Source of the DNA: Candidatus Aminicenantales bacterium
GTDB lineage: Bacteria > Acidobacteriota > Aminicenantia > Aminicenantales > Saccharicenantaceae
Direction of reading: 5' to 3'
DNA length: 64,000 bases
Assembly (NCBI GenBank): GCA_050015275.1
Contig: JBEKBS010000009.1
Span: forward strand, 719 to 64,718
The first letter of the stretch is position 1. Each line of letters starts with the position of its first letter. The position numbers and the translations under genes were made by a program. A model generated the notes under the pieces. It was not told the origin of the DNA. It made no database searches and saw only the letters and a program-made list of their open reading frames with translations. Shown one piece after another: positions 1-64,000 of the stretch.

Positions 1-540
1 AACTATCCCGTGGGCTACGCCTCTTGGGCTTCGTTCGCCAACTTCACCAGCCCCAACTCGTTCGTCAACACCTATGGCCAGCTGCCCTACAGCCGGCCCA
101 TCCTGATCAAGCTTTACGGCACGTTCAACCTGCCTTACAAGTTGATGTTCTCGTTCAACTACATGCATGCCGACGGCACCCCCTGGGGACGGACGGTCAA
201 TGTCCAGCCCCCGGCGGACTGGGCGGCGGCCAATAACGTCTCGTCGACGCCTTACAGTATCTACGTAGAACCGCCCGGCACCCGGCGGACCGAGGCCACG
301 GACAGCCTCGACTTCAGACTCGAGAAGGACTTCAGGCTGGGCCCCGGCAAGCTCGCCGCGTTCGTCGACGCTTTCAACGTTCTCGGCGCTTACACGTTGA
401 CCGTCGCCGATAACCCCGGCGGGACATGGAGGCCGGACGACAACAACTCGACGACCGGCAGCTACACCCCCGGCTCGACAGGCCTGCGTGGATTTGTCGG
501 ATCCCGCATGTTCAAGTTCTCTCTGCTCTACAGGTTCTAA
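1..540 (+). CDS. C-terminal fragment of an outer-membrane beta-barrel protein, probably a TonB-dependent receptor; the gene enters from upstream of the window
   Basis: The ORF runs in from the window edge. The C-terminus ...FKFSLLYRF ends in Phe with alternating aromatic/hydrophobic residues, which is the OM beta-barrel signature. A GC-rich imperfect hairpin follows the stop. Confidence 0.45.
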   Translation, partial: NYPVGYASWASFANFTSPNSFVNTYGQLPYSRPILIKLYGTFNLPYKLMFSFNYMHADGTPWGRTVNVQPPADWAAANNVSSTPYSIYVEPPGTRRTEATDSLDFRLEKDFRLGPGKLAAFVDAFNVLGAYTLTVADNPGGTWRPDDNNSTTGSYTPGSTGLRGFVGSRMFKFSLLYRF

Positions 541-618
541 ACACGGCATTCTGATCGGGACAAGGGGGAGGGGCCATGCGGCCCTTTCCCCTCCGGTCCC
601 TCTAGGAGGGGGAAGGGC

Positions 619-870
619 ATGTCCAGGGAAACCCTATCGTCCCGTGAGAGCTGTCAGGCCGTTTTCAAACGGGAAAAGCCCGATAGGGTCCTCATGGACT
701 TCTGGGGGACAGACGAGGCTGTCGCCAGCCTCATGAAACAGACGGGGCACGCGAGTCAGCGGGCGGCCCTCGAGAAACTGCATGTCGACTTTGTCGTCAA
801 GCTCGAGCCGCGCTATGCTGGGTTTGCACTCGCACCGGGTCTCCACACGTTAGGCCGCGACGAGGGCTAG
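619..870 (+). pseudogene. 83-aa ORF resembling only the N-terminus of a URO-D / MtaA-family (uroporphyrinogen decarboxylase-like) protein; probable truncated remnant
   Basis: A strong SD (AGGAGGGGG) lies 7 nt upstream of ATG 619. Residues SRESCQAVFKREKPDRVLMDFWGT fit the URO-D family N-terminal pattern (R-E-x3-A-x4-E-x-PDRVP-x-D-x-GGT). Full-length members are about 340 aa, but this ORF stops at 83 aa. Confidence 0.3.
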
Positions 871-1033
871 ATCCTGGCGCCCTGCCATAATATCCAGGCC
901 CTGACCCCACCAAAGAACATCAAGGCGATGTAGGGTACGGGGTGCGAGAATAGATGGATATAAACACGGCGGCGCGCGAATGAGCTGTAACAACGGCAAT
1001 CTGCCGGCGCAGAGTGTTTGATACGGAAATGGA

Positions 1034-3676
1034 ATGAAACGAACAACTTTTCGAATCCTCCTGCCGGGGCTTGCATCGTTAGCTGCCTGGGCCGCGGTTG
1101 TGTCGGCACCCGCGTCGAACGACACCGTTCGGTCCGCTATTGCCGTCCAGGCGCCGGGTTCAATGGCCCAGAGCTCAGAGGACGCCGAGTGGGGCTATCT
1201 TAAACTCTGGTACCGGCGTCCGGCCGCGGTCTGGAATGAAGCGCTTCCGGTCGGAAATGGGCGCCTCGGGGCTATGATCTACGGCGGCGTCAACGAAGAG
1301 TGCGTTCAGCTTAACGAATCCACCGTTTGGACCGGCGGCCCCTATGACCCCTCGAACCCGGAGGCCCTGAAGGCCTTGCCGGAGGTTCGGCGGCTCGTTT
1401 TCGCCGGGAAATTCCGTGAGGCGCAGGAACTCTTCGGCCGGAAAATGATGGCCCGTCCGCCCAACCAGCAGAAATATCAGCCTCTGGCGGACCTCCAGAT
1501 TAGTTACGCCGGACTGGGGCGTCCGACCGACCAAAACAAGCAACTCACGGGCTATAGGCGGGAACTCGACTTGGACACGGCCGTCGCCGCCGTACGCTAC
1601 ACAATTGGCGGCGTGACTTACACACGTGAAGTCTTTGCGAGCCCAGCCGACGAGGTCATTGTAGTGCGTTTCGCGGCCTCCAAGCCCGGCAACTTGTCCT
1701 TCAGCGTTCGCTTGACGGGACGGACGAACGGGCTCACCATGGACGATACGTACGCTCGGATCACGGAGCTCGACGGCAGATCCGTGGAATCTCCGGGCGA
1801 CGAACATTGGGAGAGCAACGGTCTCGGTTCGGACTGCCTCCGGTTGCGGGGAAGGACGGCCACATACCTCGGGATCAAGGGCCGCGTCGAGTACGAGGCC
1901 ATGGCCAAGGTCATCCCCGAAGGCGGCCGTGTCCAACTCGACGGCGATGTAGCGACCGTTAGCTGCGCCGATGCCGCAACCATCCTGGTCACGGCGGCCA
2001 CGAACTTCCTGAGTTTTAAGGACCTTGGTGGCGACCCGGCCCCCCTGGCCGAAAGCAGTCTCGCGGCCGCCGTCACGAAGTCCTATGAAAAACTCAGGGA
2101 AGATCATGTCGCCGGACACCGGCGGCTCTTCCGCCGGGCCGCACTGGTCCTGCCGCGCACTGATGCGTCGGGCCTTCCCACCGACGAGCGCCTGCGGCGG
2201 TTCCAGGCCCGGGGCGATGACCCGGCGTTGGCCGCGCTCTATTTTCAATTCGGCCGCTATCTTCTCATTTCGAGCTCTCGCCCGGGCGGGGTTCCGGCCA
2301 ACCTCCAGGGTCTCTGGAATGATACGATGAATCCGGCCTGGGGCAGCAAATACACGACCAACATCAACCTCGAGATGAACTACTGGCCCGCCGAAGTCGC
2401 GAACCTCGATGAGTGTTTCGAGCCGTTCGTCCGGCTCGTCGAAGGCCTGGCCGAAACGGGGGCGAAAATCGCGAAAACGCATTACGGCGCCCGCGGTTGG
2501 ATGCTCCACCACAACACCGACATCTGGTTGGCCGCCGCTCCGGTCAACGGTCCGTACGTGGGGACCTGGCCGGCGGGCGGGGCTTGGCTATGCAACGAGC
2601 TCTGGGACCGCTATCTCTTCACTGGGGCGGCGGATTACCTGCGCCGGATTTACCCGCTTCTCAAGGGAGCGGCCGAGTTCTTTCTCGATACGCTCGTTGA
2701 GGAGCCACGCCACAAGTGGCTCGTGACCTGCCCCTCGAGCTCCCCCGAAAACTGGCCCCATTATCCCGGCAACGTGAGCTTCACCGACGAGGTGCGCAAA
2801 GTCAAGGTCTTCGCCACGATTGCCGCGGGTCCGGCCCTGGACATGGAGCTATTGCGGGACCTATTCAGCGCCTATGCCGACGCTTCTCGCACGCTCGGCC
2901 TGGACGCAGCGTTCCGGAGCGCCGTCCTTCGTGCCCGGGATCGCCTGGCCCCTCTTCAGATTGGCCGCTACGGCCAGCTTCAGGAGTGGCTCGACGACTG
3001 GGACGATCCCAAGGACACGAACCGGCACCTTTCCCATCTCTATGCTCTCTACCCCGGTCGTGCGATCGGACTCGACGCGACAGCCCGGCTCGCGGCCGCG
3101 GCCCGGATGTCCTTAACCATGCGCGGCGAGGGAGGCATGGGTTGGTCGATTGCCTGGAAGACGGCCCTGTGGGCCAGGCTGCGCGATGCGGAGAAGGCGT
3201 ACGCCTCGTTGCGTAGTCTCCTTCAACCGCAGGATATGTCCGAAGGCGATCCGAGAAAGGGCGGCACGCTTCCGAACCTTATGGACATCGGTCCGCCCTT
3301 CCAGATTGACGGGAACTTCGGCGGGACGGCTGGAATCGCGGAGATGCTGCTCCAATCTCAGAACGACACGATTGACTTTCTTCCCGCGCTTCCCGCGGCT
3401 TGGCCCGATGGTGTTCTTCGCGGCTTCGCCGCCCGCGGTGGCTTCGAAGTGGACATCGCTTGGAAAGCCGGCCGCTTGACGTCCGGGTCGATTCAGTCGC
3501 GGCTGGGCAAGCCATGCCGCCTCAGAGTCCGATGGCCGGTGCAAGTGACCCTCAGTGACGGCATGCCCGTAAAGACGGTTGAAAGCGGGGAGGACATGTT
3601 GACCTTTCCGACGGAACGGGGCGAGACCTATCATGTCGCTCCCGCTGGCGCCGGCGAACCGGAAGCTCTAAAATAA
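1034..3676 (+). CDS. Glycoside hydrolase family 95 alpha-L-fucosidase (secreted)
   Basis: N-terminal signal peptide. GH95 hallmark motifs are present: [19 protein letters not shown]...[20 protein letters not shown]...[15 protein letters not shown] and [16 protein letters not shown]. The product is 880 aa. Confidence 0.9.
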
Positions 3677-3688
3677 AGGAGATCGAAG

Positions 3689-4705
3689 ATGAGACAGGCC
3701 GTGATGACCTCTCCCGGCGAGATTGAGTTCAGGGACGTGCCCGTTCCCAAGCCCGGCCCCGACGAAGTCCTCATCCGCATCAAGACGATCGGGGTCTGCG
3801 GATCCGACGTTCACGTCCGGCACGGACGTCACCCGTTCACCTCTTACCCTGTCGTCCAGGGCCACGAATTCTCGGGCGTCGTCGAGTCCGTCGGAAAACG
3901 AGTCCGTAACATCCGGCCTGGGCTGAAAGTCACGGCCACTCCCCAGATCGTTTGCGGCCGCTGCGGCCCCTGCCGGCGCGGGGATTACCATATCTGCGAC
4001 GTCCTCAAGGTCCAGGGCTTTCAGGCCCCCGGCTGCGCCCAGGACTTCTTTGTCACCGAGGCGGCGAAGATCATCCCCCTCCCCGCGTCGTTCAGCTTCG
4101 AACAGGGGGCTCTCGTCGAGCCGGTGGCGGTCGGGGTCCACGCGGTCGCCCGGGCCGGAAGGATCGGCGGGACGAACGTCGTCGTCCTCGGCGCCGGCCC
4201 CATCGGCAATCTCCTCGGGCAAGTGGCCCGGGCCGCGGGCGCGAACGTTCTGATCAACGACATCAGCGATTTCCGCCTCGAGATCGCCCGGCGGTCCGGG
4301 CTCCGGTCGGTATCCAATGCGAAGGCGGAGAGTCTCGAGGAGGCCGTGGTGCGCGTCTTCGGCCGTAAGGGCTTTGACACGGCCTTTGAATGCGCCGGCG
4401 CCGAGGCCGCCATCAATCTGGCCATTGGAGCCATCCGGAAAGGCGGGACGATCGTCGCCGTCGGAGTCTACGGCGAACGACCGCGGGTCAATATGGGATT
4501 TCTCCAGGACCGGGAGCTCGTCCTGAAGGGGACTCTGATGTACCAGAGGAGGGATTTCATCAAGGCGGTCAGGCTGATCACGGACCGGCGCGTCATCACG
4601 AAGCCCCTGGAGACCGTTCATTTCCCCTTCGAAAGCTATCGGAGCGCCTATGACTTCATCGACCAGGAAGGGGACAGATCCATGAAGGTCTTTATCGACC
4701 TTTGA
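3689..4705 (+). CDS. Zn-dependent medium-chain alcohol/polyol dehydrogenase (MDR family; sorbitol or L-idonate dehydrogenase-like)
   Basis: Motifs GVCGSDVH, GHEFSGVV and CGRCGPCRRGDYHICD give catalytic and structural Zn sites. A GxGxxG Rossmann motif (VVLGAGPIGN) is present. The gene starts 13 bp after the GH95 stop. Confidence 0.85.
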   Translation: MRQAVMTSPGEIEFRDVPVPKPGPDEVLIRIKTIGVCGSDVHVRHGRHPFTSYPVVQGHEFSGVVESVGKRVRNIRPGLKVTATPQIVCGRCGPCRRGDYHICDVLKVQGFQAPGCAQDFFVTEAAKIIPLPASFSFEQGALVEPVAVGVHAVARAGRIGGTNVVVLGAGPIGNLLGQVARAAGANVLINDISDFRLEIARRSGLRSVSNAKAESLEEAVVRVFGRKGFDTAFECAGAEAAINLAIGAIRKGGTIVAVGVYGERPRVNMGFLQDRELVLKGTLMYQRRDFIKAVRLITDRRVITKPLETVHFPFESYRSAYDFIDQEGDRSMKVFIDL

Positions 4706-4745
4706 ACGGGCGCTCGGGACGTGCCGCGGAGAGAGCCAAGATTAT

Positions 4746-5930
4746 ATGCGTCCGGAGGATAGAGAACACATGAAACCATTCCACTACCACCAACCAACGG
4801 AAATTCGGTTCGGCCGGGGCCGCGTGGCCGATATCGGGCCAGCCGTGGCCCGCGTCGGAAGCCGCTGTCTCCTCGTGACGGTCCCGGAGACCCCCGAGTT
4901 CGGGGGACTTTTCGGAAGGGTCAGACGTTTGCTGACCGAGGCCAAGATCCCCTTCGCCCATTTCGACGGCGTCATCCCCAATCCCACCTGCGACGTCGTG
5001 TCGGCGGGTGCCAGAATGGCGAGGGATTTCAAGGCCGACATCGTCCTTGGCGTCGGCGGCGGCTCGAGCATGGACACGGCCAAGGCGATCGCCGTCGAAG
5101 CCACCCACCCGGGCAGGGCCTGGGATTACCTGTTCTTCCGGGAAAGCCAGCCGACCGGCAAAACCCTGCCGATTGTCGCTGTCACGACTACCTCAGGAAC
5201 CGGATCCCATGTCACTCAGGTGGCCGTCATCACGAATCCGGAGGAAAAAAACAAATCCGCGCTGTTTCATCCGCTGCTCTACCCCCGGACGAGCATTGTC
5301 GATCCCGAGCTGATGCGTTCCGTGCCAGGCCGGGTGACGGCCACGACCGGGTTCGACGTATTTGCCCACGCCTTTGAGAGTTTTATCAACCCGAACGGAT
5401 CTCCTTATACGGACCTGATGGCTCTGGAGGCCCTGGCAATCGTCGCCAGACACCTCCCCTCCGCCGTCAAGGACGGAACGGACCTTGAGGCCAGAGAACA
5501 AATGGCGTGGGCCGATACGCTGGCCGGCCTCTGCATCGCCAACTCCGGTGTGACCCTCCCTCACGGCATCGGCATGGCTATCGGCGGACTCTATCCCCAT
5601 GTCGCTCACGGCGAAGCCCTGGCCGTGGTCTACCCGGCGATCCTGCGCTACAGTTTCCGGGCCGCCCCCGCTAAATTCGCCGCCGTGGGCCGGATCCTCG
5701 ATAAAAGAATTGCCGCCGAGACAGGGCTGAAGGCCGCCGAGAAATCGTGTGCCGCGATCGAGCGCTTCATGAAGAAGATCGGGATGGATCTCAGGCTCCG
5801 CGATCTCCACGTGCCCGAAGATGAGCTGGCCGCGCTCGCGATCCAATCTCTCGTGCTCCCGGACTACCGGAACCATCCCAAGGTCGCGACCCTTGATGAG
5901 GTCGCGCGGATCCTCGGCGAAAGCCATTGA
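4746..5930 (+). CDS. Iron-containing (group III) alcohol dehydrogenase, lactaldehyde reductase / 1,2-propanediol oxidoreductase-like
   Basis: The Fe-ADH fold shows a GGGSSMDTAKAIA motif and His-rich metal-site segments (HAFESF..., HGIGMAIGG). It is co-directional with the GH95 gene, consistent with L-lactaldehyde handling in fucose or rhamnose catabolism (inference). Confidence 0.8.
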   Translation: MRPEDREHMKPFHYHQPTEIRFGRGRVADIGPAVARVGSRCLLVTVPETPEFGGLFGRVRRLLTEAKIPFAHFDGVIPNPTCDVVSAGARMARDFKADIVLGVGGGSSMDTAKAIAVEATHPGRAWDYLFFRESQPTGKTLPIVAVTTTSGTGSHVTQVAVITNPEEKNKSALFHPLLYPRTSIVDPELMRSVPGRVTATTGFDVFAHAFESFINPNGSPYTDLMALEALAIVARHLPSAVKDGTDLEAREQMAWADTLAGLCIANSGVTLPHGIGMAIGGLYPHVAHGEALAVVYPAILRYSFRAAPAKFAAVGRILDKRIAAETGLKAAEKSCAAIERFMKKIGMDLRLRDLHVPEDELAALAIQSLVLPDYRNHPKVATLDEVARILGESH

Positions 5931-5938
5931 AGAAACAG

Positions 5939-8059
5939 ATGGCGCATCATGGGGGAGGAACCGTGAGCCAACGTCTGCTTTGGTCCCTTGTTGCGCTCTT
6001 CACCATTCTCTCGGGAGCGGTCGCTGAACTCCGGTCACCGGCCGCTCGAAAGGACCCGGTGGCCTTGTGGACGTTCGACGAAGGATCGGCGACCCGGAGG
6101 GCGCTCGATGCGGCGAGCGGCGTCCAGGATGCGATCGAGGGGCATTTCAAGCTTGTCACAGGGATCTCGGGAACCGGCCTTAGGTTCGACGGCTACACCA
6201 CCCGCGTCATCCGGAAAGGAAACCGGGCTCCGCGCCTGGGCGAGGCGTTCACGATGGAGGCCTGGGTCGCCCCGGCGGCGCTGCCGTGGAATTGGTGTCC
6301 CGTCCTGAGCCAGGAGAAGGACGGGCTTGTCGGCTATTCTTTCGGGATCGGGCCCCAAGGCGAACTCGGACTGAGGGTCTCTGTCCGCGGCGAATGGAAG
6401 GAGTGCCTGTCGCGCACCAGGATTCCCACGGGAAAATGGACACATCTCGCGGCCGTTTTCGACGCCCGGAGTGGGATCACATTGTTCCTTGACGGCCGGG
6501 AGGCGGGCTCGCTGGCTTTTCAGGGGATCCCGGCCTATGCCGGCGGCGCGGACCTCCTGATCGGGATGAACCCCGAAAAGAGAAAGCCGTCGCACATCGT
6601 CGGGTCGGGCGTCGGAACGGTCGAAGGCTGGTATGCGTTCGACGGGATCATGGATGAGATCAGGATCTTCGATCGAGCGCTTTCCGCCGAAGAGCTGAAG
6701 CAAACCTATGAGTCTGTGCGGCCGGCCTCAGCCCCCGACCTCGCCGTCCCCCGGCTGCCTTCCGGCCCTCAAGGGCCGGGGCGTTTCGGGGCTTATTATA
6801 CGAAGCTCCGGTACGACGACGGCTGGGATGCCCTGTGGCCCGTCGGTCCGGCCGCGGACATCGTCGTCGAGTTCGACGATTCGCCGGTCCGCGTCGTTTT
6901 CTGGCGGGGGACGCGCTACGGCCCGGCCTGGGTCATGGAGAACGGACAGTGGCTGGCCGACCAGAGCGTCGAAACATGGGACGACACCGAGGGCTGCTAC
7001 GAGCACATGGAAGACCCTCGCTGCCTCTATTCCCAAGTCCGGATCCTGGAATCGAGCGAGGCCCGGGCCGTGGTCCATTGGCGCTATGCCCCCGTGAGCT
7101 CGCGCAACCATTTCTGGCGGGTCGACGAGAAATCCGGCTGGGGATTATGGATGGACGAATATTACTATTTTTATCCCGACCTGACGGCCGTCCGCAAAGT
7201 GGTTTGGCCCGCAGAATTCCTGGGCCGGGAATCACCGTCCGAAATCCAGGAAACCATCCCCCTGTGCCAGCCCGGTCAAAGCTCCGAGGACGTCCTGAAC
7301 CGGGACGCCCTGACGCTTCTCAACCTGAAAGGGGAGAGCCAGGTGTACTCCTGGCCCGGAGAGATCAATGATCCTGACCACCGCCGGAAGCTCCAGCCCG
7401 AGAATCCGAATATCCAGGTCGTGAACCTGAAGTCGAAGGCCAAGCCCTTCATCCTCTTCGAACCGGGCTGCCAGATGAATGTTTATGTCGGGAGGGTCAG
7501 GGCCGGCGTCTCGAATTTCCCCGCGTACAACCACTTTCCGGTCTCTCTCCTGCCTTCGGACGGCCGGTACGCGGTGGCGGCCGACCGCGTGACGAGTTTT
7601 TCCATCTCCTACACCGATCCTCCGAGGCACGCCGGGCCCGAAGAGACCACTTGGGCGAGTTGGGTCTATGGCGTCACGGAGGGCCCGTACAGAGGCCTGG
7701 CGGCGCTCGGAAGGTCCTGGGCCCTAGCGCCGGCCTTGTCCGTTCAGGGTCCCGGCCTTCGTTCCGAAGGCTATGACCTCTCGCAGCGAGCCTATGTGCT
7801 TGCCTGCCCCCACCCAGGGAGGCCGGAGGCCGTGGTCTGCGAGCTCCAGGCTGCCCCGGAAAGGCCGGCGGTGAATATCGTGCTTTATCTCCGGGGCTGG
7901 GGCGACGGAGGCGCCGCGGTGACGGTGGATGGACAGCCCGTCGAGCGCGGCCCGGCCCTCAAGCTTGGATATGTGCGAACGATCGACGGGACCGATCTTG
8001 TGGTCTGGATCAAGAAGGAGTCGGTCCGGCCGGTCCGCATCGGCTTGGGGCCCCGATGA
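5939..8059 (+). CDS. Secreted uncharacterized protein with an N-terminal concanavalin A-like/LamG (Laminin_G_3) domain and a large C-terminal domain of unknown function
   Basis: A signal peptide follows MAHHGGGTVSQRLLWSLVALFTILSGAVA. The LamG-like block (about aa 40-260) has conserved Trp/Gly pattern ...WTFDEG...GLRFDGY...EAWV...KWTHLAAVFD...LFLDG. The remaining 450 aa have no family I can name. A TTG 12 nt upstream overlaps the Fe-ADH stop. Confidence 0.65.
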   Translation: MAHHGGGTVSQRLLWSLVALFTILSGAVAELRSPAARKDPVALWTFDEGSATRRALDAASGVQDAIEGHFKLVTGISGTGLRFDGYTTRVIRKGNRAPRLGEAFTMEAWVAPAALPWNWCPVLSQEKDGLVGYSFGIGPQGELGLRVSVRGEWKECLSRTRIPTGKWTHLAAVFDARSGITLFLDGREAGSLAFQGIPAYAGGADLLIGMNPEKRKPSHIVGSGVGTVEGWYAFDGIMDEIRIFDRALSAEELKQTYESVRPASAPDLAVPRLPSGPQGPGRFGAYYTKLRYDDGWDALWPVGPAADIVVEFDDSPVRVVFWRGTRYGPAWVMENGQWLADQSVETWDDTEGCYEHMEDPRCLYSQVRILESSEARAVVHWRYAPVSSRNHFWRVDEKSGWGLWMDEYYYFYPDLTAVRKVVWPAEFLGRESPSEIQETIPLCQPGQSSEDVLNRDALTLLNLKGESQVYSWPGEINDPDHRRKLQPENPNIQVVNLKSKAKPFILFEPGCQMNVYVGRVRAGVSNFPAYNHFPVSLLPSDGRYAVAADRVTSFSISYTDPPRHAGPEETTWASWVYGVTEGPYRGLAALGRSWALAPALSVQGPGLRSEGYDLSQRAYVLACPHPGRPEAVVCELQAAPERPAVNIVLYLRGWGDGGAAVTVDGQPVERGPALKLGYVRTIDGTDLVVWIKKESVRPVRIGLGPR

Positions 8060-8165
8060 GCGGATCTGAGTCATGCTATAATGAAAAATCCTTAAGCCTT
8101 CGGCCTGTCTCCGTCGCGCGGGTCCAGCGGCACCCGCGGTGGGCGGCGGATCGGGAGGAATCGCG

Positions 8166-9182
8166 ATGAAAAAGACGGTCCTTATCCTCGCCGTCGTCGT
8201 TTTGGCGGCCGTGGTCGTCGTCGTTAAAGTGACACGTACGAACGTGGGGGTCGAGCCCGTCTGCTGGTATGGCATGATGCCCCATCCCTACGTCAGCGAA
8301 GTCCGGAGCGGCGTCGAGCGGTTTGAACGGGAGACCGGCACCCGGGCGGCCAAGGTCGTCGGCCAGCAGTGGACCCAGGACAACGAGAATGTCAACGTCG
8401 AGGCCCTGTCCACCAAGGGATACAAGGCCTTCAGCGTCTATCCCGGGGACCCCGCCGGCGCCAATGCCCTTTTCGCCCAATTGAAAAGCCGCGGCCAGCT
8501 CGTGGTGGCCTATGGGGCGGAACCGGACCTGCCCACGCCCGTTCCCTTCACCGTGGCCACGGATATCAAGGCGGCGGCCATGACGGCCGCGGAGAAGCTC
8601 ATCGGACTCATGGACGGCCGGGGCCGGATTCTCAATGTCCTCGAGATGGTCACGGACATCAACACCAAGAAGCGCGACGAGGGCATCCGAGAGGTCGTGG
8701 CCCGGCATCCCGGCGTGGAAATCGTCCAGACGATTTCGGACATGACCCAGGTCAGCGAAGCCGTCACCAAGCTCCAGAGCGCCCTCGCGGCCCGGATGGA
8801 CGAGATCGACGGCATCATCACCACGGGCTACAACCCGACCATCGCCGCCGCGTCCGTTTTGACCGAATGGCACCGCGACCCCCGGCACAAGCGGATCCGC
8901 TTCATCGGGATCGACACCGGCCCGACCGTGCTCCAGGCGATCCGCGACGGCTTCATCGACGCCACGATCGCCCAGAACCCGCCCGGACACGGTTACCTTT
9001 CGGCCCGATTGCTCGGGCTGATGCTCGACGGGTGGACGCCCAAAGCCCCCTACCAGTTCATCAACGCGGGAATCGTCATCGTCACGAAGGACAATATCGA
9101 CACGTACGCCACCGAGGTCCGGAAGATCACCGACGGGATCGCCGCAGAGCTCCGGACGAAGTATCTCCAACCGCCGAAATAG
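8166..9182 (+). CDS. Sugar ABC transporter periplasmic substrate-binding protein (PBP type I, RbsB/LacI-like fold)
   Basis: MKKTVLILAVVVLAAVVVV gives a signal/anchor. The two-lobed PBP1 pattern resembles ribose/xylose-binding proteins. It is the first gene of an SBP-ATPase-permease operon. Confidence 0.85.
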   Translation: MKKTVLILAVVVLAAVVVVVKVTRTNVGVEPVCWYGMMPHPYVSEVRSGVERFERETGTRAAKVVGQQWTQDNENVNVEALSTKGYKAFSVYPGDPAGANALFAQLKSRGQLVVAYGAEPDLPTPVPFTVATDIKAAAMTAAEKLIGLMDGRGRILNVLEMVTDINTKKRDEGIREVVARHPGVEIVQTISDMTQVSEAVTKLQSALAARMDEIDGIITTGYNPTIAAASVLTEWHRDPRHKRIRFIGIDTGPTVLQAIRDGFIDATIAQNPPGHGYLSARLLGLMLDGWTPKAPYQFINAGIVIVTKDNIDTYATEVRKITDGIAAELRTKYLQPPK

Positions 9183-9197
9183 GAGCGCCGCCGATCC

Positions 9198-10706
9198 ATG
9201 CTCGAACTCAGGGGCATCCGCAAGCGCTTCCCGGGCGTCCAGGCGCTCGACGGCGTCAGCCTGCGGTTCGAGCCCAGAGAGATCCACGCCGTCGTCGGGG
9301 AGAACGGTGCCGGGAAGAGCACCCTCATCAAGGTCGTCACCGGCATCGAGCAGCCCGACGAGGGCGAAGTTCTTTATGACGGGGAGCGCCTCTGCTTTCG
9401 CGACTACCGCGACAGCCTGGCCCGCGGCATCGACGTCGTCAGCCAGGAGATCCAGATCATCCCCGAAAGCACCGTCGCCGAGAACATCATGCTCGACAAG
9501 CTCGTGACGGTCGGCCGGACAGGGATCATCGATTGGAAGGCCGTCGAAAGCGTCGCCCGGAGATACCTCGACCTGGTCGGGCTGGCCCTCCCCCCGGACG
9601 CCGTGATCAAGAACCTGAGCGCCGCCCACAAGCAGCTCGTTCAGATCGCCAAGGCGCTGGCCGCCGACGCGCGCGTCCTTTTTCTCGACGAGCCGACGAG
9701 CTCGCTGACCGAACACGAGGCGGGCAACCTGTTCCATATCCTCAGGGACCTCCGGGGCCGGGGCGTCACGATCATCTTCGTTTCCCACAAGGTCGAGGAA
9801 GTGTTCGCCTTGTGCGATGCGGTCAGCGTGCTCCGTGACGGCCGCCACGTCGGCACGCGGAGGATCGCCGGCCTCGAACCGGGGGAACTCGTCCGGATGA
9901 TGATCGGACGGGAGATCGTGGAGGCCCATCTGGGCCCGCTCGACGTCAACCGGGACCGCGAGATGCTGCGGGCCGAGAACGTGGTTCGCGAGGGTAAGGT
10001 CGATAATGTCAACTTCACCCTTTACGAAGGAGAGATCCTCGGCTTCTACGGTCTGGTCGGGGCGGGCCGCACCGAATTGGCCCGCGTCCTGATCGGCGAG
10101 GACCGGCTTGACCGCGGCGCAGTCTATGTCCGGGGGGAGAAGGCCTGCATCCAGAGCGTTGCGGACAGCCTGGAGCGCTACCGCATCGGCTACGTCACGG
10201 AGAACCGCAAGGAGGAGGGGCTGCTTCTCCAGTCCCCCGTCACGACCAACGTCACGATCACCGTCTGGCCCCGTCTTCGCAGCCGGCTGACCCGGGCCAT
10301 CAGCCGGGCCGGGGAGTTGGCATTGACGCGACGCATGATCCGGGCCCTGGACATCCGGACGACCGGGCCCTACCAGAAGACCGAGGACCTGAGCGGCGGC
10401 AACCAGCAGAAGATCTGCATTTCGAAGTGGCTGGCCGCCGATTGCGACATCCTGATCATCGACGAGCCGACGGTCGGGGTGGACATCGGGGCCAAGGAGC
10501 AGATCCACCAGCTCATCTGGGACCTGGCGAAGAACGGGCGGAAGGCGGTCATCCTCATCTCCTCGGACATGGCGGAGGTCATCAAGGTCGCCAGCCGGAT
10601 CCTCGTCTTCAGGGACCGCCGTGTCGTCGGCGAGATCACGGGCGTGGACGAGGAGACCAAGACCTACGGGCAGGTCAGTGCGGCCATCGGCCGGTATTTG
10701 CAGTGA
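9198..10706 (+). CDS. Sugar ABC transporter ATP-binding protein with duplicated ABC domains (RbsA/MglA type)
   Basis: Two Walker A sites (GENGAGKST and a second P-loop), two LSGG signature regions, Walker B sites and a D-loop. The product is 502 aa. Confidence 0.9.
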   Translation: MLELRGIRKRFPGVQALDGVSLRFEPREIHAVVGENGAGKSTLIKVVTGIEQPDEGEVLYDGERLCFRDYRDSLARGIDVVSQEIQIIPESTVAENIMLDKLVTVGRTGIIDWKAVESVARRYLDLVGLALPPDAVIKNLSAAHKQLVQIAKALAADARVLFLDEPTSSLTEHEAGNLFHILRDLRGRGVTIIFVSHKVEEVFALCDAVSVLRDGRHVGTRRIAGLEPGELVRMMIGREIVEAHLGPLDVNRDREMLRAENVVREGKVDNVNFTLYEGEILGFYGLVGAGRTELARVLIGEDRLDRGAVYVRGEKACIQSVADSLERYRIGYVTENRKEEGLLLQSPVTTNVTITVWPRLRSRLTRAISRAGELALTRRMIRALDIRTTGPYQKTEDLSGGNQQKICISKWLAADCDILIIDEPTVGVDIGAKEQIHQLIWDLAKNGRKAVILISSDMAEVIKVASRILVFRDRRVVGEITGVDEETKTYGQVSAAIGRYLQ

Positions 10707-10720
10707 GGAAGGACACGATC

Positions 10721-11728
10721 ATGGCAACGAAGACCACAGCGGAGAAGGACGGGGCGAAAACCGGGGCGGGGTTCGACCGGCGGGAAAGGATAAGCGGCCG
10801 GACCCTCGGGCTGGTCATCTCGACCGTCGTCCTCTTCGCGATCCTGGCGCTTCGTTCCCAAAGCTTCCTCAGCAGCTACACCATGTTCGTTATTTCGCGC
10901 CAGATGGCGTTCTATGTCCTGATCGCTCTGTCGCAGGCCTTTTGCCTTGTCGTGGGCCAGATGAGCCTGGCGGTCGGAGCGATCGGCAGCATCGCCACCG
11001 TTGTCCTCGGCCTGGGACTCGATACCTGGGGCCTCCCGGCAGGCCTGGCCGTGGCCCTGGCCCTGGGCGTCGGCGTTCTGGCTGGCTGGCTCAACGGCCT
11101 GATCATCACCCGCCTCAGGATCGATTCGTTCATCGTCACGCTGTCCATGATGTTCATCTTCATGGGTTTGCGCTCTGGCATCTCGGGCGGATCGCCCTAC
11201 AAGGTCTCAGAGTCATTTAGCGTCATCGGCCAGAAAAGCCTCTGGGGGGTCCCGTTCGTTTTCATTCTCGTGGTCCTTCTGCTGGGGCTTATCGGATTCA
11301 TGTACAGGAACACGGTCTTCGGCCGCCGGATGCTGGCCACGGGCGGCAACGCGGCCGCGGCCCGGCTGTCCGGGATCCATACCGACCGTATGGTCATCTC
11401 GGCCCACGTCCTGTCCGGGGCGTTCGCGGCGCTGGCGGCCGTCCTGTGGGCGTCCAAGCTCGGCTCGGCCGCCCCCGAAACCGGCGACGATTGGCTGATC
11501 ATCTCGTTCGCCGTAGCCATCATCGGCGGGACAGGGCTCAACGGCGGGATCATCTCCGCGCTCGGGATCTTCATGGGGTCGTCCATTTTCATGCTCATCA
11601 AACACGGGCTGGTCGAGGTCAAGGCGAACCCCTATTACGCCAACTCGTTTCTCGGCCTGCTCATCCTGCTGGCGATCGTCGTCGACCGGGTCCGGGAAAT
11701 TTATAGCGGCAAACAGAAAGGGAGATGA
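10721..11728 (+). CDS. Sugar ABC transporter permease (RbsC/branched-chain family)
   Basis: The ATG at 10721 is preceded by GAGGAAGG. About 9 predicted TM helices are present; the conserved permease loop has several possible placements. The long upstream extension in the ORF track (10427 onward) is out of context. Confidence 0.85.
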   Translation: MATKTTAEKDGAKTGAGFDRRERISGRTLGLVISTVVLFAILALRSQSFLSSYTMFVISRQMAFYVLIALSQAFCLVVGQMSLAVGAIGSIATVVLGLGLDTWGLPAGLAVALALGVGVLAGWLNGLIITRLRIDSFIVTLSMMFIFMGLRSGISGGSPYKVSESFSVIGQKSLWGVPFVFILVVLLLGLIGFMYRNTVFGRRMLATGGNAAAARLSGIHTDRMVISAHVLSGAFAALAAVLWASKLGSAAPETGDDWLIISFAVAIIGGTGLNGGIISALGIFMGSSIFMLIKHGLVEVKANPYYANSFLGLLILLAIVVDRVREIYSGKQKGR

Positions 11729-14229
11729 GTCTCATGAACAAACCGTCCGTGAAAAAAGCGATCTACGGCGCTGCGGCACTCCTCATCATCTTTTCGGCCT
11801 TCAGCCCGGCGGCCGGTTCCGCGCGCCGTGCCACCGATCCTTCGGATCCCCCAGCTCAGGCCTCAACGAAACTGCCTGTCCCCGAGCGCGGATTCATCAG
11901 CTCCGAGCCCGGCCTGACCTGGGAGCAGGGCCTTCTCAGCGGTAATGGGACCATCGGGGCGAGCGTCCTGGGCCGGCCGTTGGACGAGATCGTCGTCTTC
12001 AGTCACAAGCATCTGTTCATGCCCGAGCGCGCCCCACTCCTGCCGCCGGCCACCGCCACTCGGCTGTTCGAGATCCGCCGCCTCATCGACCGCGGGCTTT
12101 ACGCGCAGGCGGGGCAACTGGCGGAAGATGTCGCCGAACAGAAGGGATTCCTCTATCCCGACCCGCTCATGCCCGCTTTTGACCTCAGGGTCAAGATGGC
12201 CGCGGAAGGCGCCGTCACGGAATATCTGCGCTCGACGAATTTTGAGACGGGCGAGACGGCCGTTCACTGGTCCGATAACCGGGGGGTGTTCGAGCGCCGG
12301 CTTTTCGTCTCGCGCGCCGATGGGATCGCCCTGATGCAGATCATCGGGCCCGGCCCGGGCCGGGTGAACTGCCGGCTGGAGCTCACGCCCCGGGAGCCCA
12401 AGAACGAGAGGTTCAGGGCGAACGTCACCAACCTGGCCATGACCACCGATGCGTCCACCCTGACGTATCGCAACGGCTTCACCCACGCGTATCCCGGAAG
12501 CATCCAGGCGTTGGAAGGTGTCGCGCGGGTCATTGCCAAGAACGGCACGACGACGACGGACGGACCGGCCTTGGTGGTCACGGGCGCGGACGAAGTGCTT
12601 GTTTTCGTCGATATCAGGGTGCTCGACGACTTCGATAAATCCATGATCGAAGCGACGAAACGGGCCCTGGCCGGCCTGCCCCCGGTTTATAGCGAGCTTC
12701 TGCGGAGACACGAGAAAATCCACGGGGAGATGTTCCGGCGCATGCGGCTCGACCTGGGTGGCGGCCCGGACCGCGGCCTGACGTCGGAGCAGTTGCTGGC
12801 CAAGTCGACCGACGCCGAGCCCTCGAGGGCGCTCCTGGAAAAGGTCTTCGATGCCGGCCGCTACAATATCATCTCCAGCACGGGCGATCTGCCGCCGACC
12901 CTCCAGGGCGTCTGGGCCGGGACCTACGACCCGCCCTGGTCCAGTGATTTCACCCACAACGGGAACGTCCCCTCGGCCCTGGCCAGCATGCTCATGGGGA
13001 ACACGCCCGAACTCCTTCTGGCCTATACATCCTATATGGAGGGACTGGTCCCGTATCTCGAGGTCAACGCGAAGATGATCTTCGGGGCTCGGGGGATCGC
13101 TCTGCCGTCACGGTCGACCACGAACGGCTACAATAACGCGTTCGAAGCGGATTTCCCCGGACAGTTCTGGGTCGCCGGCGCCCCCTGGGCGGCCCATTTT
13201 TTTTATGACTATTGGCTCTACACGGGCGACCGGAAGTTCCTGGCTGAACATGCCCTGCCTTTCATGGAAAAGGCGGCCCTCTTCTTCGAAGATTATCTTT
13301 ACGAAGGCCCGGACAGGAAATACGTGTTCAGCCCGACCCAGTCGCCCGAGAACTCGCCCAGCAACACCGGGTCCCAGACGACGTTCAACGCCACGATGGA
13401 CGTGGCGGCGGCCAAGGAACTTCTCCGGAATACGGTGGCCGCCTCCCGGGAACTGAACGTCAACAAGGACAAGATCCCCGTCTGGGAGAAGATGCTGGCC
13501 AAGATGCCGGAGTACCTGATCAACGAGGACGGCGCGGTCCGGGAATGGCTGACTCCCAAGCTCGCGGACAATTACGATCACAGACACAATTCCCAACTTT
13601 ATGCCCTGTTTGACGGGATGCCGGATGAGATCGCCAAGAACCCGGAGCTCAGGGCCGCTTTCAAGCGGGCCATCGAGCTCAAGCTCGAGCGCTACTGGGG
13701 CCATTGGCAGAAACAGGGGGGCTTCATGTCCTTCGGCCTGGTCCAGCTCGGGCAGGCCTCGGCCAGCCTGGGAGAAGCGGACCTGGCCTATCGTTGCCTG
13801 GTGCCGCTCCTCAACCGCTATTGGCTGCATAATCTGGCGTCCATGCACAATGCCAAGGAGCTCTTCAACACGGACATCAGCGGGGGTCTGCCGGCTGTCC
13901 TCATCAAGATGCTCGTGGCCTCGGATCCCGGCGTCGTCCGTCTCTTCCCAGCGCTTCCCTCGGCCTGGCCGTCGGGGACGATCGAAGGGGTCCTTTGCCG
14001 CGGCCAGATCGAGATCACGCGCCTGTCGTGGGACGGCGGAAAGATCCAAGCCGCGTTCAAGACGGCCAGGGCCCAGGACATCTCGCTCTATGCGCCGGGG
14101 AAGATCGAGAGCATTGCCGTGAAGACCGGCAAGGCGGCCATCCAGAACCTGAATGACGCAAGGGCACGCAAGCTGTCGCTGCCGGCGGGTCAGGAGGTTT
14201 TGGTCGAACTCGAGATCGGCGGGCGCTGA
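11725..14229 (+). CDS. Divergent GH95-family glycoside hydrolase (second paralog), secreted
   Basis: The start overlaps the permease stop (ATGA). Its signal-like N-terminus is followed by blocks clearly homologous to GH95: TWEQGLLSGNGTIGASVLG, and GDLPPTLQGVWAG...GNVPSAL compared with [13 protein letters not shown] of the first GH95. It is 834 aa. An alternative start lies at 11734. Confidence 0.75.
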   Translation: MSLMNKPSVKKAIYGAAALLIIFSAFSPAAGSARRATDPSDPPAQASTKLPVPERGFISSEPGLTWEQGLLSGNGTIGASVLGRPLDEIVVFSHKHLFMPERAPLLPPATATRLFEIRRLIDRGLYAQAGQLAEDVAEQKGFLYPDPLMPAFDLRVKMAAEGAVTEYLRSTNFETGETAVHWSDNRGVFERRLFVSRADGIALMQIIGPGPGRVNCRLELTPREPKNERFRANVTNLAMTTDASTLTYRNGFTHAYPGSIQALEGVARVIAKNGTTTTDGPALVVTGADEVLVFVDIRVLDDFDKSMIEATKRALAGLPPVYSELLRRHEKIHGEMFRRMRLDLGGGPDRGLTSEQLLAKSTDAEPSRALLEKVFDAGRYNIISSTGDLPPTLQGVWAGTYDPPWSSDFTHNGNVPSALASMLMGNTPELLLAYTSYMEGLVPYLEVNAKMIFGARGIALPSRSTTNGYNNAFEADFPGQFWVAGAPWAAHFFYDYWLYTGDRKFLAEHALPFMEKAALFFEDYLYEGPDRKYVFSPTQSPENSPSNTGSQTTFNATMDVAAAKELLRNTVAASRELNVNKDKIPVWEKMLAKMPEYLINEDGAVREWLTPKLADNYDHRHNSQLYALFDGMPDEIAKNPELRAAFKRAIELKLERYWGHWQKQGGFMSFGLVQLGQASASLGEADLAYRCLVPLLNRYWLHNLASMHNAKELFNTDISGGLPAVLIKMLVASDPGVVRLFPALPSAWPSGTIEGVLCRGQIEITRLSWDGGKIQAAFKTARAQDISLYAPGKIESIAVKTGKAAIQNLNDARARKLSLPAGQEVLVELEIGGR

Positions 14230-14319
14230 CCATGCCCGGGGCCGCCGACGTTCTGGCCCCGCAGAGCAGGTCGTGCTGGCATGATTTCTTGTGGTGATAA
14301 AAAACGTCGCCGAGGAGAC

Positions 14320-16095
14320 ATGATGAAACGCTTCCTGATTTCGTTTGTTCCCGGCCTGATCATTTTCGCTCTCGCCGGATGCTCGCGGGGGGTCACCGAG
14401 AGGACCGTCGCCTACACGTCCCGGCCGTGGCCGCCGCGGGTTTGGAAATCCGAAGCGCCCCCCGGCTGTCCCTTCGAACCCTCCCGGGACATCCGGGGTA
14501 TCGCCTTCACCCACAAATCAGCGACGTACACGGATGCCGATACTTGGTATCCGTCCTGGGCCTCCGACGGCAACATGTATAGCGGCTGGACGGACGGTGA
14601 GATCGGCGAGGAGTCCTGCCATTCGAGCGGCGGGGCGAAGGCTCGCACGGGCAACGCCAAGATCGCCGGCGACGATCCCTTGAATCTGACGGTTACCTCT
14701 CTCGGGTCAGAACCGGCCTCGGCCCTGCCGTACGGCGGACGCTATCCCAGCGCCAACCTCGTGCACAACGGGGTCTGGTATTACGGGACGTACTGCGTCG
14801 ACTTCGACCTGTCCAAACCTGAATACCGGGACCTCTACAGTTGGGCCATCTGCGGCCCGGTGCCGGGATTCCGGATCTCGTTGGACTACGGGAAGACCTG
14901 GATCCCGAGCCCGCTTTCGCCCGAAAAGCCACTCTTCCCGGAATCGGGGAAGGACGGGCGTCAGGTCAAGATGGGGACGCCCCATTTCGTGGACTTCGGA
15001 TGCAACCTGGAGCATTCCCCGGACGGGAAGGCCTACCTCGTCGGCCACGGCGCCCTAGACGTGGACCCCACGCCGCGCATCGCCGGGAACAGCTGGATCG
15101 CAGGCGACGCGGTCTACCTCGCGCGCGTAACTCCCAGCCCGAAAAACATCAACGATGTCAGGACTTACGAATTTTTCGCCGGCCGGGGGACTGACGGGCG
15201 TCCCGTCTGGTCCCGGAATTTCACGGACATCCGGCCGCTCCTGACCTGGGACGACCACATGGGCTGCGCGACGATAACCTATGATGCCCCGCTCCGCAAA
15301 TATCTGATGTGCGTCACCGACGGTTGGCCGGGCGTCGAGGACATGAACTCATACATCCTGGAAGCGGACGAGATCACAGGACCCTACAGGATGGTCACAT
15401 ACATGAACAAGTTCGGCCGGCAGGGCTACTTCCTGCACTTCCCGTCGAAGTTCATCAGCGCCGACGGCCGGACAGCGTGGCTATCCTACTCCGCGAACTT
15501 CCACAAAGCCTACTTCGGCAACCGGACGGCGGCCGATCCGATGGGCAGCCGCTACGCCTGGACTCTTCAGGAGGTCAAACTCCTGGGCGGGACCGGGGAA
15601 ATGTCCGGCCCGACGGAGAGCGATATGCCGCCGCTGGATCCGCTCAAGAACGAGAATAATATCGCCCTTCGCGCCAGGGTCAACGTCTCGTCGGTCCACA
15701 AGAAAAACAAGCCTTTCACTGAGCTGATGGAATATTTTGGCGAGGGGGCCGTAGACGGGATCGTCGACCTGAACACCGGGATCAACGCGCACGAATGGGT
15801 GAGCGGCGGCGAGCGGGAGACGGCCATGATCCGCCTCAGCTGGGATTCGCCGCAGACGGTGCGACGGGTCTGGCTTTTCGACCGTCCGGATCCGACCGAC
15901 CACATCACCTCGGGCATGCTGCTTTTCAGCGACGGGAGCACCATCCGCGTGGGTGAGCTTCCGAACGACGCGAGATCCTGCAAGGAGCTGAGCTTCCCGC
16001 CCAAGTCCGTCACCTGGGTCGTGTTCGTCGTCGATTCGGTTTCTAGAGAAACGGCCAACGTTGGCCTTGCCGAGATGGCGGTCTTCAGGGACTGA
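14320..16095 (+). CDS. Lipoprotein with a DUF4185-like beta-propeller domain (putative glycoside hydrolase) plus an extra C-terminal beta-sandwich domain
   Basis: SD AGGAGAC precedes ATG 14320. A lipobox LAGC is present. Conserved blocks DTWYPSWASDGNMYSGWTDGE, NLVHNGVWYYGTYC and GTPHFVDFG are shared with the paralog at 50308..51669. The DUF4185 assignment is from memory and unverified. Confidence 0.65.
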   Translation: MMKRFLISFVPGLIIFALAGCSRGVTERTVAYTSRPWPPRVWKSEAPPGCPFEPSRDIRGIAFTHKSATYTDADTWYPSWASDGNMYSGWTDGEIGEESCHSSGGAKARTGNAKIAGDDPLNLTVTSLGSEPASALPYGGRYPSANLVHNGVWYYGTYCVDFDLSKPEYRDLYSWAICGPVPGFRISLDYGKTWIPSPLSPEKPLFPESGKDGRQVKMGTPHFVDFGCNLEHSPDGKAYLVGHGALDVDPTPRIAGNSWIAGDAVYLARVTPSPKNINDVRTYEFFAGRGTDGRPVWSRNFTDIRPLLTWDDHMGCATITYDAPLRKYLMCVTDGWPGVEDMNSYILEADEITGPYRMVTYMNKFGRQGYFLHFPSKFISADGRTAWLSYSANFHKAYFGNRTAADPMGSRYAWTLQEVKLLGGTGEMSGPTESDMPPLDPLKNENNIALRARVNVSSVHKKNKPFTELMEYFGEGAVDGIVDLNTGINAHEWVSGGERETAMIRLSWDSPQTVRRVWLFDRPDPTDHITSGMLLFSDGSTIRVGELPNDARSCKELSFPPKSVTWVVFVVDSVSRETANVGLAEMAVFRD

Positions 16096-18392
16096 TGGAT
16101 AAGATCCGCTCGTTCTTCCGGGTCGAAACCCCGTCGATGAAAACTCCCTGGATCATGCTCGTCAGGATCGGCGCATTCATCGTTCTCACAACTGCCGCAT
16201 TGCCGATGAATCCCGCCCTGATTCCGTCGGCCCATCCAAGCCCGGCTCTGAGGCAGGCAGGGAAACCCTCCGCGGAGGCATCTTCGGGCCTGAAGGATTA
16301 TGGATTGAGAGATTATATCGGTCTCTCCAAGGGCCTGCCTCATTCGGAGAATAAGGGCTGGAAGCTTGTCTGCCGCATGCCATATAACTGCCATTTTCAG
16401 CCCTGGATCCAGCTGGAAGCCCCTGCGGGCCAGGTGATCCGCTTCAACTCCAGCAACCCGCTCGTCCTCTATCTGACACCCACGGAGACATATACGACCG
16501 TTTCGGGCGAGCAAAGCCACGAGGCGAAGAATTGGGTCAGCGGGGAGGGCGCGATTTATACCATTCCTGCCGGCGTGACCGTGAAGGCCGTCAAATACCG
16601 CGAAACGGGATACGACACGACCTTGGCCGGTTCGTTCGAGTGCAACGACGCCGACTTCAATATCCTCTGGAAAAAAGCGGCCAGGACCGTCTATGTCTGC
16701 ATGAGAGACCATTTCTACGACTGCCCCGACCGGGAGAGGGTCGGATTCTGGGGCGATGGGACGCCTGAACTCGGCCAGTGCTTTTATGCCTTCGATACGG
16801 CCTCCCATCGGCTGTGCAAAGAGCTGGTCCTGAGGAAACTCGAGCCCGATTTCTATCCCGGTCAACACCTGGAATTTCTCGGCGAATACGGGCTGTGGTT
16901 CTATTACCTGCACACCGGAGATCTGGATTCCATAAAAGCCGTCTATGACGCGACCAAGGCCTTTCTTTTGGAAACCTATAAGTTCGGCAATCCCAGGCAA
17001 TGGTTCGATTGGGGAAAGGATACAAAGGATATCCCCGTCATCGAGACCTGCTTTTATTATATTGACCTCAAGACCCTGAAGAAGATGGCCAAAGCGACCG
17101 GGCATGACGCGGATATCCCGGCCATCGAGGCAAGGCTCGAGGCCATCAAAAGCACGTTTGATGACAAATATTGGAAAGGGAACTGTTATAGGTCGGCGAA
17201 CGCCCTCGCGCCGGACGACCGGGCGAATGCCATGGCGGTCAATTCCGGACTGGCGGACCGCTCCAAATGGGCTGCGATCCACGACATGGTGCTGACCAAG
17301 ATGACGAATGCCAGCTGTTTTTTCGACCGGTGGGTCTTCGAGGCCCTGTGCACCATGGGAAAACAGGACACGGCCTTGCTCAGAATGTCCAGTCGATATA
17401 AGACCATGATCCCGTGCAGCTTCACGACCTTGTGGGAACATTACGACCGGTGGTGGGCGACAGGCCTCAACGCCTTCGACGAGGGCTCATCGCTCAACCA
17501 CGGCTGGAATCCCCCCGTCCTCAATCTCTCCCAAACCATTGCCGGGATTGCCCCGGAGGCGCCCGGGTGGACGACGTACCATGTGTTGCCCAAAGAGGCC
17601 TTTCTGACGACGATCAAGGTCGTCGTTCCCTCCATCAAGGGCAAGATCACGGTCCTCATGAAGAAAACCCCCAGGGAATATTCCCTGAGGCTGACGTCCC
17701 CCCCGTACACCCAGGCCATCGTCGGCATTCCCAAGAGTTCATTCTTGAAGCTGGATGCCATCAAGGTCAACGGGACGACCGTTTGGAGTGGAGCTTACCG
17801 CGGCGGGGTGGAAGGTATTTCCTGGAACGGAGAGGATGACGAATATATCAAATTCGAAGCGAACCCGGGGACATGGTCCTTGACCGGTTTGGGCACGTTG
17901 CCGATAAGCTCGCCGAAGCCGTTGCCGCCGCCGCCGGCGGATGATATCCCGCTGGAGAAGAAATCCTGGATCGCCTCCGCTTCGGTCGAAGACGGCACGT
18001 TTCTCTTCAGCGGAGATAAGATTCCTGTCGATGTTTCGGCCGCCAATGCCATCGACGGGGATCATTGGACCGGCTGGCGCGACATGACGAGAACGCAACA
18101 CAGCGGACAATGGTTCCAAGTCGATATGAGGCGGGCGGAAACGTTTTCCAAGATCGCTCTCGACAACACTTGGGCTTTGTGGGATTCTCCCAAGGCCTAT
18201 TCAGTTTCGGTCTCCAGGGACGGGATCCACTGGGGAAGCCCGATCGCCTCGGGATCGGGGCAGTTGGGACTGACGACCATCATCTTCCCCGCTCAGACCG
18301 CGCGTTATATCAGGATCACCCAGACCGGCGCGGATGCCACGTACCATTGGTCGATCTATGAACTGGATGTCTATCGGGAAAAACCGCATTAA
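16095..18392 (+). CDS. Short-form GH78-like alpha-L-rhamnosidase (six-hairpin glycosidase) with a C-terminal F5/8 type C discoidin (CBM32-like) domain
   Basis: The motif HFYDCPDRERVGFWGDG matches the GH78 catalytic-domain signature (DCPQRDERLGWTGD). The C-terminal 150 aa show a discoidin pattern (...WTGWRD...QWFQVDM...YSVSVSRDGIHW...ARYIRIT...YELDVY). The ATG overlaps the previous stop by 1 nt. Confidence 0.7.
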   Translation: MDKIRSFFRVETPSMKTPWIMLVRIGAFIVLTTAALPMNPALIPSAHPSPALRQAGKPSAEASSGLKDYGLRDYIGLSKGLPHSENKGWKLVCRMPYNCHFQPWIQLEAPAGQVIRFNSSNPLVLYLTPTETYTTVSGEQSHEAKNWVSGEGAIYTIPAGVTVKAVKYRETGYDTTLAGSFECNDADFNILWKKAARTVYVCMRDHFYDCPDRERVGFWGDGTPELGQCFYAFDTASHRLCKELVLRKLEPDFYPGQHLEFLGEYGLWFYYLHTGDLDSIKAVYDATKAFLLETYKFGNPRQWFDWGKDTKDIPVIETCFYYIDLKTLKKMAKATGHDADIPAIEARLEAIKSTFDDKYWKGNCYRSANALAPDDRANAMAVNSGLADRSKWAAIHDMVLTKMTNASCFFDRWVFEALCTMGKQDTALLRMSSRYKTMIPCSFTTLWEHYDRWWATGLNAFDEGSSLNHGWNPPVLNLSQTIAGIAPEAPGWTTYHVLPKEAFLTTIKVVVPSIKGKITVLMKKTPREYSLRLTSPPYTQAIVGIPKSSFLKLDAIKVNGTTVWSGAYRGGVEGISWNGEDDEYIKFEANPGTWSLTGLGTLPISSPKPLPPPPADDIPLEKKSWIASASVEDGTFLFSGDKIPVDVSAANAIDGDHWTGWRDMTRTQHSGQWFQVDMRRAETFSKIALDNTWALWDSPKAYSVSVSRDGIHWGSPIASGSGQLGLTTIIFPAQTARYIRITQTGADATYHWSIYELDVYREKPH

Positions 18393-18417
18393 TCAGGGGC
18401 CGGAAGGAGAACCGGGG

Positions 18418-20670
18418 ATGATACGAACGGTGAATGGCCGACGGGCGATTCTCGGTGCGATGATCCTATCAGCCTTGGGCTTGGTCCCGATGGCCGGCGA
18501 TCCCCCGCACCCCTCGAAATCCGTTCCCTCCGGTGGGGCTACGTTCTACGTTTCGAGCTCCGGCCTTGACAGTAATCCCGGCACGAAATTGGCGCCGTTC
18601 GCCACCCTGGCCCGGGCCCAGCAGGCGCTGCGGGCATGGAAAAAGACGGGCTCCGGCCCGGCCGTCGTCGAGGTGGGCCAAGGCACTTATGCTCTTGACC
18701 GCCCGCTGGTGTTCTCGCCCGAGGACTCCGGATCGGCGGCGTCCCCCGTCGTCTTTGCCGCCGCCCCGGGCGAGCGCGTGACCATCAGCGGGAGCTGCAC
18801 CCTGGATTGCCGCTGGAAGCCATACCGGGACGGGATCCTGATGTGCGACCTGCCCGCCGTCAAACAGGGGGGGGTCCGTTTTTCGCAGCTCTTCGTCAAC
18901 GGCAAACGCCAGACTCTGGCCCGATTTCCAAACCGGGACGATTCGAAACCCGGGCGAAGCGGCTATATCCACCCCGTGGGCCCGATCCCGGACGGCCTTC
19001 CTGACCCGAAGCCCGGAGAGAACGACGACATGACCTTCTCCGGCGGCGCCCCGCGGGGCATCCTCTTCGATTCCGCGTCGTTCACGGCCAAACGCTGGGC
19101 CCGGCCGGAAGAGGCGGTTATTCATATTTTCCAGGGCTGGGAGTGGGGCAACCTGCAATGGCGGCTAAAGGCGATCGATTATGACGGACGGGCGATCTGG
19201 TTCGGCGCGGGCGGGTTCCAGATGGGCGCCAAATATTTCGAGGACCCGGCCAAGATCGAAGCGGACTCGCGCTTTTTTATCGAGAATGTCTTCGAGGAGC
19301 TTGACGCTCCGGGGGAATGGTATTTGGATGTCAAAGCCGGGATCCTCTATGACTTGCCAGAGCCGGGAGTCGATATGGCGGTTGCGCGCGTCGAGGCCCC
19401 GCTCCTTGAGCAGCTCGTCCGGTTCGCCGGGACGCAGGACGCCCCGGTCCGCCACATCGCCATCGAGGGCTTCCACCTGACGCAGACGGCCTCGACGTTC
19501 CTCGAGCCCTACGACATTCCATCCCTGAGCGACTGGGCCATCCACCGCGGCGGGACCGTCTTTCTGGAGGGGACGCGGGACTGCGCGGTCAGGAACTGCT
19601 GGTTTGACGCCGTCGGCGGCAACGCCGTCTTCATCAGCAACTACAACCGGAACGCCACCGTCACCGGGTGCAAGTTCACGGAAACAGGCGACAGCGCGGT
19701 CTGCCTCGTCGGGACCCTGGGGGCCACGAACGGCACCCGCCGCGCCTTCCCCTACGAATGCACGGTGTCCAACAACCTGATCCACGACTGCGGGGTCTTC
19801 GGCAAGCAGATCGCGGGTGTCTACATCTCCAGGGCTAAGCGCATCACAGCCGCCCACAACACCATTTACAACATGCCCCGGGCGGGCATCTGCATCGGCG
19901 ACGGCACGTGGGGCGGCCACGTCATCGAGTTCAATCACATCCACGACACCGTCCGCGAAACGGGCGATCACGGACCGTTCAACGCCTGGGGCCGCGAGCG
20001 GTTCTGGAGTCTGATTCAATCCCACTCCGAATACAGCGTCCACCGGAGCCTCGAGGCCGGCGCCGTCAAGATCGACGCCATGGAGCCGGTCACCCTGCGG
20101 AACAATTTTTTCGAGGACCGCTCGGGCTGGGGCCTGGACCTCGACGACGGCGCCTCCAACTACGAGATCTACAACAATATTTCCAAGGGCATCAGCATCA
20201 AGCTGCGCGAGGGGGCCTACCGGACCATCTATAACAACATCTGGGTCGATAGTAACGTCGCGCCCTGCTTCCATGTGGGCAACGAGGACAACCATGACCG
20301 TTATTTCCGGAACATCACGGTGATGGCCCACGACGACGTCTATTCGATCATCGCCCCGCCGGCGCGGGGCCCGTGGCTCGAGGAGCTCGACCATAACTGC
20401 CTCTTCAGCCGGTCCGGTCGATTCACGGCCCGGATCAGCCAGATGCGCGGCGAAACCGGACCCGAAGGCGGATCCCGCCTGGTCGATCTCGAGGAATGGC
20501 GCAAACTCGGGTTCGACCGGAACTCGGTCTTCGCCGATCCCCTTTTTATCGACCCGGCCGGGAACGATTACCGGGTGCGGCCCGAATCGCCGGCCCTGCG
20601 GCTTGGTTTCAAAAATTTCGAGATGGGGCTTTGGGGGATCACCAAAGAATTTCCCCCTGAACTTCGCTGA
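18418..20670 (+). CDS. Secreted right-handed parallel beta-helix (pectin lyase-fold) protein, putative polysaccharide hydrolase or lyase
   Basis: SD GGAAGGAG precedes ATG 18418, followed by a signal peptide. Repeated beta-helix rungs are present (NAVFISNYNRNATVTGCKF, NNLIHDCGVFG, AHNTIYNMPRAGICIGDG, EFNHIHDTVRETGDHGPFNAWG). Confidence 0.7.
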   Translation: MIRTVNGRRAILGAMILSALGLVPMAGDPPHPSKSVPSGGATFYVSSSGLDSNPGTKLAPFATLARAQQALRAWKKTGSGPAVVEVGQGTYALDRPLVFSPEDSGSAASPVVFAAAPGERVTISGSCTLDCRWKPYRDGILMCDLPAVKQGGVRFSQLFVNGKRQTLARFPNRDDSKPGRSGYIHPVGPIPDGLPDPKPGENDDMTFSGGAPRGILFDSASFTAKRWARPEEAVIHIFQGWEWGNLQWRLKAIDYDGRAIWFGAGGFQMGAKYFEDPAKIEADSRFFIENVFEELDAPGEWYLDVKAGILYDLPEPGVDMAVARVEAPLLEQLVRFAGTQDAPVRHIAIEGFHLTQTASTFLEPYDIPSLSDWAIHRGGTVFLEGTRDCAVRNCWFDAVGGNAVFISNYNRNATVTGCKFTETGDSAVCLVGTLGATNGTRRAFPYECTVSNNLIHDCGVFGKQIAGVYISRAKRITAAHNTIYNMPRAGICIGDGTWGGHVIEFNHIHDTVRETGDHGPFNAWGRERFWSLIQSHSEYSVHRSLEAGAVKIDAMEPVTLRNNFFEDRSGWGLDLDDGASNYEIYNNISKGISIKLREGAYRTIYNNIWVDSNVAPCFHVGNEDNHDRYFRNITVMAHDDVYSIIAPPARGPWLEELDHNCLFSRSGRFTARISQMRGETGPEGGSRLVDLEEWRKLGFDRNSVFADPLFIDPAGNDYRVRPESPALRLGFKNFEMGLWGITKEFPPELR

Positions 20671-20737
20671 TGAGCGACGATCCTGAATATGCCACAGCTT
20701 GCCATGATCACCGGGGCTTGACCACAGGAGCGACACC

Positions 20738-21109
20738 ATGGCCCAACGCCTGATCAAAGTCCTCATGATCGCGGCCATCGCTCTGGCGGTGCTCTCCGGC
20801 CTGGCGCGCACTGTTTCTCAGGGTGATCAACCGGCGGTTCAGGATGCGCTGACCAGGGGCCGGCCGCCGATTCCCGAGCCCTATACCTATGTCGGCGCGG
20901 GACGCTTCAGCGGTCCGGAGGTGCCCGAATCGCCCGACCCCCTCGTCGCATACCGCTGGCCCAACCCCAAGACTTCTGATGGGCTGGAGATCTTCCTTCT
21001 TAAGCCCAAGGCCATCTCAGCCACCCCGGCCGGTTCGTTCGAGAATCTGCCGTCCCTGACCGGTCCCAAGCCCGACGTGACCGTCAGGGGGCACGGGCGC
21101 CTTCGCTAG
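20738..21109 (+). CDS. Small secreted hypothetical protein (123 aa)
   Basis: An AGGAG SD lies 8 nt upstream. A signal-anchor (MAQRLIKVLMIAAIALAVLSGLA) is followed by a Pro-rich region. No family is recognised. Confidence 0.4.
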   Translation: MAQRLIKVLMIAAIALAVLSGLARTVSQGDQPAVQDALTRGRPPIPEPYTYVGAGRFSGPEVPESPDPLVAYRWPNPKTSDGLEIFLLKPKAISATPAGSFENLPSLTGPKPDVTVRGHGRLR

Positions 21110-22429
21110 TTGTCCTTGCCATAGACTTCCAGCTCCGCCAATTGAAAACGGTATTCGAGCGGGCTGGAAGATATTTTGCCCAGCCTGGTTGCATAAACGC
21201 GGACATAACGGCAACGTCGGCTGGTGGAAACGAAAGATTGCACCCCCAGCACCTTCTGCCCGTGACCGTATCCGGTCCGGGTCACCAGGTCCGTCCAGTT
21301 GTTGAGGTCATCTGACGCTTGAATCTTGAAATCGGTCGGAAAGCCGCCACCCTCGGCCTCCTGGTCATCTCGCGGGCAGAGTTTGATGTTATCGATCCGG
21401 ACCGCCCGTCCTAGATCCACGCACACCCATTCGCTATGGTTCGGCGTATCGTGACCGGCGCTGCTCCAGCCGAGCGTGCCAGGCAGACTGTGAGTGATTT
21501 CGTTCACCAAATGATTTGTTCCCCAGCCGGCCTTTTCCAAAGAAGAACTGGCGGAAACCGGCTTCGCAGCGGCAAGGTCCAATTCCTGCTTTGCCTGCCG
21601 GCTGGCTAAAACACCAGGCATTCACTTCGTCGACGTCCCATTCCAGGTCGTAGGGCGGCTTCTCATCAAGAGTGCTCCCGCCATACTTATGGTAGGAAAC
21701 AAAATCGAGCGGCACCTCGGGATGCCCCCTGACATAATCTAACAGGGGTCCGAGCTTGGAGGTTGGAGAGAGAACGCCGGCGTCGGCAGCTCCGCCCACA
21801 TGAGCGGTGGGGTCCGTTTCTTTTATCGCTTCCGCGGTTTTGACATACAGGGCAACGTACTCCCGGCTCGAGCCCTTGAAGAACCGGACTATATCCGGCT
21901 CGTTCCAGACTTCCCAGCACCAGCCGTTGGAGCCGAGGTCCCTGTAGTGCTGAACATAGGCCTTGACGATTTGCTTCCACTCGTCCAGGTTTGTGGGAAC
22001 GCTGGCGGCGTCGCCGCCCTCGGGGAGCAGCACACCGGGGCAATACGCCAGGCACATCAGCGGAGTCATCCCCTTGTGGAGCATCGGTTTGATCACCCGG
22101 TCCAGTCGGCTGAAGTCGAACCGGAGTTTCCCGGCTTCGTCCCGGGCGGCCACCCGGTAGAATTTATCGTTCACCAAATGATCCAATCGGATCATCTTGA
22201 AGCCGATGGCGGCCAGATTATCGTAGGCTTCCGGTAGCCAGTTCAGGTTTTTCATCGGCTCATAGCCGCCCACCGATCCGTTGAGCAGCCGGGCTTTCTC
22301 CAGCGTGCCAGCCGTGGAATTATAATCTGCTCTGACGGTCAACAGATGCCAAGGAGATTCAGCCACGGACGCTATGGTGCAACCTACGGTCAAGGCGCAG
22401 ACCGCGAAGACCCGCGTGATTCGTATCAT
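21106..22429 (-). pseudogene. GH39-family glycoside hydrolase fused to a C-terminal discoidin/CBM32 domain, interrupted by a +1 frameshift at an A4/T4 homopolymer near 21607-21610
   Basis: The 331-aa ORF (21434..22429) carries lipoprotein signal LTVGC and GH39 blocks (FDFSRLD...KGMTP, HYRDLGSNGWCWEVWNEPD, YVALYVKTAEAIKETDP..VGG, LDFVSYHKYGG). The 171-aa ORF (21106..21621) in the adjacent frame is a discoidin domain. Removing one T from GTGTTTTAGCC gives a continuous reading ...NAWCLASRQAKQELDLAAAK... Confidence 0.7.
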
Positions 22430-22702
22430 GATCGTCTTACAGGGTGAGGATTGACGATTGAGGTTTCGGGCCTAAGAAATCGTTTTCGGGCGTTGTGCGG
22501 CTTCCGCTTCCGTTGGGCTTGATAGAGATGCTTCCCATTGCGAGAAAAGGATATTCCGAGCTACGGAGCGGTGTCAACGAGAACGCGATGGCTTCGAAGG
22601 CGAACTCATTCGTGACGTGCATTCAGGAAGGCCGGGCCATCTTAGAAGCGAGCTCCGATCTAAGAATCGCCCCGTGCCGTCGCACCCCAATGTCTCCGGG
22701 CT

Positions 22703-23845
22703 TCACCGAAGAACGGAGGCGATGGCGTCGTAGGCCGGCTTGGGCCGATAGTCCCTGTCGAAGATCAACGCATGATCGTATGTCCCGTTGCTGATCCCGG
22801 GGACCCATGAGTAACGGTCGGTAAAACCCCAGAAGAGGATGGCCGGACAGTTCGGCGCGGCGAGAGCGGCTTCGAAGACGCCGCGGTAGATCATCGCCTG
22901 TTGTCGGAAGTCCGCCTCGGTGGCGTTCTTGGGAAGCCAAACGTCGAGCTCGGTGATATGGACGGCCAGCCCGAGGTCGTTGAACCGCCTGATGTTCTCC
23001 GTCACCTCCGCCTGGGAGGGATGCTTGTCCAGCTGGACGTGATACTGCAATCCGATCCCGTGGATCGGCACGCCGCGGGCCAGGAGTCCCTTGACCCAGC
23101 GGTAGCACCGGTCGGCCTTTTCCGACATCCCGTCCATATCGAAGTCGTTATAGAAGAGCACGGCATGCGGGTCGGCTTCGTGGGCCCAGCGGTAGACCCT
23201 CTCGACGCATTCGGGGCCGATGGAATGATACCAGGGGCCCTCTTCCCGCAACCCCGGCCCCTTGTCGCTCAGGCCTTCGTTCAGGACATCCCACGCGAAC
23301 ACGCGCCCGCGGAAATGACGCATCACGGTGAAGATGTGCTCGCGAAGGATGTCGAGGGCTTCCTGGCGGGAAAACGTCTTGTCCATGGCCCACTCCGGCA
23401 GCGCGTCGTGCCAGACCAGCGGGACCGCGCGCACTTTCATGCCGTGCCGGCTGGCGAATGCCATCATCACTTCCGCAGGTCCGAAGTCGAATTGTCCCCG
23501 CACGCGCTGAAGGACATCCAGCTTCATCTCGTTCTCGGCCACGAGACAGTTGAACTCGCGCGCGATGACCTCGCGGTATCTCGGATCCTTCCTGAAAGCA
23601 TCGACGCTGAACGCGGTACCGAGAAGCAGACCTCTCCTTGCGGCCAGACTTCGCAGGGCATCCTGGTTCATTCGGACGTCATTCTTGGGGATGGCGGGAG
23701 AATTTGGCCCCCCACCATTCACGCGGTTGCCCGGCGCCGTACTCGAATATGATGTGAGGAGGAGAGGAACGGCGACCGCGAGACCGGCCGCCCCCGTGGC
23801 TTTCAAGAAGGCGCGCCGCGAAACTTCCTGTTCTTTGCTTTCCAT
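22703..23845 (-). CDS. GH10 endo-1,4-beta-xylanase, Tat-secreted
   Basis: A twin-arginine signal (SRRAFLKATGAAGLAVA) is present. GH10 catalytic motifs include the acid/base WDVLNE and nucleophile region ITELDV. The start at 23845 has SD AGGAGG. Confidence 0.9.
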   Translation of the reverse strand: MESKEQEVSRRAFLKATGAAGLAVAVPLLLTSYSSTAPGNRVNGGGPNSPAIPKNDVRMNQDALRSLAARRGLLLGTAFSVDAFRKDPRYREVIAREFNCLVAENEMKLDVLQRVRGQFDFGPAEVMMAFASRHGMKVRAVPLVWHDALPEWAMDKTFSRQEALDILREHIFTVMRHFRGRVFAWDVLNEGLSDKGPGLREEGPWYHSIGPECVERVYRWAHEADPHAVLFYNDFDMDGMSEKADRCYRWVKGLLARGVPIHGIGLQYHVQLDKHPSQAEVTENIRRFNDLGLAVHITELDVWLPKNATEADFRQQAMIYRGVFEAALAAPNCPAILFWGFTDRYSWVPGISNGTYDHALIFDRDYRPKPAYDAIASVLR

Positions 23846-23952
23846 TTCGCTTCCTCCTGAGCAAACCGCCATGACCTCAGCAGACACCGTCGATATCAAC
23901 GGCACAAGAACGGGAGGATAGGAGATCCCTATGCCCGCGACGGAACAGACAG

Positions 23953-26430
23953 CTATATCCTTCCGTGCCCGCGTTGCAAACCGCCCGCGTAAGTCTCCGG
24001 CTTGCTGTCGCCGACCCGAAGCGTTGCCCCGCGGGCCGATCGTATCGCAAAGCGCACAGCATCGCCCTCAAACTCGACATGGCGCAGCTCGACCGGCGCG
24101 TTGGCGGAGAAGAGCAAGCGGCTGTCGCGCCGCACCTCGAGATGCTTGGGGGAAAGTTCGACGTCGTAGAACGAACCAGCCACGTAGTACCGGCGGATCG
24201 CCCCTTCCTCGACGGGCTCGAGGTTTCCAAAACGCAAGCCATGCCAGGGGTTGGCATCAATGAACTCCTCGAGCGCCGTGAGGATCATCAGCGCGCCCCA
24301 AGTGTAATGCGGGTCGCTGGATCCTTCGCCGGTGGTGGCCAGGAAGTTCTCGTAGCACTCGGCCTTGTCGCGCCACGGCTTCAGGAACATCTTCGCGCTC
24401 GACTCGGCGAGCATCCTCGCTTCGTGGTCCCAGTCATAGATCTTGAAACCTTGGTAAACGAGCCAGTTGATCGGCGCCCAGACCTTGCCCCGCCAGTAGT
24501 GCTGTTTCGGGTACAAGGGGTCATCGCGGCTGATCGTCGGCAGGATCCATTCGCCGGCGAACTTGTTGGGATCGTAGAAATGCTTTTTCAGCGCCTCGGC
24601 GCGGTCGGCGGGCGTCACGCGGCCGAGCAGAGACAGGAAGATGTCGGGCGCCATGTGCGGCGTGTGCCATTTTCCGTTTTCCGGCGCCCAGCGGCGGTTC
24701 GCGTAGGAACCGCGCCCGGGGTCCCAAAGAAGCTGGTTGATCTTCTCCGTCATGGCGCGGTGTTCCTGTTCGAGCGCAGCGGCTTCCGCTGTCCGACCCA
24801 GCTCGCGCGCTATCCATGCGAGGATCCAGCAATCCATGGCGTAGAGGCAGTTCCGCTCGACCGTGTCGAGCTCGCACGTGTTGGTCTTCTCGTTGTATTT
24901 TGCGACGTGCCACCATTGCGGGCTGTCGTCATGCGACTCGAAATAGGCGGTCTGTTGGCGATCTTCGTAAGGGATTTCCTCGGGATAGTTGGACCCTAAC
25001 TCGAGCAGCCCGTTTCGGTTGCCGTCGCGCCAGGGCTGGCCATCGCCGCGGTCTAAAAACCACCAGCGGTGGTTCTTGAGCAGGCGCGGGTAGATTTCCG
25101 CAAGGAATGGCTTGCTGGGCCGGCGCATGTAGATCTTGGAAACGGCAAGGCCTCCGACGGGGTACTGGGTGTGGCCCCATGCGACCGGGAAGATCCAGTC
25201 GTTCGGCCGGGCCACCCATTGACCGTATTGCGCGAACATGCCCTGGTCGTTCTGCCAGGAAGTGATATCGCGCACAAGCGCGGAGGCCTTCTTTTCGTCT
25301 TCCTGGGCAACCAGCAGCGCGCTGAAAAAGCTGTCCCAAAGGAAGTCCGGTGCGCTGTTGTTTTCTCTGGCCCAAGCGCGGCTGACAGTGATGTAGGGGC
25401 GCCGTCGCTCGGGCGTGTAGACCTCGCTCCATTGGAGTTGGTCGTTGATAGCGGCCGGAACATCGGCCAGCCAGCCCACGCCCTCCGGGCGCGTGCGCAA
25501 GTACTCTTTGCGGTTGCGTTCCAGCAGATCATCGATCCGCCCGGCTTCCAGCCACGCCGCGGTGCTCGCCTGCAATTCTTCGTACGTCTGCCCTTGCCGC
25601 CCGCAAAGATACAATGTCTGGATGTTGCTGAAGAGCGCGTTCCAGTCACGCGGCATGCCCGGTCCGGCGTGCTCATCGTGGGTGACCTGCCGGCTCTCAT
25701 CGAAGGGTGCACTGAAAGCCGTGACGAAGCGCATCCCGTCGCGGGTGCCGGGTACCCAGGAACGCGCGCGCAGAAAACGGCGGCTGGGGCCGTCTGTGTA
25801 AAGAACAGAGAATTGGGGAGGGTGGCTGTCCCATGGTGTGTAGGCTTGGACCACGAGGTCGCAGGGCCGCGAATGCCTGATCCGGCAGACCACTTCGTTC
25901 ATGGCGGTTTGCGCCCATTCGTACGTCACCTCGGGTCCGCCGTCCGGCATCTGCCACACGAGGCGAGCGTATGAATTGTCGGGTGCCTTCGGGCCCACGA
26001 ACTTCCACCACTTGGGCCAGTCCGCGAACCAAGCCCGGAAGTTCTTGGCGCAGAACTCCGCGCCGCCCTCGCTATTCCGTTCCTTTGTCCAGGCCGCGGG
26101 AACGGTGAGAAACCGGAAGGCGAAAATATCAGCATGATCCGCGATGAAGACCTGCCCCGGCCAGGCGTCCGGAGATAGCGGCCCGACCAGCCATTCGTGA
26201 GTGTCCCGGAGCCGTTCCCACATCTTGAGCGGGTCCTCACCGGTCATCGTGGCCAAGCCCAAAAGTTTGTAGATTTGCGCCTTGTTGAGCGGGAGAGCGG
26301 CCGCTGCTTGCGGCACCGCCGGCACCCCGGCGCCTCCTGACGCCGCGGCGCCGGACAATGCCCGGCGGCCAAATCCCCGAAGAGCAGCCAGGCTCCAAAA
26401 CCCTTGGCGGAACAAATCCCGTCTGTTCAT
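23953..26430 (-). CDS. Tat-secreted (alpha/alpha)6-barrel glycoside hydrolase, GH63-like / MGH1-like (processing alpha-glucosidase or trehalase-type fold)
   Basis: The start MNRRDLFRQGFWSLAALRG gives a Tat motif, with SD GAGGTG. The C-terminal half carries six-hairpin blocks (HYWRGKVWAPINWLVYQGF, LWDPGRGSYANRRW, YTWGALMI). The family is assigned by pattern only. Confidence 0.55.
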   Translation of the reverse strand: MNRRDLFRQGFWSLAALRGFGRRALSGAAASGGAGVPAVPQAAAALPLNKAQIYKLLGLATMTGEDPLKMWERLRDTHEWLVGPLSPDAWPGQVFIADHADIFAFRFLTVPAAWTKERNSEGGAEFCAKNFRAWFADWPKWWKFVGPKAPDNSYARLVWQMPDGGPEVTYEWAQTAMNEVVCRIRHSRPCDLVVQAYTPWDSHPPQFSVLYTDGPSRRFLRARSWVPGTRDGMRFVTAFSAPFDESRQVTHDEHAGPGMPRDWNALFSNIQTLYLCGRQGQTYEELQASTAAWLEAGRIDDLLERNRKEYLRTRPEGVGWLADVPAAINDQLQWSEVYTPERRRPYITVSRAWARENNSAPDFLWDSFFSALLVAQEDEKKASALVRDITSWQNDQGMFAQYGQWVARPNDWIFPVAWGHTQYPVGGLAVSKIYMRRPSKPFLAEIYPRLLKNHRWWFLDRGDGQPWRDGNRNGLLELGSNYPEEIPYEDRQQTAYFESHDDSPQWWHVAKYNEKTNTCELDTVERNCLYAMDCWILAWIARELGRTAEAAALEQEHRAMTEKINQLLWDPGRGSYANRRWAPENGKWHTPHMAPDIFLSLLGRVTPADRAEALKKHFYDPNKFAGEWILPTISRDDPLYPKQHYWRGKVWAPINWLVYQGFKIYDWDHEARMLAESSAKMFLKPWRDKAECYENFLATTGEGSSDPHYTWGALMILTALEEFIDANPWHGLRFGNLEPVEEGAIRRYYVAGSFYDVELSPKHLEVRRDSRLLFSANAPVELRHVEFEGDAVRFAIRSARGATLRVGDSKPETYAGGLQRGHGRI

Positions 26431-26779
26431 TGGCACCTCACCACAGCCGATTCGGCCTCGCTGCGGGCTTCTAACCCTTGATTCTTCGCCGGATGTCGAC
26501 TTGAGATCACAGTTTGTTCCTGTCCCATACCTCAACACTTCCGTCCCGCACAGGATAATTCCGGCCGCGGATCGAGGTCAAGGACAAACACCTAAACATG
26601 TCCACACGGCGAAAGCCGGAGCCTGTCCGCTTAATTTAGTTTCGCTTTCGTCCTCCGTGGCGCCTGAGCGATGCCTCGCAACATGGCATGCACAGCCATC
26701 CCTAAACCGAACAGGCATGCTTAGCCGGCGGTCTTTGTTCGCCAAGACCAGGTGGATTATAATATTGGGGGAGGATGAG

Positions 26780-27538
26780 ATGCGCGGATTGAAAGGCAAA
26801 CGAACTGTCGTCACTGGCGGGGCCCAGGGCATCGGGGCGGCCATCGCGGCCCGCTTTCTCGATGAGGGAGCCCGGGTAGCCATCCTCGACAGGAACGAGG
26901 CGGCCCTCGACGGTGTGAAGACGCAGCTTCCCGGCCTGGAAACGGTCCTTCGAGCGGATGTCTCGGATCCGGAATCCGTGGCCGGAGCTTTCGCCCGGCT
27001 GGATGATCTGTGGGGCGGGCTCGACGTCCTCATCAACAACGCGGGCATCAGCCTCCGCCATCGCTTCCTCGACACTACGGAGGCGGAATGGCGGCGGGTC
27101 ATCGACACGAACCTCAACGGGGTGTTCTATTGCGCCCGCGAAGCGGCCGGGCGTATGGCCGCCGGCTCGGGCGGCGTCGTCCTCAACATGGGATCGACCA
27201 ACGGGATCATGGGCTATCATTACTACGCCGACTACAACGCCTCGAAGGCCGGAGTCATCGAGCTGACCCGGTCCATGGCCCTCGAACTCGCGCCCAGGGT
27301 CCGGGTCAACTGCGTCTGCCCGGGCTTCATCCTGACGCCCATGCAAGAGGCCGAATACACCCCGGAAAAGCGCCGAGTCTTCGAGGCCAAAGTGCCGCTT
27401 GGCCGGCTCGGCCGGCCGGAAGAAGTAGCGGCCCTCTTCGCTTTCTTGGCCTCCGATGATGCCGCGTTCATTACGGGCCAATCGTTCGTCATCGACGGGG
27501 GGGAGATCGCCGGCGGTCTGGCCAGTCAGAGAGAATAA
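26780..27538 (+). CDS. Short-chain dehydrogenase/reductase (classical SDR)
   Basis: A TGGAQGIG Rossmann motif and NNAG are present, with catalytic S...YxASK (YNASKAG). ATG 26780 is preceded by GGGGGAGGA. The upstream part of the ORF-track ORF (from 26282) is promoter DNA. Confidence 0.85.
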   Translation: MRGLKGKRTVVTGGAQGIGAAIAARFLDEGARVAILDRNEAALDGVKTQLPGLETVLRADVSDPESVAGAFARLDDLWGGLDVLINNAGISLRHRFLDTTEAEWRRVIDTNLNGVFYCAREAAGRMAAGSGGVVLNMGSTNGIMGYHYYADYNASKAGVIELTRSMALELAPRVRVNCVCPGFILTPMQEAEYTPEKRRVFEAKVPLGRLGRPEEVAALFAFLASDDAAFITGQSFVIDGGEIAGGLASQRE

Positions 27539-27754
27539 TAAGCAACCTAGCGGCCCAGGAGATCCACCGCGGCATATTGGAGCTAGCCGCCGGCCTTCAC
27601 CGGATCGGCAGCGCGGAGATGCCAATTTTCCGGGACCTCATCCCTTTTCCTTACACCCATATTTAAGGGGGGGGGCAGGCCAGACCCGTTACGTTGACAG
27701 TCCCCGGTCCCTGTGGTATATCGAGGGTCGCTTCGCGACATGGGCGAGGCCTTC

Positions 27755-28537
27755 ATGAATCCAAAAGCATTAAAGATCGTTTCTCTCGAGGGACGGGTGG
27801 CCGTCATTTCCGGCGCCGCTTCTGGAATCGGGCTGGGCTCAGCCCGCCGGCTGGCAGAATTCGGGGCTGGGGTCGTCCTTCTTGACATCCACCGGGAGAA
27901 AGGAACCGCGGCCGCCGAAGGAATCGCCGCCCGAGGCGGCCGGGCGCTCTTCATCTCTTGCGACGTCCGCTCGGAGGCCGATTGCCGCCGGGCCGTAGAG
28001 GAGACGATCCGCGAGTTCGGTTGCATCGATATCCTCTTCAATAATGCCGGCGTCATTGTACGTAAGAACGCCATCGAGCTCAGGGAAGAGGAGTGGGACC
28101 TTACGCTCGACGTCATGCTCAAAGGGACCTATCTCCTGTCGCATCATGTCATCCCCCATATGATCGCCGCCGGAGGGGGGAGCATCATCAACATGGGCTC
28201 CGGCTGGGCCCTCAAAGGCGGCCCTGACGCGGTCGCCTACTGTGCAGCCAAGGGCGGAATCCTCAACATCACCCGGGCCATGGCCATCGACCATGGCCGC
28301 CACGGCATCCGGGTCAACTGCGTCTGCCCGGGCGACATCGACACGCCCTTGCTCCGGAGCGAATGCGCCCAGCTCGGTCAGGAGGAGGAGGCGTTCATGG
28401 CAGCCGCGGCCCTGCGGCCTCTGGCTCGGGTGGGGACGCCCGAGGATGTGGCCAACGCCGTCCTCTTTTTCGCGAGCGATCTTTCGAAATGGGTGACCGG
28501 CGCCTTCCTCGTCGTGGATGGCGGCGGCATCGCCTAG
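27755..28537 (+). CDS. Short-chain dehydrogenase/reductase (classical SDR), second tandem copy
   Basis: Motifs ISGAASGIG and NNAG are present, with YCAAKGG. An alternative GTG start lies at 27713. Confidence 0.85.
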   Translation: MNPKALKIVSLEGRVAVISGAASGIGLGSARRLAEFGAGVVLLDIHREKGTAAAEGIAARGGRALFISCDVRSEADCRRAVEETIREFGCIDILFNNAGVIVRKNAIELREEEWDLTLDVMLKGTYLLSHHVIPHMIAAGGGSIINMGSGWALKGGPDAVAYCAAKGGILNITRAMAIDHGRHGIRVNCVCPGDIDTPLLRSECAQLGQEEEAFMAAAALRPLARVGTPEDVANAVLFFASDLSKWVTGAFLVVDGGGIA

Positions 28538-28636
28538 CGCCGGGATCAGGGCCCGTCTTTCTCGCACGAGACCGGCGGGCCGCCCGGCCGAGATGAGAAC
28601 GACTGATGGATGTGCAGTCCGACCCTTGAGGTGCCC

Positions 28637-30034
28637 ATGAGCGACGAAAAGCCCTTTGTCCATCCCTACATCCCGAATTCCGTCCCCGAAGTGAAGGGAC
28701 AGATGTTGAGGGATATCGGCGTCCGGAGCGTTGATGAGCTTTACGGCGATATCCCCGAGCGGCTGCGTTTCCGCGGCCGGATGAACCTGCCCGAGCCGTT
28801 GACATCGGAAGCGGCGCTGAAACGGCATGTCGAGGGCATCCTCGGCAGAAACCGGTCCTGCGCCGAAACGCTGAGCTTCCTCGGCGGCGGATGCTGGCCA
28901 CACTACGTGCCGGCCGTCTGCGATGAGATCAACCGCCGCTCGGAATTCTTGACAGCCTACGCTGGAGAGCCGTACGAGGACCACGGCCGGTTCCAGGCCC
29001 TCTTCGAATATGAGAGCCTGATGGCCGAACTCCTCGACATGGATGTCGTCAACGTCCCGACCTTCGACTGGTGCCAGGCGGCCAGCACGTCGGTCCGGAT
29101 GGCCGGCCGGATCACGAAAAGGAACGAGGCCCTCGTCGCGGACACGATCGGTCCCGACCGTCTGCTGGTCATGAAGAACTATTGCCGCGGCGTGATGAGC
29201 CTCGTCCCGGTCCGTCATGATCCTGAGACGGGCGGCATGGATCTCGAGGACCTGGCGGCCAAATTCACGGAAAAGACGGCCGCGGTCTATTTTGAGAATC
29301 CATCCTACCTGGGCTTCCTCGAAACCCAGGGGCAGCGGATTGCCGAGATGGCCCACGCCCGCGGCGGGCTCTGCGTCGTCGGCGTGGACCCCATATCGTT
29401 GGGCGTCATCGCCCCGCCGGGCCACTACGGTGCCGATATCGTCTGCGGTGACATCCAGCCCCTCGGCGTCCACATGAACTTCGGAGGCGGCCAGGCCGGC
29501 TTCATCTCAACCCGGGACGAAGAAAGGTTCGTCATGGAATACCCATCGCGGCTCTTCGGGATCGCCAAGACGGCGGTCGAGGGGGAATGGGGGTTTGGCG
29601 ACGTGGCCTACGACCGGACCTCGTTCGGCGTCCGGGAAAAAGGCAAGGAGTTCGTCGGGACGGCAGCGGCTCTCTGGGGGATCACGGCCGGCGTCTATCT
29701 GGCCCTCATGGGGCCGCAGGGGATGCGGGAGCTGGGACAACACATCCTCCAGAAGTCCCAATATGCCTTGAAAAAGATCGCTAAGCTTTCCGGCGTGAAA
29801 GCCCCTCGCTTCAGGTCGCCTTATTTCAAGGAATTCGTCGTCGATTTCACCGGGACCGGGAAGAGCGTGGCCGATATCAACCAAGCCCTCCTCGGGCGTG
29901 GGATTTTCGGGGGGAGAGACCTGGGCCGGGATTTCCCCGGCCTGGCGGGCTGTGTCCTTTTCTGCGTCACGGAGGTCCACACGAAAGACGACATCGATTC
30001 CCTGGCGGCGGCCCTCGAGGAGGTGCTCCGATGA
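28637..30034 (+). CDS. gcvPA: Glycine dehydrogenase (decarboxylating) subunit 1, split P-protein N-terminal half
   Basis: GcvPA blocks are present: FLGGGCWPHYVPAV, EFLTAYAGEPYE, QALFEYESLMAEL and GADIVCGDIQPLG. SD GAGGTG precedes the start. gcvT and gcvH are not adjacent. Confidence 0.85.
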   Translation: MSDEKPFVHPYIPNSVPEVKGQMLRDIGVRSVDELYGDIPERLRFRGRMNLPEPLTSEAALKRHVEGILGRNRSCAETLSFLGGGCWPHYVPAVCDEINRRSEFLTAYAGEPYEDHGRFQALFEYESLMAELLDMDVVNVPTFDWCQAASTSVRMAGRITKRNEALVADTIGPDRLLVMKNYCRGVMSLVPVRHDPETGGMDLEDLAAKFTEKTAAVYFENPSYLGFLETQGQRIAEMAHARGGLCVVGVDPISLGVIAPPGHYGADIVCGDIQPLGVHMNFGGGQAGFISTRDEERFVMEYPSRLFGIAKTAVEGEWGFGDVAYDRTSFGVREKGKEFVGTAAALWGITAGVYLALMGPQGMRELGQHILQKSQYALKKIAKLSGVKAPRFRSPYFKEFVVDFTGTGKSVADINQALLGRGIFGGRDLGRDFPGLAGCVLFCVTEVHTKDDIDSLAAALEEVLR

Positions 30035-31575
30035 AGCTGCGGGCTTTCCATCAGGCGAAATGGGACGAGGAGGTCATCTTCGAGCTCAGCACGAAGGGAG
30101 AGAGAGGGATCCTCGTCCCGCCGGTCGAGAAGGCCCTCGCGGATGAAGTCGGCGACGGGATCTCGGCCCTTCCCGAATCCCTTCGCCGCATGACCCCGCC
30201 CGCGCTTCCCGAGATCTCTCAGATGCGGGTCTTGAAACACTACCTCCGCCTCTCCCAGCAAACGCTCGGCGCCGATCTCAACGTGGACATCGGCCAAGGA
30301 ACGTGCACGGTCAAGTACAACCCGAAGATCAACGACGCCCTGGCCGCGTCGCCCAAAGTGGCGGAGCTCCACCCCTTCCAGGACGAGAGCACCGTCCAGG
30401 GCGCCCTGGAGATCATCTACAAGCTGGACCTTTTCATGCGGGAGATCTCGGGGCTCGACCGGTTCTCCTTCCAGCCGGCTTCGGGCTCAGCGGCCATCCT
30501 CGCCATGGCCTCGATTATCCAGGCCTGGCATGAATCGCGGGGGGAGGGGAAGACCCGCGACGAGGTCATCACGACCATCTTCTCCCATCCCTCCGACGCG
30601 GCTGCGGCCGCCGTCAAAGGCTACAAAGTCGTCACGATTTATCAGACGGAAGACGGCCTTCCCGACCTCGAAGCCCTGAAGCTCGCCGTCTCGGAGCGGA
30701 CGGCCGGGCTTCTCATCACGAACCCCGAGGACACGGGCATCTTCAACCCGAAAATAGACGAGATCACCCGGATCGTCCGCGCGGCCGGCGGGCTGTGTGG
30801 CTATGACCAGGCCAACGCCAACGGCATCCTGGGCGTGACCCGGGCCCGCGAGGCCGGCTTCGACATGTGTTTCTTCAACCTCCACAAGACGTTCGGGACG
30901 CCCCACGGCTGCGGCGGCCCGGCCTGCGGCGCCCTCGGCGTCGTCGGGGAGCTCATGGATTACCTGCCCGTCCCGCTCGTCGATTTCGACGGCGAGAAAT
31001 ATCTCCTCCGCTATGACCTGAAGAACACAATCGGCAAGGTCCGGAGCTTCTACGGCGTCTTTCCCGCGATCCTCAAGGCCTACGCCTGGATCATGAGCTT
31101 GGGAGACCGCGGCCTTCGCGAGGCGGCGAATGTGGCGGTGCTCAACAACAATTACATTTTGGAAAAGGTCAAGAAGATCCGCGGGGCAAGCGCCCCCTTT
31201 GCCCAGGGACGGCACCGGATCGAACAGGTGCGTTACAGTTGGGAGAAACTCACGAGGGACACGGGCGTCACGACGGAGGACGTCGCCCTCCGGATGGCGG
31301 ATTTCGGCTTTCACCTTTGGTCGAGCCATCACCCCTTCATCGTGCCCGAACCCTTCACCATCGAGCCGACCGAATCTTACTCCAAAGCCGAGATCGACGA
31401 GTATCTGGCCGCCCTGAAAAAGATCTCCGGCGAGGCCTATGAGGACCCGGCGAAGGTCAAGGGGGCTCCCTACCGGAGCGTCGTCCATCGGATCGACCAC
31501 GGCTGGTTCGAGGACCCGGCGAGATGGGCGATCACCTGGCGTTCTTACCTGAAGAAGCACGGAAAAGGCATTTGA
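30031..31575 (+). CDS. gcvPB: Glycine dehydrogenase (decarboxylating) subunit 2, PLP-binding C-terminal half
   Basis: An ATGA overlap joins it to gcvPA. The PLP-lysine region FNLHKTFGTPHGCGGP is present. It is 514 aa. Confidence 0.9.
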   Translation: MKLRAFHQAKWDEEVIFELSTKGERGILVPPVEKALADEVGDGISALPESLRRMTPPALPEISQMRVLKHYLRLSQQTLGADLNVDIGQGTCTVKYNPKINDALAASPKVAELHPFQDESTVQGALEIIYKLDLFMREISGLDRFSFQPASGSAAILAMASIIQAWHESRGEGKTRDEVITTIFSHPSDAAAAAVKGYKVVTIYQTEDGLPDLEALKLAVSERTAGLLITNPEDTGIFNPKIDEITRIVRAAGGLCGYDQANANGILGVTRAREAGFDMCFFNLHKTFGTPHGCGGPACGALGVVGELMDYLPVPLVDFDGEKYLLRYDLKNTIGKVRSFYGVFPAILKAYAWIMSLGDRGLREAANVAVLNNNYILEKVKKIRGASAPFAQGRHRIEQVRYSWEKLTRDTGVTTEDVALRMADFGFHLWSSHHPFIVPEPFTIEPTESYSKAEIDEYLAALKKISGEAYEDPAKVKGAPYRSVVHRIDHGWFEDPARWAITWRSYLKKHGKGI

Positions 31576-31615
31576 CCCTGACCTGTCCCCCTTAAGTCGG
31601 TCCGGGTATAACGGG

Positions 31616-31641
31616 AAAAACCCGGGAGCGGTTTTTCATTG
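31616..31641. terminator. Candidate bidirectional intrinsic terminator between convergent gcvPB and the GH29 gene
   Basis: GGAAAAACCCGGGAGCGGTTTTTCATT has an A-run, stem, T-run arrangement, though the stem is weak and AT-rich. Confidence 0.35.
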
Positions 31642-31656
31642 ATCTGACGATCTGCA

Positions 31657-33219
31657 TCAATTCACGATATCGGCCTTCTTAATCTTGAATGACCAGGCAT
31701 AATGACAGGGGAGCTTATCGGGCATCTTATCGATCACAAGAGCACCACCCTCCTGGTGCCAGGGCAGATTTTTAGCGTACCCGAGCATATTGATGGTCGA
31801 CCCTGGTGCTAATTTGACCCCCGGGATCACCTCTCCTGCGGCCGGCATTTTCAGTTCGATGGCATAAAGATAATCATCTTTCTCCGTGAACCTGATCGTG
31901 CCGGCTTTCCAGCTATCCACGCCGCCCTTGGAAAAAGGAGCCGGCTTGGACCCATAGAGAGCTTCCTTATTGACTTTCATCCAGGCACCTAGCTTTTTCA
32001 GCATCTCGATCTGGTACTCTGGAATTGTCCCGTCGGCTCTGGGTCCGATGCTCAACAGCGTGACCCCATTCTTGCTTGTCCTGTCCACAATGTCGTCCAC
32101 GAGGTCGCCGGCATTTTTTTCAATCTCTTCGGACGTCATTTTAATGGTGTACTCATAGGCCCAGGAACATCCCGGCAACGGCATATCGGTCTGCCATTTG
32201 CGGATATCGGGTTCCTCTTTGCCGCCGCCTTCGAAATCCAGCGGTGAACAGGCGAGAGGCAGCTCCTGGCCCTTATGCGTCACGACAACGCCCAGACCCA
32301 ACTTCTCGTTCTTATTGAAATAATAGGCCATCATCTTGGGTATATAATCCGCGATGATCTCCTTATCCATGCAGCCTTCCAGCCAGATCATTTGGGGATT
32401 GTACTTATCGATGACCTCCATCGCTTTGTTGAAAAATTTTAGACACATCCTATGACGCGCGCCCGGTGAATCGTGCGGCTCGCCGTAGAGCCCGTAAAAA
32501 TCGGGATTATTGACATCGACGCCTTCGGGGCAGCCCTTTCTTCCTCCGTTGAAGTAGTTCCAGTTATTGCATCCATTATTGTGGAAGGTGACGATGAATT
32601 TCACGCCCTGCGCTTTCAAGGCCTTGGCGATGTCACCGACGATGTCCCGATGGGGGCCCATATTGACGGAATTCCACATCGTGACTTTGGAATCCCACAT
32701 CGAGAAGTTATCGTGGTGTTCAGCGCAGGGTCCGGCAAAATCCGCTCCGATCTCCTTGAAAAGCCTGGCCCATTCAGCGGGATTCCATTTCGCCGCCGTC
32801 AGCAGAGGAATGAAATCCTTGTAGCCGAACTGAGTGAACGGATCGCCCCAGACCTCCAGATGATGCTTATAGCAATCTCCCCCTCGATAATCAGGTCCGT
32901 TATCCGGCTCATACATGCTGCTCCCATACCAGCAGCTGTATCCGTAGCCGGCCACGGAATACGGCCCCCAATGCCAGTAGATTCCGAAAACGGCGTCCTC
33001 AAACCACTTGGGCATCTCCCACTGGGCCAGGGATTCCCAGTTCGTTTCATATGTTTTTTGCCTCATTGCCGGGATCATCTTTTCCCGGTCGAGGGACACC
33101 GAATCTCCCCGGGGGCCGGCTCCCTGGCCGGAGGACATTCCCAGAAATGATAATGCCAAGATCACGGATGACAGGAGTTTCGTGATATTCGCGCAATTGC
33201 GTCTTTTCGTTTTACTCAT
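31657..33219 (-). CDS. GH29 alpha-L-fucosidase, secreted
   Basis: GH29 motifs are present: WFEDAVFGIYWHWGPYSV, HHDNFSMWDS and LLSIGPRADGTIP. A signal peptide follows MSKTKRRNC; an alternative start MMRVM lies at 33231. Local GC is about 53-57% against about 65% background. Confidence 0.85.
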   Translation of the reverse strand: MSKTKRRNCANITKLLSSVILALSFLGMSSGQGAGPRGDSVSLDREKMIPAMRQKTYETNWESLAQWEMPKWFEDAVFGIYWHWGPYSVAGYGYSCWYGSSMYEPDNGPDYRGGDCYKHHLEVWGDPFTQFGYKDFIPLLTAAKWNPAEWARLFKEIGADFAGPCAEHHDNFSMWDSKVTMWNSVNMGPHRDIVGDIAKALKAQGVKFIVTFHNNGCNNWNYFNGGRKGCPEGVDVNNPDFYGLYGEPHDSPGARHRMCLKFFNKAMEVIDKYNPQMIWLEGCMDKEIIADYIPKMMAYYFNKNEKLGLGVVVTHKGQELPLACSPLDFEGGGKEEPDIRKWQTDMPLPGCSWAYEYTIKMTSEEIEKNAGDLVDDIVDRTSKNGVTLLSIGPRADGTIPEYQIEMLKKLGAWMKVNKEALYGSKPAPFSKGGVDSWKAGTIRFTEKDDYLYAIELKMPAAGEVIPGVKLAPGSTINMLGYAKNLPWHQEGGALVIDKMPDKLPCHYAWSFKIKKADIVN

Positions 33220-33428
33220 GACGCGCATCATAAGTTCAAGTTTGGGCCGTGTCAACAGACGGAGTATATGGGAAACTGTGTGAACCTCTGCCAAGGCAAA
33301 TTATCAATTGGAGAAGATCAATGAATTGCAGGTCAAGGGAAGACCCTGAACGTTTCACGATATGGGGCCAAGATCAAATAAGAAGAGCTTCGATGCGCCC
33401 GCCATCGAGAGGTCCTTCAAAAGCCGCC

Positions 33429-34814
33429 TCAAGTTCTGGCGATGGACTCTACTTCTTCGATTGTCTTGGGCTTCGGCTTCCCCAGGAGGCGCTTCCCGTC
33501 GGTCGTGATCAGGAAATTCTCCTCGTTGCGGATCCCTCCGAAATCCTCGTAGGCCTCGATCCGGTCGTAATTCAGGAAATCGGTGAGTCTGCCCGCGGCC
33601 TTCCATTGGTTGATGAGCTCGGGGATGAAGTAAATGCCGGGCTCGATCGTCAAGACGAACCCCGGCCTGAGTTCCCTGGCCAAGCGCAGGGATTTCAGGC
33701 CGAACTGGCTGCTCCTGGACATGCCTTCGTAGCCGACGTAGATCTCGCCGATGTCTTCCATGTCGTGGACGTCGAGGCCCATCATATGGCCGACGCCGCA
33801 TGGGAAGAAAAGGGCATGGGCGCCCTGGTGGACGGCCTCGTCCACATCCCCCTTCATGAGGCCGAGATCCTTGAGCCCGGCGGCGATCGTCCGGCAGGCC
33901 AAGAGATGGACATCGAGATTTTTCACGCCGGGCTTGAGGGCGCCGGCGGCGGCCTCGTGGGCGGCAAGGGCGATCTGATAGATCTCCCTTTGCCGCGGCG
34001 TGAACTTCGGTGAGACGGGGATAGTACTGGAGAGATCGCCGGCATAATGGAGAGCGCTCTCTGCCCCGGCATCGAGCAGGAACATGTCCCCGTCCTTCAG
34101 CCGGTTGCCGTGGTCATGATTGTGGAGTGTCTCGCCGTGGACTGTGGCGATGATCGGGAAGGCAATATCCCCCCCTGCGGCCAGTGCGATTCTGTAGACC
34201 TCGGCGGCGATTTCGGCTTCGCGGACGCCGGGATGGACCATGCGCATGGCGGCCATGTGCATATCGACGGAGGTGTTGACCGCAGCCTCGATTTCCTTCA
34301 CTTCCTCGGGGCCTTTGATCGCCCGCTGGCCGACGACCGCCTTGATAAGCTCGGCGGACGCCTCGGCTCCCGCCTTGTCGGGCGCAACCCCAAGTCCATC
34401 CATGAGCATGATCGCGTTTTCGGCGCGGTAAGGGGGCAGGAAATGGACCTTCCGACCCACGGCCTTTGCGGCCTTCAAGACGTCTCTGAGCGCGGCGCGG
34501 GGCCCCGTTTTTTCGACCCCGATGGCGAGCGCCCGCTCCCGGATCGTCGGCTGGGGGCCCATCCAGACGAAATCGTCGATCGTCAGGTCGTTGCCGTAGA
34601 TCGCGACGGTTCCCTCATCGAGGTCAATAACACCGGCCAGCCCGGCGAAGTCGAGACCGAAGAAATAGAGGAACGAGCTGTCCTGACGGAAATGATAGCC
34701 GTTATCCGCGTAATTCATCGGGCTCTCTTCGTTTCCCAGGAAGAGGACGAGGCCCGACCGGACGCGTTGTTTCAGGCGGTTCCGTCTTTCGATGTAAATG
34801 CTTTGATCAAACAT
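33429..34814 (-). CDS. Xaa-Pro aminopeptidase (M24B metallopeptidase, PepP-like)
   Basis: An aminopeptidase P N-terminal domain is followed by a pita-bread metal-ligand pattern (D...D...H...E...E: FLLDAGAE, HGVGHMMGLDVHD, TIEPGIY, NEEN). Confidence 0.8.
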   Translation of the reverse strand: MFDQSIYIERRNRLKQRVRSGLVLFLGNEESPMNYADNGYHFRQDSSFLYFFGLDFAGLAGVIDLDEGTVAIYGNDLTIDDFVWMGPQPTIRERALAIGVEKTGPRAALRDVLKAAKAVGRKVHFLPPYRAENAIMLMDGLGVAPDKAGAEASAELIKAVVGQRAIKGPEEVKEIEAAVNTSVDMHMAAMRMVHPGVREAEIAAEVYRIALAAGGDIAFPIIATVHGETLHNHDHGNRLKDGDMFLLDAGAESALHYAGDLSSTIPVSPKFTPRQREIYQIALAAHEAAAGALKPGVKNLDVHLLACRTIAAGLKDLGLMKGDVDEAVHQGAHALFFPCGVGHMMGLDVHDMEDIGEIYVGYEGMSRSSQFGLKSLRLARELRPGFVLTIEPGIYFIPELINQWKAAGRLTDFLNYDRIEAYEDFGGIRNEENFLITTDGKRLLGKPKPKTIEEVESIART

Positions 34815-34969
34815 GGCGATTCCTATATGACCCAGGGCCTCATTTTATCATCCTTTCGGATGATTGTCAGCCGCGGAATTCCCCGTTCAATGCCCTGAGG
34901 CCGCACCCGCTTGCTAATCCCCTTCATAATCAACGATCAGTGGGGGAGTAGGGGGCTAGGCGGGAGAGG

Positions 34970-34989
34970 ATTGTGACCAAATTGTGACC
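34970..34989. promoter_or_regulatory. Tandem direct repeat ATTGTGACC-N2-ATTGTGACC with 11-bp periodicity in a divergent promoter region
   Basis: Exact 9-mer repeats have centres 11 bp apart, the architecture typical of winged-helix response-regulator (OmpR/PhoB-like) sites. They lie between divergent M24 aminopeptidase and DUF1579 genes. Confidence 0.3.
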
Positions 34990-35173
34990 GTGGAGAGTCT
35001 GCCCGTTAGATTGAGCAGTGGACTCCGGATCTTTCCGCTTCGGTTGACTTCGTATTTTTTCGGTGCTATAAGTTAACCAGCAAGAGATTCAGGGGAAGTC
35101 GTCGGTCAGCTTTTACGTAAAAACCATCTTTGCCGTCCCCGCGTCTCTGAATCAGTTTAAAAGGAGGGCTTTC

Positions 35174-35728
35174 ATGAAACGCATGGCTCTTGCGGTCGGC
35201 GTGGTCGTCTTGGTTTTCGCGGTCTCGCTCTGGGCACAAACGACGGCTCCGAAGCCCGATCCCGAGATCACGAAGTTTGAGGTCTTTTTGGGCCATTGGA
35301 CATACGCAGCAGAATACAAGGCCAGCCCATTAGGGCCCGCCAGCAAGGTCACAGGAGAATTATCCGGCAGGAAGATTCTCGGGGGCTTCTTTATCGAGAA
35401 CCAGTCTACAGAAAAAGGGGCTATGGGAGAGACACGAGCTATTGAAATTGTCGGGTACGACCCGGCGAACAAGGCCTTTTTCAGTAATGAATACCATGAT
35501 GATGGAAATATGTTTACCGGGGCGTACGTCTTCAATGGAAACACAGTAACCTATTCGGGAAAGTTCATCGTCGGGGGCAAGCCGTATATGGCCAAGTTCA
35601 CCATGATAATTGCGGCGGACTCGATGAGCTTTGTAGGTAAGGGTGAGATCTCAACCGACGGCAATTCCTGGGCACCGTGGCTCGGGGCTAAATATGCGAA
35701 GGTCCTCAAGCCCGCACCGAAGAAGTAG
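35174..35728 (+). CDS. Secreted DUF1579-like hypothetical protein
   Basis: A GGAGGG SD and a signal peptide are present. The beta-rich 184-aa product has an LGHWTY-type block. The region has lower GC (about 50%). The family assignment is tentative. Confidence 0.45.
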   Translation: MKRMALAVGVVVLVFAVSLWAQTTAPKPDPEITKFEVFLGHWTYAAEYKASPLGPASKVTGELSGRKILGGFFIENQSTEKGAMGETRAIEIVGYDPANKAFFSNEYHDDGNMFTGAYVFNGNTVTYSGKFIVGGKPYMAKFTMIIAADSMSFVGKGEISTDGNSWAPWLGAKYAKVLKPAPKK

Positions 35729-35810
35729 CTGACAGCCGATTTAAGGGGGGGCAGGTCACTCCCCGTCCAGCATCAAAACGGGGACCGGGTGTTGCGCCCC
35801 CATGACCTTA

Positions 35811-36086
35811 GAACTCGAGCCGAAAGGTGAGGCCGCCCGGCCAAACGCTCAACGTCCAATGGCCCTCCGGCCGGATCAGCCTGGTGTCCCCGTTCTTCCC
35901 CAGGTATTTCGCCTCGTATTCCTTCAGGTCGCGGGTCGCCCGCATCGGCTGGGTGAAGATGTTGAGGGAGGAGATGGCTTCGATGCCCGCGAATGAGACG
36001 AACGCGCTGCCCTAGGACTGGCGGAACATAGCCTTGGCCACGAGCGCGCCAGCGGCGTCGGCGCCGATGTTCAGCAGGTGGGTCGT
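35811..36086 (-). pseudogene. Remnant of an outer-membrane beta-barrel protein C-terminus with an in-frame TAG
   Basis: The minus-strand frame reads ...THLLNIGADAAGALVAKAMFRQS-TAG-GSAFVSFAGIEAISSLNIFTQPMRATRDLKEYEAKYLGKNGDTRLIRPEGHWTLSVWPGGLTFRLEF-stop. The C-terminal LEF suggests an OMP. The internal amber lies inside a CCTAGG palindrome. No proper start is present. Confidence 0.3.
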
Positions 36087-36143
36087 TTAGCTCCGTCCCG
36101 ATGTCTCCTGTCGGGCACAGCGGCGCAGAAGCTCCTCGGCTTT

Positions 36144-36587
36144 TCAAAGCTTCGCCCGCCGTTCCTCCGGCGTCGCTTCCTGGAGGGGATGCAGCTTGTT
36201 CGGGGCGTAGGCCGGCACGAACGGGTCGAGGAGAAGGGCCCCGACTCCCAGGGCGAGGGTCGCCCCGGCCACGAGCATGCCCTCGGCGAACTCCTGGTCA
36301 GGGACAGTTTCGCCATTCTCGATCTTCTTTTTGGTCCAACGGGAGGCCGCCAGGGTGCCTCCGGCGACGGATCCGGCGAAAGATACGGCCAGCCAGCCGT
36401 AGCACCACATCTCAACCCGGGGCTGGGCTGAACGCAGGGCGTTCTCGATATAGCCCAGGCGTTCTTTCACCTGATCGTCCGAAAGCGCCGCCGTTTGCTG
36501 CGCCCGGGCGATGCCTGAGGGAACGAGCTGCAGGATCAGCGCGATGACCATCCCCGAATAAAAAGGCCGGAGAGAAAAACGGTTCAT
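36144..36587 (-). CDS. Hypothetical exported/membrane protein (147 aa)
   Basis: A signal peptide is followed by a Gly/Ala-rich TM-like C-terminal region. No family is recognised. Confidence 0.45.
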   Translation of the reverse strand: MNRFSLRPFYSGMVIALILQLVPSGIARAQQTAALSDDQVKERLGYIENALRSAQPRVEMWCYGWLAVSFAGSVAGGTLAASRWTKKKIENGETVPDQEFAEGMLVAGATLALGVGALLLDPFVPAYAPNKLHPLQEATPEERRAKL

Positions 36588-36815
36588 GAGGACGCCTTTC
36601 GGGAACGTTAGGAATGTCCTTTGTTGCGATAGAAAGTAGGGCAGCCCGGGGCCGATGTCAAATAGAGAAAAAACGCCTGCCTTTGCTGGGCGGCACCACC
36701 TGAATCGGGAATGTAAGGGGGAGGTTTACTTCGGCATGGCCATCCTCGGGGACGATTTCTGGGGGACCTTCACGACCGGCCCGGCCACTTTGCTCCTTTC
36801 CGGAAATCTGCTATC

Positions 36816-37751
36816 ATGGCCTTTCTCAAGGCCATGGACGCATTCATCACGGCGCGGGATCTCACCAAGAAATACGGGGAGTTGACCGCCGTCGACCGGA
36901 TCTCCTTCGAGATCCGGGAGGGCGAATGCTTCGGCTTCCTGGGGCCGAACGGCGCCGGCAAGACCTCGACGGTCAAGATCATCCATTGCGTCTCGCCGTT
37001 GACCTCCGGCACTCTGAGCGTCGACGGCATGCCCGCCCATACCGGCAACCGCGCCATCAAGCAGATGACCGGCGTCATCCCCCAGGAGATCACCCTCGAC
37101 CCCGACCTCACGGTGACCGAGAACATGACCATCTTCGCCCGGTTCTTCGACATCCCCCGGCGCGAGGCCCGGCCCCGGATCGACGAACTCCTGAAGTTCG
37201 TCGAGCTCGAGGGCAAGCGGACGAGCAAGATCGACGAGCTGTCGACCGGCATGAAACGGCGGCTGCTCGTCGCCCGGGCCCTCCTCAACCGCCCGAAGCT
37301 CATCGTCGCCGACGAGCCGACGACGGGGCTCGACCCCCAGGCCCGGCACATGATCTGGCAGCGGCTCCGGCAGCTCAAGACCCAGGGAGCAACGCTCATC
37401 CTGACGACTCAGTACATGGAGGAAGCCCAGCAGCTCTGCGACAGGATCGTCGTCATGCACCAGGGGAAGATCCTTCGTGAAGGTCTCCCCCTGAGGCTCA
37501 TCGAGGAGGAGATCGGCCGGGAGGTCGTCGAGATCCGGATCGGCCGGGAGGAGGACGACCGGCTCATCCGCGAGCTCGGGTCCTTCGCCTGCGGCCATGA
37601 GCGCGTCGGCGACACGCTCTTCTTCTACTGCCGCGACGGCCACGACATCATGCGCAAGCTCGTCGAGCTCGACCTCCCCAACACCTGGACCCGGCCGGCG
37701 ACGCTCGAGGACGTCTTCCTGAAGCTCACGGGCAGGGGGCTCATCGAATGA
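36816..37751 (+). CDS. ABC-2 type exporter ATP-binding protein (NodI/DrrA-like)
   Basis: Walker A GPNGAGKTS, signature LSTGMKRRL and Walker B LIVADEPTTGLD are present. The 311-aa product has the C-terminal extension typical of the NodI family. Confidence 0.85.
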   Translation: MAFLKAMDAFITARDLTKKYGELTAVDRISFEIREGECFGFLGPNGAGKTSTVKIIHCVSPLTSGTLSVDGMPAHTGNRAIKQMTGVIPQEITLDPDLTVTENMTIFARFFDIPRREARPRIDELLKFVELEGKRTSKIDELSTGMKRRLLVARALLNRPKLIVADEPTTGLDPQARHMIWQRLRQLKTQGATLILTTQYMEEAQQLCDRIVVMHQGKILREGLPLRLIEEEIGREVVEIRIGREEDDRLIRELGSFACGHERVGDTLFFYCRDGHDIMRKLVELDLPNTWTRPATLEDVFLKLTGRGLIE

Positions 37752-38515
37752 ACCTGTCCTACAGGATCTACCACGTCTTCGTCCGCAATCTCTACTCGTA
37801 CAAGCGGTTCGTCGTCTCGACGTTCCTCGTCAGCCTCATCGAGCCGCTGTTCTACCTCATCACTTTCGGCATCGGCATGGGCGCCTACATGGGCCTGTTC
37901 GGCGGCAAGCCCTATCTTTATTTTCTCGTGCCCGGAGTCCTCGTCTCGTCGGTCATGATGTCGTCGACGTTCGAGTGCCTGTACGGGACGTTCGTCAAGA
38001 TGGTCCACGAGAAGCTCTACGAATCCCTGATCGCGACGCCGGTCTCCGCGGAGGACGCCGTGGCCGGCGACATCGCCTGGGGGGCTGCCCGCGGCCTCAT
38101 CAGCGGTGTCCTGATGATGCTCGTCTCCATGGCCATGGGCATTCTCCCCGTCTCGATCCCGAGCGTCCTCATCATCCTCGTCCTGATGGTCTTCGTCGGC
38201 GTCCTCTTCGCCTCGCTGGCCATGATCGTGACCTCCGTCTCGCCGAGCTTCGACTTCTTCAATTACTACACGGAGCTCGTCATCACGCCCATGCTCTTCT
38301 TCTCGGGAGTTTTCTTCCCCCTGGACAAGTTCCCGGCCTGGATGCAGAAGCTCTCCGAGTTCATGCCGCTGACCCACGCCGTCAAGATCTCGCGGGCCGT
38401 CTTCTCGGGCGAATACCACGCCAGGTACATCTGGAATTTTCTGGTCATCTTCGTCCTGGAAACCGTCGCCTTCGTCGTCGGCATCCGGATGATGAAAAAG
38501 AGGCTCATCAAGTGA
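37748..38515 (+). CDS. ABC-2 type transporter permease (NodJ-like)
   Basis: An ATGA overlap joins it to the ATPase. Six TM helices carry the ABC-2 family pattern. Confidence 0.85.
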   Translation: MNLSYRIYHVFVRNLYSYKRFVVSTFLVSLIEPLFYLITFGIGMGAYMGLFGGKPYLYFLVPGVLVSSVMMSSTFECLYGTFVKMVHEKLYESLIATPVSAEDAVAGDIAWGAARGLISGVLMMLVSMAMGILPVSIPSVLIILVLMVFVGVLFASLAMIVTSVSPSFDFFNYYTELVITPMLFFSGVFFPLDKFPAWMQKLSEFMPLTHAVKISRAVFSGEYHARYIWNFLVIFVLETVAFVVGIRMMKKRLIK

Positions 38516-38794
38516 TGAACTGAGAGCCCGGCATCCTCCGGGCTTCCATCCCCGCCATTCTCCAAGCTGACCATCGGAGCCCGACTTTGCCCGGCGTCGG
38601 CGGCCGGGAGGGGGGTGATATCCCCTTGTCCCGGGGGGACCGCTTGGGTTCCCCTTTCCCCGTTTGGGGGGAGGGAAATATCCCCAGCGGATTCACTCTT
38701 AAAGGGGATTCCGGGGATTCCGGGGCGCCGACATAATGACTATGAGAGATGGAGGCGTGCAGAACTGCCGCCATCCGTCGGAACGGAGGTTAAT

Positions 38795-39424
38795 ATGAGA
38801 AAACTGACTGCGGCCCTGGTGGTCGGCGCCTTTGCCTGCCTGCTCGCGCTGCCCGGTCCCGCGGCTGCCAACGTGCAGTTCGGTATCAAGGGCGGGGGCA
38901 ACATGGCGACGATCACGGGCGCGGACGCCCAGGACATCAACGGGACCCTGAAGGACAAGGTCGGGTTCGTGGCCGGCGTTTTTCTGGCCTTCAACATGGG
39001 GAGCGTCTTCACCCTCCAGCTCGAGGGCCTCTACACGATGAAAGGGGTCGACACGACCTACACCGACGTGGACACGACCTACTCTGACAAGCTTTACGCG
39101 AATTACATCGAAGTCCCGCTGCTCTTTAAGTTCCGGATCCCGACCCCGCTCGTTTCGCCGTTCGTGTTCTTCGGACCGGCCGTCGGATTCAAGCTGAACG
39201 AAAAAGTCGTGGAGAACGGCCAGACCGTTCCCCTGACCCAGGCGCTTTTCAAGAACAACGACTACGGCGCCATCTTCGGCGGCGGCCTGAATATCGGCAG
39301 CCATTTCCAGATCGACGTCCGATACAGCATGGGCCTGGAGAAGGTCATTGCCACCGTCCAGGGACAGACCCCTCTCGATATCAAGAATGGGGTCTGGTCG
39401 GGGACCATCGGCATCGCATTCTAG
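38795..39424 (+). CDS. Small outer-membrane beta-barrel protein (OmpW/OmpA-like porin family)
   Basis: SD GGAGG precedes ATG 38795. A signal peptide ends in AAA-N. Alternating amphipathic beta-strands end in the C-terminal ...GTIGIAF (terminal Phe). Confidence 0.7.
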   Translation: MRKLTAALVVGAFACLLALPGPAAANVQFGIKGGGNMATITGADAQDINGTLKDKVGFVAGVFLAFNMGSVFTLQLEGLYTMKGVDTTYTDVDTTYSDKLYANYIEVPLLFKFRIPTPLVSPFVFFGPAVGFKLNEKVVENGQTVPLTQALFKNNDYGAIFGGGLNIGSHFQIDVRYSMGLEKVIATVQGQTPLDIKNGVWSGTIGIAF

Positions 39425-39444
39425 CTCGTCGCGGCCTATTTCTA

Positions 39445-39487
39445 AAAAACGGGGCGCCTCGCGCAGCGGGGCGCCTTATTTTTTCTC
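39445..39487 (+). terminator. Rho-independent terminator after the OMP gene
   Basis: AAAAAACGGGGCGCCTCGCGCAGCGGGGCGCC forms a GC hairpin and is followed by TTATTTTTTCT. Confidence 0.45.
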
Positions 39488-39543
39488 CTTAGGTTTCCGG
39501 GGGATTTGACAATCCCTTATCTTTCCCCGACACTGATATCGTC

Positions 39544-40242
39544 ATGCGATTCCCCCCGGCCTGGAGAAATGCCTTCGCGATCGCCGCTCTTGCCCCGGCT
39601 CTCACTATCGCTTCGGGCCTTGAAGCTTCCCACGGCCTCGGCGCGGTCCCCGTTCAGGCCGGGACGGCCGACCCGCAGATGGGCCTCACTCCGCAGGAGA
39701 GGGCGGACATCCTCAAAGGGGGCATCATTGTCAGGGACCTGCCGAACCCCGCGAGGCCGGGCAAGACCTTTGAGGCGCTGGGGTCGTTCCCGGGCGGGCT
39801 CGATGAGGCCTACGCAGTCATCACGGATTACCGGCGCTACCCGGAGTTCATGCCCCGCGTCGAGCGCGTCGCCGTCCGTGACGTGAACGCGACGACCTCC
39901 ATCGTGGAGATCCGGCTGGCGTTCCCTCTAGGCCAATCCAGGCAGTATCGCTTGGAATACCGGGCCGCGAGGAGCGGCGAAGGATTTGAGATCAGCTGGG
40001 AAAAATTGCCCTGGCCCGGTCTCCCGCCGGGTCAGACGGTGAAAGACACGTCCGGTCGCTGGCTGGTCAGAAGAGCAGGAGCGAGCGGGGTCCTGGCGGC
40101 CTACCTCGTCTACTCGGACCCGGGCCCTGTTCCCCTGGGCCTGACGGGCACGGCCCAAGCTCTGAGCAAAAGGGGCCTGGCCGACGTGATCGAAAGGACG
40201 AGGCGAAGGATCCGGGAGCTCTTCCCGCCGGACAAGAGATAG
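39544..40242 (+). CDS. Secreted SRPBCC-superfamily protein (polyketide cyclase/dehydrase-like lipid-binding fold)
   Basis: A signal peptide is present. The core AYAVITDYRRYPEFMP...VEIRLAFPLG resembles the cyclase/dehydrase START-like fold. The assignment is moderate. Confidence 0.5.
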   Translation: MRFPPAWRNAFAIAALAPALTIASGLEASHGLGAVPVQAGTADPQMGLTPQERADILKGGIIVRDLPNPARPGKTFEALGSFPGGLDEAYAVITDYRRYPEFMPRVERVAVRDVNATTSIVEIRLAFPLGQSRQYRLEYRAARSGEGFEISWEKLPWPGLPPGQTVKDTSGRWLVRRAGASGVLAAYLVYSDPGPVPLGLTGTAQALSKRGLADVIERTRRRIRELFPPDKR

Positions 40243-40251
40243 GAGCCCGGC

Positions 40252-41277
40252 CTAGAATTCCTTCCCGTACCGGCCGGCCGAGCCCAGGACGTCCCGGTTC
40301 TTCCTCTTGTACATCTCGATGAGCGCGGTCCGGGCCGGGCCCAGGTACTTGCGCGGGTCGAATTCCGACGGCTGTTCCACGAAGATTTTCCTGATCGTGG
40401 CGGTCATGACCATCCGGCCGTCCGTGTCGATGTTGATCTTGCAGACCGCCGATTTCGCGGCCTGCCGGAGCTGGTCCTCAGGGACCCCGATGGCGTCCTT
40501 CATCGCGCCGCCGTACTTGTTGATCGTGGCCACGGCGTCCTGGATGACGGACGAGGCCCCATGCAGGACGATGGGAAAGCCCGGGAGCCGCTTTTCGACC
40601 TCCTCCAGGATGTCGAACCGGAGGGGCGGCGGGATGAGAACCCCGCGCTCGTCCCGGGTGCACTGTTCGGGCTTGAACTTGTAAGCGCCGTGCGATGTCC
40701 CGATCGAGATGGCCAGTGAGCCGACGCCGGTCCGGCCGACGAAGTCGACGACCTCGTCGGGCCGGGTGTAGGTGGATTTCTCCGCCTTGACCTTGTCCTC
40801 GATGCCGGCCAGGACGCCGAGCTCGCCCTCGACGGAGACGTCGCGCTCCCGGGCATAAGCGACGACCTGTTTCGTGAGAGCGATGTTCTCCTCGTACGGG
40901 AGGTGGGAGCCATCGATCATCACCGACGAGAAGCCGCTGTCGATGCAGGATCTCGCCAGATCGAACGTGTCGCCGTGATCGAGGTGGAGGGTGATGGGGC
41001 TTTCCCCGTCGGCCCCGTGCGCCTTCTCCATCTCCCGGGCCATCTTCACGGCGCCTTCCGCCATGTAGCGGAGGAGGGTCTGGTTGGCGTATTTCCGGGC
41101 CCCGCTCGAGACCTGGAGGATGACGGGAGAACGGGTCTCGACACAGGCGGTGATGATGGCCTGGAGCTGTTCCATGTTGTTGAAATTGTAGGCCGGGACC
41201 GCGTATCGTCCCTCGAAAGCCCTATGGAACATCTCGCGGGTGTTCGACAATCCGAGGTCTTTATAAGAAATGGGCAT
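40252..41277 (-). CDS. fba: Class II fructose-bisphosphate aldolase
   Basis: It is collinear with FbaA: MPISYKDLG...AVPAYNFNNMEQLQAI..SPVILQ, LHLDHG and GTSHGAYKF. The start at 41277 has SD GGGAGG. Confidence 0.9.
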   Translation of the reverse strand: MPISYKDLGLSNTREMFHRAFEGRYAVPAYNFNNMEQLQAIITACVETRSPVILQVSSGARKYANQTLLRYMAEGAVKMAREMEKAHGADGESPITLHLDHGDTFDLARSCIDSGFSSVMIDGSHLPYEENIALTKQVVAYARERDVSVEGELGVLAGIEDKVKAEKSTYTRPDEVVDFVGRTGVGSLAISIGTSHGAYKFKPEQCTRDERGVLIPPPLRFDILEEVEKRLPGFPIVLHGASSVIQDAVATINKYGGAMKDAIGVPEDQLRQAAKSAVCKINIDTDGRMVMTATIRKIFVEQPSEFDPRKYLGPARTALIEMYKRKNRDVLGSAGRYGKEF

Positions 41278-41518
41278 GATGAAACCTCCCGGCCAAATCA
41301 TACCCGAATCGCTGTCCTTTTACAAAGGAACGTTGAGGAGGATAGCCTCCATTCTCATGGAGGTTGAGCTCGGGGGATTCCCTATTGAAGTTATCTTGTC
41401 TTTTGATGGGCCGTCTGGTATAACCGCTGACAGTGGGATATCGAGCCGATTCCGGACCCGCCCTGCGCCCCGTATCTTCCGGAATATCGTCCTGGTCCCG
41501 GAGTCCAAGGAGTCCGTC

Positions 41519-43471
41519 ATGACAAAAAAACTGATCTCCGCGGCGCTTCTCGTTGGCATGATCGCGGTCTTCGCCTCCGCGCAGGTCCGGGTCGAGTTCA
41601 GGAAGACCGGGGAAACATACACGCTCTACGGCAGCGGGCAGCCGGTCGGGGCCCTGGTGCCTTTCAAGGAGGCGGGTTTCGCCGCCACGGACGGCGTCCT
41701 GGAGGTCCAGCCCGGGCTCTTCGAGTGGACGCGGACCTTCACTTACAACGGCGAGGGTTATGTCCGGCCGGCCCGGCTGACGATGGAGCTCGAAACGTTC
41801 TATGCGTCGAGATACAGTCTCATCCCCGCCGTGTCGTACAACGGAAACCCGTGGGGCAAGGGCTTGGAGCCCAAGGGTTTCAGAAAGGACGGACAGCCCT
41901 GGACCTTCGCCTATCACAGGGTCTCCGTCCCGGGCGCGACCTATTCCGAGTCCGAGGCCTGGTCGGTGGCTCTCTTCAGCCGGCCGGGGCAGCTCGTCTG
42001 CGGCTTCTCCTGCTCCCTCGACCCGGGCCAGGACAGGACCGTCCACCGTCTCGTCTGGCCGGAGGAAGAGACGCCCGTTGTCTACGCGGCCCGCGACCTT
42101 TATGCGGACGCGTATCATGAGGACTTCCGCATGTCCCGCGGCCAAACGGTCACTCTCAAGGCGTGGATCGTCGCCGGCCCCGTGACGGTGCCGAAGCACG
42201 GCTGGCACGCTCTCTTGGACGCCGCCTGGCAGCTCAGCTCCCACCCCGTCTCGCCGCGGTTCGAGCCCGAAGACCTCTGGGAGCTCGGCCTCGAGTTCGC
42301 CAAAGACAGCCTCTGGGCCGAGGAACAGTCCTTCAAGGGCTTCTCCATCGGCCTCAGCTGGGACGGCGCGAAATGGGCCCAGCGCCCGTCCTGGAAATAC
42401 GAGATCGGCTGGGCGGGCCAGAACGCCTCGCTCTCGAACTCTCTCCTTCAGGACTACCTGAAGACTGGTGACCGGACGTCCCTCGATCTCGGGATGAAAT
42501 GCCTCGACGCCTGGGCCCGCAACGCGCGGCTCAAGAACGGCCTCTTCCGCTGCCATTTTGATTATCTGATCGGCCTCGGCGACCCGAAGACGGAGGTCCA
42601 GGACGCCTGCAACCTGGGCCAGGCGGCCCAGGGCTTCTTCGAGGCCTGGGACCTGGCCGCGAAATGCAAGCTCCCGAGGCCGGAGTACCGCGAGATCGCC
42701 GTCGCCATCTGTGATTTCGCGCTCAAGGCCATGCAGCAGGACGGCCGGATCGGCAAGGCCTGGACGAATGACGGCCGGCCCGTCGACCCCGAGGGGACGA
42801 CCGGCGCCTACCTCATCCCGCCCCTCCTCACGGCCTACCGTCTCACCCACAAGCCGCCGTATCTCGAAGGCGCGGAGAGGGCCTTCGCCTTCTACATCGG
42901 GGATTTCATCAAGAACGGCTTCACCACGGCCGGCGCCCTGGACACGGATTGCATCGACAAGGAGTCCGCGACGCCCCTGCTCAAGGCCGCCTTGGACCTC
43001 TACGAGCTCACGGGAAAGGAAACGTACCTACGGTGGGCCGAGGATGTCTCCTATTACGTCGCCTCCTGGCAGTGGCACTACACTGTGCCTTATCCGGCGG
43101 GGACCGTCCTCAACGGGCTCGGCTATGACACCTTGGGCGGGAGCGCCGTCTCGACACAGCATCACCACCAGGACCCCTTCGCCGTGATCATCGTCAACGA
43201 TTGGATCAAGCTGGCCGCCCTGACCGGGAAAACCGTCTGGCGGGATCGGGCCCTGGCCGCCTGGGCCAACGGCACGATCGGGATCTCGAACGGTGACCTC
43301 GTCGTCCTCGGCAAGAAACGGCCGGCCGGAAGCCAGGACGAGGGGTTCCTGCACACCCGTTGGCTCTACCCCTCGAGCGTGAGCCAGTGGCTCGTCGCCT
43401 GGCCGACGGCGTTCCGGCTGGAGACGCTGCGCCTGGCCCCGAACTGGCGGGTTTTCGAAAAGAAGCAATAG
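41519..43471 (+). CDS. Secreted hypothetical protein with an N-terminal beta-sandwich and a C-terminal Trp-rich alpha-helical domain (possible (alpha/alpha)6 glycosidase or lyase)
   Basis: SD AAGGAG precedes ATG 41519, followed by a signal peptide. No named family is recognised. The upstream part of the ORF-track ORF is non-coding. Confidence 0.55.
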   Translation: MTKKLISAALLVGMIAVFASAQVRVEFRKTGETYTLYGSGQPVGALVPFKEAGFAATDGVLEVQPGLFEWTRTFTYNGEGYVRPARLTMELETFYASRYSLIPAVSYNGNPWGKGLEPKGFRKDGQPWTFAYHRVSVPGATYSESEAWSVALFSRPGQLVCGFSCSLDPGQDRTVHRLVWPEEETPVVYAARDLYADAYHEDFRMSRGQTVTLKAWIVAGPVTVPKHGWHALLDAAWQLSSHPVSPRFEPEDLWELGLEFAKDSLWAEEQSFKGFSIGLSWDGAKWAQRPSWKYEIGWAGQNASLSNSLLQDYLKTGDRTSLDLGMKCLDAWARNARLKNGLFRCHFDYLIGLGDPKTEVQDACNLGQAAQGFFEAWDLAAKCKLPRPEYREIAVAICDFALKAMQQDGRIGKAWTNDGRPVDPEGTTGAYLIPPLLTAYRLTHKPPYLEGAERAFAFYIGDFIKNGFTTAGALDTDCIDKESATPLLKAALDLYELTGKETYLRWAEDVSYYVASWQWHYTVPYPAGTVLNGLGYDTLGGSAVSTQHHHQDPFAVIIVNDWIKLAALTGKTVWRDRALAAWANGTIGISNGDLVVLGKKRPAGSQDEGFLHTRWLYPSSVSQWLVAWPTAFRLETLRLAPNWRVFEKKQ

Positions 43472-43573
43472 CCCGGGCGTTGCGATGGCCGATGACCGGA
43501 CGGCGGGTCCCCTGCGCGGCGAGACCGACTTCGCTGCGGACCCCGCGGCATTCCTGAAGCGAGGGAGGGTCCG

Positions 43574-46500
43574 ATGGCGCGCATGATGACAAGGATCCCG
43601 ATCCTGATAACCCTGTTCGTTCTTACTTCCGGGCTTGTCCGGCCGGCCGCCGCCGACGCGCAAGCTCAAGCCCGTCCCGTCGCCGGGATGCGCACGCCGC
43701 CCGCGCCGCTTTTTCGCGATCCCGTCTACGACGGCGCGGCCGACCCCTCCTTCATTTGGAACGACGCCGAGCGGGCTTGGTGGGTCTTTTACACGAACCG
43801 CCGGGCCAACGCGCCCGACGCCCAGGACGGCGTCCGCTGGTGCCATGGGACCGACATCGGCATCGCCTCCTCTCCGGACGGCCGGACCTGGGCTTATCGG
43901 GGCACGGCCAAGGGGCTCGAATTCGAGGCGGGCCGCAACACCTTCTGGGCGCCCTGCCTCGTCGAGCATTCCCGGACCTACCACATGTTCGTTGCCTACG
44001 TGCGCGGCGTGCCCGCCGACTGGAGCGGCGAGCGGCACATCGTCCATTACACGAGCCGCGACCTCGTCCACTGGACGTTCAGTTCCATTCTCGCGCTGAG
44101 CTCGGCCCAGGTCATCGACCCCTTCGTTTACGCCAAGCCGTCCGGCGGCTGGCGGATGTGGTACAAGGACGAGGCCCACGGCTCTCACATTTATGCCGCC
44201 GACAGCGAGGACCTCGACCGTTGGGCCGTCAAGGGAGCGGTCGTCACCGCCGGAGCCCAGGAAGGGCCGGCCGTCTTCTGGTGGCGGGGCGCCTATTGGA
44301 TGCTCGTCGACCGCTGGCAGGGGATGGCGGTGCTGCGTTCGGACGAACTCGAGCGCTGGACCGAGCAGCCGGGGACGATCCTCGGCGTGCCGGGCACCCG
44401 GCCCGACGACGCCGACATCGGCCGCCACGGCGAAGTCGTCGTCCAGGGGCGCGACGCCTACCTCTTCTATTTCACCCATCCGTTCGGACCGAAGGACCAT
44501 GTCCGGCCCGGCCAGCACCGCTCCTCGTTGCAAGTGGCGAAGTTGGAGCTCGCCGGCGGCCGGATCGTCTGCGACCGGAATGAGCCGTTCGACCTCGAGC
44601 TCGGGCCGCCGAGCGGATTCCGGCCGGCGAAAAGGTTCGAGAGCCGTCTCGATCTCCTCACGTCCGACGCGAAGCTGGCCGCGGCCTTCGTCTGGGCCAA
44701 GGGGCAGGCGCTCGACTACGTCTTTCCGGCCGCCGTCTACGGCGATCCGGCGGGCGACTGGTACGAGGCGGCCCTGCCCGGCCGGTTCGCCTTCTGCATG
44801 CGCGACGTCTCCCACCAGGCCACCGGGGCCCATGTCCTTGGTCTGGCGGATTTCAATCTGAACATGCTGAGGAGATTCGCGGCGGGCCTCGCCTCCTCCC
44901 GGCGCCACGCCTCGTTCTGGGAGATCGACAAGTGGGGCAGGCCGGCGCCCGTCGATTATAAGAACGACCGGGATTTCTGGTACAACCTGCCCGCCAACTT
45001 TGATGTCGTGGACGCCTGCCGGCGCCAGTATCTATGGACGGGGAACCGGGCCTACCTCGACGACCCCGCGTTCGCCTCGTTCTGCCGGCAGAGCGTAACC
45101 TCCTATGTCGACGCGTGGGACAACGACGGAGACGGGGTTCCCGACCATCGGACGGTCGACGGGAACCGCGGGCTGGGGAGCTACGACGAGGGTCCGCTGT
45201 CGGACCGGACGGCCATCGGCGCCGACCTCATCGCCGCCGAGGCCCGGGCGTTCCTGTCCTATGCCGAGATGCTGAGGATGAGGGGAGATGTCGAGACGGC
45301 GGGAAGCCTCGAAGCCAGGGCCGCCGGCCTGCAGCGGGCGTTTTACAAAAAGTGGTGGAGTCCGGAGCTCGGGCGTTTCGCCGGGCTCATGCTCCAGGGC
45401 GGGGCTCTCAATTTCGAGGACTTGTTCTGGTCCGGCGTTTTCCCGCTCTATTTCGGCTTCCTCCGTCCAGGTCCCGAGCGCGACATGACCCTGAATCGGA
45501 TCGCCGGGGGGGAGGCGGAGGGCATCGAGATAGAGTCTTACCTGCCCGAGGTCTTTTATCGTTTCGGTCGGGACGAGGCGGCCTACACCGAGGTTCTGAA
45601 GCTCTCGGACCCGGCGAAGAAACGGCGGGAATACCCGGAGGTTGCCTTCGCCCTGGTCGGCGCCATCGCGACGGGTACGATGGGCGTCGAGCCGGAGTCC
45701 GGGGGGCGCGCGGTCGCGACGCGATCGCGGCTGACGGCGGAGGCGGCGTGGGCCGAACTCGTCCACGTGCCCGTCTTCGGGAACGTGATCGATATCCGTC
45801 ACGAGGGCCGCGACCGTTCGGCCCTGACGAATCGATCGGGCCCTGCCCTCGCCTGGCGCGCGGCGTTCGATGGACGGTGGAAGGAGCTGACAGTGGATGG
45901 ACGTCCGACGGAGGCTTTTCAGGGACCGGACGAGGCTGGACACGCCACGAGCTGGGTGACCATGGAAGTTCCGCCAAGCCGGACCGTCACCGTCGCGGTC
46001 GGGGAAGGGCGCGTCTCGGCCGGCCGCCCCCGATGGGACGAAGCCCGGGCTCGGGCCTGGGCCGAATGCAGGCCTTGGGTCCTCGGCTGCAACTATGTTC
46101 CCAGGACGGCCATCAACACCCTCGAGATGTGGCAGTCCGAGACGTACGACCCGAAGACGATCGACCAGGAGCTCGGCTGGGCCGAGTCCCTCGGCTTCAA
46201 CGCCGCCCGGGTCTTCCTCCATTACGCCCTATGGGAGCAGGATCCGGAGGGCTTCACCCGGCGGCTTGAGGACTTCCTCCGGATCGCCGACCGGCATCAC
46301 ATCGGGACAATGTTCGTCCTCTTCGACGACTGCTGGAATGACTCGTTCAAGCTCGGCCCGCAGCCCGTGCCTCGACCCGGCGTCCATAACTCCGGCTGGG
46401 TCCGCTGCCCGGGGACGAAAATGATCGCCGATCCGTCCCGCTGGGGGATCCTCGAGAGCTACACGAAGGGCGTCATCGGCGCGTTCGGGAAGGACCGTCG

Positions 46501-48397
46501 CGTCCTGGCCTGGGACCTCTATAACGAGCCGGGCGGGCCGAAGACCCTGCCTCTCCTGAAAACGGTCTTCGAGTGGGCCAGGTCGGCGGCGCCCATCCAG
46601 CCCCTGACCTCCGGCATCTGGGACGACGCGAAGGACCTCGAGGAGCTCAACCGCTTCCAGGTCGAAAACTCCGACATCGTCTCGTTCCACGCCTATTTTG
46701 ATGAAGCGGGCACGAAGAAAAGGCTGGAGGCGCTGAGAGCTCTCAAGCGGCCTCTCATCTGCACGGAATACATGGCCCGGACGGCCGGAAGCCGGTTCGA
46801 CAACATCCTTCCCCTCTTCAAGGCCGGGGACGTCGGGGCGATGAGCTGGGGCCTCGTGAGCGGCAAGACCCAGACGATCTTTCCCTGGGGGTCGAAAGAA
46901 GGGAGCCCGGAGCCGGCGGTCTGGCACCACGACATCTTCCGGCCGGACGGGCGGCCGTTTTCGCAGGCCGAGGTCCAGGTCATCCGGCAAGCCGCGGGCT
47001 TCGATCTCCCGGGAAAGGAAAAAGCGGCGGGGGGGCACGTCCTGTCCTCTCCTCATCAGGCCTGGACCCTGATCCCGCCCATGGGCTGGAACAGCTGGGA
47101 TTCGTTCGGCCAAGCCATGACGGAAGTCGAGGCCAAGGCCAACGCCGATTTCATGGCGGCGAAGCTCGCCCGTTACGGATGGCGGTATATCGTTGTCGAT
47201 ATCCAGTGGTATGAGCCGCAGATGATGGGGCCGGATTATCCGCTCGAATCGCGGGCCGACGTGGATGGGTTCGGCCGCTTCCGTCCGGCCGAGAACAAGT
47301 TCCCGTCGGCGGCGGGGCGCAAGGGCCTCAAACCGCTCGCGGATTACGTCCATGGGAAGGGACTCAAGTTCGGTCTCCATATTGTCCGCGGCATTCCCCG
47401 GAAAGCCGTCGAGCAAAACACTCCGATCGAAGGCACATCCTATCGCGCGGCCGACATCGCCCTCAAGACTGACTATTGCCCGTGGAACGTGGACCAGTGG
47501 GGCGTCGCTGTGACCAAGCCCGGCGCCCAGGAATGGTATGACTCGTTCTTCCGCCTCCTCGCGTCCTGGGGCGTCGATTTCGTCAAGGTCGACGACATCT
47601 CGCAACCTTATCGGGCCCGGGAGATCGAGATCCTCCGCGCGGCCATCGATAAGTCCGGACGGCCCATCGTCCTGAGTCTCTCGCCCGGGCCGACGCCGAT
47701 CGAGAAGGCCGGCCACGTTGCCCAAAACGCCAACATGTGGCGCCTTCTGAGCGACCTCTGGGACTACTGGGACCAGGTCCTGCCGGCCTTCCGGAAGCTC
47801 CACGATTGGGCGCCTTACGCCGGGCCCGGCCATTGGCCCGACCCCGACATGCTTCCCCTTGGCCATCTCCGCTATCTGCCGCCCGGCTGGTCACAGAACA
47901 AGACGACGAGCCGGGAATATTTCGCCATGACCGCGCACGGGGGCCGCGAGGACGTCCCGAATTTCCTGACCCGCGACGAACAGCGGACGGTGATGACGCT
48001 CTGGACGATCGCCCGGTGCCCGCTGATGTTCGGCGGCCATCTGCCGGCGAGCGACGACTGGACGCTCTCGCTCATCACGAACGAAGAGGTCATCGCCGTC
48101 AATCAGCGGAGCCGGGGCAACCGTCAGCTCTTCAACGCGAACGGCCTCGTCGCCTGGGTCGCCGGGAGCGAGGACGAAGGGGCGCGATATCTCGCCGTTT
48201 TCAATGCCGCCGACAGGGGAGAAAAAGACGCCGCGGCCGGACTCGGGATCAGCGTCCGTCTCTCGGACCTCGGGTTCCCGGGACCGTGCGAAATCCGCGA
48301 CCTCTGGGCGAAAAAGGACCTCGGCAGTCTTGCCGGTGAGTTCGCGCCGGTTATCCCGTGGCACGGGGCCGGACTGTACCGGATCAAGGGAAAATGA
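43574..48397 (+). CDS. Giant (1607 aa) multi-module secreted CAZyme with four modules from N to C
   Basis: One uninterrupted frame is protein-like throughout. Module 1 (aa 35-340) is a GH43/GH32-type five-bladed beta-propeller (DPSFIWNDAERAWWVFYT, WAPCLVEH..YHMF). Module 2 (aa 340-810) is an alpha-helical, six-hairpin-like domain. Module 3 (aa 810-1140) is a clan GH-A TIM barrel (WDLYNEPG acid/base, ICTEYMA nucleophile region). Module 4 (aa 1160-1607) is a GH27 alpha-galactosidase (MGWNSWDSFG, VKVDDI). Confidence 0.75.
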   Translation: MARMMTRIPILITLFVLTSGLVRPAAADAQAQARPVAGMRTPPAPLFRDPVYDGAADPSFIWNDAERAWWVFYTNRRANAPDAQDGVRWCHGTDIGIASSPDGRTWAYRGTAKGLEFEAGRNTFWAPCLVEHSRTYHMFVAYVRGVPADWSGERHIVHYTSRDLVHWTFSSILALSSAQVIDPFVYAKPSGGWRMWYKDEAHGSHIYAADSEDLDRWAVKGAVVTAGAQEGPAVFWWRGAYWMLVDRWQGMAVLRSDELERWTEQPGTILGVPGTRPDDADIGRHGEVVVQGRDAYLFYFTHPFGPKDHVRPGQHRSSLQVAKLELAGGRIVCDRNEPFDLELGPPSGFRPAKRFESRLDLLTSDAKLAAAFVWAKGQALDYVFPAAVYGDPAGDWYEAALPGRFAFCMRDVSHQATGAHVLGLADFNLNMLRRFAAGLASSRRHASFWEIDKWGRPAPVDYKNDRDFWYNLPANFDVVDACRRQYLWTGNRAYLDDPAFASFCRQSVTSYVDAWDNDGDGVPDHRTVDGNRGLGSYDEGPLSDRTAIGADLIAAEARAFLSYAEMLRMRGDVETAGSLEARAAGLQRAFYKKWWSPELGRFAGLMLQGGALNFEDLFWSGVFPLYFGFLRPGPERDMTLNRIAGGEAEGIEIESYLPEVFYRFGRDEAAYTEVLKLSDPAKKRREYPEVAFALVGAIATGTMGVEPESGGRAVATRSRLTAEAAWAELVHVPVFGNVIDIRHEGRDRSALTNRSGPALAWRAAFDGRWKELTVDGRPTEAFQGPDEAGHATSWVTMEVPPSRTVTVAVGEGRVSAGRPRWDEARARAWAECRPWVLGCNYVPRTAINTLEMWQSETYDPKTIDQELGWAESLGFNAARVFLHYALWEQDPEGFTRRLEDFLRIADRHHIGTMFVLFDDCWNDSFKLGPQPVPRPGVHNSGWVRCPGTKMIADPSRWGILESYTKGVIGAFGKDRRVLAWDLYNEPGGPKTLPLLKTVFEWARSAAPIQPLTSGIWDDAKDLEELNRFQVENSDIVSFHAYFDEAGTKKRLEALRALKRPLICTEYMARTAGSRFDNILPLFKAGDVGAMSWGLVSGKTQTIFPWGSKEGSPEPAVWHHDIFRPDGRPFSQAEVQVIRQAAGFDLPGKEKAAGGHVLSSPHQAWTLIPPMGWNSWDSFGQAMTEVEAKANADFMAAKLARYGWRYIVVDIQWYEPQMMGPDYPLESRADVDGFGRFRPAENKFPSAAGRKGLKPLADYVHGKGLKFGLHIVRGIPRKAVEQNTPIEGTSYRAADIALKTDYCPWNVDQWGVAVTKPGAQEWYDSFFRLLASWGVDFVKVDDISQPYRAREIEILRAAIDKSGRPIVLSLSPGPTPIEKAGHVAQNANMWRLLSDLWDYWDQVLPAFRKLHDWAPYAGPGHWPDPDMLPLGHLRYLPPGWSQNKTTSREYFAMTAHGGREDVPNFLTRDEQRTVMTLWTIARCPLMFGGHLPASDDWTLSLITNEEVIAVNQRSRGNRQLFNANGLVAWVAGSEDEGARYLAVFNAADRGEKDAAAGLGISVRLSDLGFPGPCEIRDLWAKKDLGSLAGEFAPVIPWHGAGLYRIKGK

Positions 48398-48408
48398 CCG
48401 GGAACCCC

Positions 48409-50256
48409 TCAGATGAGGTCTCTGAGGGTCACCGTCACTTCCCGGGTTTTGCCGCCCGATCCGACCCGCAGCCGGATTTTGGTGCCGGGCGGATTGGACG
48501 TGAGCATTCTTCGCGCCGCGGGCAGTGAAAGCTCGGCCGGCGTCTTCCCGCCGATCGCCACGATGAGATCGCCCTCTCTCAGCCCGGCTTCGGCCGCCGG
48601 TCCCTTGGGAAGAACGGACACCACCTTGAAGGCTCCGTTCGCCAGGTTCAGCCAAAGGCCGGCGCGATCATAGTCATCCGGCCGGGAGTAGTTGGCGTTC
48701 CGTTCGAAGATCAGCCGCTGCCTGTCATAATCGAAAATGACGTTGAACCGCTTCAGGACGCCGCCGCCGACGTTCCCCGCCACGTACGGATCCGTGAAGG
48801 CCCCCTTCGTCTGCGCGGAAATTTCCGTCAGAGGGTTCTCGACGGTGACGTTCCCCAGTTTGAGGACTTGCGCCCGCGTCACGAGCCCCCGGGCCGGGCC
48901 GCCGACGCCCCAGCCGGTGATCGTCTCGACTTTCGGCTTATAGCGCGCTTTCAGGCTGTGCTTCTCGGCGAACGGAGCCAGGACGGTCAGCGAGGACCGG
49001 CTCCCGGTGTCGATGTCGAACTTCCCGGCCACGCCGTCGATCTCGCCCTCGACCTGAGGGATCTGACCGTTGAACTTGAACGGGACAGCCGTCCCCGGGC
49101 CGGCATAAGAAAACGCCGACGGCACTGTCAGTGTCAGCCGGCCGTGTTCGTAGTCGATGCTCACCACGAATCGCTTGAAGACTTCATAGCCGACAAGTCC
49201 CTGGATGGGCATGCCTTCGACATCTCCCAGCGCTGAGAGGGAGAAAACGGCGAAGATCTGGTTCGAGAGCGTGGCCTCCCCGATCTGGAGAGCCTGGACT
49301 TTCGTCATGCCGACATCCTCGGATTTTTCTCCGACGCCGCGGCCTTGGAGGGCCCCTTCGGATTTCAATCCGAGCTCCCTGGCCAGGTCGACGCTGACGA
49401 TGTTTTGGCCTCCCGTGTCGCAGAGGAGCCGGAACGGCCCTTTCCCGTTGAGAACGGCCTGGACGTAAATATGATTGTTCAGGAGCTCGAAAGGCACGGT
49501 CGTCGAGCTCCGGCCTCCGGAGATCGCAAAATCCGGAGGCGGCGGGCCCGGCATCCGGAACATCTCGTCGTTCAACGGGGCATTCAATTCCACGCTTTCG
49601 ACCGTGATGAGCTGGTCGTAACGGACTTCGCCGTTGGTCGAGCGCGATAAATAGGGAATTTTAATTCCGGAGATTTCGCGGTAATCGGAGAAGTACGTCG
49701 TCCGGGTTTCCATGGCCGTTTTTTCGACGATGCGGTCCAGGAGATAGGTTCTGGCATCGATCCACAGGTCGAACGCCCGGCCGCCCCGGGGGGTGATCCT
49801 GATAACGTGGAATTGACGGTCGTTTTGCTGTTTCAGGCCCGGATACTCGACGGCACCTTCCCAACGTTCCGGGAACCAGTAGGCCAGCGAGCGCCGGAAG
49901 GCGTCGTTGACGGCTTCCTCCTTCGCATCGCCTCCTTCCTCGGCGTGGGAGTGCTTCGAGGGGTCCTGGGACCAGACCGTCCGGCCGTCGAACCCCTCGG
50001 CTCCGGTGAATATCCCCAGCTGAAAGCTCGTGAAGGACCGTCCCTTCAGAATGTCCTCCCAGGACTCGCCCGTCCCCTTCATGCCGCCGACCGCGAGGGC
50101 GACCTTGGAGTGCATGGAAAAAACCGAATCCCAGGCCGCTCCTCCGGAGGCGTCCTTGGCTCTTGCCAGGATATCCTTCGGGTTCTCCAGCGCCTGGCAG
50201 ACGACGGCGACAAGCCATAAGAGGGACAGAAAAAGCAGGAATTTTTTAGTTTTCAT
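48409..50256 (-). CDS. Secreted tandem retropepsin-like aspartic protease (two D-T-G motifs) with a C-terminal PDZ domain
   Basis: A signal peptide follows MKTKKFLLFLSLLWLVAVVCQA. There are two clan AA aspartyl protease cores (LLCDTGGQNIV and FDIDTGSRSSL). The C-terminal PDZ has GLREGDLIVAIGGKTP. Confidence 0.7.
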   Translation of the reverse strand: MKTKKFLLFLSLLWLVAVVCQALENPKDILARAKDASGGAAWDSVFSMHSKVALAVGGMKGTGESWEDILKGRSFTSFQLGIFTGAEGFDGRTVWSQDPSKHSHAEEGGDAKEEAVNDAFRRSLAYWFPERWEGAVEYPGLKQQNDRQFHVIRITPRGGRAFDLWIDARTYLLDRIVEKTAMETRTTYFSDYREISGIKIPYLSRSTNGEVRYDQLITVESVELNAPLNDEMFRMPGPPPPDFAISGGRSSTTVPFELLNNHIYVQAVLNGKGPFRLLCDTGGQNIVSVDLARELGLKSEGALQGRGVGEKSEDVGMTKVQALQIGEATLSNQIFAVFSLSALGDVEGMPIQGLVGYEVFKRFVVSIDYEHGRLTLTVPSAFSYAGPGTAVPFKFNGQIPQVEGEIDGVAGKFDIDTGSRSSLTVLAPFAEKHSLKARYKPKVETITGWGVGGPARGLVTRAQVLKLGNVTVENPLTEISAQTKGAFTDPYVAGNVGGGVLKRFNVIFDYDRQRLIFERNANYSRPDDYDRAGLWLNLANGAFKVVSVLPKGPAAEAGLREGDLIVAIGGKTPAELSLPAARRMLTSNPPGTKIRLRVGSGGKTREVTVTLRDLI

Positions 50257-50307
50257 GGCCCGACTCTCCAAGACGATTTTTTCACATTCCCAATAAGAAA
50301 TACGATT

Positions 50308-51669
50308 TTAGCGAAGAGAGGTTCCCCTTCTGATTTCTTCCTTGGCGATCCTCTCATATTCCGCCTTGTCCAGGAGGCGGACCTCGTGGAGGCACCACTG
50401 ATAGCCGCTGCCGGGCGGATTCCCGACGTAGGCCGGATCGTTCTGGCCGTACGTGAAATTCGCCGAATAACTGAGCCAGGCCGTCCTGCCATCGGCACCG
50501 ATGAACTTCGACGGGAAGTGCACGAAATAAGCCTGGGGACCGAAGTCCTTCCAGTAGGCCGCGATCTTCCACGGGCCCGTGATCTCGGAGGATTCCAGGA
50601 TGTAGGTGTCCATGGATTTGATCGTCGGCCAGCCGTCGGTGATGCACATGAGATACTTCTTCAAGGGGGCGTCGTAGGTCATCGTGACGCAGCCGCAGTG
50701 GTTGTTCCAGCTGAAGAGGGGCCGGATTTTCGAAAAATCGGAGCTCCAGAGGGGTTTTCCGTCACGGCCGTTCCCCGCATAGAACTCGTAACTTTTCATG
50801 TCATTGATCGTTTCGGGAGAGGGCTTGACCCGGGCCAGATAGATTTCGTCGCCCGAGATCCAGCTCAGGTTTCCGGCGCGGGGGTTCGGGTCGGGGGCCG
50901 TCGCGCCGTGGCCGACGAGGTAGGCCTTGCCGTCTGGAGAATGCGTCATGTTCTTCCCGAAGTCCACGAAGTGAGGCGAGCCCATCTTGACCGGCTCGGC
51001 GCCCCAAACCGAGGTCTTCTCGCCGAAGAGGGGATTGGCCGGCGTCGGCAGGGGCGGCTCCCAGGTCTTGCCGAAGTCGCGCGAAATCCGGAAGCCGACG
51101 AACGGCCCCAGGATCGGCCAGTTCATGCTCCAGGCGGGATGGTCGAACAGGCAATAGGTTCCGTAGTACCAGACGCCGTTATGGACGAGCGAACCGCAGG
51201 GATACCGTCCTTCGTACGGGCTGGGGTCGCCGGGGAACGTCCCGAGGTTCGTGATCTTGAGGCTGAGGGGATCCTGGCCTTCGATCATCGCCTGGCCGGT
51301 GCGCGCGTCCTTCCCGCCCGATGAACAACTGGCTTTGCCGACCTCGCCGTCGGTCCAGGGCGAGTACATGTTCCCGTCCGAGGCCCACGACGGATACCAC
51401 GTGTCCGCGTGCTCGTAGGTCGCATAGCGCCCCGTGAAGCCGATGTCGGCGATTTCTTCGGAACGCGGGACCGGGAGCTTGATCGCCCAGGAGTCCATCT
51501 TGACGTACTGCGGCCAGAGCCTGATGGCGCCGGGTGCCGGCGCCGTCCCTGCTTGGCGCGCCTTCGACCGGCCGAAACTCGGCGTGCCGGCCAGGATCAA
51601 AGATAAGGCCAGCCCAAGGGCCGCCCAACGGCGAGATATGTTTCGATGGTTCCTGGCTATCGGGCCCAA
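50308..51669 (-). CDS. DUF4185-like beta-propeller protein (paralog of 14320..16095), secreted
   Basis: A TTG start at 51669 is preceded by AGGAGGA at optimal spacing. It shares DTWYPSWASDGNMYSPWTDGE, LVHNGVWYYGTYC and GSPHFVDFG blocks with the other copy, but lacks that copy's C-terminal extra domain. Confidence 0.65.
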   Translation of the reverse strand: MGPIARNHRNISRRWAALGLALSLILAGTPSFGRSKARQAGTAPAPGAIRLWPQYVKMDSWAIKLPVPRSEEIADIGFTGRYATYEHADTWYPSWASDGNMYSPWTDGEVGKASCSSGGKDARTGQAMIEGQDPLSLKITNLGTFPGDPSPYEGRYPCGSLVHNGVWYYGTYCLFDHPAWSMNWPILGPFVGFRISRDFGKTWEPPLPTPANPLFGEKTSVWGAEPVKMGSPHFVDFGKNMTHSPDGKAYLVGHGATAPDPNPRAGNLSWISGDEIYLARVKPSPETINDMKSYEFYAGNGRDGKPLWSSDFSKIRPLFSWNNHCGCVTMTYDAPLKKYLMCITDGWPTIKSMDTYILESSEITGPWKIAAYWKDFGPQAYFVHFPSKFIGADGRTAWLSYSANFTYGQNDPAYVGNPPGSGYQWCLHEVRLLDKAEYERIAKEEIRRGTSLR

Positions 51670-51713
51670 GGTTTCCTCCTGCGCCGCGGGAGCATTCCCT
51701 GACTGGGCCTGAT

Positions 51714-51740
51714 ATATTATAGGGGCCCCCTATTTGTCAA
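51714..51740 (-). promoter_or_regulatory. Near-consensus sigma70-type promoter with a palindromic operator-like element in the spacer
   Basis: Read on the minus strand: TTGACA-AATAGGGGGCCCCTA-TAATAT. The -35 is a perfect TTGACA. The palindrome ATAGGGG(G/C)CCCCTAT overlaps the spacer and -10, about 45 nt upstream of the TTG start of the DUF4185 paralog. Confidence 0.4.
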
Positions 51741-51811
51741 TGGACGTTGAGGCGCTCCGCGAGTGAGGGGGAGCCCGGTCGAGGTCCCTCCCCGTGAAGC
51801 GAGGCCAGAGG

Positions 51812-52582
51812 TCAGTCCTGGCCCTGGGGCGGCCTTGCCCCGAAGATGAGGAATGCGGCGCAGAGGGCCATGAGGCCCAGCGACAGCTTGTAGAGTGAGC
51901 GCCATTCGGGATTGGCCTCCCGCAGGATCTCGAACTCGTTGACGAAGGCCGTCTCACAAGCGCCGTTCCCCCGGTCGCTCCGGGTCGTGCTCGACACCCG
52001 GCGGTAGGGCGAATCCTTGATCCCGTACGACACGAGCCAGCCCTTGAAATGGATCTGATCGCCTTTCCTCGCGCTCATGATCGTTCGGGCTACCAGTGGA
52101 TCCGCGGGGAGAAGGTGGTTGTTGGACAGGCAGTCCTCCTTGAAGATCCGGCCCGTCTCCTCGTCCGGATACGTGTAGAAGCACGTGAAATCGCGGTTCC
52201 TGAACTTCATCCTCGTGTAAACGGCCGATTCGAGGTCCTTCCCCCAGAGGACGCAAACGTCCTTGATATTGATGTGGTCGTTCCAGGCCTCGTGAGAGAT
52301 ATCCACGAAGGAATTTGCGTGATGATAGGAGACGATCATCCCCCAGAGCTCATAAGTGAAGAGGGGCGTCACCGAGTATGTGACGCCCTTGCGGACGGCG
52401 TCGAACGGCTCAGGAAGCTCGGAGTTCGTCTGGACCGGTTCCTGAAGGAGGTCCGGGAGGATCGCGGTCTTGCCGGGCAGGCGGTCCCTCATGAAGAATG
52501 ACAGGACGAACGCCGCGGCCGCGGCCGCCAGGACGAATTTGGCCGGTTTCCGGAGCGGGATCATTCCCGATTTCTCAGCCAA
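51812..52582 (-). CDS. Hypothetical membrane protein (N- and C-terminal TM helices flanking a soluble domain)
   Basis: It overlaps the 3' end of the upstream M24 peptidase gene by 8 nt; an alternative start MIPLRK lies at 52564. No family is recognised. GC is moderately lower. Confidence 0.45.
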   Translation of the reverse strand: MAEKSGMIPLRKPAKFVLAAAAAAFVLSFFMRDRLPGKTAILPDLLQEPVQTNSELPEPFDAVRKGVTYSVTPLFTYELWGMIVSYHHANSFVDISHEAWNDHINIKDVCVLWGKDLESAVYTRMKFRNRDFTCFYTYPDEETGRIFKEDCLSNNHLLPADPLVARTIMSARKGDQIHFKGWLVSYGIKDSPYRRVSSTTRSDRGNGACETAFVNEFEILREANPEWRSLYKLSLGLMALCAAFLIFGARPPQGQD

Positions 52583-53756
52583 TGAGGATGAGCTCGGTTT
52601 GCGGGCGGCCGAGCCACTCGGCGCCCTTGTTCGTCACGACCACCATCTCCTCGACCGTGACGACCCCCTTGCCGGGAACGGTCAGCCGGGGCTCGATGGT
52701 GAAAACCATGCCTTCCTCGAGCTTCTGGAGCGGCTTCTGGGCATACTTCTCCCACTTCGGCCCGAGGAGCGCCGTGCCGTCATGGGCGAAGCGGCCCGCC
52801 TGGTGGCCGAGGGCGTGGGGGAACTCGGCATAGCCCGCATCGAGGACGATCGACCGGGCGACGGCGTCGATCACGAGGCCCTGGACCCCCGGCTTCATGG
52901 CCCGGCGCGATTCATCGATGGCCCGGACGATGGTCCGGAAACCCTTCAGGACGTCCTCCGGCGCGCCCCTTTCGCCTTCCTTCAGGATGTAGAAGGTTCG
53001 CTGCATGTCGGAGCAGTAGGAGCTGACCTTGACCCCGAAGTCCATGTTGAGCACGTGGCCGCGCTCGACCACGCGATCGGTCGGGGAGTAATGGGCCTGG
53101 GCCGTCTCGGGTCCCGTGAAGACCGCCGGACAGGTCGATTGGCCCCACGCGAGCTGGAGCTTCCGGCGCTCGACCTCGGCCAAAATAAGGGCCGCGATCT
53201 CTTTCTCCGTCTTTCCGGGCCCGATGAACCCGGCCGCGACGGCGTAGATCTCCTCGGTGTGACGGACGGCCTCCTTCATCCAGGCGATCTCGGTCGCCGA
53301 TTTCCTCTCCCTCAGGGCGGAGACGATCTTCTCGGCGGACATCAGCCGGTCCGCGAACCCGATCTCTCCAAGGAATTCCAGGAGGGTCAGGTACATGCCG
53401 TGGGTCAGGCCGTCGCAGATCTCGCTGCCTTTCGAGTAATTGAGGGCGATCGTCCTCGGATCGAGCTCTTTGAGATATTCGAGGAGGGGCTCCTTGATCC
53501 CCGTGACGAAGCCGACGACGTTGTCGTAGGCGCCCGTCTCCTCGATCCCTTTCTGATCGTAGAGGCCGACGATGGCCCGCGTCCGGCCGTCGGCGCCGAC
53601 GATGAAGGCGGAGTGCCAGGTCACGTGTCCGGGGGCCAAGTACACGAGGGTCGGGTCGCCGTTGATCTCGCTCTCACGGGTGAAAGTGATCCAGCAGTCG
53701 ACGCCGAATTCCCTGAGCAGGCCGACGGACTGTCTGACTTTTTCCTGGATGAGCAT
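52575..53756 (-). CDS. M24-family metallopeptidase (Xaa-Pro dipeptidase/prolidase or creatinase-like)
   Basis: The pita-bread fold shows metal ligands in VLNMDFGVKV, HALGHQAG, VFTIEPRL and TVEEMVVVT, with a creatinase-like N-terminal domain. Confidence 0.8.
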   Translation of the reverse strand: MLIQEKVRQSVGLLREFGVDCWITFTRESEINGDPTLVYLAPGHVTWHSAFIVGADGRTRAIVGLYDQKGIEETGAYDNVVGFVTGIKEPLLEYLKELDPRTIALNYSKGSEICDGLTHGMYLTLLEFLGEIGFADRLMSAEKIVSALRERKSATEIAWMKEAVRHTEEIYAVAAGFIGPGKTEKEIAALILAEVERRKLQLAWGQSTCPAVFTGPETAQAHYSPTDRVVERGHVLNMDFGVKVSSYCSDMQRTFYILKEGERGAPEDVLKGFRTIVRAIDESRRAMKPGVQGLVIDAVARSIVLDAGYAEFPHALGHQAGRFAHDGTALLGPKWEKYAQKPLQKLEEGMVFTIEPRLTVPGKGVVTVEEMVVVTNKGAEWLGRPQTELILIG

Positions 53757-53774
53757 GGTCCTTCTCCTTCCGGT

Positions 53775-55085
53775 CTAGGACGAAAAACGTTTGAGCTTTT
53801 TCATGAAGGCCAAAACGAGCACCGCGGCGATGGCCAGGAGCCCGGTCAGGATGAGGAAGAATTGGTGGTGGGCGAAGCGGCTATAGGATTTCCCGAGCAG
53901 GCCGCTGCCGTAGCTCCCGGCGGCGGTGGCCGCGAACCAGCCACCCATCATCAGTCCCTGGATCTTCGGCGGCGCGACCTTGGAGACAAACGATTGGCCC
54001 ATGGGAGAGATCAGGATCTCGGCCAGGGTGACGATGAAGTAGGTCCCGATGAGCCAGGCCGGCGACAGGATGGTTTGGTCCCTGTTCCCGCCGGCGAGGG
54101 ACCCGAAGACCATGATGATCATGGCCAGGCTCATGATGAGCATGCCGAGGAAGATCTTGACCGGGGTCGAGGGTTCCTTGCCCCGCCGGTTCAGGGCGGC
54201 CAGGGCCGCGAGGAGGGCCGGGGTCAGCGCGAGGATGAAAAACGGCTCGAAGAACTGGTAGGTCTCGGGCCGGAGCCATTTGAGGCTGATCGTCGAGCGC
54301 TCGGCGAAAAGGGTCAGGCCGAAGGAATTCTGATAAAAGGCCACCCAGAAGAAGATGACGATGAGGAAGAGGATCACGAGGGTCGCGATGCGCTGGGCCT
54401 GTTCTTTTTTGTCCATGGCGGACGGTGCCCCCATGACGCTCGGAGTCTCCGATGGACGCGAGGTGTCCTTGGACGGTCCCATTTCCCGCTTCTTGACGTC
54501 GGCGACGCGGATATGCGGCCGGCCCATATCGAAGATGATCACGGCAAAGAGCATCCCCACCGCGGCCACCCAGAACGAGAGATTATAGCTGTGGAAGACG
54601 GCGCTGTTGACCGTGGCCACGATGGGGGCGATCATGGCGCCCAGATTGACGCCCATATAATAGATGTTGAAGCCGGCGTCCTTGAGAGGGACTTTGTCGG
54701 CGTAGAGGTTGCCGACGAGGACGGCCATGTTGACCTTGAAGATGCCCGTTCCGACGGCGATCAGGAGGAGGCCGATGTAGAACGTGGTGATATGGTCCGC
54801 CGATGATACGGCTAGCCCGACATAGCCGAGGGCCATTAGGAAAGCCCCGGCGCGGACCGTCCTGATCTGCCCGAAGACGCGATCGCCGAGCCAGCCGCCG
54901 ACGAGAGGCATGAAATAGCAGAGGGCCAGGAAGACCCCGTAGAAATCGCCCTTGCGGGAGTCGTTCCAGCCGAGGACCTTGTCCATGTAGAGGACGAGGA
55001 GGGCCATCAGCGTGTAAAAGCCGACGCGCTCCCACATCTCGGTGAAAAAGATGAACGGCAGTCCCTGGGGATGTTTTTTCAGCAT
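53775..55085 (-). CDS. POT/PTR2-family proton-dependent di/tripeptide transporter (MFS)
   Basis: The MLKKHPQGLPFIFFTEMWERVGFYTLMALLVLYM motif matches POT signature 1 (ExxERFxYYG-like). About 12 TM helices are predicted. The exact start is uncertain to within 1-2 nt; the ORF track extends to a TTG at 55154. Confidence 0.8.
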   Translation of the reverse strand: MLKKHPQGLPFIFFTEMWERVGFYTLMALLVLYMDKVLGWNDSRKGDFYGVFLALCYFMPLVGGWLGDRVFGQIRTVRAGAFLMALGYVGLAVSSADHITTFYIGLLLIAVGTGIFKVNMAVLVGNLYADKVPLKDAGFNIYYMGVNLGAMIAPIVATVNSAVFHSYNLSFWVAAVGMLFAVIIFDMGRPHIRVADVKKREMGPSKDTSRPSETPSVMGAPSAMDKKEQAQRIATLVILFLIVIFFWVAFYQNSFGLTLFAERSTISLKWLRPETYQFFEPFFILALTPALLAALAALNRRGKEPSTPVKIFLGMLIMSLAMIIMVFGSLAGGNRDQTILSPAWLIGTYFIVTLAEILISPMGQSFVSKVAPPKIQGLMMGGWFAATAAGSYGSGLLGKSYSRFAHHQFFLILTGLLAIAAVLVLAFMKKLKRFSS

Positions 55086-55216
55086 GTTGACGCCTTCCCG
55101 GAACCGGACATCGGTCCGGGGAGTATCGTAATGAAAATGAGCCGGGAAAAGCAAGGCGCGCGCATTGACTTCGCGGGGCCTGCGTTATATAGTTCCCGGA
55201 AAATCGAGGAGACAGG

Positions 55217-56335
55217 ATGGCCCCCAATCCTTTTCTCGGAGTTTTTCTTCACGCCCTGGGCGGGTTCGCGGCCGGGAGCTTTTACATCCCCTACAAGAAA
55301 GTCCGCGGCTGGGCCTGGGAGACCTACTGGCTGACGGGCGGGTTCTTCAGCTGGATCATCACGCCCTGGATCGTGGGGCTCCTGACCTGCCCCGATCTCA
55401 TCAGGGTCATCAGGTCCGCTTCGCCCGGGACGCTCCTCTGGACGTACCTCTTCGGCGTGATGTGGGGGGTCGGCGGGCTGACCTTCGGCCTGAGCATGCG
55501 CTATCTCGGGCTGTCGCTCGGAATGGCCCTGTCGCTCGGCTTCTGCGCCGTCTTCGGCACCCTCGTCCCGCCGCTTTTCCACAGCCAGCTCGCGGGCATG
55601 GTCTCAACCCCCTCCGGCCGGATCGTCATCCTCGGGATCCTCGTCTGCCTGACCGGGATCGCCATGTGCGGCAGCGCCGGGATGAGGAAGGAACGGGAGC
55701 TCTCCGACGCCGAGAAACGGGCCTCGATCGCCGAGTTCAGCTTCGTCAAGGGCGCCTGGGTGGCCACGTTCGCCGGCGTCATGAGCTCCTGCATGGCTTT
55801 TTCCTTCGCTGCCGGGAAGCCCATCGCCGCGGCCGCGGTGGCGAACGGGACGCCCCCTCTTTTCCAGAATTTTCCGGTCCTGATCGTTGCCCTCTTCGGG
55901 GGGTTCACGACGAATTTTCTCTGGTGCGTCACGCTCAGCGTCCGGAACAGGACGGCAAGGGATTATCTGCGGGTCCAGGAGCCCATAACGCCGGCGGCGG
56001 AAACGGCTGCGGCCGCATCCACCCCGTTTCCCTCGCGCTCCCCGCGACCGTCGCTATTCTCCAACTATCTTTTCTCGGCCCTCGCCGGCATGACGTGGTA
56101 CTTCCAGTTCTTCTTCTACGGGATGGGCACGACGAAGATGGGGAAGTATGACTTCTCGAGCTGGACCATCCACATGGCCTTCATCATCACCTTCAGCAGC
56201 CTGTGGGGGATCTACTTCCACGAATGGAAGGGAACGGGCCGGCCGACGCGCCGGCTGGTCGTGGCCGGGATCGTCATCCTCATCCTTTCGACGGTCGTCG
56301 TCGGGGTCGGCAACTACGTCGCCACGCTCAAGTAG
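55217..56335 (+). CDS. rhaT: L-rhamnose-proton symporter (RhaT family, DMT superfamily)
   Basis: It is collinear with E. coli RhaT as I recall it: FYIPYKKVRGWAWETYWLTGG against [21 protein letters not shown], and MTWYFQFFFYGMG against MWYLQFFFYAWG. An upstream promoter-like TTGACT-N15-TATATA is present. Confidence 0.85.
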   Translation: MAPNPFLGVFLHALGGFAAGSFYIPYKKVRGWAWETYWLTGGFFSWIITPWIVGLLTCPDLIRVIRSASPGTLLWTYLFGVMWGVGGLTFGLSMRYLGLSLGMALSLGFCAVFGTLVPPLFHSQLAGMVSTPSGRIVILGILVCLTGIAMCGSAGMRKERELSDAEKRASIAEFSFVKGAWVATFAGVMSSCMAFSFAAGKPIAAAAVANGTPPLFQNFPVLIVALFGGFTTNFLWCVTLSVRNRTARDYLRVQEPITPAAETAAAASTPFPSRSPRPSLFSNYLFSALAGMTWYFQFFFYGMGTTKMGKYDFSSWTIHMAFIITFSSLWGIYFHEWKGTGRPTRRLVVAGIVILILSTVVVGVGNYVATLK

Positions 56336-56360
56336 GCGGTCAAGGGCAACCTCGCTGCCC

Positions 56361-56390
56361 GAAAAGGGGGCGGCCCGAGCTTCCCTTTTG
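56361..56390. terminator. Candidate bidirectional terminator between convergent rhaT and potD
   Basis: GAAAAGGGGGCGGCCCGAGCTTCCCTTTTG has an A-run, GC stem, T-run arrangement. Confidence 0.35.
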
Positions 56391-56391
56391 G

Positions 56392-57495
56392 TCAGTCCGC
56401 GGACTTGACCCGGTCCCAGACCTTGATGTAGAGGGCGTTGGCTTCCTTCAGGTTGGCGATGATCTCGCTCTTCGCCAGGATTTCCTGTTTCACGAAGATG
56501 CCGGGATTGTTCCGGATTTCGGGATCGAGAAGCGGATAGGCGTCCTTGTTCGGGCAGAGATAATAGATGAAGTCCGTGTTCTCGGCGGCGACCTTCGGGT
56601 CGTGGAGGAAATTGATGAAGGCGTGGGCCAGGGCGACCTGGTCGGAGCTCTTCGGGATGACGAGGTCGTCGCAGGAGATGATCGTTCCCTCCTCGGGGAT
56701 GAAGAAGCGGACGTCCGGGTTTTCCTTCCGGACCTGGAAAACGTCGCCGTTCCAGGCGTGGACCAGGAGGAACTCGCCGGAGGCCAGGCCAAGCTTGTAC
56801 TGCTCGTTGTCGAACTTGGCCAGGTTCTTCTTCCAGCGCAGGAGGACCGCCTCGGCCTCGAGGAGCTCTTTTTCGTTGACGGTGTTGATGCTGTATCCCA
56901 GGGACTTGAGGGCGGCCCCGATCGATTCCCGCATGTCGTTGAACATGGTCATCCGGCCCTTGAGGTCCTTCCGGTCGAACATTTCCCAAGTCGGCCTGAT
57001 ATCCTTCACCCGGCCTTCGAGGTAGGCGATCCCGCTCCAGACGAGCATGTAGGGCACGGAATGGTCCATCGTCTTGTCGACCGTGATCTTGAGGAATTCC
57101 GGGTCCACGTGGCTGATATTCGGCAGCCGGGCATGGTCGAGCCGGAGGAGCATGTCCTGGTCGAACATCAGGCTGACCATATAGCTCGTCGGGGTGAGGA
57201 CGTCGTATCCGGTCGCGCCCGCCTTGAGCTTGGCGTACATGGCCTCGTTCGATTCGAAGGTGTCGATGACGACGCGGCAACCGTTCTCTCGCTCGAACCT
57301 CCGGACGAGCTCGGGCTTGATGTAATCGGCCCAAGTATAGACGCTCAGGACCGGCCTCGATTTTCCGCAGCCGCCGGGGAATAGGAGCGACAAAGCCAGA
57401 AGGACAAGGATCGTGCGGGGCGGGGCCGGCCGGGTTCCGGCCGGGACGGCCGGCAAGCCTGGGGAACGCCTGTTTCCGGTTTCGGGATCCCTCAT
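56392..57495 (-). CDS. potD: Spermidine/putrescine ABC transporter periplasmic substrate-binding (lipo)protein
   Basis: The PotD/PotF-family pattern is present (VYTWADYIKPEL..FE...G..V..D.FESNE, DVLTPTSYMV). A signal with LLFPGGCG is present. The upstream part of the ORF-track ORF (to 58350) is an artefact. Confidence 0.8.
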   Translation of the reverse strand: MRDPETGNRRSPGLPAVPAGTRPAPPRTILVLLALSLLFPGGCGKSRPVLSVYTWADYIKPELVRRFERENGCRVVIDTFESNEAMYAKLKAGATGYDVLTPTSYMVSLMFDQDMLLRLDHARLPNISHVDPEFLKITVDKTMDHSVPYMLVWSGIAYLEGRVKDIRPTWEMFDRKDLKGRMTMFNDMRESIGAALKSLGYSINTVNEKELLEAEAVLLRWKKNLAKFDNEQYKLGLASGEFLLVHAWNGDVFQVRKENPDVRFFIPEEGTIISCDDLVIPKSSDQVALAHAFINFLHDPKVAAENTDFIYYLCPNKDAYPLLDPEIRNNPGIFVKQEILAKSEIIANLKEANALYIKVWDRVKSAD

Positions 57496-57524
57496 CGCGG
57501 AATCCCTATTTAACCCCAGAACGG

Positions 57525-58302
57525 CTATCTTTTCAACCGGGCGAGCTTCTGGCTGGCGATGACGGCCGTGAGGGTCACGGCCAGGAGGAGGGTCGAAAGG
57601 GCGTTGATCATCGGCGGGTTTCCATACTTGATCATGCTGTAGATCCGGAGGGGGAGGGTCGTCGAGCCCGGGCCGGCGACGAAAAAAGTGATGACGAAAT
57701 CGTCCACCGACAGGGTGAAGGCCAGGAGACCGCCCGCCGCCAACCCAGGGAGAAGGAGCGGGAGGAGGACCTTGAGGGTGCTCTGCCACCAGTTGGCGCC
57801 GAGGTCCTGGGCGGCCTCGATGAGCGAGAAATCGAAATCCTGGAGCCGGGCCAGGACGACCATCGCGACATAGCTCACCGAGAACGTCACGTGGGCGAGG
57901 AAAATGGTGAAAAGGCCGAGGCCGGTCCCGGCCGCCACGAAGGCCATCAGAAGGCTGATGCCCATCAGGATCTCGGGGACGACGAGAGGGGTATAGATCA
58001 AGGTGTAATGGACCCGCTGGAGGCGGCTCCCGGCGTAACGGTGCAGGGCGAAGGCGGCCGCCGTGCCCAGGACGAGCGAAACGGCCGTCGAGCTCACCGC
58101 GATGATGAGCGTGTTGCGGACAGACAGCCAGATCTCGGGGGAGTGGAAGAGCCTTGCGTACCAATCGAGGGTGAATCCCTGCCAGCTGCTCGAGAACCGG
58201 GCTGCGTTGAAGGAATTGACGACGAGGATGAGGATCGGCAGGTAGAAAAAGACGAGGATGAGAACGGTCATGGCCAACGGAAAACGGCTCCTCTTCACGG
58301 CG
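57525..58302 (-). CDS. potC: Spermidine/putrescine ABC transporter permease
   Basis: The product is PotC-like (LPILILVVNSFN; EAA loop IEAAQDLGANWWQ). The probable GTG start at 58302 has GGGGAGG 4 nt upstream, matching the E. coli PotC N-terminal length. An ATG alternative lies at 58271. Confidence 0.8.
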
Positions 58303-59380
58303 CCTCCCCGATGATGATCTCCGCCTTGTCTTTCTTCCGTTGGCGGACAAGCACGGCGATGAGGGGCGCCAGGACGGCCAGGATCAGGACGGCCGAGAGG
58401 GCGGCCGCGTGCGGAAGGTTGCGGTCGACGAAGACCCTCTGGGCGATCTTGTTCCCGACCATCTCGCTGGCCGGCCCGCCGACCAGGTCGGGGATGATGT
58501 AGGAGCCCAGGGCGGGGATGAAGACGACCAGGACCGCCGTCACGAGGCCGCGCCGGATCCCCGGGAGGAAGATCTTCCGGAAGGCCTGGAAGGGCTTGGC
58601 GCCGAGGTCCCGGGCCGCCTCGACCAGCCGGAAATCGAACTTCTCCGCGGCCGCGTAGATCGGAAGGATGGTGAACGGCAGGAAGGTGTACACCATGACC
58701 AGGACAACCGCCGCCGGATGATAGAGGAGCGTTGTTTGGGGGCCGGCGAGGCCGGTCGCCTCGAGGACTTTCTTGATCAGCCCCTCGGGGTGAAGGAGCG
58801 ATCTCCAGGCGAAGACCCGGACGAGGAAGCTCGTCCAGAACGGCACGATGATGAGCATCAGGAGCCGGTTCTGCCATTTTTCGGGGGCCCGGGCGATGAA
58901 GTAACCTGTCGGGAGCGAGAAAAGGATGCAAAGCATGGTGGTCACGAGGCTTATCCAGACCGTCCGCCAGGCGATGACCAGGTATCCGGCATTCCCCAGC
59001 GCGCGGATCGTTTCCAGGGTCCAGCCCGCCCCGATGCCGCCGTAAGGGTTAGCCGGGCGGAAGGCGATGGCGAAGACGAGCAGGGTCGGAATGACGATGA
59101 AGAGGGTGAGCCAGAACAGGGTCGGGAGCGAGATCAGCCACTCCTGGAACCTGCGCCGGCGGGGAGCTGTCTCGCCTCTTACTGGATCCGTCCGGACGCG
59201 GGCAGTCCCGGCTCCTGCCCGATTTGTCCAGATACGGGCAGCACCGTCTCTTGGCGGGGCAGCCCCGCTTCTTAGCGGGGCAGATTTCGAGGAGCGAACA
59301 TCAGAAGCGCGGCGGAGCGGCTCGGAGTCGCGCTTCTGGGAAATATCGGGATCAAAGGACTCTCTGCGACGGAGACTCAT
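58295..59380 (-). CDS. potB: Spermidine/putrescine ABC transporter permease
   Basis: The core is PotB-like (LIIVPFWTSFLVRVF; EAA loop VEAARDLGAKPFQ). The only in-frame ATG is at 59380, giving an 84-aa Arg/Ser/Ala/Pro-rich N-terminal extension. The true start may be a non-ATG codon nearer the first TM helix. Confidence 0.7.
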   Translation of the reverse strand: MSLRRRESFDPDISQKRDSEPLRRASDVRSSKSAPLRSGAAPPRDGAARIWTNRAGAGTARVRTDPVRGETAPRRRRFQEWLISLPTLFWLTLFIVIPTLLVFAIAFRPANPYGGIGAGWTLETIRALGNAGYLVIAWRTVWISLVTTMLCILFSLPTGYFIARAPEKWQNRLLMLIIVPFWTSFLVRVFAWRSLLHPEGLIKKVLEATGLAGPQTTLLYHPAAVVLVMVYTFLPFTILPIYAAAEKFDFRLVEAARDLGAKPFQAFRKIFLPGIRRGLVTAVLVVFIPALGSYIIPDLVGGPASEMVGNKIAQRVFVDRNLPHAAALSAVLILAVLAPLIAVLVRQRKKDKAEIIIGEAP

Positions 59381-59381
59381 C

Positions 59382-60545
59382 CTATTCCCCGTTGAAGGGC
59401 TCGCCGACCTTCTGCGGCGGGACGGCAAGCAGGCCCTCGTCGGCCTTCCGGAAATGGTCGAGCATGAAACCGTCGTCGGCGTGCCACCAGATCCAGGCCT
59501 CGTCCTTCCAGCGCAGGGGTTTCTCGTCGAGGAAATAGCGGGCGTGCTGGCGGAGGACCTGGATCCTGTAGCCCGCGACCCGGACCCAGTATTTCGTGTT
59601 CGAGCCGAGGTAGATGACGTCCTCGACGACGGCCGGGAGGTAATTCCGTTGCGGCTCTTCCTCGGGCCGCTCATGGGAGATATGGATCTTCTCGGGCCGG
59701 ATGCTGAGATAGATCGGCTGGACGGGCTGGAGGTGCTTGTCGTTGAAACAGAGGATCCCGGGCAGGCCCGCGATGTCCAGGCGGCAGTATTCGCGGTCCG
59801 GGCAATCGAGGACCCGGCCCTTGAGGAAATTCGTGTCGCCGATGAAGGCGGCGACGAAGCTCGTCCGGGGAGATTCATAGATCTCGGCCGGCGCCCCCAC
59901 CTGCTCGATCCGGCCGCTGTCCATGACCGCGATCCGGTCGCTCAGGCTCATGGCCTCGGCCTGGTCGTGGGTGACGTAGAGAAAGGTGATCCCGACCTCG
60001 TCGTGGATGAGGTCGAGCTCGATGAGCATCTTCTGGCGGAGCTTGAGGTCCAGGGCCGCGAGCGGCTCGTCGAGAAGCAGGACGTCGGGCCTGTTGATCA
60101 GGGCCCGGGCGACGGCGACCCGCTGTTTCTGGCCGCCGGAGAGGAGGTCGGGCCTCTTGTCGGCCTGGTCCGTCATCTGGATGAGGTGGAGCATTTTGTC
60201 GACCTCGGCGCCGATCTCCGTTTTCGGCCGCTTGGCGATGGCCAGGCCGAAGGCGATATTGTCCCGGACCGTCATGTGGGGGAAGAGGGCATAGCTCTGG
60301 AAGATCGTGTTGACCTTGCGCTCGTTCGGGGGGAGGTCGGTGATGTCCCGGCCGTCGAGGAACACGCGGCCGGCGTCGGGCTCTTCGAACCCGGCCGCGA
60401 GACGGAGCATGGTCGTCTTGCCGCAGCCGCTCGGCCCGAGGAGAGAAAAGAATTCCCCCTTCTTGATCTCCAGGGAAACGTCGCCGACCGCCTGGATGGT
60501 TCCGAAACGCTTGGAGACGCCGCGGAACTCCAGGAACTCAGCCAA
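59382..60545 (-). CDS. potA: Spermidine/putrescine import ATP-binding protein
   Basis: Walker A GPSGCGKTT, Q-loop, signature LSGGQKQR and Walker B LLLDEPLAALD are present, with a C-terminal regulatory/TOBE-like domain. Confidence 0.9.
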   Translation of the reverse strand: MAEFLEFRGVSKRFGTIQAVGDVSLEIKKGEFFSLLGPSGCGKTTMLRLAAGFEEPDAGRVFLDGRDITDLPPNERKVNTIFQSYALFPHMTVRDNIAFGLAIAKRPKTEIGAEVDKMLHLIQMTDQADKRPDLLSGGQKQRVAVARALINRPDVLLLDEPLAALDLKLRQKMLIELDLIHDEVGITFLYVTHDQAEAMSLSDRIAVMDSGRIEQVGAPAEIYESPRTSFVAAFIGDTNFLKGRVLDCPDREYCRLDIAGLPGILCFNDKHLQPVQPIYLSIRPEKIHISHERPEEEPQRNYLPAVVEDVIYLGSNTKYWVRVAGYRIQVLRQHARYFLDEKPLRWKDEAWIWWHADDGFMLDHFRKADEGLLAVPPQKVGEPFNGE

Positions 60546-60660
60546 CGAAGGGAACTCCTTGGTCGGAAGGGCTCGGGGCGGTGGAACACGGGAAAACGGG
60601 CATCGCTCGTCTCAAGGCCGTATTATGAAAAAAATATCCCGGCATTTCAATAATTATTAA

Positions 60661-60755
60661 TTCGGTGACACATAACTCATTACCGAAATTAAGACATAAA
60701 GAATCGGGTGATCATTAGGTGATCATTAAGTGTATTGAGTTGTGCGTCACCGAAT
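60661..60755. repeat. Copy 1 of a roughly 95-bp AT-rich repeat element with terminal imperfect inverted repeats (TTCGGTGACAC...GTGCGTCACCGAA)
   Basis: The core TTCGGTGACACATAACTCATTACCGAAAT plus the distal GTTGTGCGTCACCGAATG recur at 63037..63130. Copy 1 lies in the divergent region between potA and the beta-lactamase-family gene. Confidence 0.5.
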
Positions 60756-60911
60756 GAGAGGCCGGTTTGAACTCCCTCGTCACGACTTGCGTATATAGAG
60801 CCTGAGGCCCATTTGCGGGCCGCTGAACCCGTATGGTAAAGTATGGCGAGTTTTGATGTCCGATATCCGCAGATCCTGTCTTTTTATTAAGGTCCGGACA
60901 AGGAGGCTTAG

Positions 60912-63029
60912 ATGAACCGCTCTGTCAGGAATTCCGTTTTTATCGCCCTCGTCCTGTTTTTGTCCGCAGGCGTCCCGTCACTCGCGGCCGCACCGCCCGA
61001 CCTCGCCGGTCACTGGGACGGGGCGATCGTCCTGCCGGCCATGAAGGTTGAGTTCAACCTCAACTTCATGAAGCAGGCGGACGGTTCCTGGAAAGGGGAC
61101 ATCTCGATCCCGATCCAGAACATCAAGAATATGCCTTTGTCCGATATCAAAGCCGACGGGGCGAAAATCTCCTTCGCCATGCCCGGGATCCCGGGGAACC
61201 CGGCCTTCGCCGGCACGCTGAACGCGGACGGGAACAAGCTCGCCGGGGATTTCACCCAGGGAGGGCAGAAATTCACGTTCGAGATCGCCCGGGGCGCTGA
61301 CCCCGCGGCCAAGGCCAAAAAGGCCCTGGAAGGCTTCGACGATGTGGTGACCCAGGGCCTGGCCAAGATCAACGTCCCCGGCGCGGCCGTCGCCGTCGTC
61401 AAGGACAACGAGGTCATTTTCGCCAAGGGGTTCGGCTACAAAGACCTCGAAAAGAAACTCCCCATGACCCCCGACACCCTCATGGCCATCGGATCATCCT
61501 CCAAAGCCTTCACGACCTTCGCCCTGGGCACCCTCGTCGACCAGGGTAAAGTCGAATGGGATAAGCCGCTCCACAATTACATCCCCTGGTTCCGGCTCTA
61601 TGACCCCCAGGCCGGCGAGCGCCTGACGCCCCGCGACCTGGTCACTCATCGCTCCGGGCTGCCCCGCCACGACCTCGTCTGGTACAACAATTTTACATCG
61701 ACCCGCGAGCAGCTCGTCCGCAGCCTGGCGTTCCTCCCTCCGAGCGCAGATCTCCGCGAGCGCTGGCAATACAACAACCTCATGTTCCTCACGGCCGGCT
61801 ACCTGGTCGAGGTCCTGACGGGGAAGCCCTGGGAGGATTCGATCCGGACGCTGGTCTTCAATCCCCTGGGGATGACCCGGAGCAACTTCTCCGTCGTTGA
61901 TTCGCAAAAGGACAGCGATTTCGCCCTGCCTTACACCGAGCGCGACGGCAAGCTCGTCAAGATCCCCTTCCGCAACATCACCAACATCGGCCCGGCCGGG
62001 GCCATCAATTCAAGTGTCAACGAGATGGCCCATTGGGTCATGGTCCATATCAACAATGGGAAATATAGGGACGCGCAGGTCATTAATCCCGTCACCCTCA
62101 ACGACATGCACTCGGCCTACATGCCCACGGGGGCGACCTCGACCCGCCCGGACATCTCCCCGGCGGATTACGGTCTCGGCTGGTTCATCGACACCTACCG
62201 CGGGCACCAGCGGGTCGAGCACGGCGGGAATATCGACGGCTTCTCGGCCTTGGTCTGCCTTTTCCCGAAGGACGGGCTCGGCTTTGTCGTCCTGACCAAC
62301 AAGAACGGCACGCCCTTCCCCGGCCTCGTCGTCCAGACCGCCGCTGACCGCATCTTCGGTCTCGAGGCCGTTGACTGGATCGGTGAAGCGGCCAAGAACC
62401 AGACCGAGGGCAATGAGGCCCAGAAAACGGCCGAGCAGAAGAAAGCGGCCCGCCGCCGCCCCGGGACGACGCCCTCCCACAAACTCGAAGAATATGCCGG
62501 CGACTACTGGCATCCCGGGTACGGCGCCCTCGAGGTCGAGCTCAAGGAAGGCCGTCTCCGCTTCACTTATAACGCGATCACCACGCCCCTCGAGCATTGG
62601 CATTTCGACACCTTCAACGGCCTGAAGACCGACGATCCCACCTTCCAGGATATGAAGCTGACCTTCCGGACCGACGTCAACGGAAACGTGGCGGCCTTGG
62701 CGGTGCCCTTCGAGCCGACCCTGGACGAGATCGTTTTCACGAAGAAGCCGGAAGCGAAGCTCTCCGACTCCGCTTACCTCAAGAACGTCGTCGGGACTTA
62801 CCAGCTCATGCGCCAGACCATCACGGTTGGCTTGAGAGGCGCCAGCCTAACGCTCGTCCTTCCCGGCCAGCCCGTCTATGACCTCGTGCCCGAGCTCGGC
62901 GGCGAGTACTCTCTGAAGCAAGCCAAGGTCGTGAGCTTGAGGTTCATCGAGGACGCCAAGGGACTTGTGACGGGCTTGGAGATCAACCAGCCCGGCGGCG
63001 TCTTCGAGGCGAAACGGGTCAATAAGTGA
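60912..63029 (+). CDS. Beta-lactamase-family serine hydrolase (class C/PBP-like fold) with an N-terminal beta-rich domain and a C-terminal DUF3471-like domain
   Basis: A signal peptide is present. The catalytic SxxK is in GSSSKAFT, YxN is YNN and the KTG-like motif is HGGN. The product is 705 aa. Confidence 0.85.
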   Translation: MNRSVRNSVFIALVLFLSAGVPSLAAAPPDLAGHWDGAIVLPAMKVEFNLNFMKQADGSWKGDISIPIQNIKNMPLSDIKADGAKISFAMPGIPGNPAFAGTLNADGNKLAGDFTQGGQKFTFEIARGADPAAKAKKALEGFDDVVTQGLAKINVPGAAVAVVKDNEVIFAKGFGYKDLEKKLPMTPDTLMAIGSSSKAFTTFALGTLVDQGKVEWDKPLHNYIPWFRLYDPQAGERLTPRDLVTHRSGLPRHDLVWYNNFTSTREQLVRSLAFLPPSADLRERWQYNNLMFLTAGYLVEVLTGKPWEDSIRTLVFNPLGMTRSNFSVVDSQKDSDFALPYTERDGKLVKIPFRNITNIGPAGAINSSVNEMAHWVMVHINNGKYRDAQVINPVTLNDMHSAYMPTGATSTRPDISPADYGLGWFIDTYRGHQRVEHGGNIDGFSALVCLFPKDGLGFVVLTNKNGTPFPGLVVQTAADRIFGLEAVDWIGEAAKNQTEGNEAQKTAEQKKAARRRPGTTPSHKLEEYAGDYWHPGYGALEVELKEGRLRFTYNAITTPLEHWHFDTFNGLKTDDPTFQDMKLTFRTDVNGNVAALAVPFEPTLDEIVFTKKPEAKLSDSAYLKNVVGTYQLMRQTITVGLRGASLTLVLPGQPVYDLVPELGGEYSLKQAKVVSLRFIEDAKGLVTGLEINQPGGVFEAKRVNK

Positions 63030-63036
63030 TTTCCTC

Positions 63037-63130
63037 ATTTCCCCATTCGGTGACACACAACTCATTACCGAAATAGAGTTCGGCAGAGCCCTCCGAATAA
63101 TTTAGCGCATTGCGTTGTGCGTCAGCGACG
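63037..63130. repeat. Copy 2 of the roughly 95-bp repeat element (TTCGGTGACACACAACTCATTACCGAAAT...GTTGTGCGTCAGCGACG)
   Basis: It lies between convergent gene ends (beta-lactamase-family gene and HXXEE gene), so it is not a promoter element. Its distal arm has diverged. Confidence 0.5.
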
Positions 63131-63138
63131 TTCTCAGT

Positions 63139-63531
63139 TTAAGAAACGGCCGGGCCTCTGCGCCCAGGCATTTCTTTTCTGAGGTGGCGAATGAGCGGCC
63201 AGGCGACAACGAGCATGACAAGCCCGCTGAATCCGCCGGCATAGCCATCGAAATAACGGCCGGTCACGATCGTGGCGACGTTGTGACCGAGTCCCTGGAG
63301 TCCCATGAATCCGGCGTAGAGGAAGCCGAGCCAATACGCCCAGCGTTTTCGCTTGAGGATAAAGTACAAAAAAGCCACCGGGATCAGAAAGAGGATCCCG
63401 TTGATCGCGAGGAACCCGGTCAGCCCGATTCTCTGGAGAATCCAGAATCTTCCCCAGATCTCCTCGAAGACGTGGGCGATATGGGCCAGGAGCATCAGAA
63501 GATAAAAGAGAACGGCCCGGCTTTTCATCAC
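63139..63531 (-). CDS. HXXEE-domain membrane protein
   Basis: An HIAHVFEE motif sits in an N-terminal TM helix, with four predicted TM segments. The HXXEE-domain family is recalled from memory. Confidence 0.55.
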   Translation of the reverse strand: MMKSRAVLFYLLMLLAHIAHVFEEIWGRFWILQRIGLTGFLAINGILFLIPVAFLYFILKRKRWAYWLGFLYAGFMGLQGLGHNVATIVTGRYFDGYAGGFSGLVMLVVAWPLIRHLRKEMPGRRGPAVS

Positions 63532-63664
63532 CGAATATCCTGGACTCGGGTGAATCGAATGTCAAGGCCGGGCGCGTGAGGCTTGGCTGCGCGTTGACTT
63601 TGCCCCTTGTGCTGTCATATAAAGCAAGACAATGCCCGGATCAGCCGACTCAAAAGGTGATAGC

Positions 63665-64000
63665 ATGGACGACAAAGAACCGGTCAACGGCCTCCAGCGC
63701 AAGCTCGGTCTCTTCCCGCTGACCAACATCGTCATCGCCAACATGGTCGGCGCCGGCATCTTCACGACCTCCGGCCTCCTGATGAAGGACCTCCACAGCG
63801 CCTTGGTCATGCTCGCCCTGTGGGCCGTCGGCGGCCTCATCGCCCTCTGCGGCGCCCTGAGCTACGGCGAGCTCGGCGCGGCCATCCCGCGCGCGGGCGG
63901 CGAGTACGCCTTCCTCTCGCGGCTCTTCCATCCGGTCTTGGGTTTTCTCGCCGGCTGGGTGTCGTTTTTCGTCGGCTTCTCCGCGCCCATCGCCGCCTCG
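63665..64000 (+). CDS. Amino acid/polyamine (APC superfamily) permease, 5' partial that runs off the window end
   Basis: It is not in the ORF track because no stop is reached. ATG 63665 gives MDDKEPVNGLQRKLGLFPLTNIVIANMVGAGIFTTSGLLMKD..., a classic APC N-terminal GxG(I/V)F motif. Confidence 0.7.
   Translation, partial: MDDKEPVNGLQRKLGLFPLTNIVIANMVGAGIFTTSGLLMKDLHSALVMLALWAVGGLIALCGALSYGELGAAIPRAGGEYAFLSRLFHPVLGFLAGWVSFFVGFSAPIAAS

Follow-up and report, generated by a model that had tools for sequence, protein, structure and literature searches.

Two members of a dispersed hairpin-repeat family, probably cognate to a RAYT-like transposase, bracket an ancestral beta-lactamase-family gene in Candidatus Aminicenantes

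We analyzed a stretch of 64,000 nucleotides, hereafter the window, from a Candidatus Aminicenantales bacterium. Close to one end of it lies a 705-aa serine hydrolase gene of the beta-lactamase family, which is bracketed by two short repeat elements. The elements, their parts and the neighboring genes are located as follows.

59382-60545, minus strand: potA-like ABC ATPase gene, divergent from the 705-aa gene, with repeat copy 1 between the two
60622-60650, minus strand: promoter-like site of the potA-like ABC operon, TTGAAA-17-CATAAT
60661-60754 (94 nt), no strand: repeat copy 1, with one A-type and one B-type arm joined as an inverted dimer
60661-60689, plus strand: left arm of copy 1, A type, TTCGGTGACACATAACTCATTACCGAAAT
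60707-60728, plus strand: variable centre of copy 1, two tandem units of GGTGATCATTA
60725-60754, minus strand: right arm of copy 1, B type, with the reverse complement TTCGGTGACGCACAACTCAATACACTTAAT
60912-63029, plus strand: 705-aa serine hydrolase gene (Beta-lactamase PF00144 and DUF3471), bracketed by and outside both elements
63046-63129 (84 nt), no strand: repeat copy 2, in the same orientation as copy 1
63046-63074, plus strand: left arm of copy 2, A type, TTCGGTGACACACAACTCATTACCGAAAT
63100-63129, minus strand: right arm of copy 2, a degenerate arm of the B type, mismatched at 4 positions of the 19-nt core
63139-63531, minus strand: 130-aa membrane-protein gene, convergent, adjoining copy 2

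Copy 1 is placed 10 nt upstream of the -35 box of the ABC-operon promoter-like site, which stands just outside the element and is conserved in relatives with and without it. Copy 2 is separated from the stop codon of the 705-aa gene by 16 nt and from that of the convergent gene by 9 nt. The preliminary description of this locus had correctly assigned copy 1 to a divergent promoter region and copy 2 to the space between convergent gene ends; the former is a minority context, shared by 17% of the family copies described below. Its start for copy 2, at 63037, was 9 nt too early, and the true start is 63046. It had also noted that the enclosed gene begins in a low-GC stretch, which is true, but the low GC content is confined to the 5′ leader and the signal-peptide region.

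Both elements are real arm-bearing copies, as had been proposed, with conserved arms and differing centres. The left arms are identical at 28/29 positions, the right arms at 81%, and the centres are unrelated. The arms of copy 1 make up an inverted repeat of 24 nt with 88% complementarity, and one allele (L003) carries a single GGTGATCATTA unit in the centre. The right arm of copy 2 has decayed, with GTCGCTGAC in place of TTCGGTGAC. A search with the 29-mer, allowing up to 3 mismatches, gave 2 occurrences in the window compared to 0.00 expected from 100 shuffles, and neither short-word BLAST nor fuzzy matching found any copy in the window past these four arms. As single-stranded DNA, copy 1 folds with -20.5 kcal/mol (z = -6.5) and copy 2 with -14.4 kcal/mol (z = -2.2). 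The whole window gave no Rfam match at the gathering threshold, and at either element there was none with E <= 10. Neither copy showed a terminator-like call or a U-tract.

To describe the repeats beyond the window, we collected arms from genomes and metagenomes. An exact 19-mer scan of GTDB genomes returned 43 loci. About 30 of these are in Aminicenantes MAGs, where they are spread over at least 7 assemblies, and the remainder is near chance expectation. The A-arm pattern found 117 metagenome loci with 277 arms. Altogether we found 203 non-redundant elements of the family, namely 108 dimers and 95 solo arms, and only one of the 203 copies is located inside a predicted gene while the others are extragenic. 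Copies lie at a median of 7 nt from a stop codon, and 74% of them within 20 nt. The window elements are thus members of a dispersed hairpin-repeat family in an uncultured clade of Candidatus Aminicenantes from peat and sediment. This bears out the suggestion of a genome-wide repeat family and, given the nearly always intergenic position and the link to a RAYT-like transposase, also the view that the elements are mobile or repetitive rather than promoters. Our literature search for such repeats in Aminicenantes found no account of them among the papers listed. A second repeat family in these genomes carries GGGGACAC.

A full element consists of two arms of about 30 nt, inverted around a short variable centre, and the commonest form is a 73-nt hairpin. 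The arm consensus reads A-W-TTCGGTGACACAYAACTMA, followed by TTACCGAAAT in the A type or by ATACRCTTAAT in the B type. The outer boundary is sharp, with A at position -2 in 92% of arms and no conservation further out. The flanks of the dimers act like a continuation of the inverted repeat (AW...WT), and 27 dimers showed no target-site duplication at any offset (2-4 and 8-9 bp were tried). As DNA, the 73-nt consensus folds with -25.1 kcal/mol (z = -9.6) into a continuous, near-perfect duplex of 19-20 bp. A lone A arm reaches -3.9 kcal/mol, with a 6-bp stem and a 15-nt loop, and a lone B arm does not fold. The arms lack the GT[AG]G foot of canonical REPs, having neither GTAG nor GTGG at this place. 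No insertion polymorphism was found between near-identical genomes. Filled and empty pairs (L052/L053, L046/L047, L047/L049 and L023/window) display gains or losses of arms and synteny breaks beside arms; these pairs have diverged or been rearranged so far that insertion boundaries cannot be placed to the base. Other genes bracketed by two elements encode a nitroreductase, a racemase, an APH-family kinase, a methyltransferase, a fucosidase and a GH127 enzyme, among others, and no transposase was present among these scanned genes.

Next, we compared the locus among relatives to see how the gene and the repeats came together. Related genomes show three states: gene and two repeats, gene and one repeat, and one hybrid repeat where the gene is missing. 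Relatives whose protein is as little as 70% identical still have the gene in divergent orientation to the same ABC operon. Copy 1 has orthologues in L017, L050, L078 and, as a remnant, L054; copy 2 has them in L017, L034 and, decayed, L056, where the old copy has lost its arm complementarity. In L055, L056 and L057 the gene is present and the copy-1 site is empty, while the SPRUCE 605 orthologue has copy 1 only. Since the gene and the ABC operon are syntenic in relatives without the copy-1 element, the gene predates the repeats. The 705-aa gene is therefore ancestral at this locus, and its bracketing by repeats is incidental. The preliminary description had suggested a MITE-mediated insertion of the gene; its ancestry, its presence in relatives without the elements and the missing target-site duplications refute this.

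The gene is absent only in the derived lineages L034/L120 and L160, which have a single hybrid element at the locus. L034 and L120 may be one assembly, so that the deletion allele would be known from that assembly and from L160; as L160 is a close relative (95% identical), the deletion may be one event rather than two. The footprint of the deletion is observed in these genomes. As for how it arose, the two copies are direct repeats with left arms of about 29-30 nt, 28/29 of them alike, and recombination between them therefore appears to have removed the gene in the sister lineage and to have left the hybrid element. Beside the other copy, L017 misses the 130-aa gene, and the absent segment starts at the outer end of the copy-2 arm.

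The arms are also associated with a transposase gene. A Y1_Tnp gene lies within about 150 nt of arms in 4 loci that had been selected by their arms, and a transposase gene between inverted arms was observed in L153, L099, L133, L166, L175, L178 and L180. Among long arm pairs that face inward, only those in L153 and L099 enclose the Y1 transposase; between the pairs in L148, L106, L146, L069 and L080 there are ordinary genes, among them those for an MFS transporter, L-PSP and SnoaL. The left arm of copy 1 matches the arms flanking the transposase gene in L180 and L153 at 28/29 positions. Homologues with 89%, 78% and 71% identity share the layout tRNA-Met / arm(s) / gene / arm(s) / rpoD-dnaG. 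The tRNA-Met/rpoD locus is kept in relatives of 71-100% identity, and for P0121 this context was found at 10/10 places among the matches listed. A transposase of only 56% identity is flanked by correspondingly diverged arms, GACAGTCAAC. The transposase gene has no match in the 64-kb window. The contigs that carry it come from the same peat sampling series as the contigs of the window organism, with no sample in common among the matches listed.

The protein, 230-237 aa long, matches Y1_Tnp in Pfam (E = 1.5e-11). Its best NCBIfam match is the REP-associated tyrosine transposase (REP_Tyr_transpos), with 58.7 bits compared to 18.6 for IS200; the former score is below the curated RayT cut-off of 80 bits. 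The best PDB match is TnpAREP, 4ER8. The HUH motif is NHVH, and the tyrosine motif YVECNP fits the class-2 Y---NP signature (PMC6006769). Further features are WQ and YPWSS, and Pfam gave no match for a C-terminal HTH.

Taken together, we propose, with a probability of roughly 0.75 for the whole explanation, that the two elements belong to a resident family of hairpin repeats cognate to a putatively single-copy, vertically inherited RAYT-like HUH/Y1 tyrosine transposase, and that the gene came first, the repeats later and the deletion last. Both elements would be old resident copies of short non-coding hairpin repeats, and the transposase gene between its own arms would be an arrangement of the kind named 'TIRtron' or 'REPtron'. 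By analogy with E. coli TnpAREP and IS200/IS605, the transposase may recognize the arm on single-stranded DNA, cut it and rejoin it. Dimers of arms could in this way be copied into new AT-rich sites just past stop codons, with no duplication of the target, and the copies would later decay to solo arms. Mobilization by this particular enzyme is thus suggested by related systems. Since the single-arm hairpin is weak and the GT[AG]G foot is missing, the E. coli recognition model may not transfer directly. At the locus itself the repeats would have landed in both flanking spacers of a gene already in place, and recombination between them, either RecA-dependent or mediated by the transposase, would account for the gene loss.

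The strongest competitor, which we nevertheless regard as improbable, is a hairpin under host selection, structural or regulatory, that stabilizes RNA 3′ ends, terminates transcription or binds a protein, and that owes its presence to this selection and not to spread by transposition. The very stable fold of the 73-nt consensus, the copies right behind stop codons and the retention of orthologous copies across species would fit such a role, and E. coli REPs have been reported with secondary roles of this kind (PMC6006769). However, both window copies are devoid of the Rfam match, U-tract or terminator-like call noted above, and nearly half of all copies are solo arms that are unable to form the hairpin. 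There is also no covariation in the 73-nt class (term -0.05), where copies are too similar; the one common variant, C/T in one arm, is uncompensated in the other (8 U-G and 2 C-A versus 2 U-A), and the old L056 copy is no longer complementary between its arms. AB elements display no orientation bias to the upstream gene (14 versus 12). These data are compatible with a secondary role acquired by the repeats, but such a role leaves the spread of the family unexplained.

A classical MITE, i.e. an internally deleted derivative of an insertion sequence with a DDE transposase, mobilized in trans and, as a pair, forming a composite that carried the gene in, is still less probable. The shape of the elements agrees with it, with terminal inverted repeats of about 24-30 nt, a small AT-rich non-coding body, a variable interior and many dispersed copies, and genomes with and without the gene differ correspondingly in their elements. 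Yet target-site duplications are not seen at any offset, an insertion sequence ending in these termini was not found in about 1.3 Mb of loci, and what lies between arms spaced by 0.6-4.6 kb is either ordinary genes or the Y1 transposase. The part of this explanation that concerns gene insertion is largely refuted by the synteny of the gene with the ABC operon in element-free relatives and by the SPRUCE 605 orthologue with its one element.

We consider very unlikely a site-specific recombination cassette (integron attC or Xer/dif-like), with the arms as recombinase sites and the gene plus one element as the cassette: the single hybrid element in L034 is the expected leftover of an excision between two sites, many single genes are bracketed by elements, and ACACAAC and GTTGTGT in the arms each agree at 6/7 positions with what we take to be the attC R′′ and R′ cores, but the 10 kb to each side contain no gene for an integrase or recombinase, the genes between elements have ordinary metabolic functions, keep their synteny and occur in either orientation, the gene keeps a constant position beside the ABC operon, the stem lacks the unpaired spacer and extrahelical bases of attC, arms of 29-30 nt suffice for homologous recombination, and the associated enzyme is a Y1 HUH transposase.

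Under the preferred reading of resident repeats with a cognate transposase, the locus shows a repeat pair serving as a deletion substrate. For annotation, the apparent 'mobile beta-lactamase cassette' is a conserved chromosomal serine hydrolase and not a mobile resistance gene. The family adds a populated repeat and a cognate RAYT-like transposase to Candidatus Aminicenantes, a phylum known from metagenomes only, and may do so for a transposase type whose associated repeats have so far been reported as absent or rare. More tentatively, and with somewhat less than an even chance in our estimation, the repeats may constitute a REPIN-like population in an uncultured non-proteobacterial phylum, with a uniform 73-nt dimer present across species at about a hundred copies per genome by extrapolation, and kept by a putatively single-copy, vertically inherited transposase of the TnpAY1 subclass 2.1 / Bertels Group 1 type. 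If this is true, long-lived partnerships of repeats and transposases would be far more widespread than the Gammaproteobacterial examples, the arm would function as a dimer, unlike the self-folding REP, and gene-sized deletions in a variable island would be bordered by the repeats.

Finally, we compared the family with known systems. Bacterial MITEs such as Correia, ERIC and MITEAba12 are of similar size, share the terminal inverted repeats and the long hairpin, and likewise have variable centres and lie between genes, but the repeats described here lack target-site duplications and a parental DDE insertion sequence and are associated with a Y1 HUH transposase. Closer to it are the REPIN-RAYT systems or REPtrons of Gammaproteobacteria, represented by E. 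coli TnpAREP with REP/BIME and by Pseudomonas REPINs. Like them, the family here has a Y1 transposase gene between inverted repeat copies, and its transposase is putatively single-copy and vertically inherited. In both, the repeats are extragenic with a preference for sites downstream of genes, are arranged as singlets, clusters and inverted doublets that fold into hairpins, and lack target-site duplications (PMC5581495). In contrast, the unit here is no G+C-rich imperfect palindrome with a 5′ GT[AG]G foot and folds only as a dimer, and the transposase, below the NCBIfam RayT cut-off, belongs by motif to neither Group 2 nor Group 3, the only groups with a REP/REPIN association according to the RAREFAN preprint.

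Among known systems, the TIRtron/TIRYT variant of REP-RAYT systems comes closest; in it, a RAYT-like gene lies between long terminal inverted repeats that have no relation to GTAG REPs (Di Nocera et al. 2013, PMC3733652). TIRtrons probably correspond to TnpAY1 subclass 2.1, i.e. Bertels Group 1 (Quentin et al. 2018, PMC6006769). Subclass 2.1 is the second largest of the family; its proteins have about 238 aa, NHVH, W[EQ], YIELNP or Y[IV]HLNP and an SS tail, and REP-like sequences near its genes were not found by Quentin et al. (PMC6006769). Here too, a RAYT-like Y1 gene is flanked by long terminal inverted repeats rather than GTAG REPs, and away from this gene the repeats occur singly, as dimers and in groups. 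By motifs and length, on which our tentative assignment is based, the features fit the subclass 2.1 row (Table 1, PMC6006769), with YVECNP here versus the published YIELNP. The motif GGGGWSAS, found in some TIRtrons and not in all, is matched inexactly, at 7/8 positions, by the arm sequence GGTGACAC. TIR families were described as only moderately abundant and confined to relatively few genomes (Di Nocera et al., PMC3733652). The family described here differs from them in its phylum, Candidatus Aminicenantes, in its new arm sequence, and in its well-developed, uniform dimers with a 73-nt master form, which are REPIN-like.

The two similar inverted-repeat elements reported around the gene for the 705-aa Beta-lactamase+DUF3471 protein are present in the sequence, and both belong to a family of palindromic repeats linked to a transposase. 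As described, copy 1 lies between this gene and the potA-like gene for an ABC ATPase, which is divergent to it; copy 2 lies between the 705-aa gene and the convergent gene for a 130-aa membrane protein. Copy 2 ends at 63129 (noted at 63130), and its start at 63037 had been placed 9 nt too early. The features are as follows:

60622-60650, minus strand: promoter-like site TTGAAA-17-CATAAT of the potA-like ABC operon
60661-60754: copy 1
60707-60728: centre of copy 1, with GGTGATCATTA twice in tandem
60912-63029, plus strand: 705-aa gene
63046-63129: copy 2

The left arms of both copies read TTCGGTGACACA(T/C)AACTCATTACCGAAAT and share 28 of their 29 positions. Identity of the right arms is 81%, that of copy 2 being decayed, and the centres bear no relation to each other. 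The ends of copy 1 pair as a 24-nt inverted repeat with 88% complementarity, which confirms the imperfect inverted termini. With up to three mismatches, the 29-mer occurs twice in the window and not at all in 100 shuffles; no additional copies were detected in the 64 kb, and an Rfam search gave no match at the elements. One assembly (L003 9606-9690) has a single GGTGATCATTA unit, adjoining a scaffold gap, which suggests a small copy-number polymorphism. Copy 1 lies 10 nt upstream of the -35 of the promoter-like site and leaves it undisturbed; the site is kept in all relatives, with the element present or absent.

The locus of the elements recurs in numerous metagenome assemblies from peat. To follow the family beyond the window, a single genome of each GTDB species was scanned for the 19-mer TTCGGTGACRCAYAACTCA. 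Among the 43 loci obtained, about 30 fall in at least seven Candidatus Aminicenantes MAGs, including SPRUCE 605, SPRUCE 645 and MFD03726.bin.3.73. The remaining loci are isolated single matches in unrelated taxa, in a number near chance expectation. Three matches in a MAG labelled 'Eubacteriales' are genuine family members. Because this MAG (SRP098346_co1_98) carries the repeat family and Aminicenantes-like sequence, its label 'uncultured Eubacteriales' is probably wrong. Its loci (L013, L022, L024) are similar to Aminicenantes loci, and its elements measure 233-237 nt with a common GC-rich insert of roughly 150 nt. A metagenome scan with an A-arm pattern gave 117 loci with 277 arms, all from samples of peat and freshwater sediment. 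Counting copies beyond the window thus bore out the proposal of a repeat family in the preliminary description, with 203 non-redundant elements in Candidatus Aminicenantes (108 dimers and 95 solo arms).

In a full element, a short centre separates two inverted arms. The alignment of 78 arms gave the consensus A-W-TTCGGTGACACAYAACTMA, continued by TTACCGAAAT in the A type and by ATACRCTTAAT in the B type. The outer boundary is sharp: 92% of arms have A at position -2, with no conservation further out. The most frequent dimer length is 73 nt (33 cases); other dimers cluster around 83 nt, and longer ones contain unrelated inserts. Just one of the 203 elements lies inside a predicted gene. Where the 3' end of a gene adjoins, elements lie at a median of 7 nt from the stop codon, 74% of them within 20 nt; solo arms point their outer end toward the stop codon in 47 cases versus 2. 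AB elements showed no preferred orientation relative to the neighbouring gene (14 versus 12). No target-site duplications were found at any offset, and the flanks of the elements act as an extension of the inverted repeat. Folded as single-stranded DNA, the 73-nt consensus reached -25.1 kcal/mol (z = -9.6), while a lone A arm reached only -3.9 kcal/mol and a B arm had no fold. Among 23 copies of the 73-nt class we detected neither covariation (term -0.05) nor compensation of the common C/T variant by the opposite arm. Partial tandem duplication of the outer 12-16 nt of arms (TTCGGTGACAC) is frequent and is also seen at the transposase locus (L175 8731-8765; L046 4458-4475; L160 11345-11375; L099 5960-5982; L178 7795-7832; L153 1519-1545). 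Either repeated cutting and rejoining at the terminus or slippage could have produced it.

The bracketed protein has thousands of homologues, the near ones all about 705 aa long, and one close homologue is annotated as a serine hydrolase of Candidatus Aminicenantales. In four relatives (82%, 79%, 80% and 70% protein identity) the gene diverges from the same ABC operon, with the promoter-like site kept in all four. Three of them (L055, L056, L057) have no element at the copy-1 site, and L054 has a 13-nt remnant only. Since the gene occupies the same place in relatives without the element, it predates the repeats, and the suggested MITE-mediated insertion of the beta-lactamase-family gene is refuted. 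The gene is not a mobile one, and its position between two repeats is coincidental. Copy 1 occurs in the window, L017, L078 and L050, where another repeat is nested within it. The window and L017 also have copy 2, which L034 keeps as part of a hybrid element and L056 in decayed form.

Whether homologous loci lack the gene received a divided answer: the four relatives at 82-70% identity keep it, but SPRUCE 645 and L160 are without it. In SPRUCE 645 (L034; metagenome contig L120) the left flank of copy 1 is followed by one element with the body and right flank of copy 2, and from a T/C difference at position 12 of the arm, the crossover maps to roughly the outermost 12 nt of the left arm. L160, assembled separately from freshwater sediment, has an ABC gene 95% identical to that of SPRUCE 645 and lacks both the 705-aa and the 130-aa gene. 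This absence supports a real deletion allele, but a single ancestral event may underlie both cases. L017 lacks the 130-aa gene, and the sequence missing there starts from the copy-2 arm's outer end. The deletions indicate that the stretch from the ABC operon to the amino-acid permease is a small variable island, and family repeats lie at several of its junctions. Either homologous recombination between 29-30-nt identical arms or transposase action could account for the deletions. Gene content of the island (window 60546-63600; orthologues L017, L034, L050, L054-L057, L112, L160) differs among close relatives: hydrolase and 130-aa gene, either one, neither, hydrolase with URO-D and more, or hydrolase with a small ORF and secA. 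Compared with window 56341-56405, SPRUCE 645 has ~1.1 kb extra between the RhaT-like and solute-binding-protein genes (L034 5523-6682), a position taken by a BNR_2 gene in L056; the indel showed no family arm.

Two further repeat families were observed. The second, roughly 110 nt (CTGAAGCTCCACGGMYTTAC...GGATCCAACTTTYGCAGGCTTTGGAGCGCC), occurs at L050 4758-4862, L040 ~5760 and L160 ~11375-11440. In SPRUCE 605 it is nested within the right arm of the copy-1 orthologue and has therefore been mobile since the copy-1 element arrived. The third has inverted GGGGACAC termini (L051 ~1100-1260; L037 2848-3000; L015 ~7030-7060), an exact match to GGGGWSAS, the motif reported for repeats flanking TIRYT genes, and may have its own transposase.

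Genes between two elements are ordinary metabolic genes. In L153 and L099, a 230-aa protein with a Y1_Tnp domain (E = 1.5e-11 and 2.4e-10) is encoded between inward-facing arms ~0.9 kb apart. The flanking arms are of A type, inverted, and share 28 of 29 positions with the window arms. REPtrons and TIRtrons are defined by such an arrangement of transposase gene and inverted flanking arms. Homologues at 89%, 78% and 71% identity occupy one conserved chromosomal place, in the order tRNA-Met, arm(s), gene, arm(s), rpoD-dnaG, as in L153 and L099; for the 89% homologue, all ten places shown have this context. Two arm-selected loci (L133, L166) contain a 56-57% identical homologue with arms within ~130 nt. 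The arms beside the 56% homologue have a distinct core, GACAGTCAAC; therefore protein and repeat diverged together. In NCBIfam the 230-aa protein scores highest against 'REP-associated tyrosine transposase' (58.7 bits); this is below the curated cut-off of 80 bits, and the IS200 score is far lower (18.6 bits). The closest solved structure is E. coli TnpAREP (4ER8). The HUH motif is NHVH and the tyrosine motif YVECNP, which fits the Y---NP signature of class-2 TnpAREP-like proteins (PMC6006769). From the precedents of E. coli and IS200/IS605, we infer that the transposase moves the repeats.

Among described systems, the TIRtron/TIRYT of Di Nocera et al. 2013 comes closest: its RAYT-like genes are flanked by long terminal inverted repeats other than GTAG REPs; some have the GGGGWSAS motif in common, and some have genomic families of moderate abundance, as singles, dimers and groups (PMC3733652). 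The Aminicenantes arm contains GGTGACAC, a 7/8 match to this motif. Quentin et al. 2018 (PMC6006769) suggest TnpAY1 subclass 2.1 (Bertels Group 1) as the probable counterpart of TIRYTs and tabulate it with ~238 aa, NHVH, W[EQ], YIELNP and an SS tail. With 230-237 aa, NHVH, WQ, YVECNP and YPWSS, the Aminicenantes transposase seems to fit this row best, by motif comparison and not phylogeny. The family resembles REPIN-RAYT systems in distribution, dimer form, absence of target duplication and a syntenic, probably single-copy transposase. Unlike a canonical REP, a unit by itself does not fold into a palindrome and has no GT[AG]G foot. REP-like sequences were not found near subclass 2.1 genes by Quentin et al. 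2018 (PMC6006769), and the RAREFAN preprint associates REP/REPIN repeats with Groups 2 and 3 only. The repeat family and its transposase extend a known kind into an uncultured phylum, Candidatus Aminicenantes, and possibly extend REPIN-like biology to Group 1/subclass 2.1 transposases.
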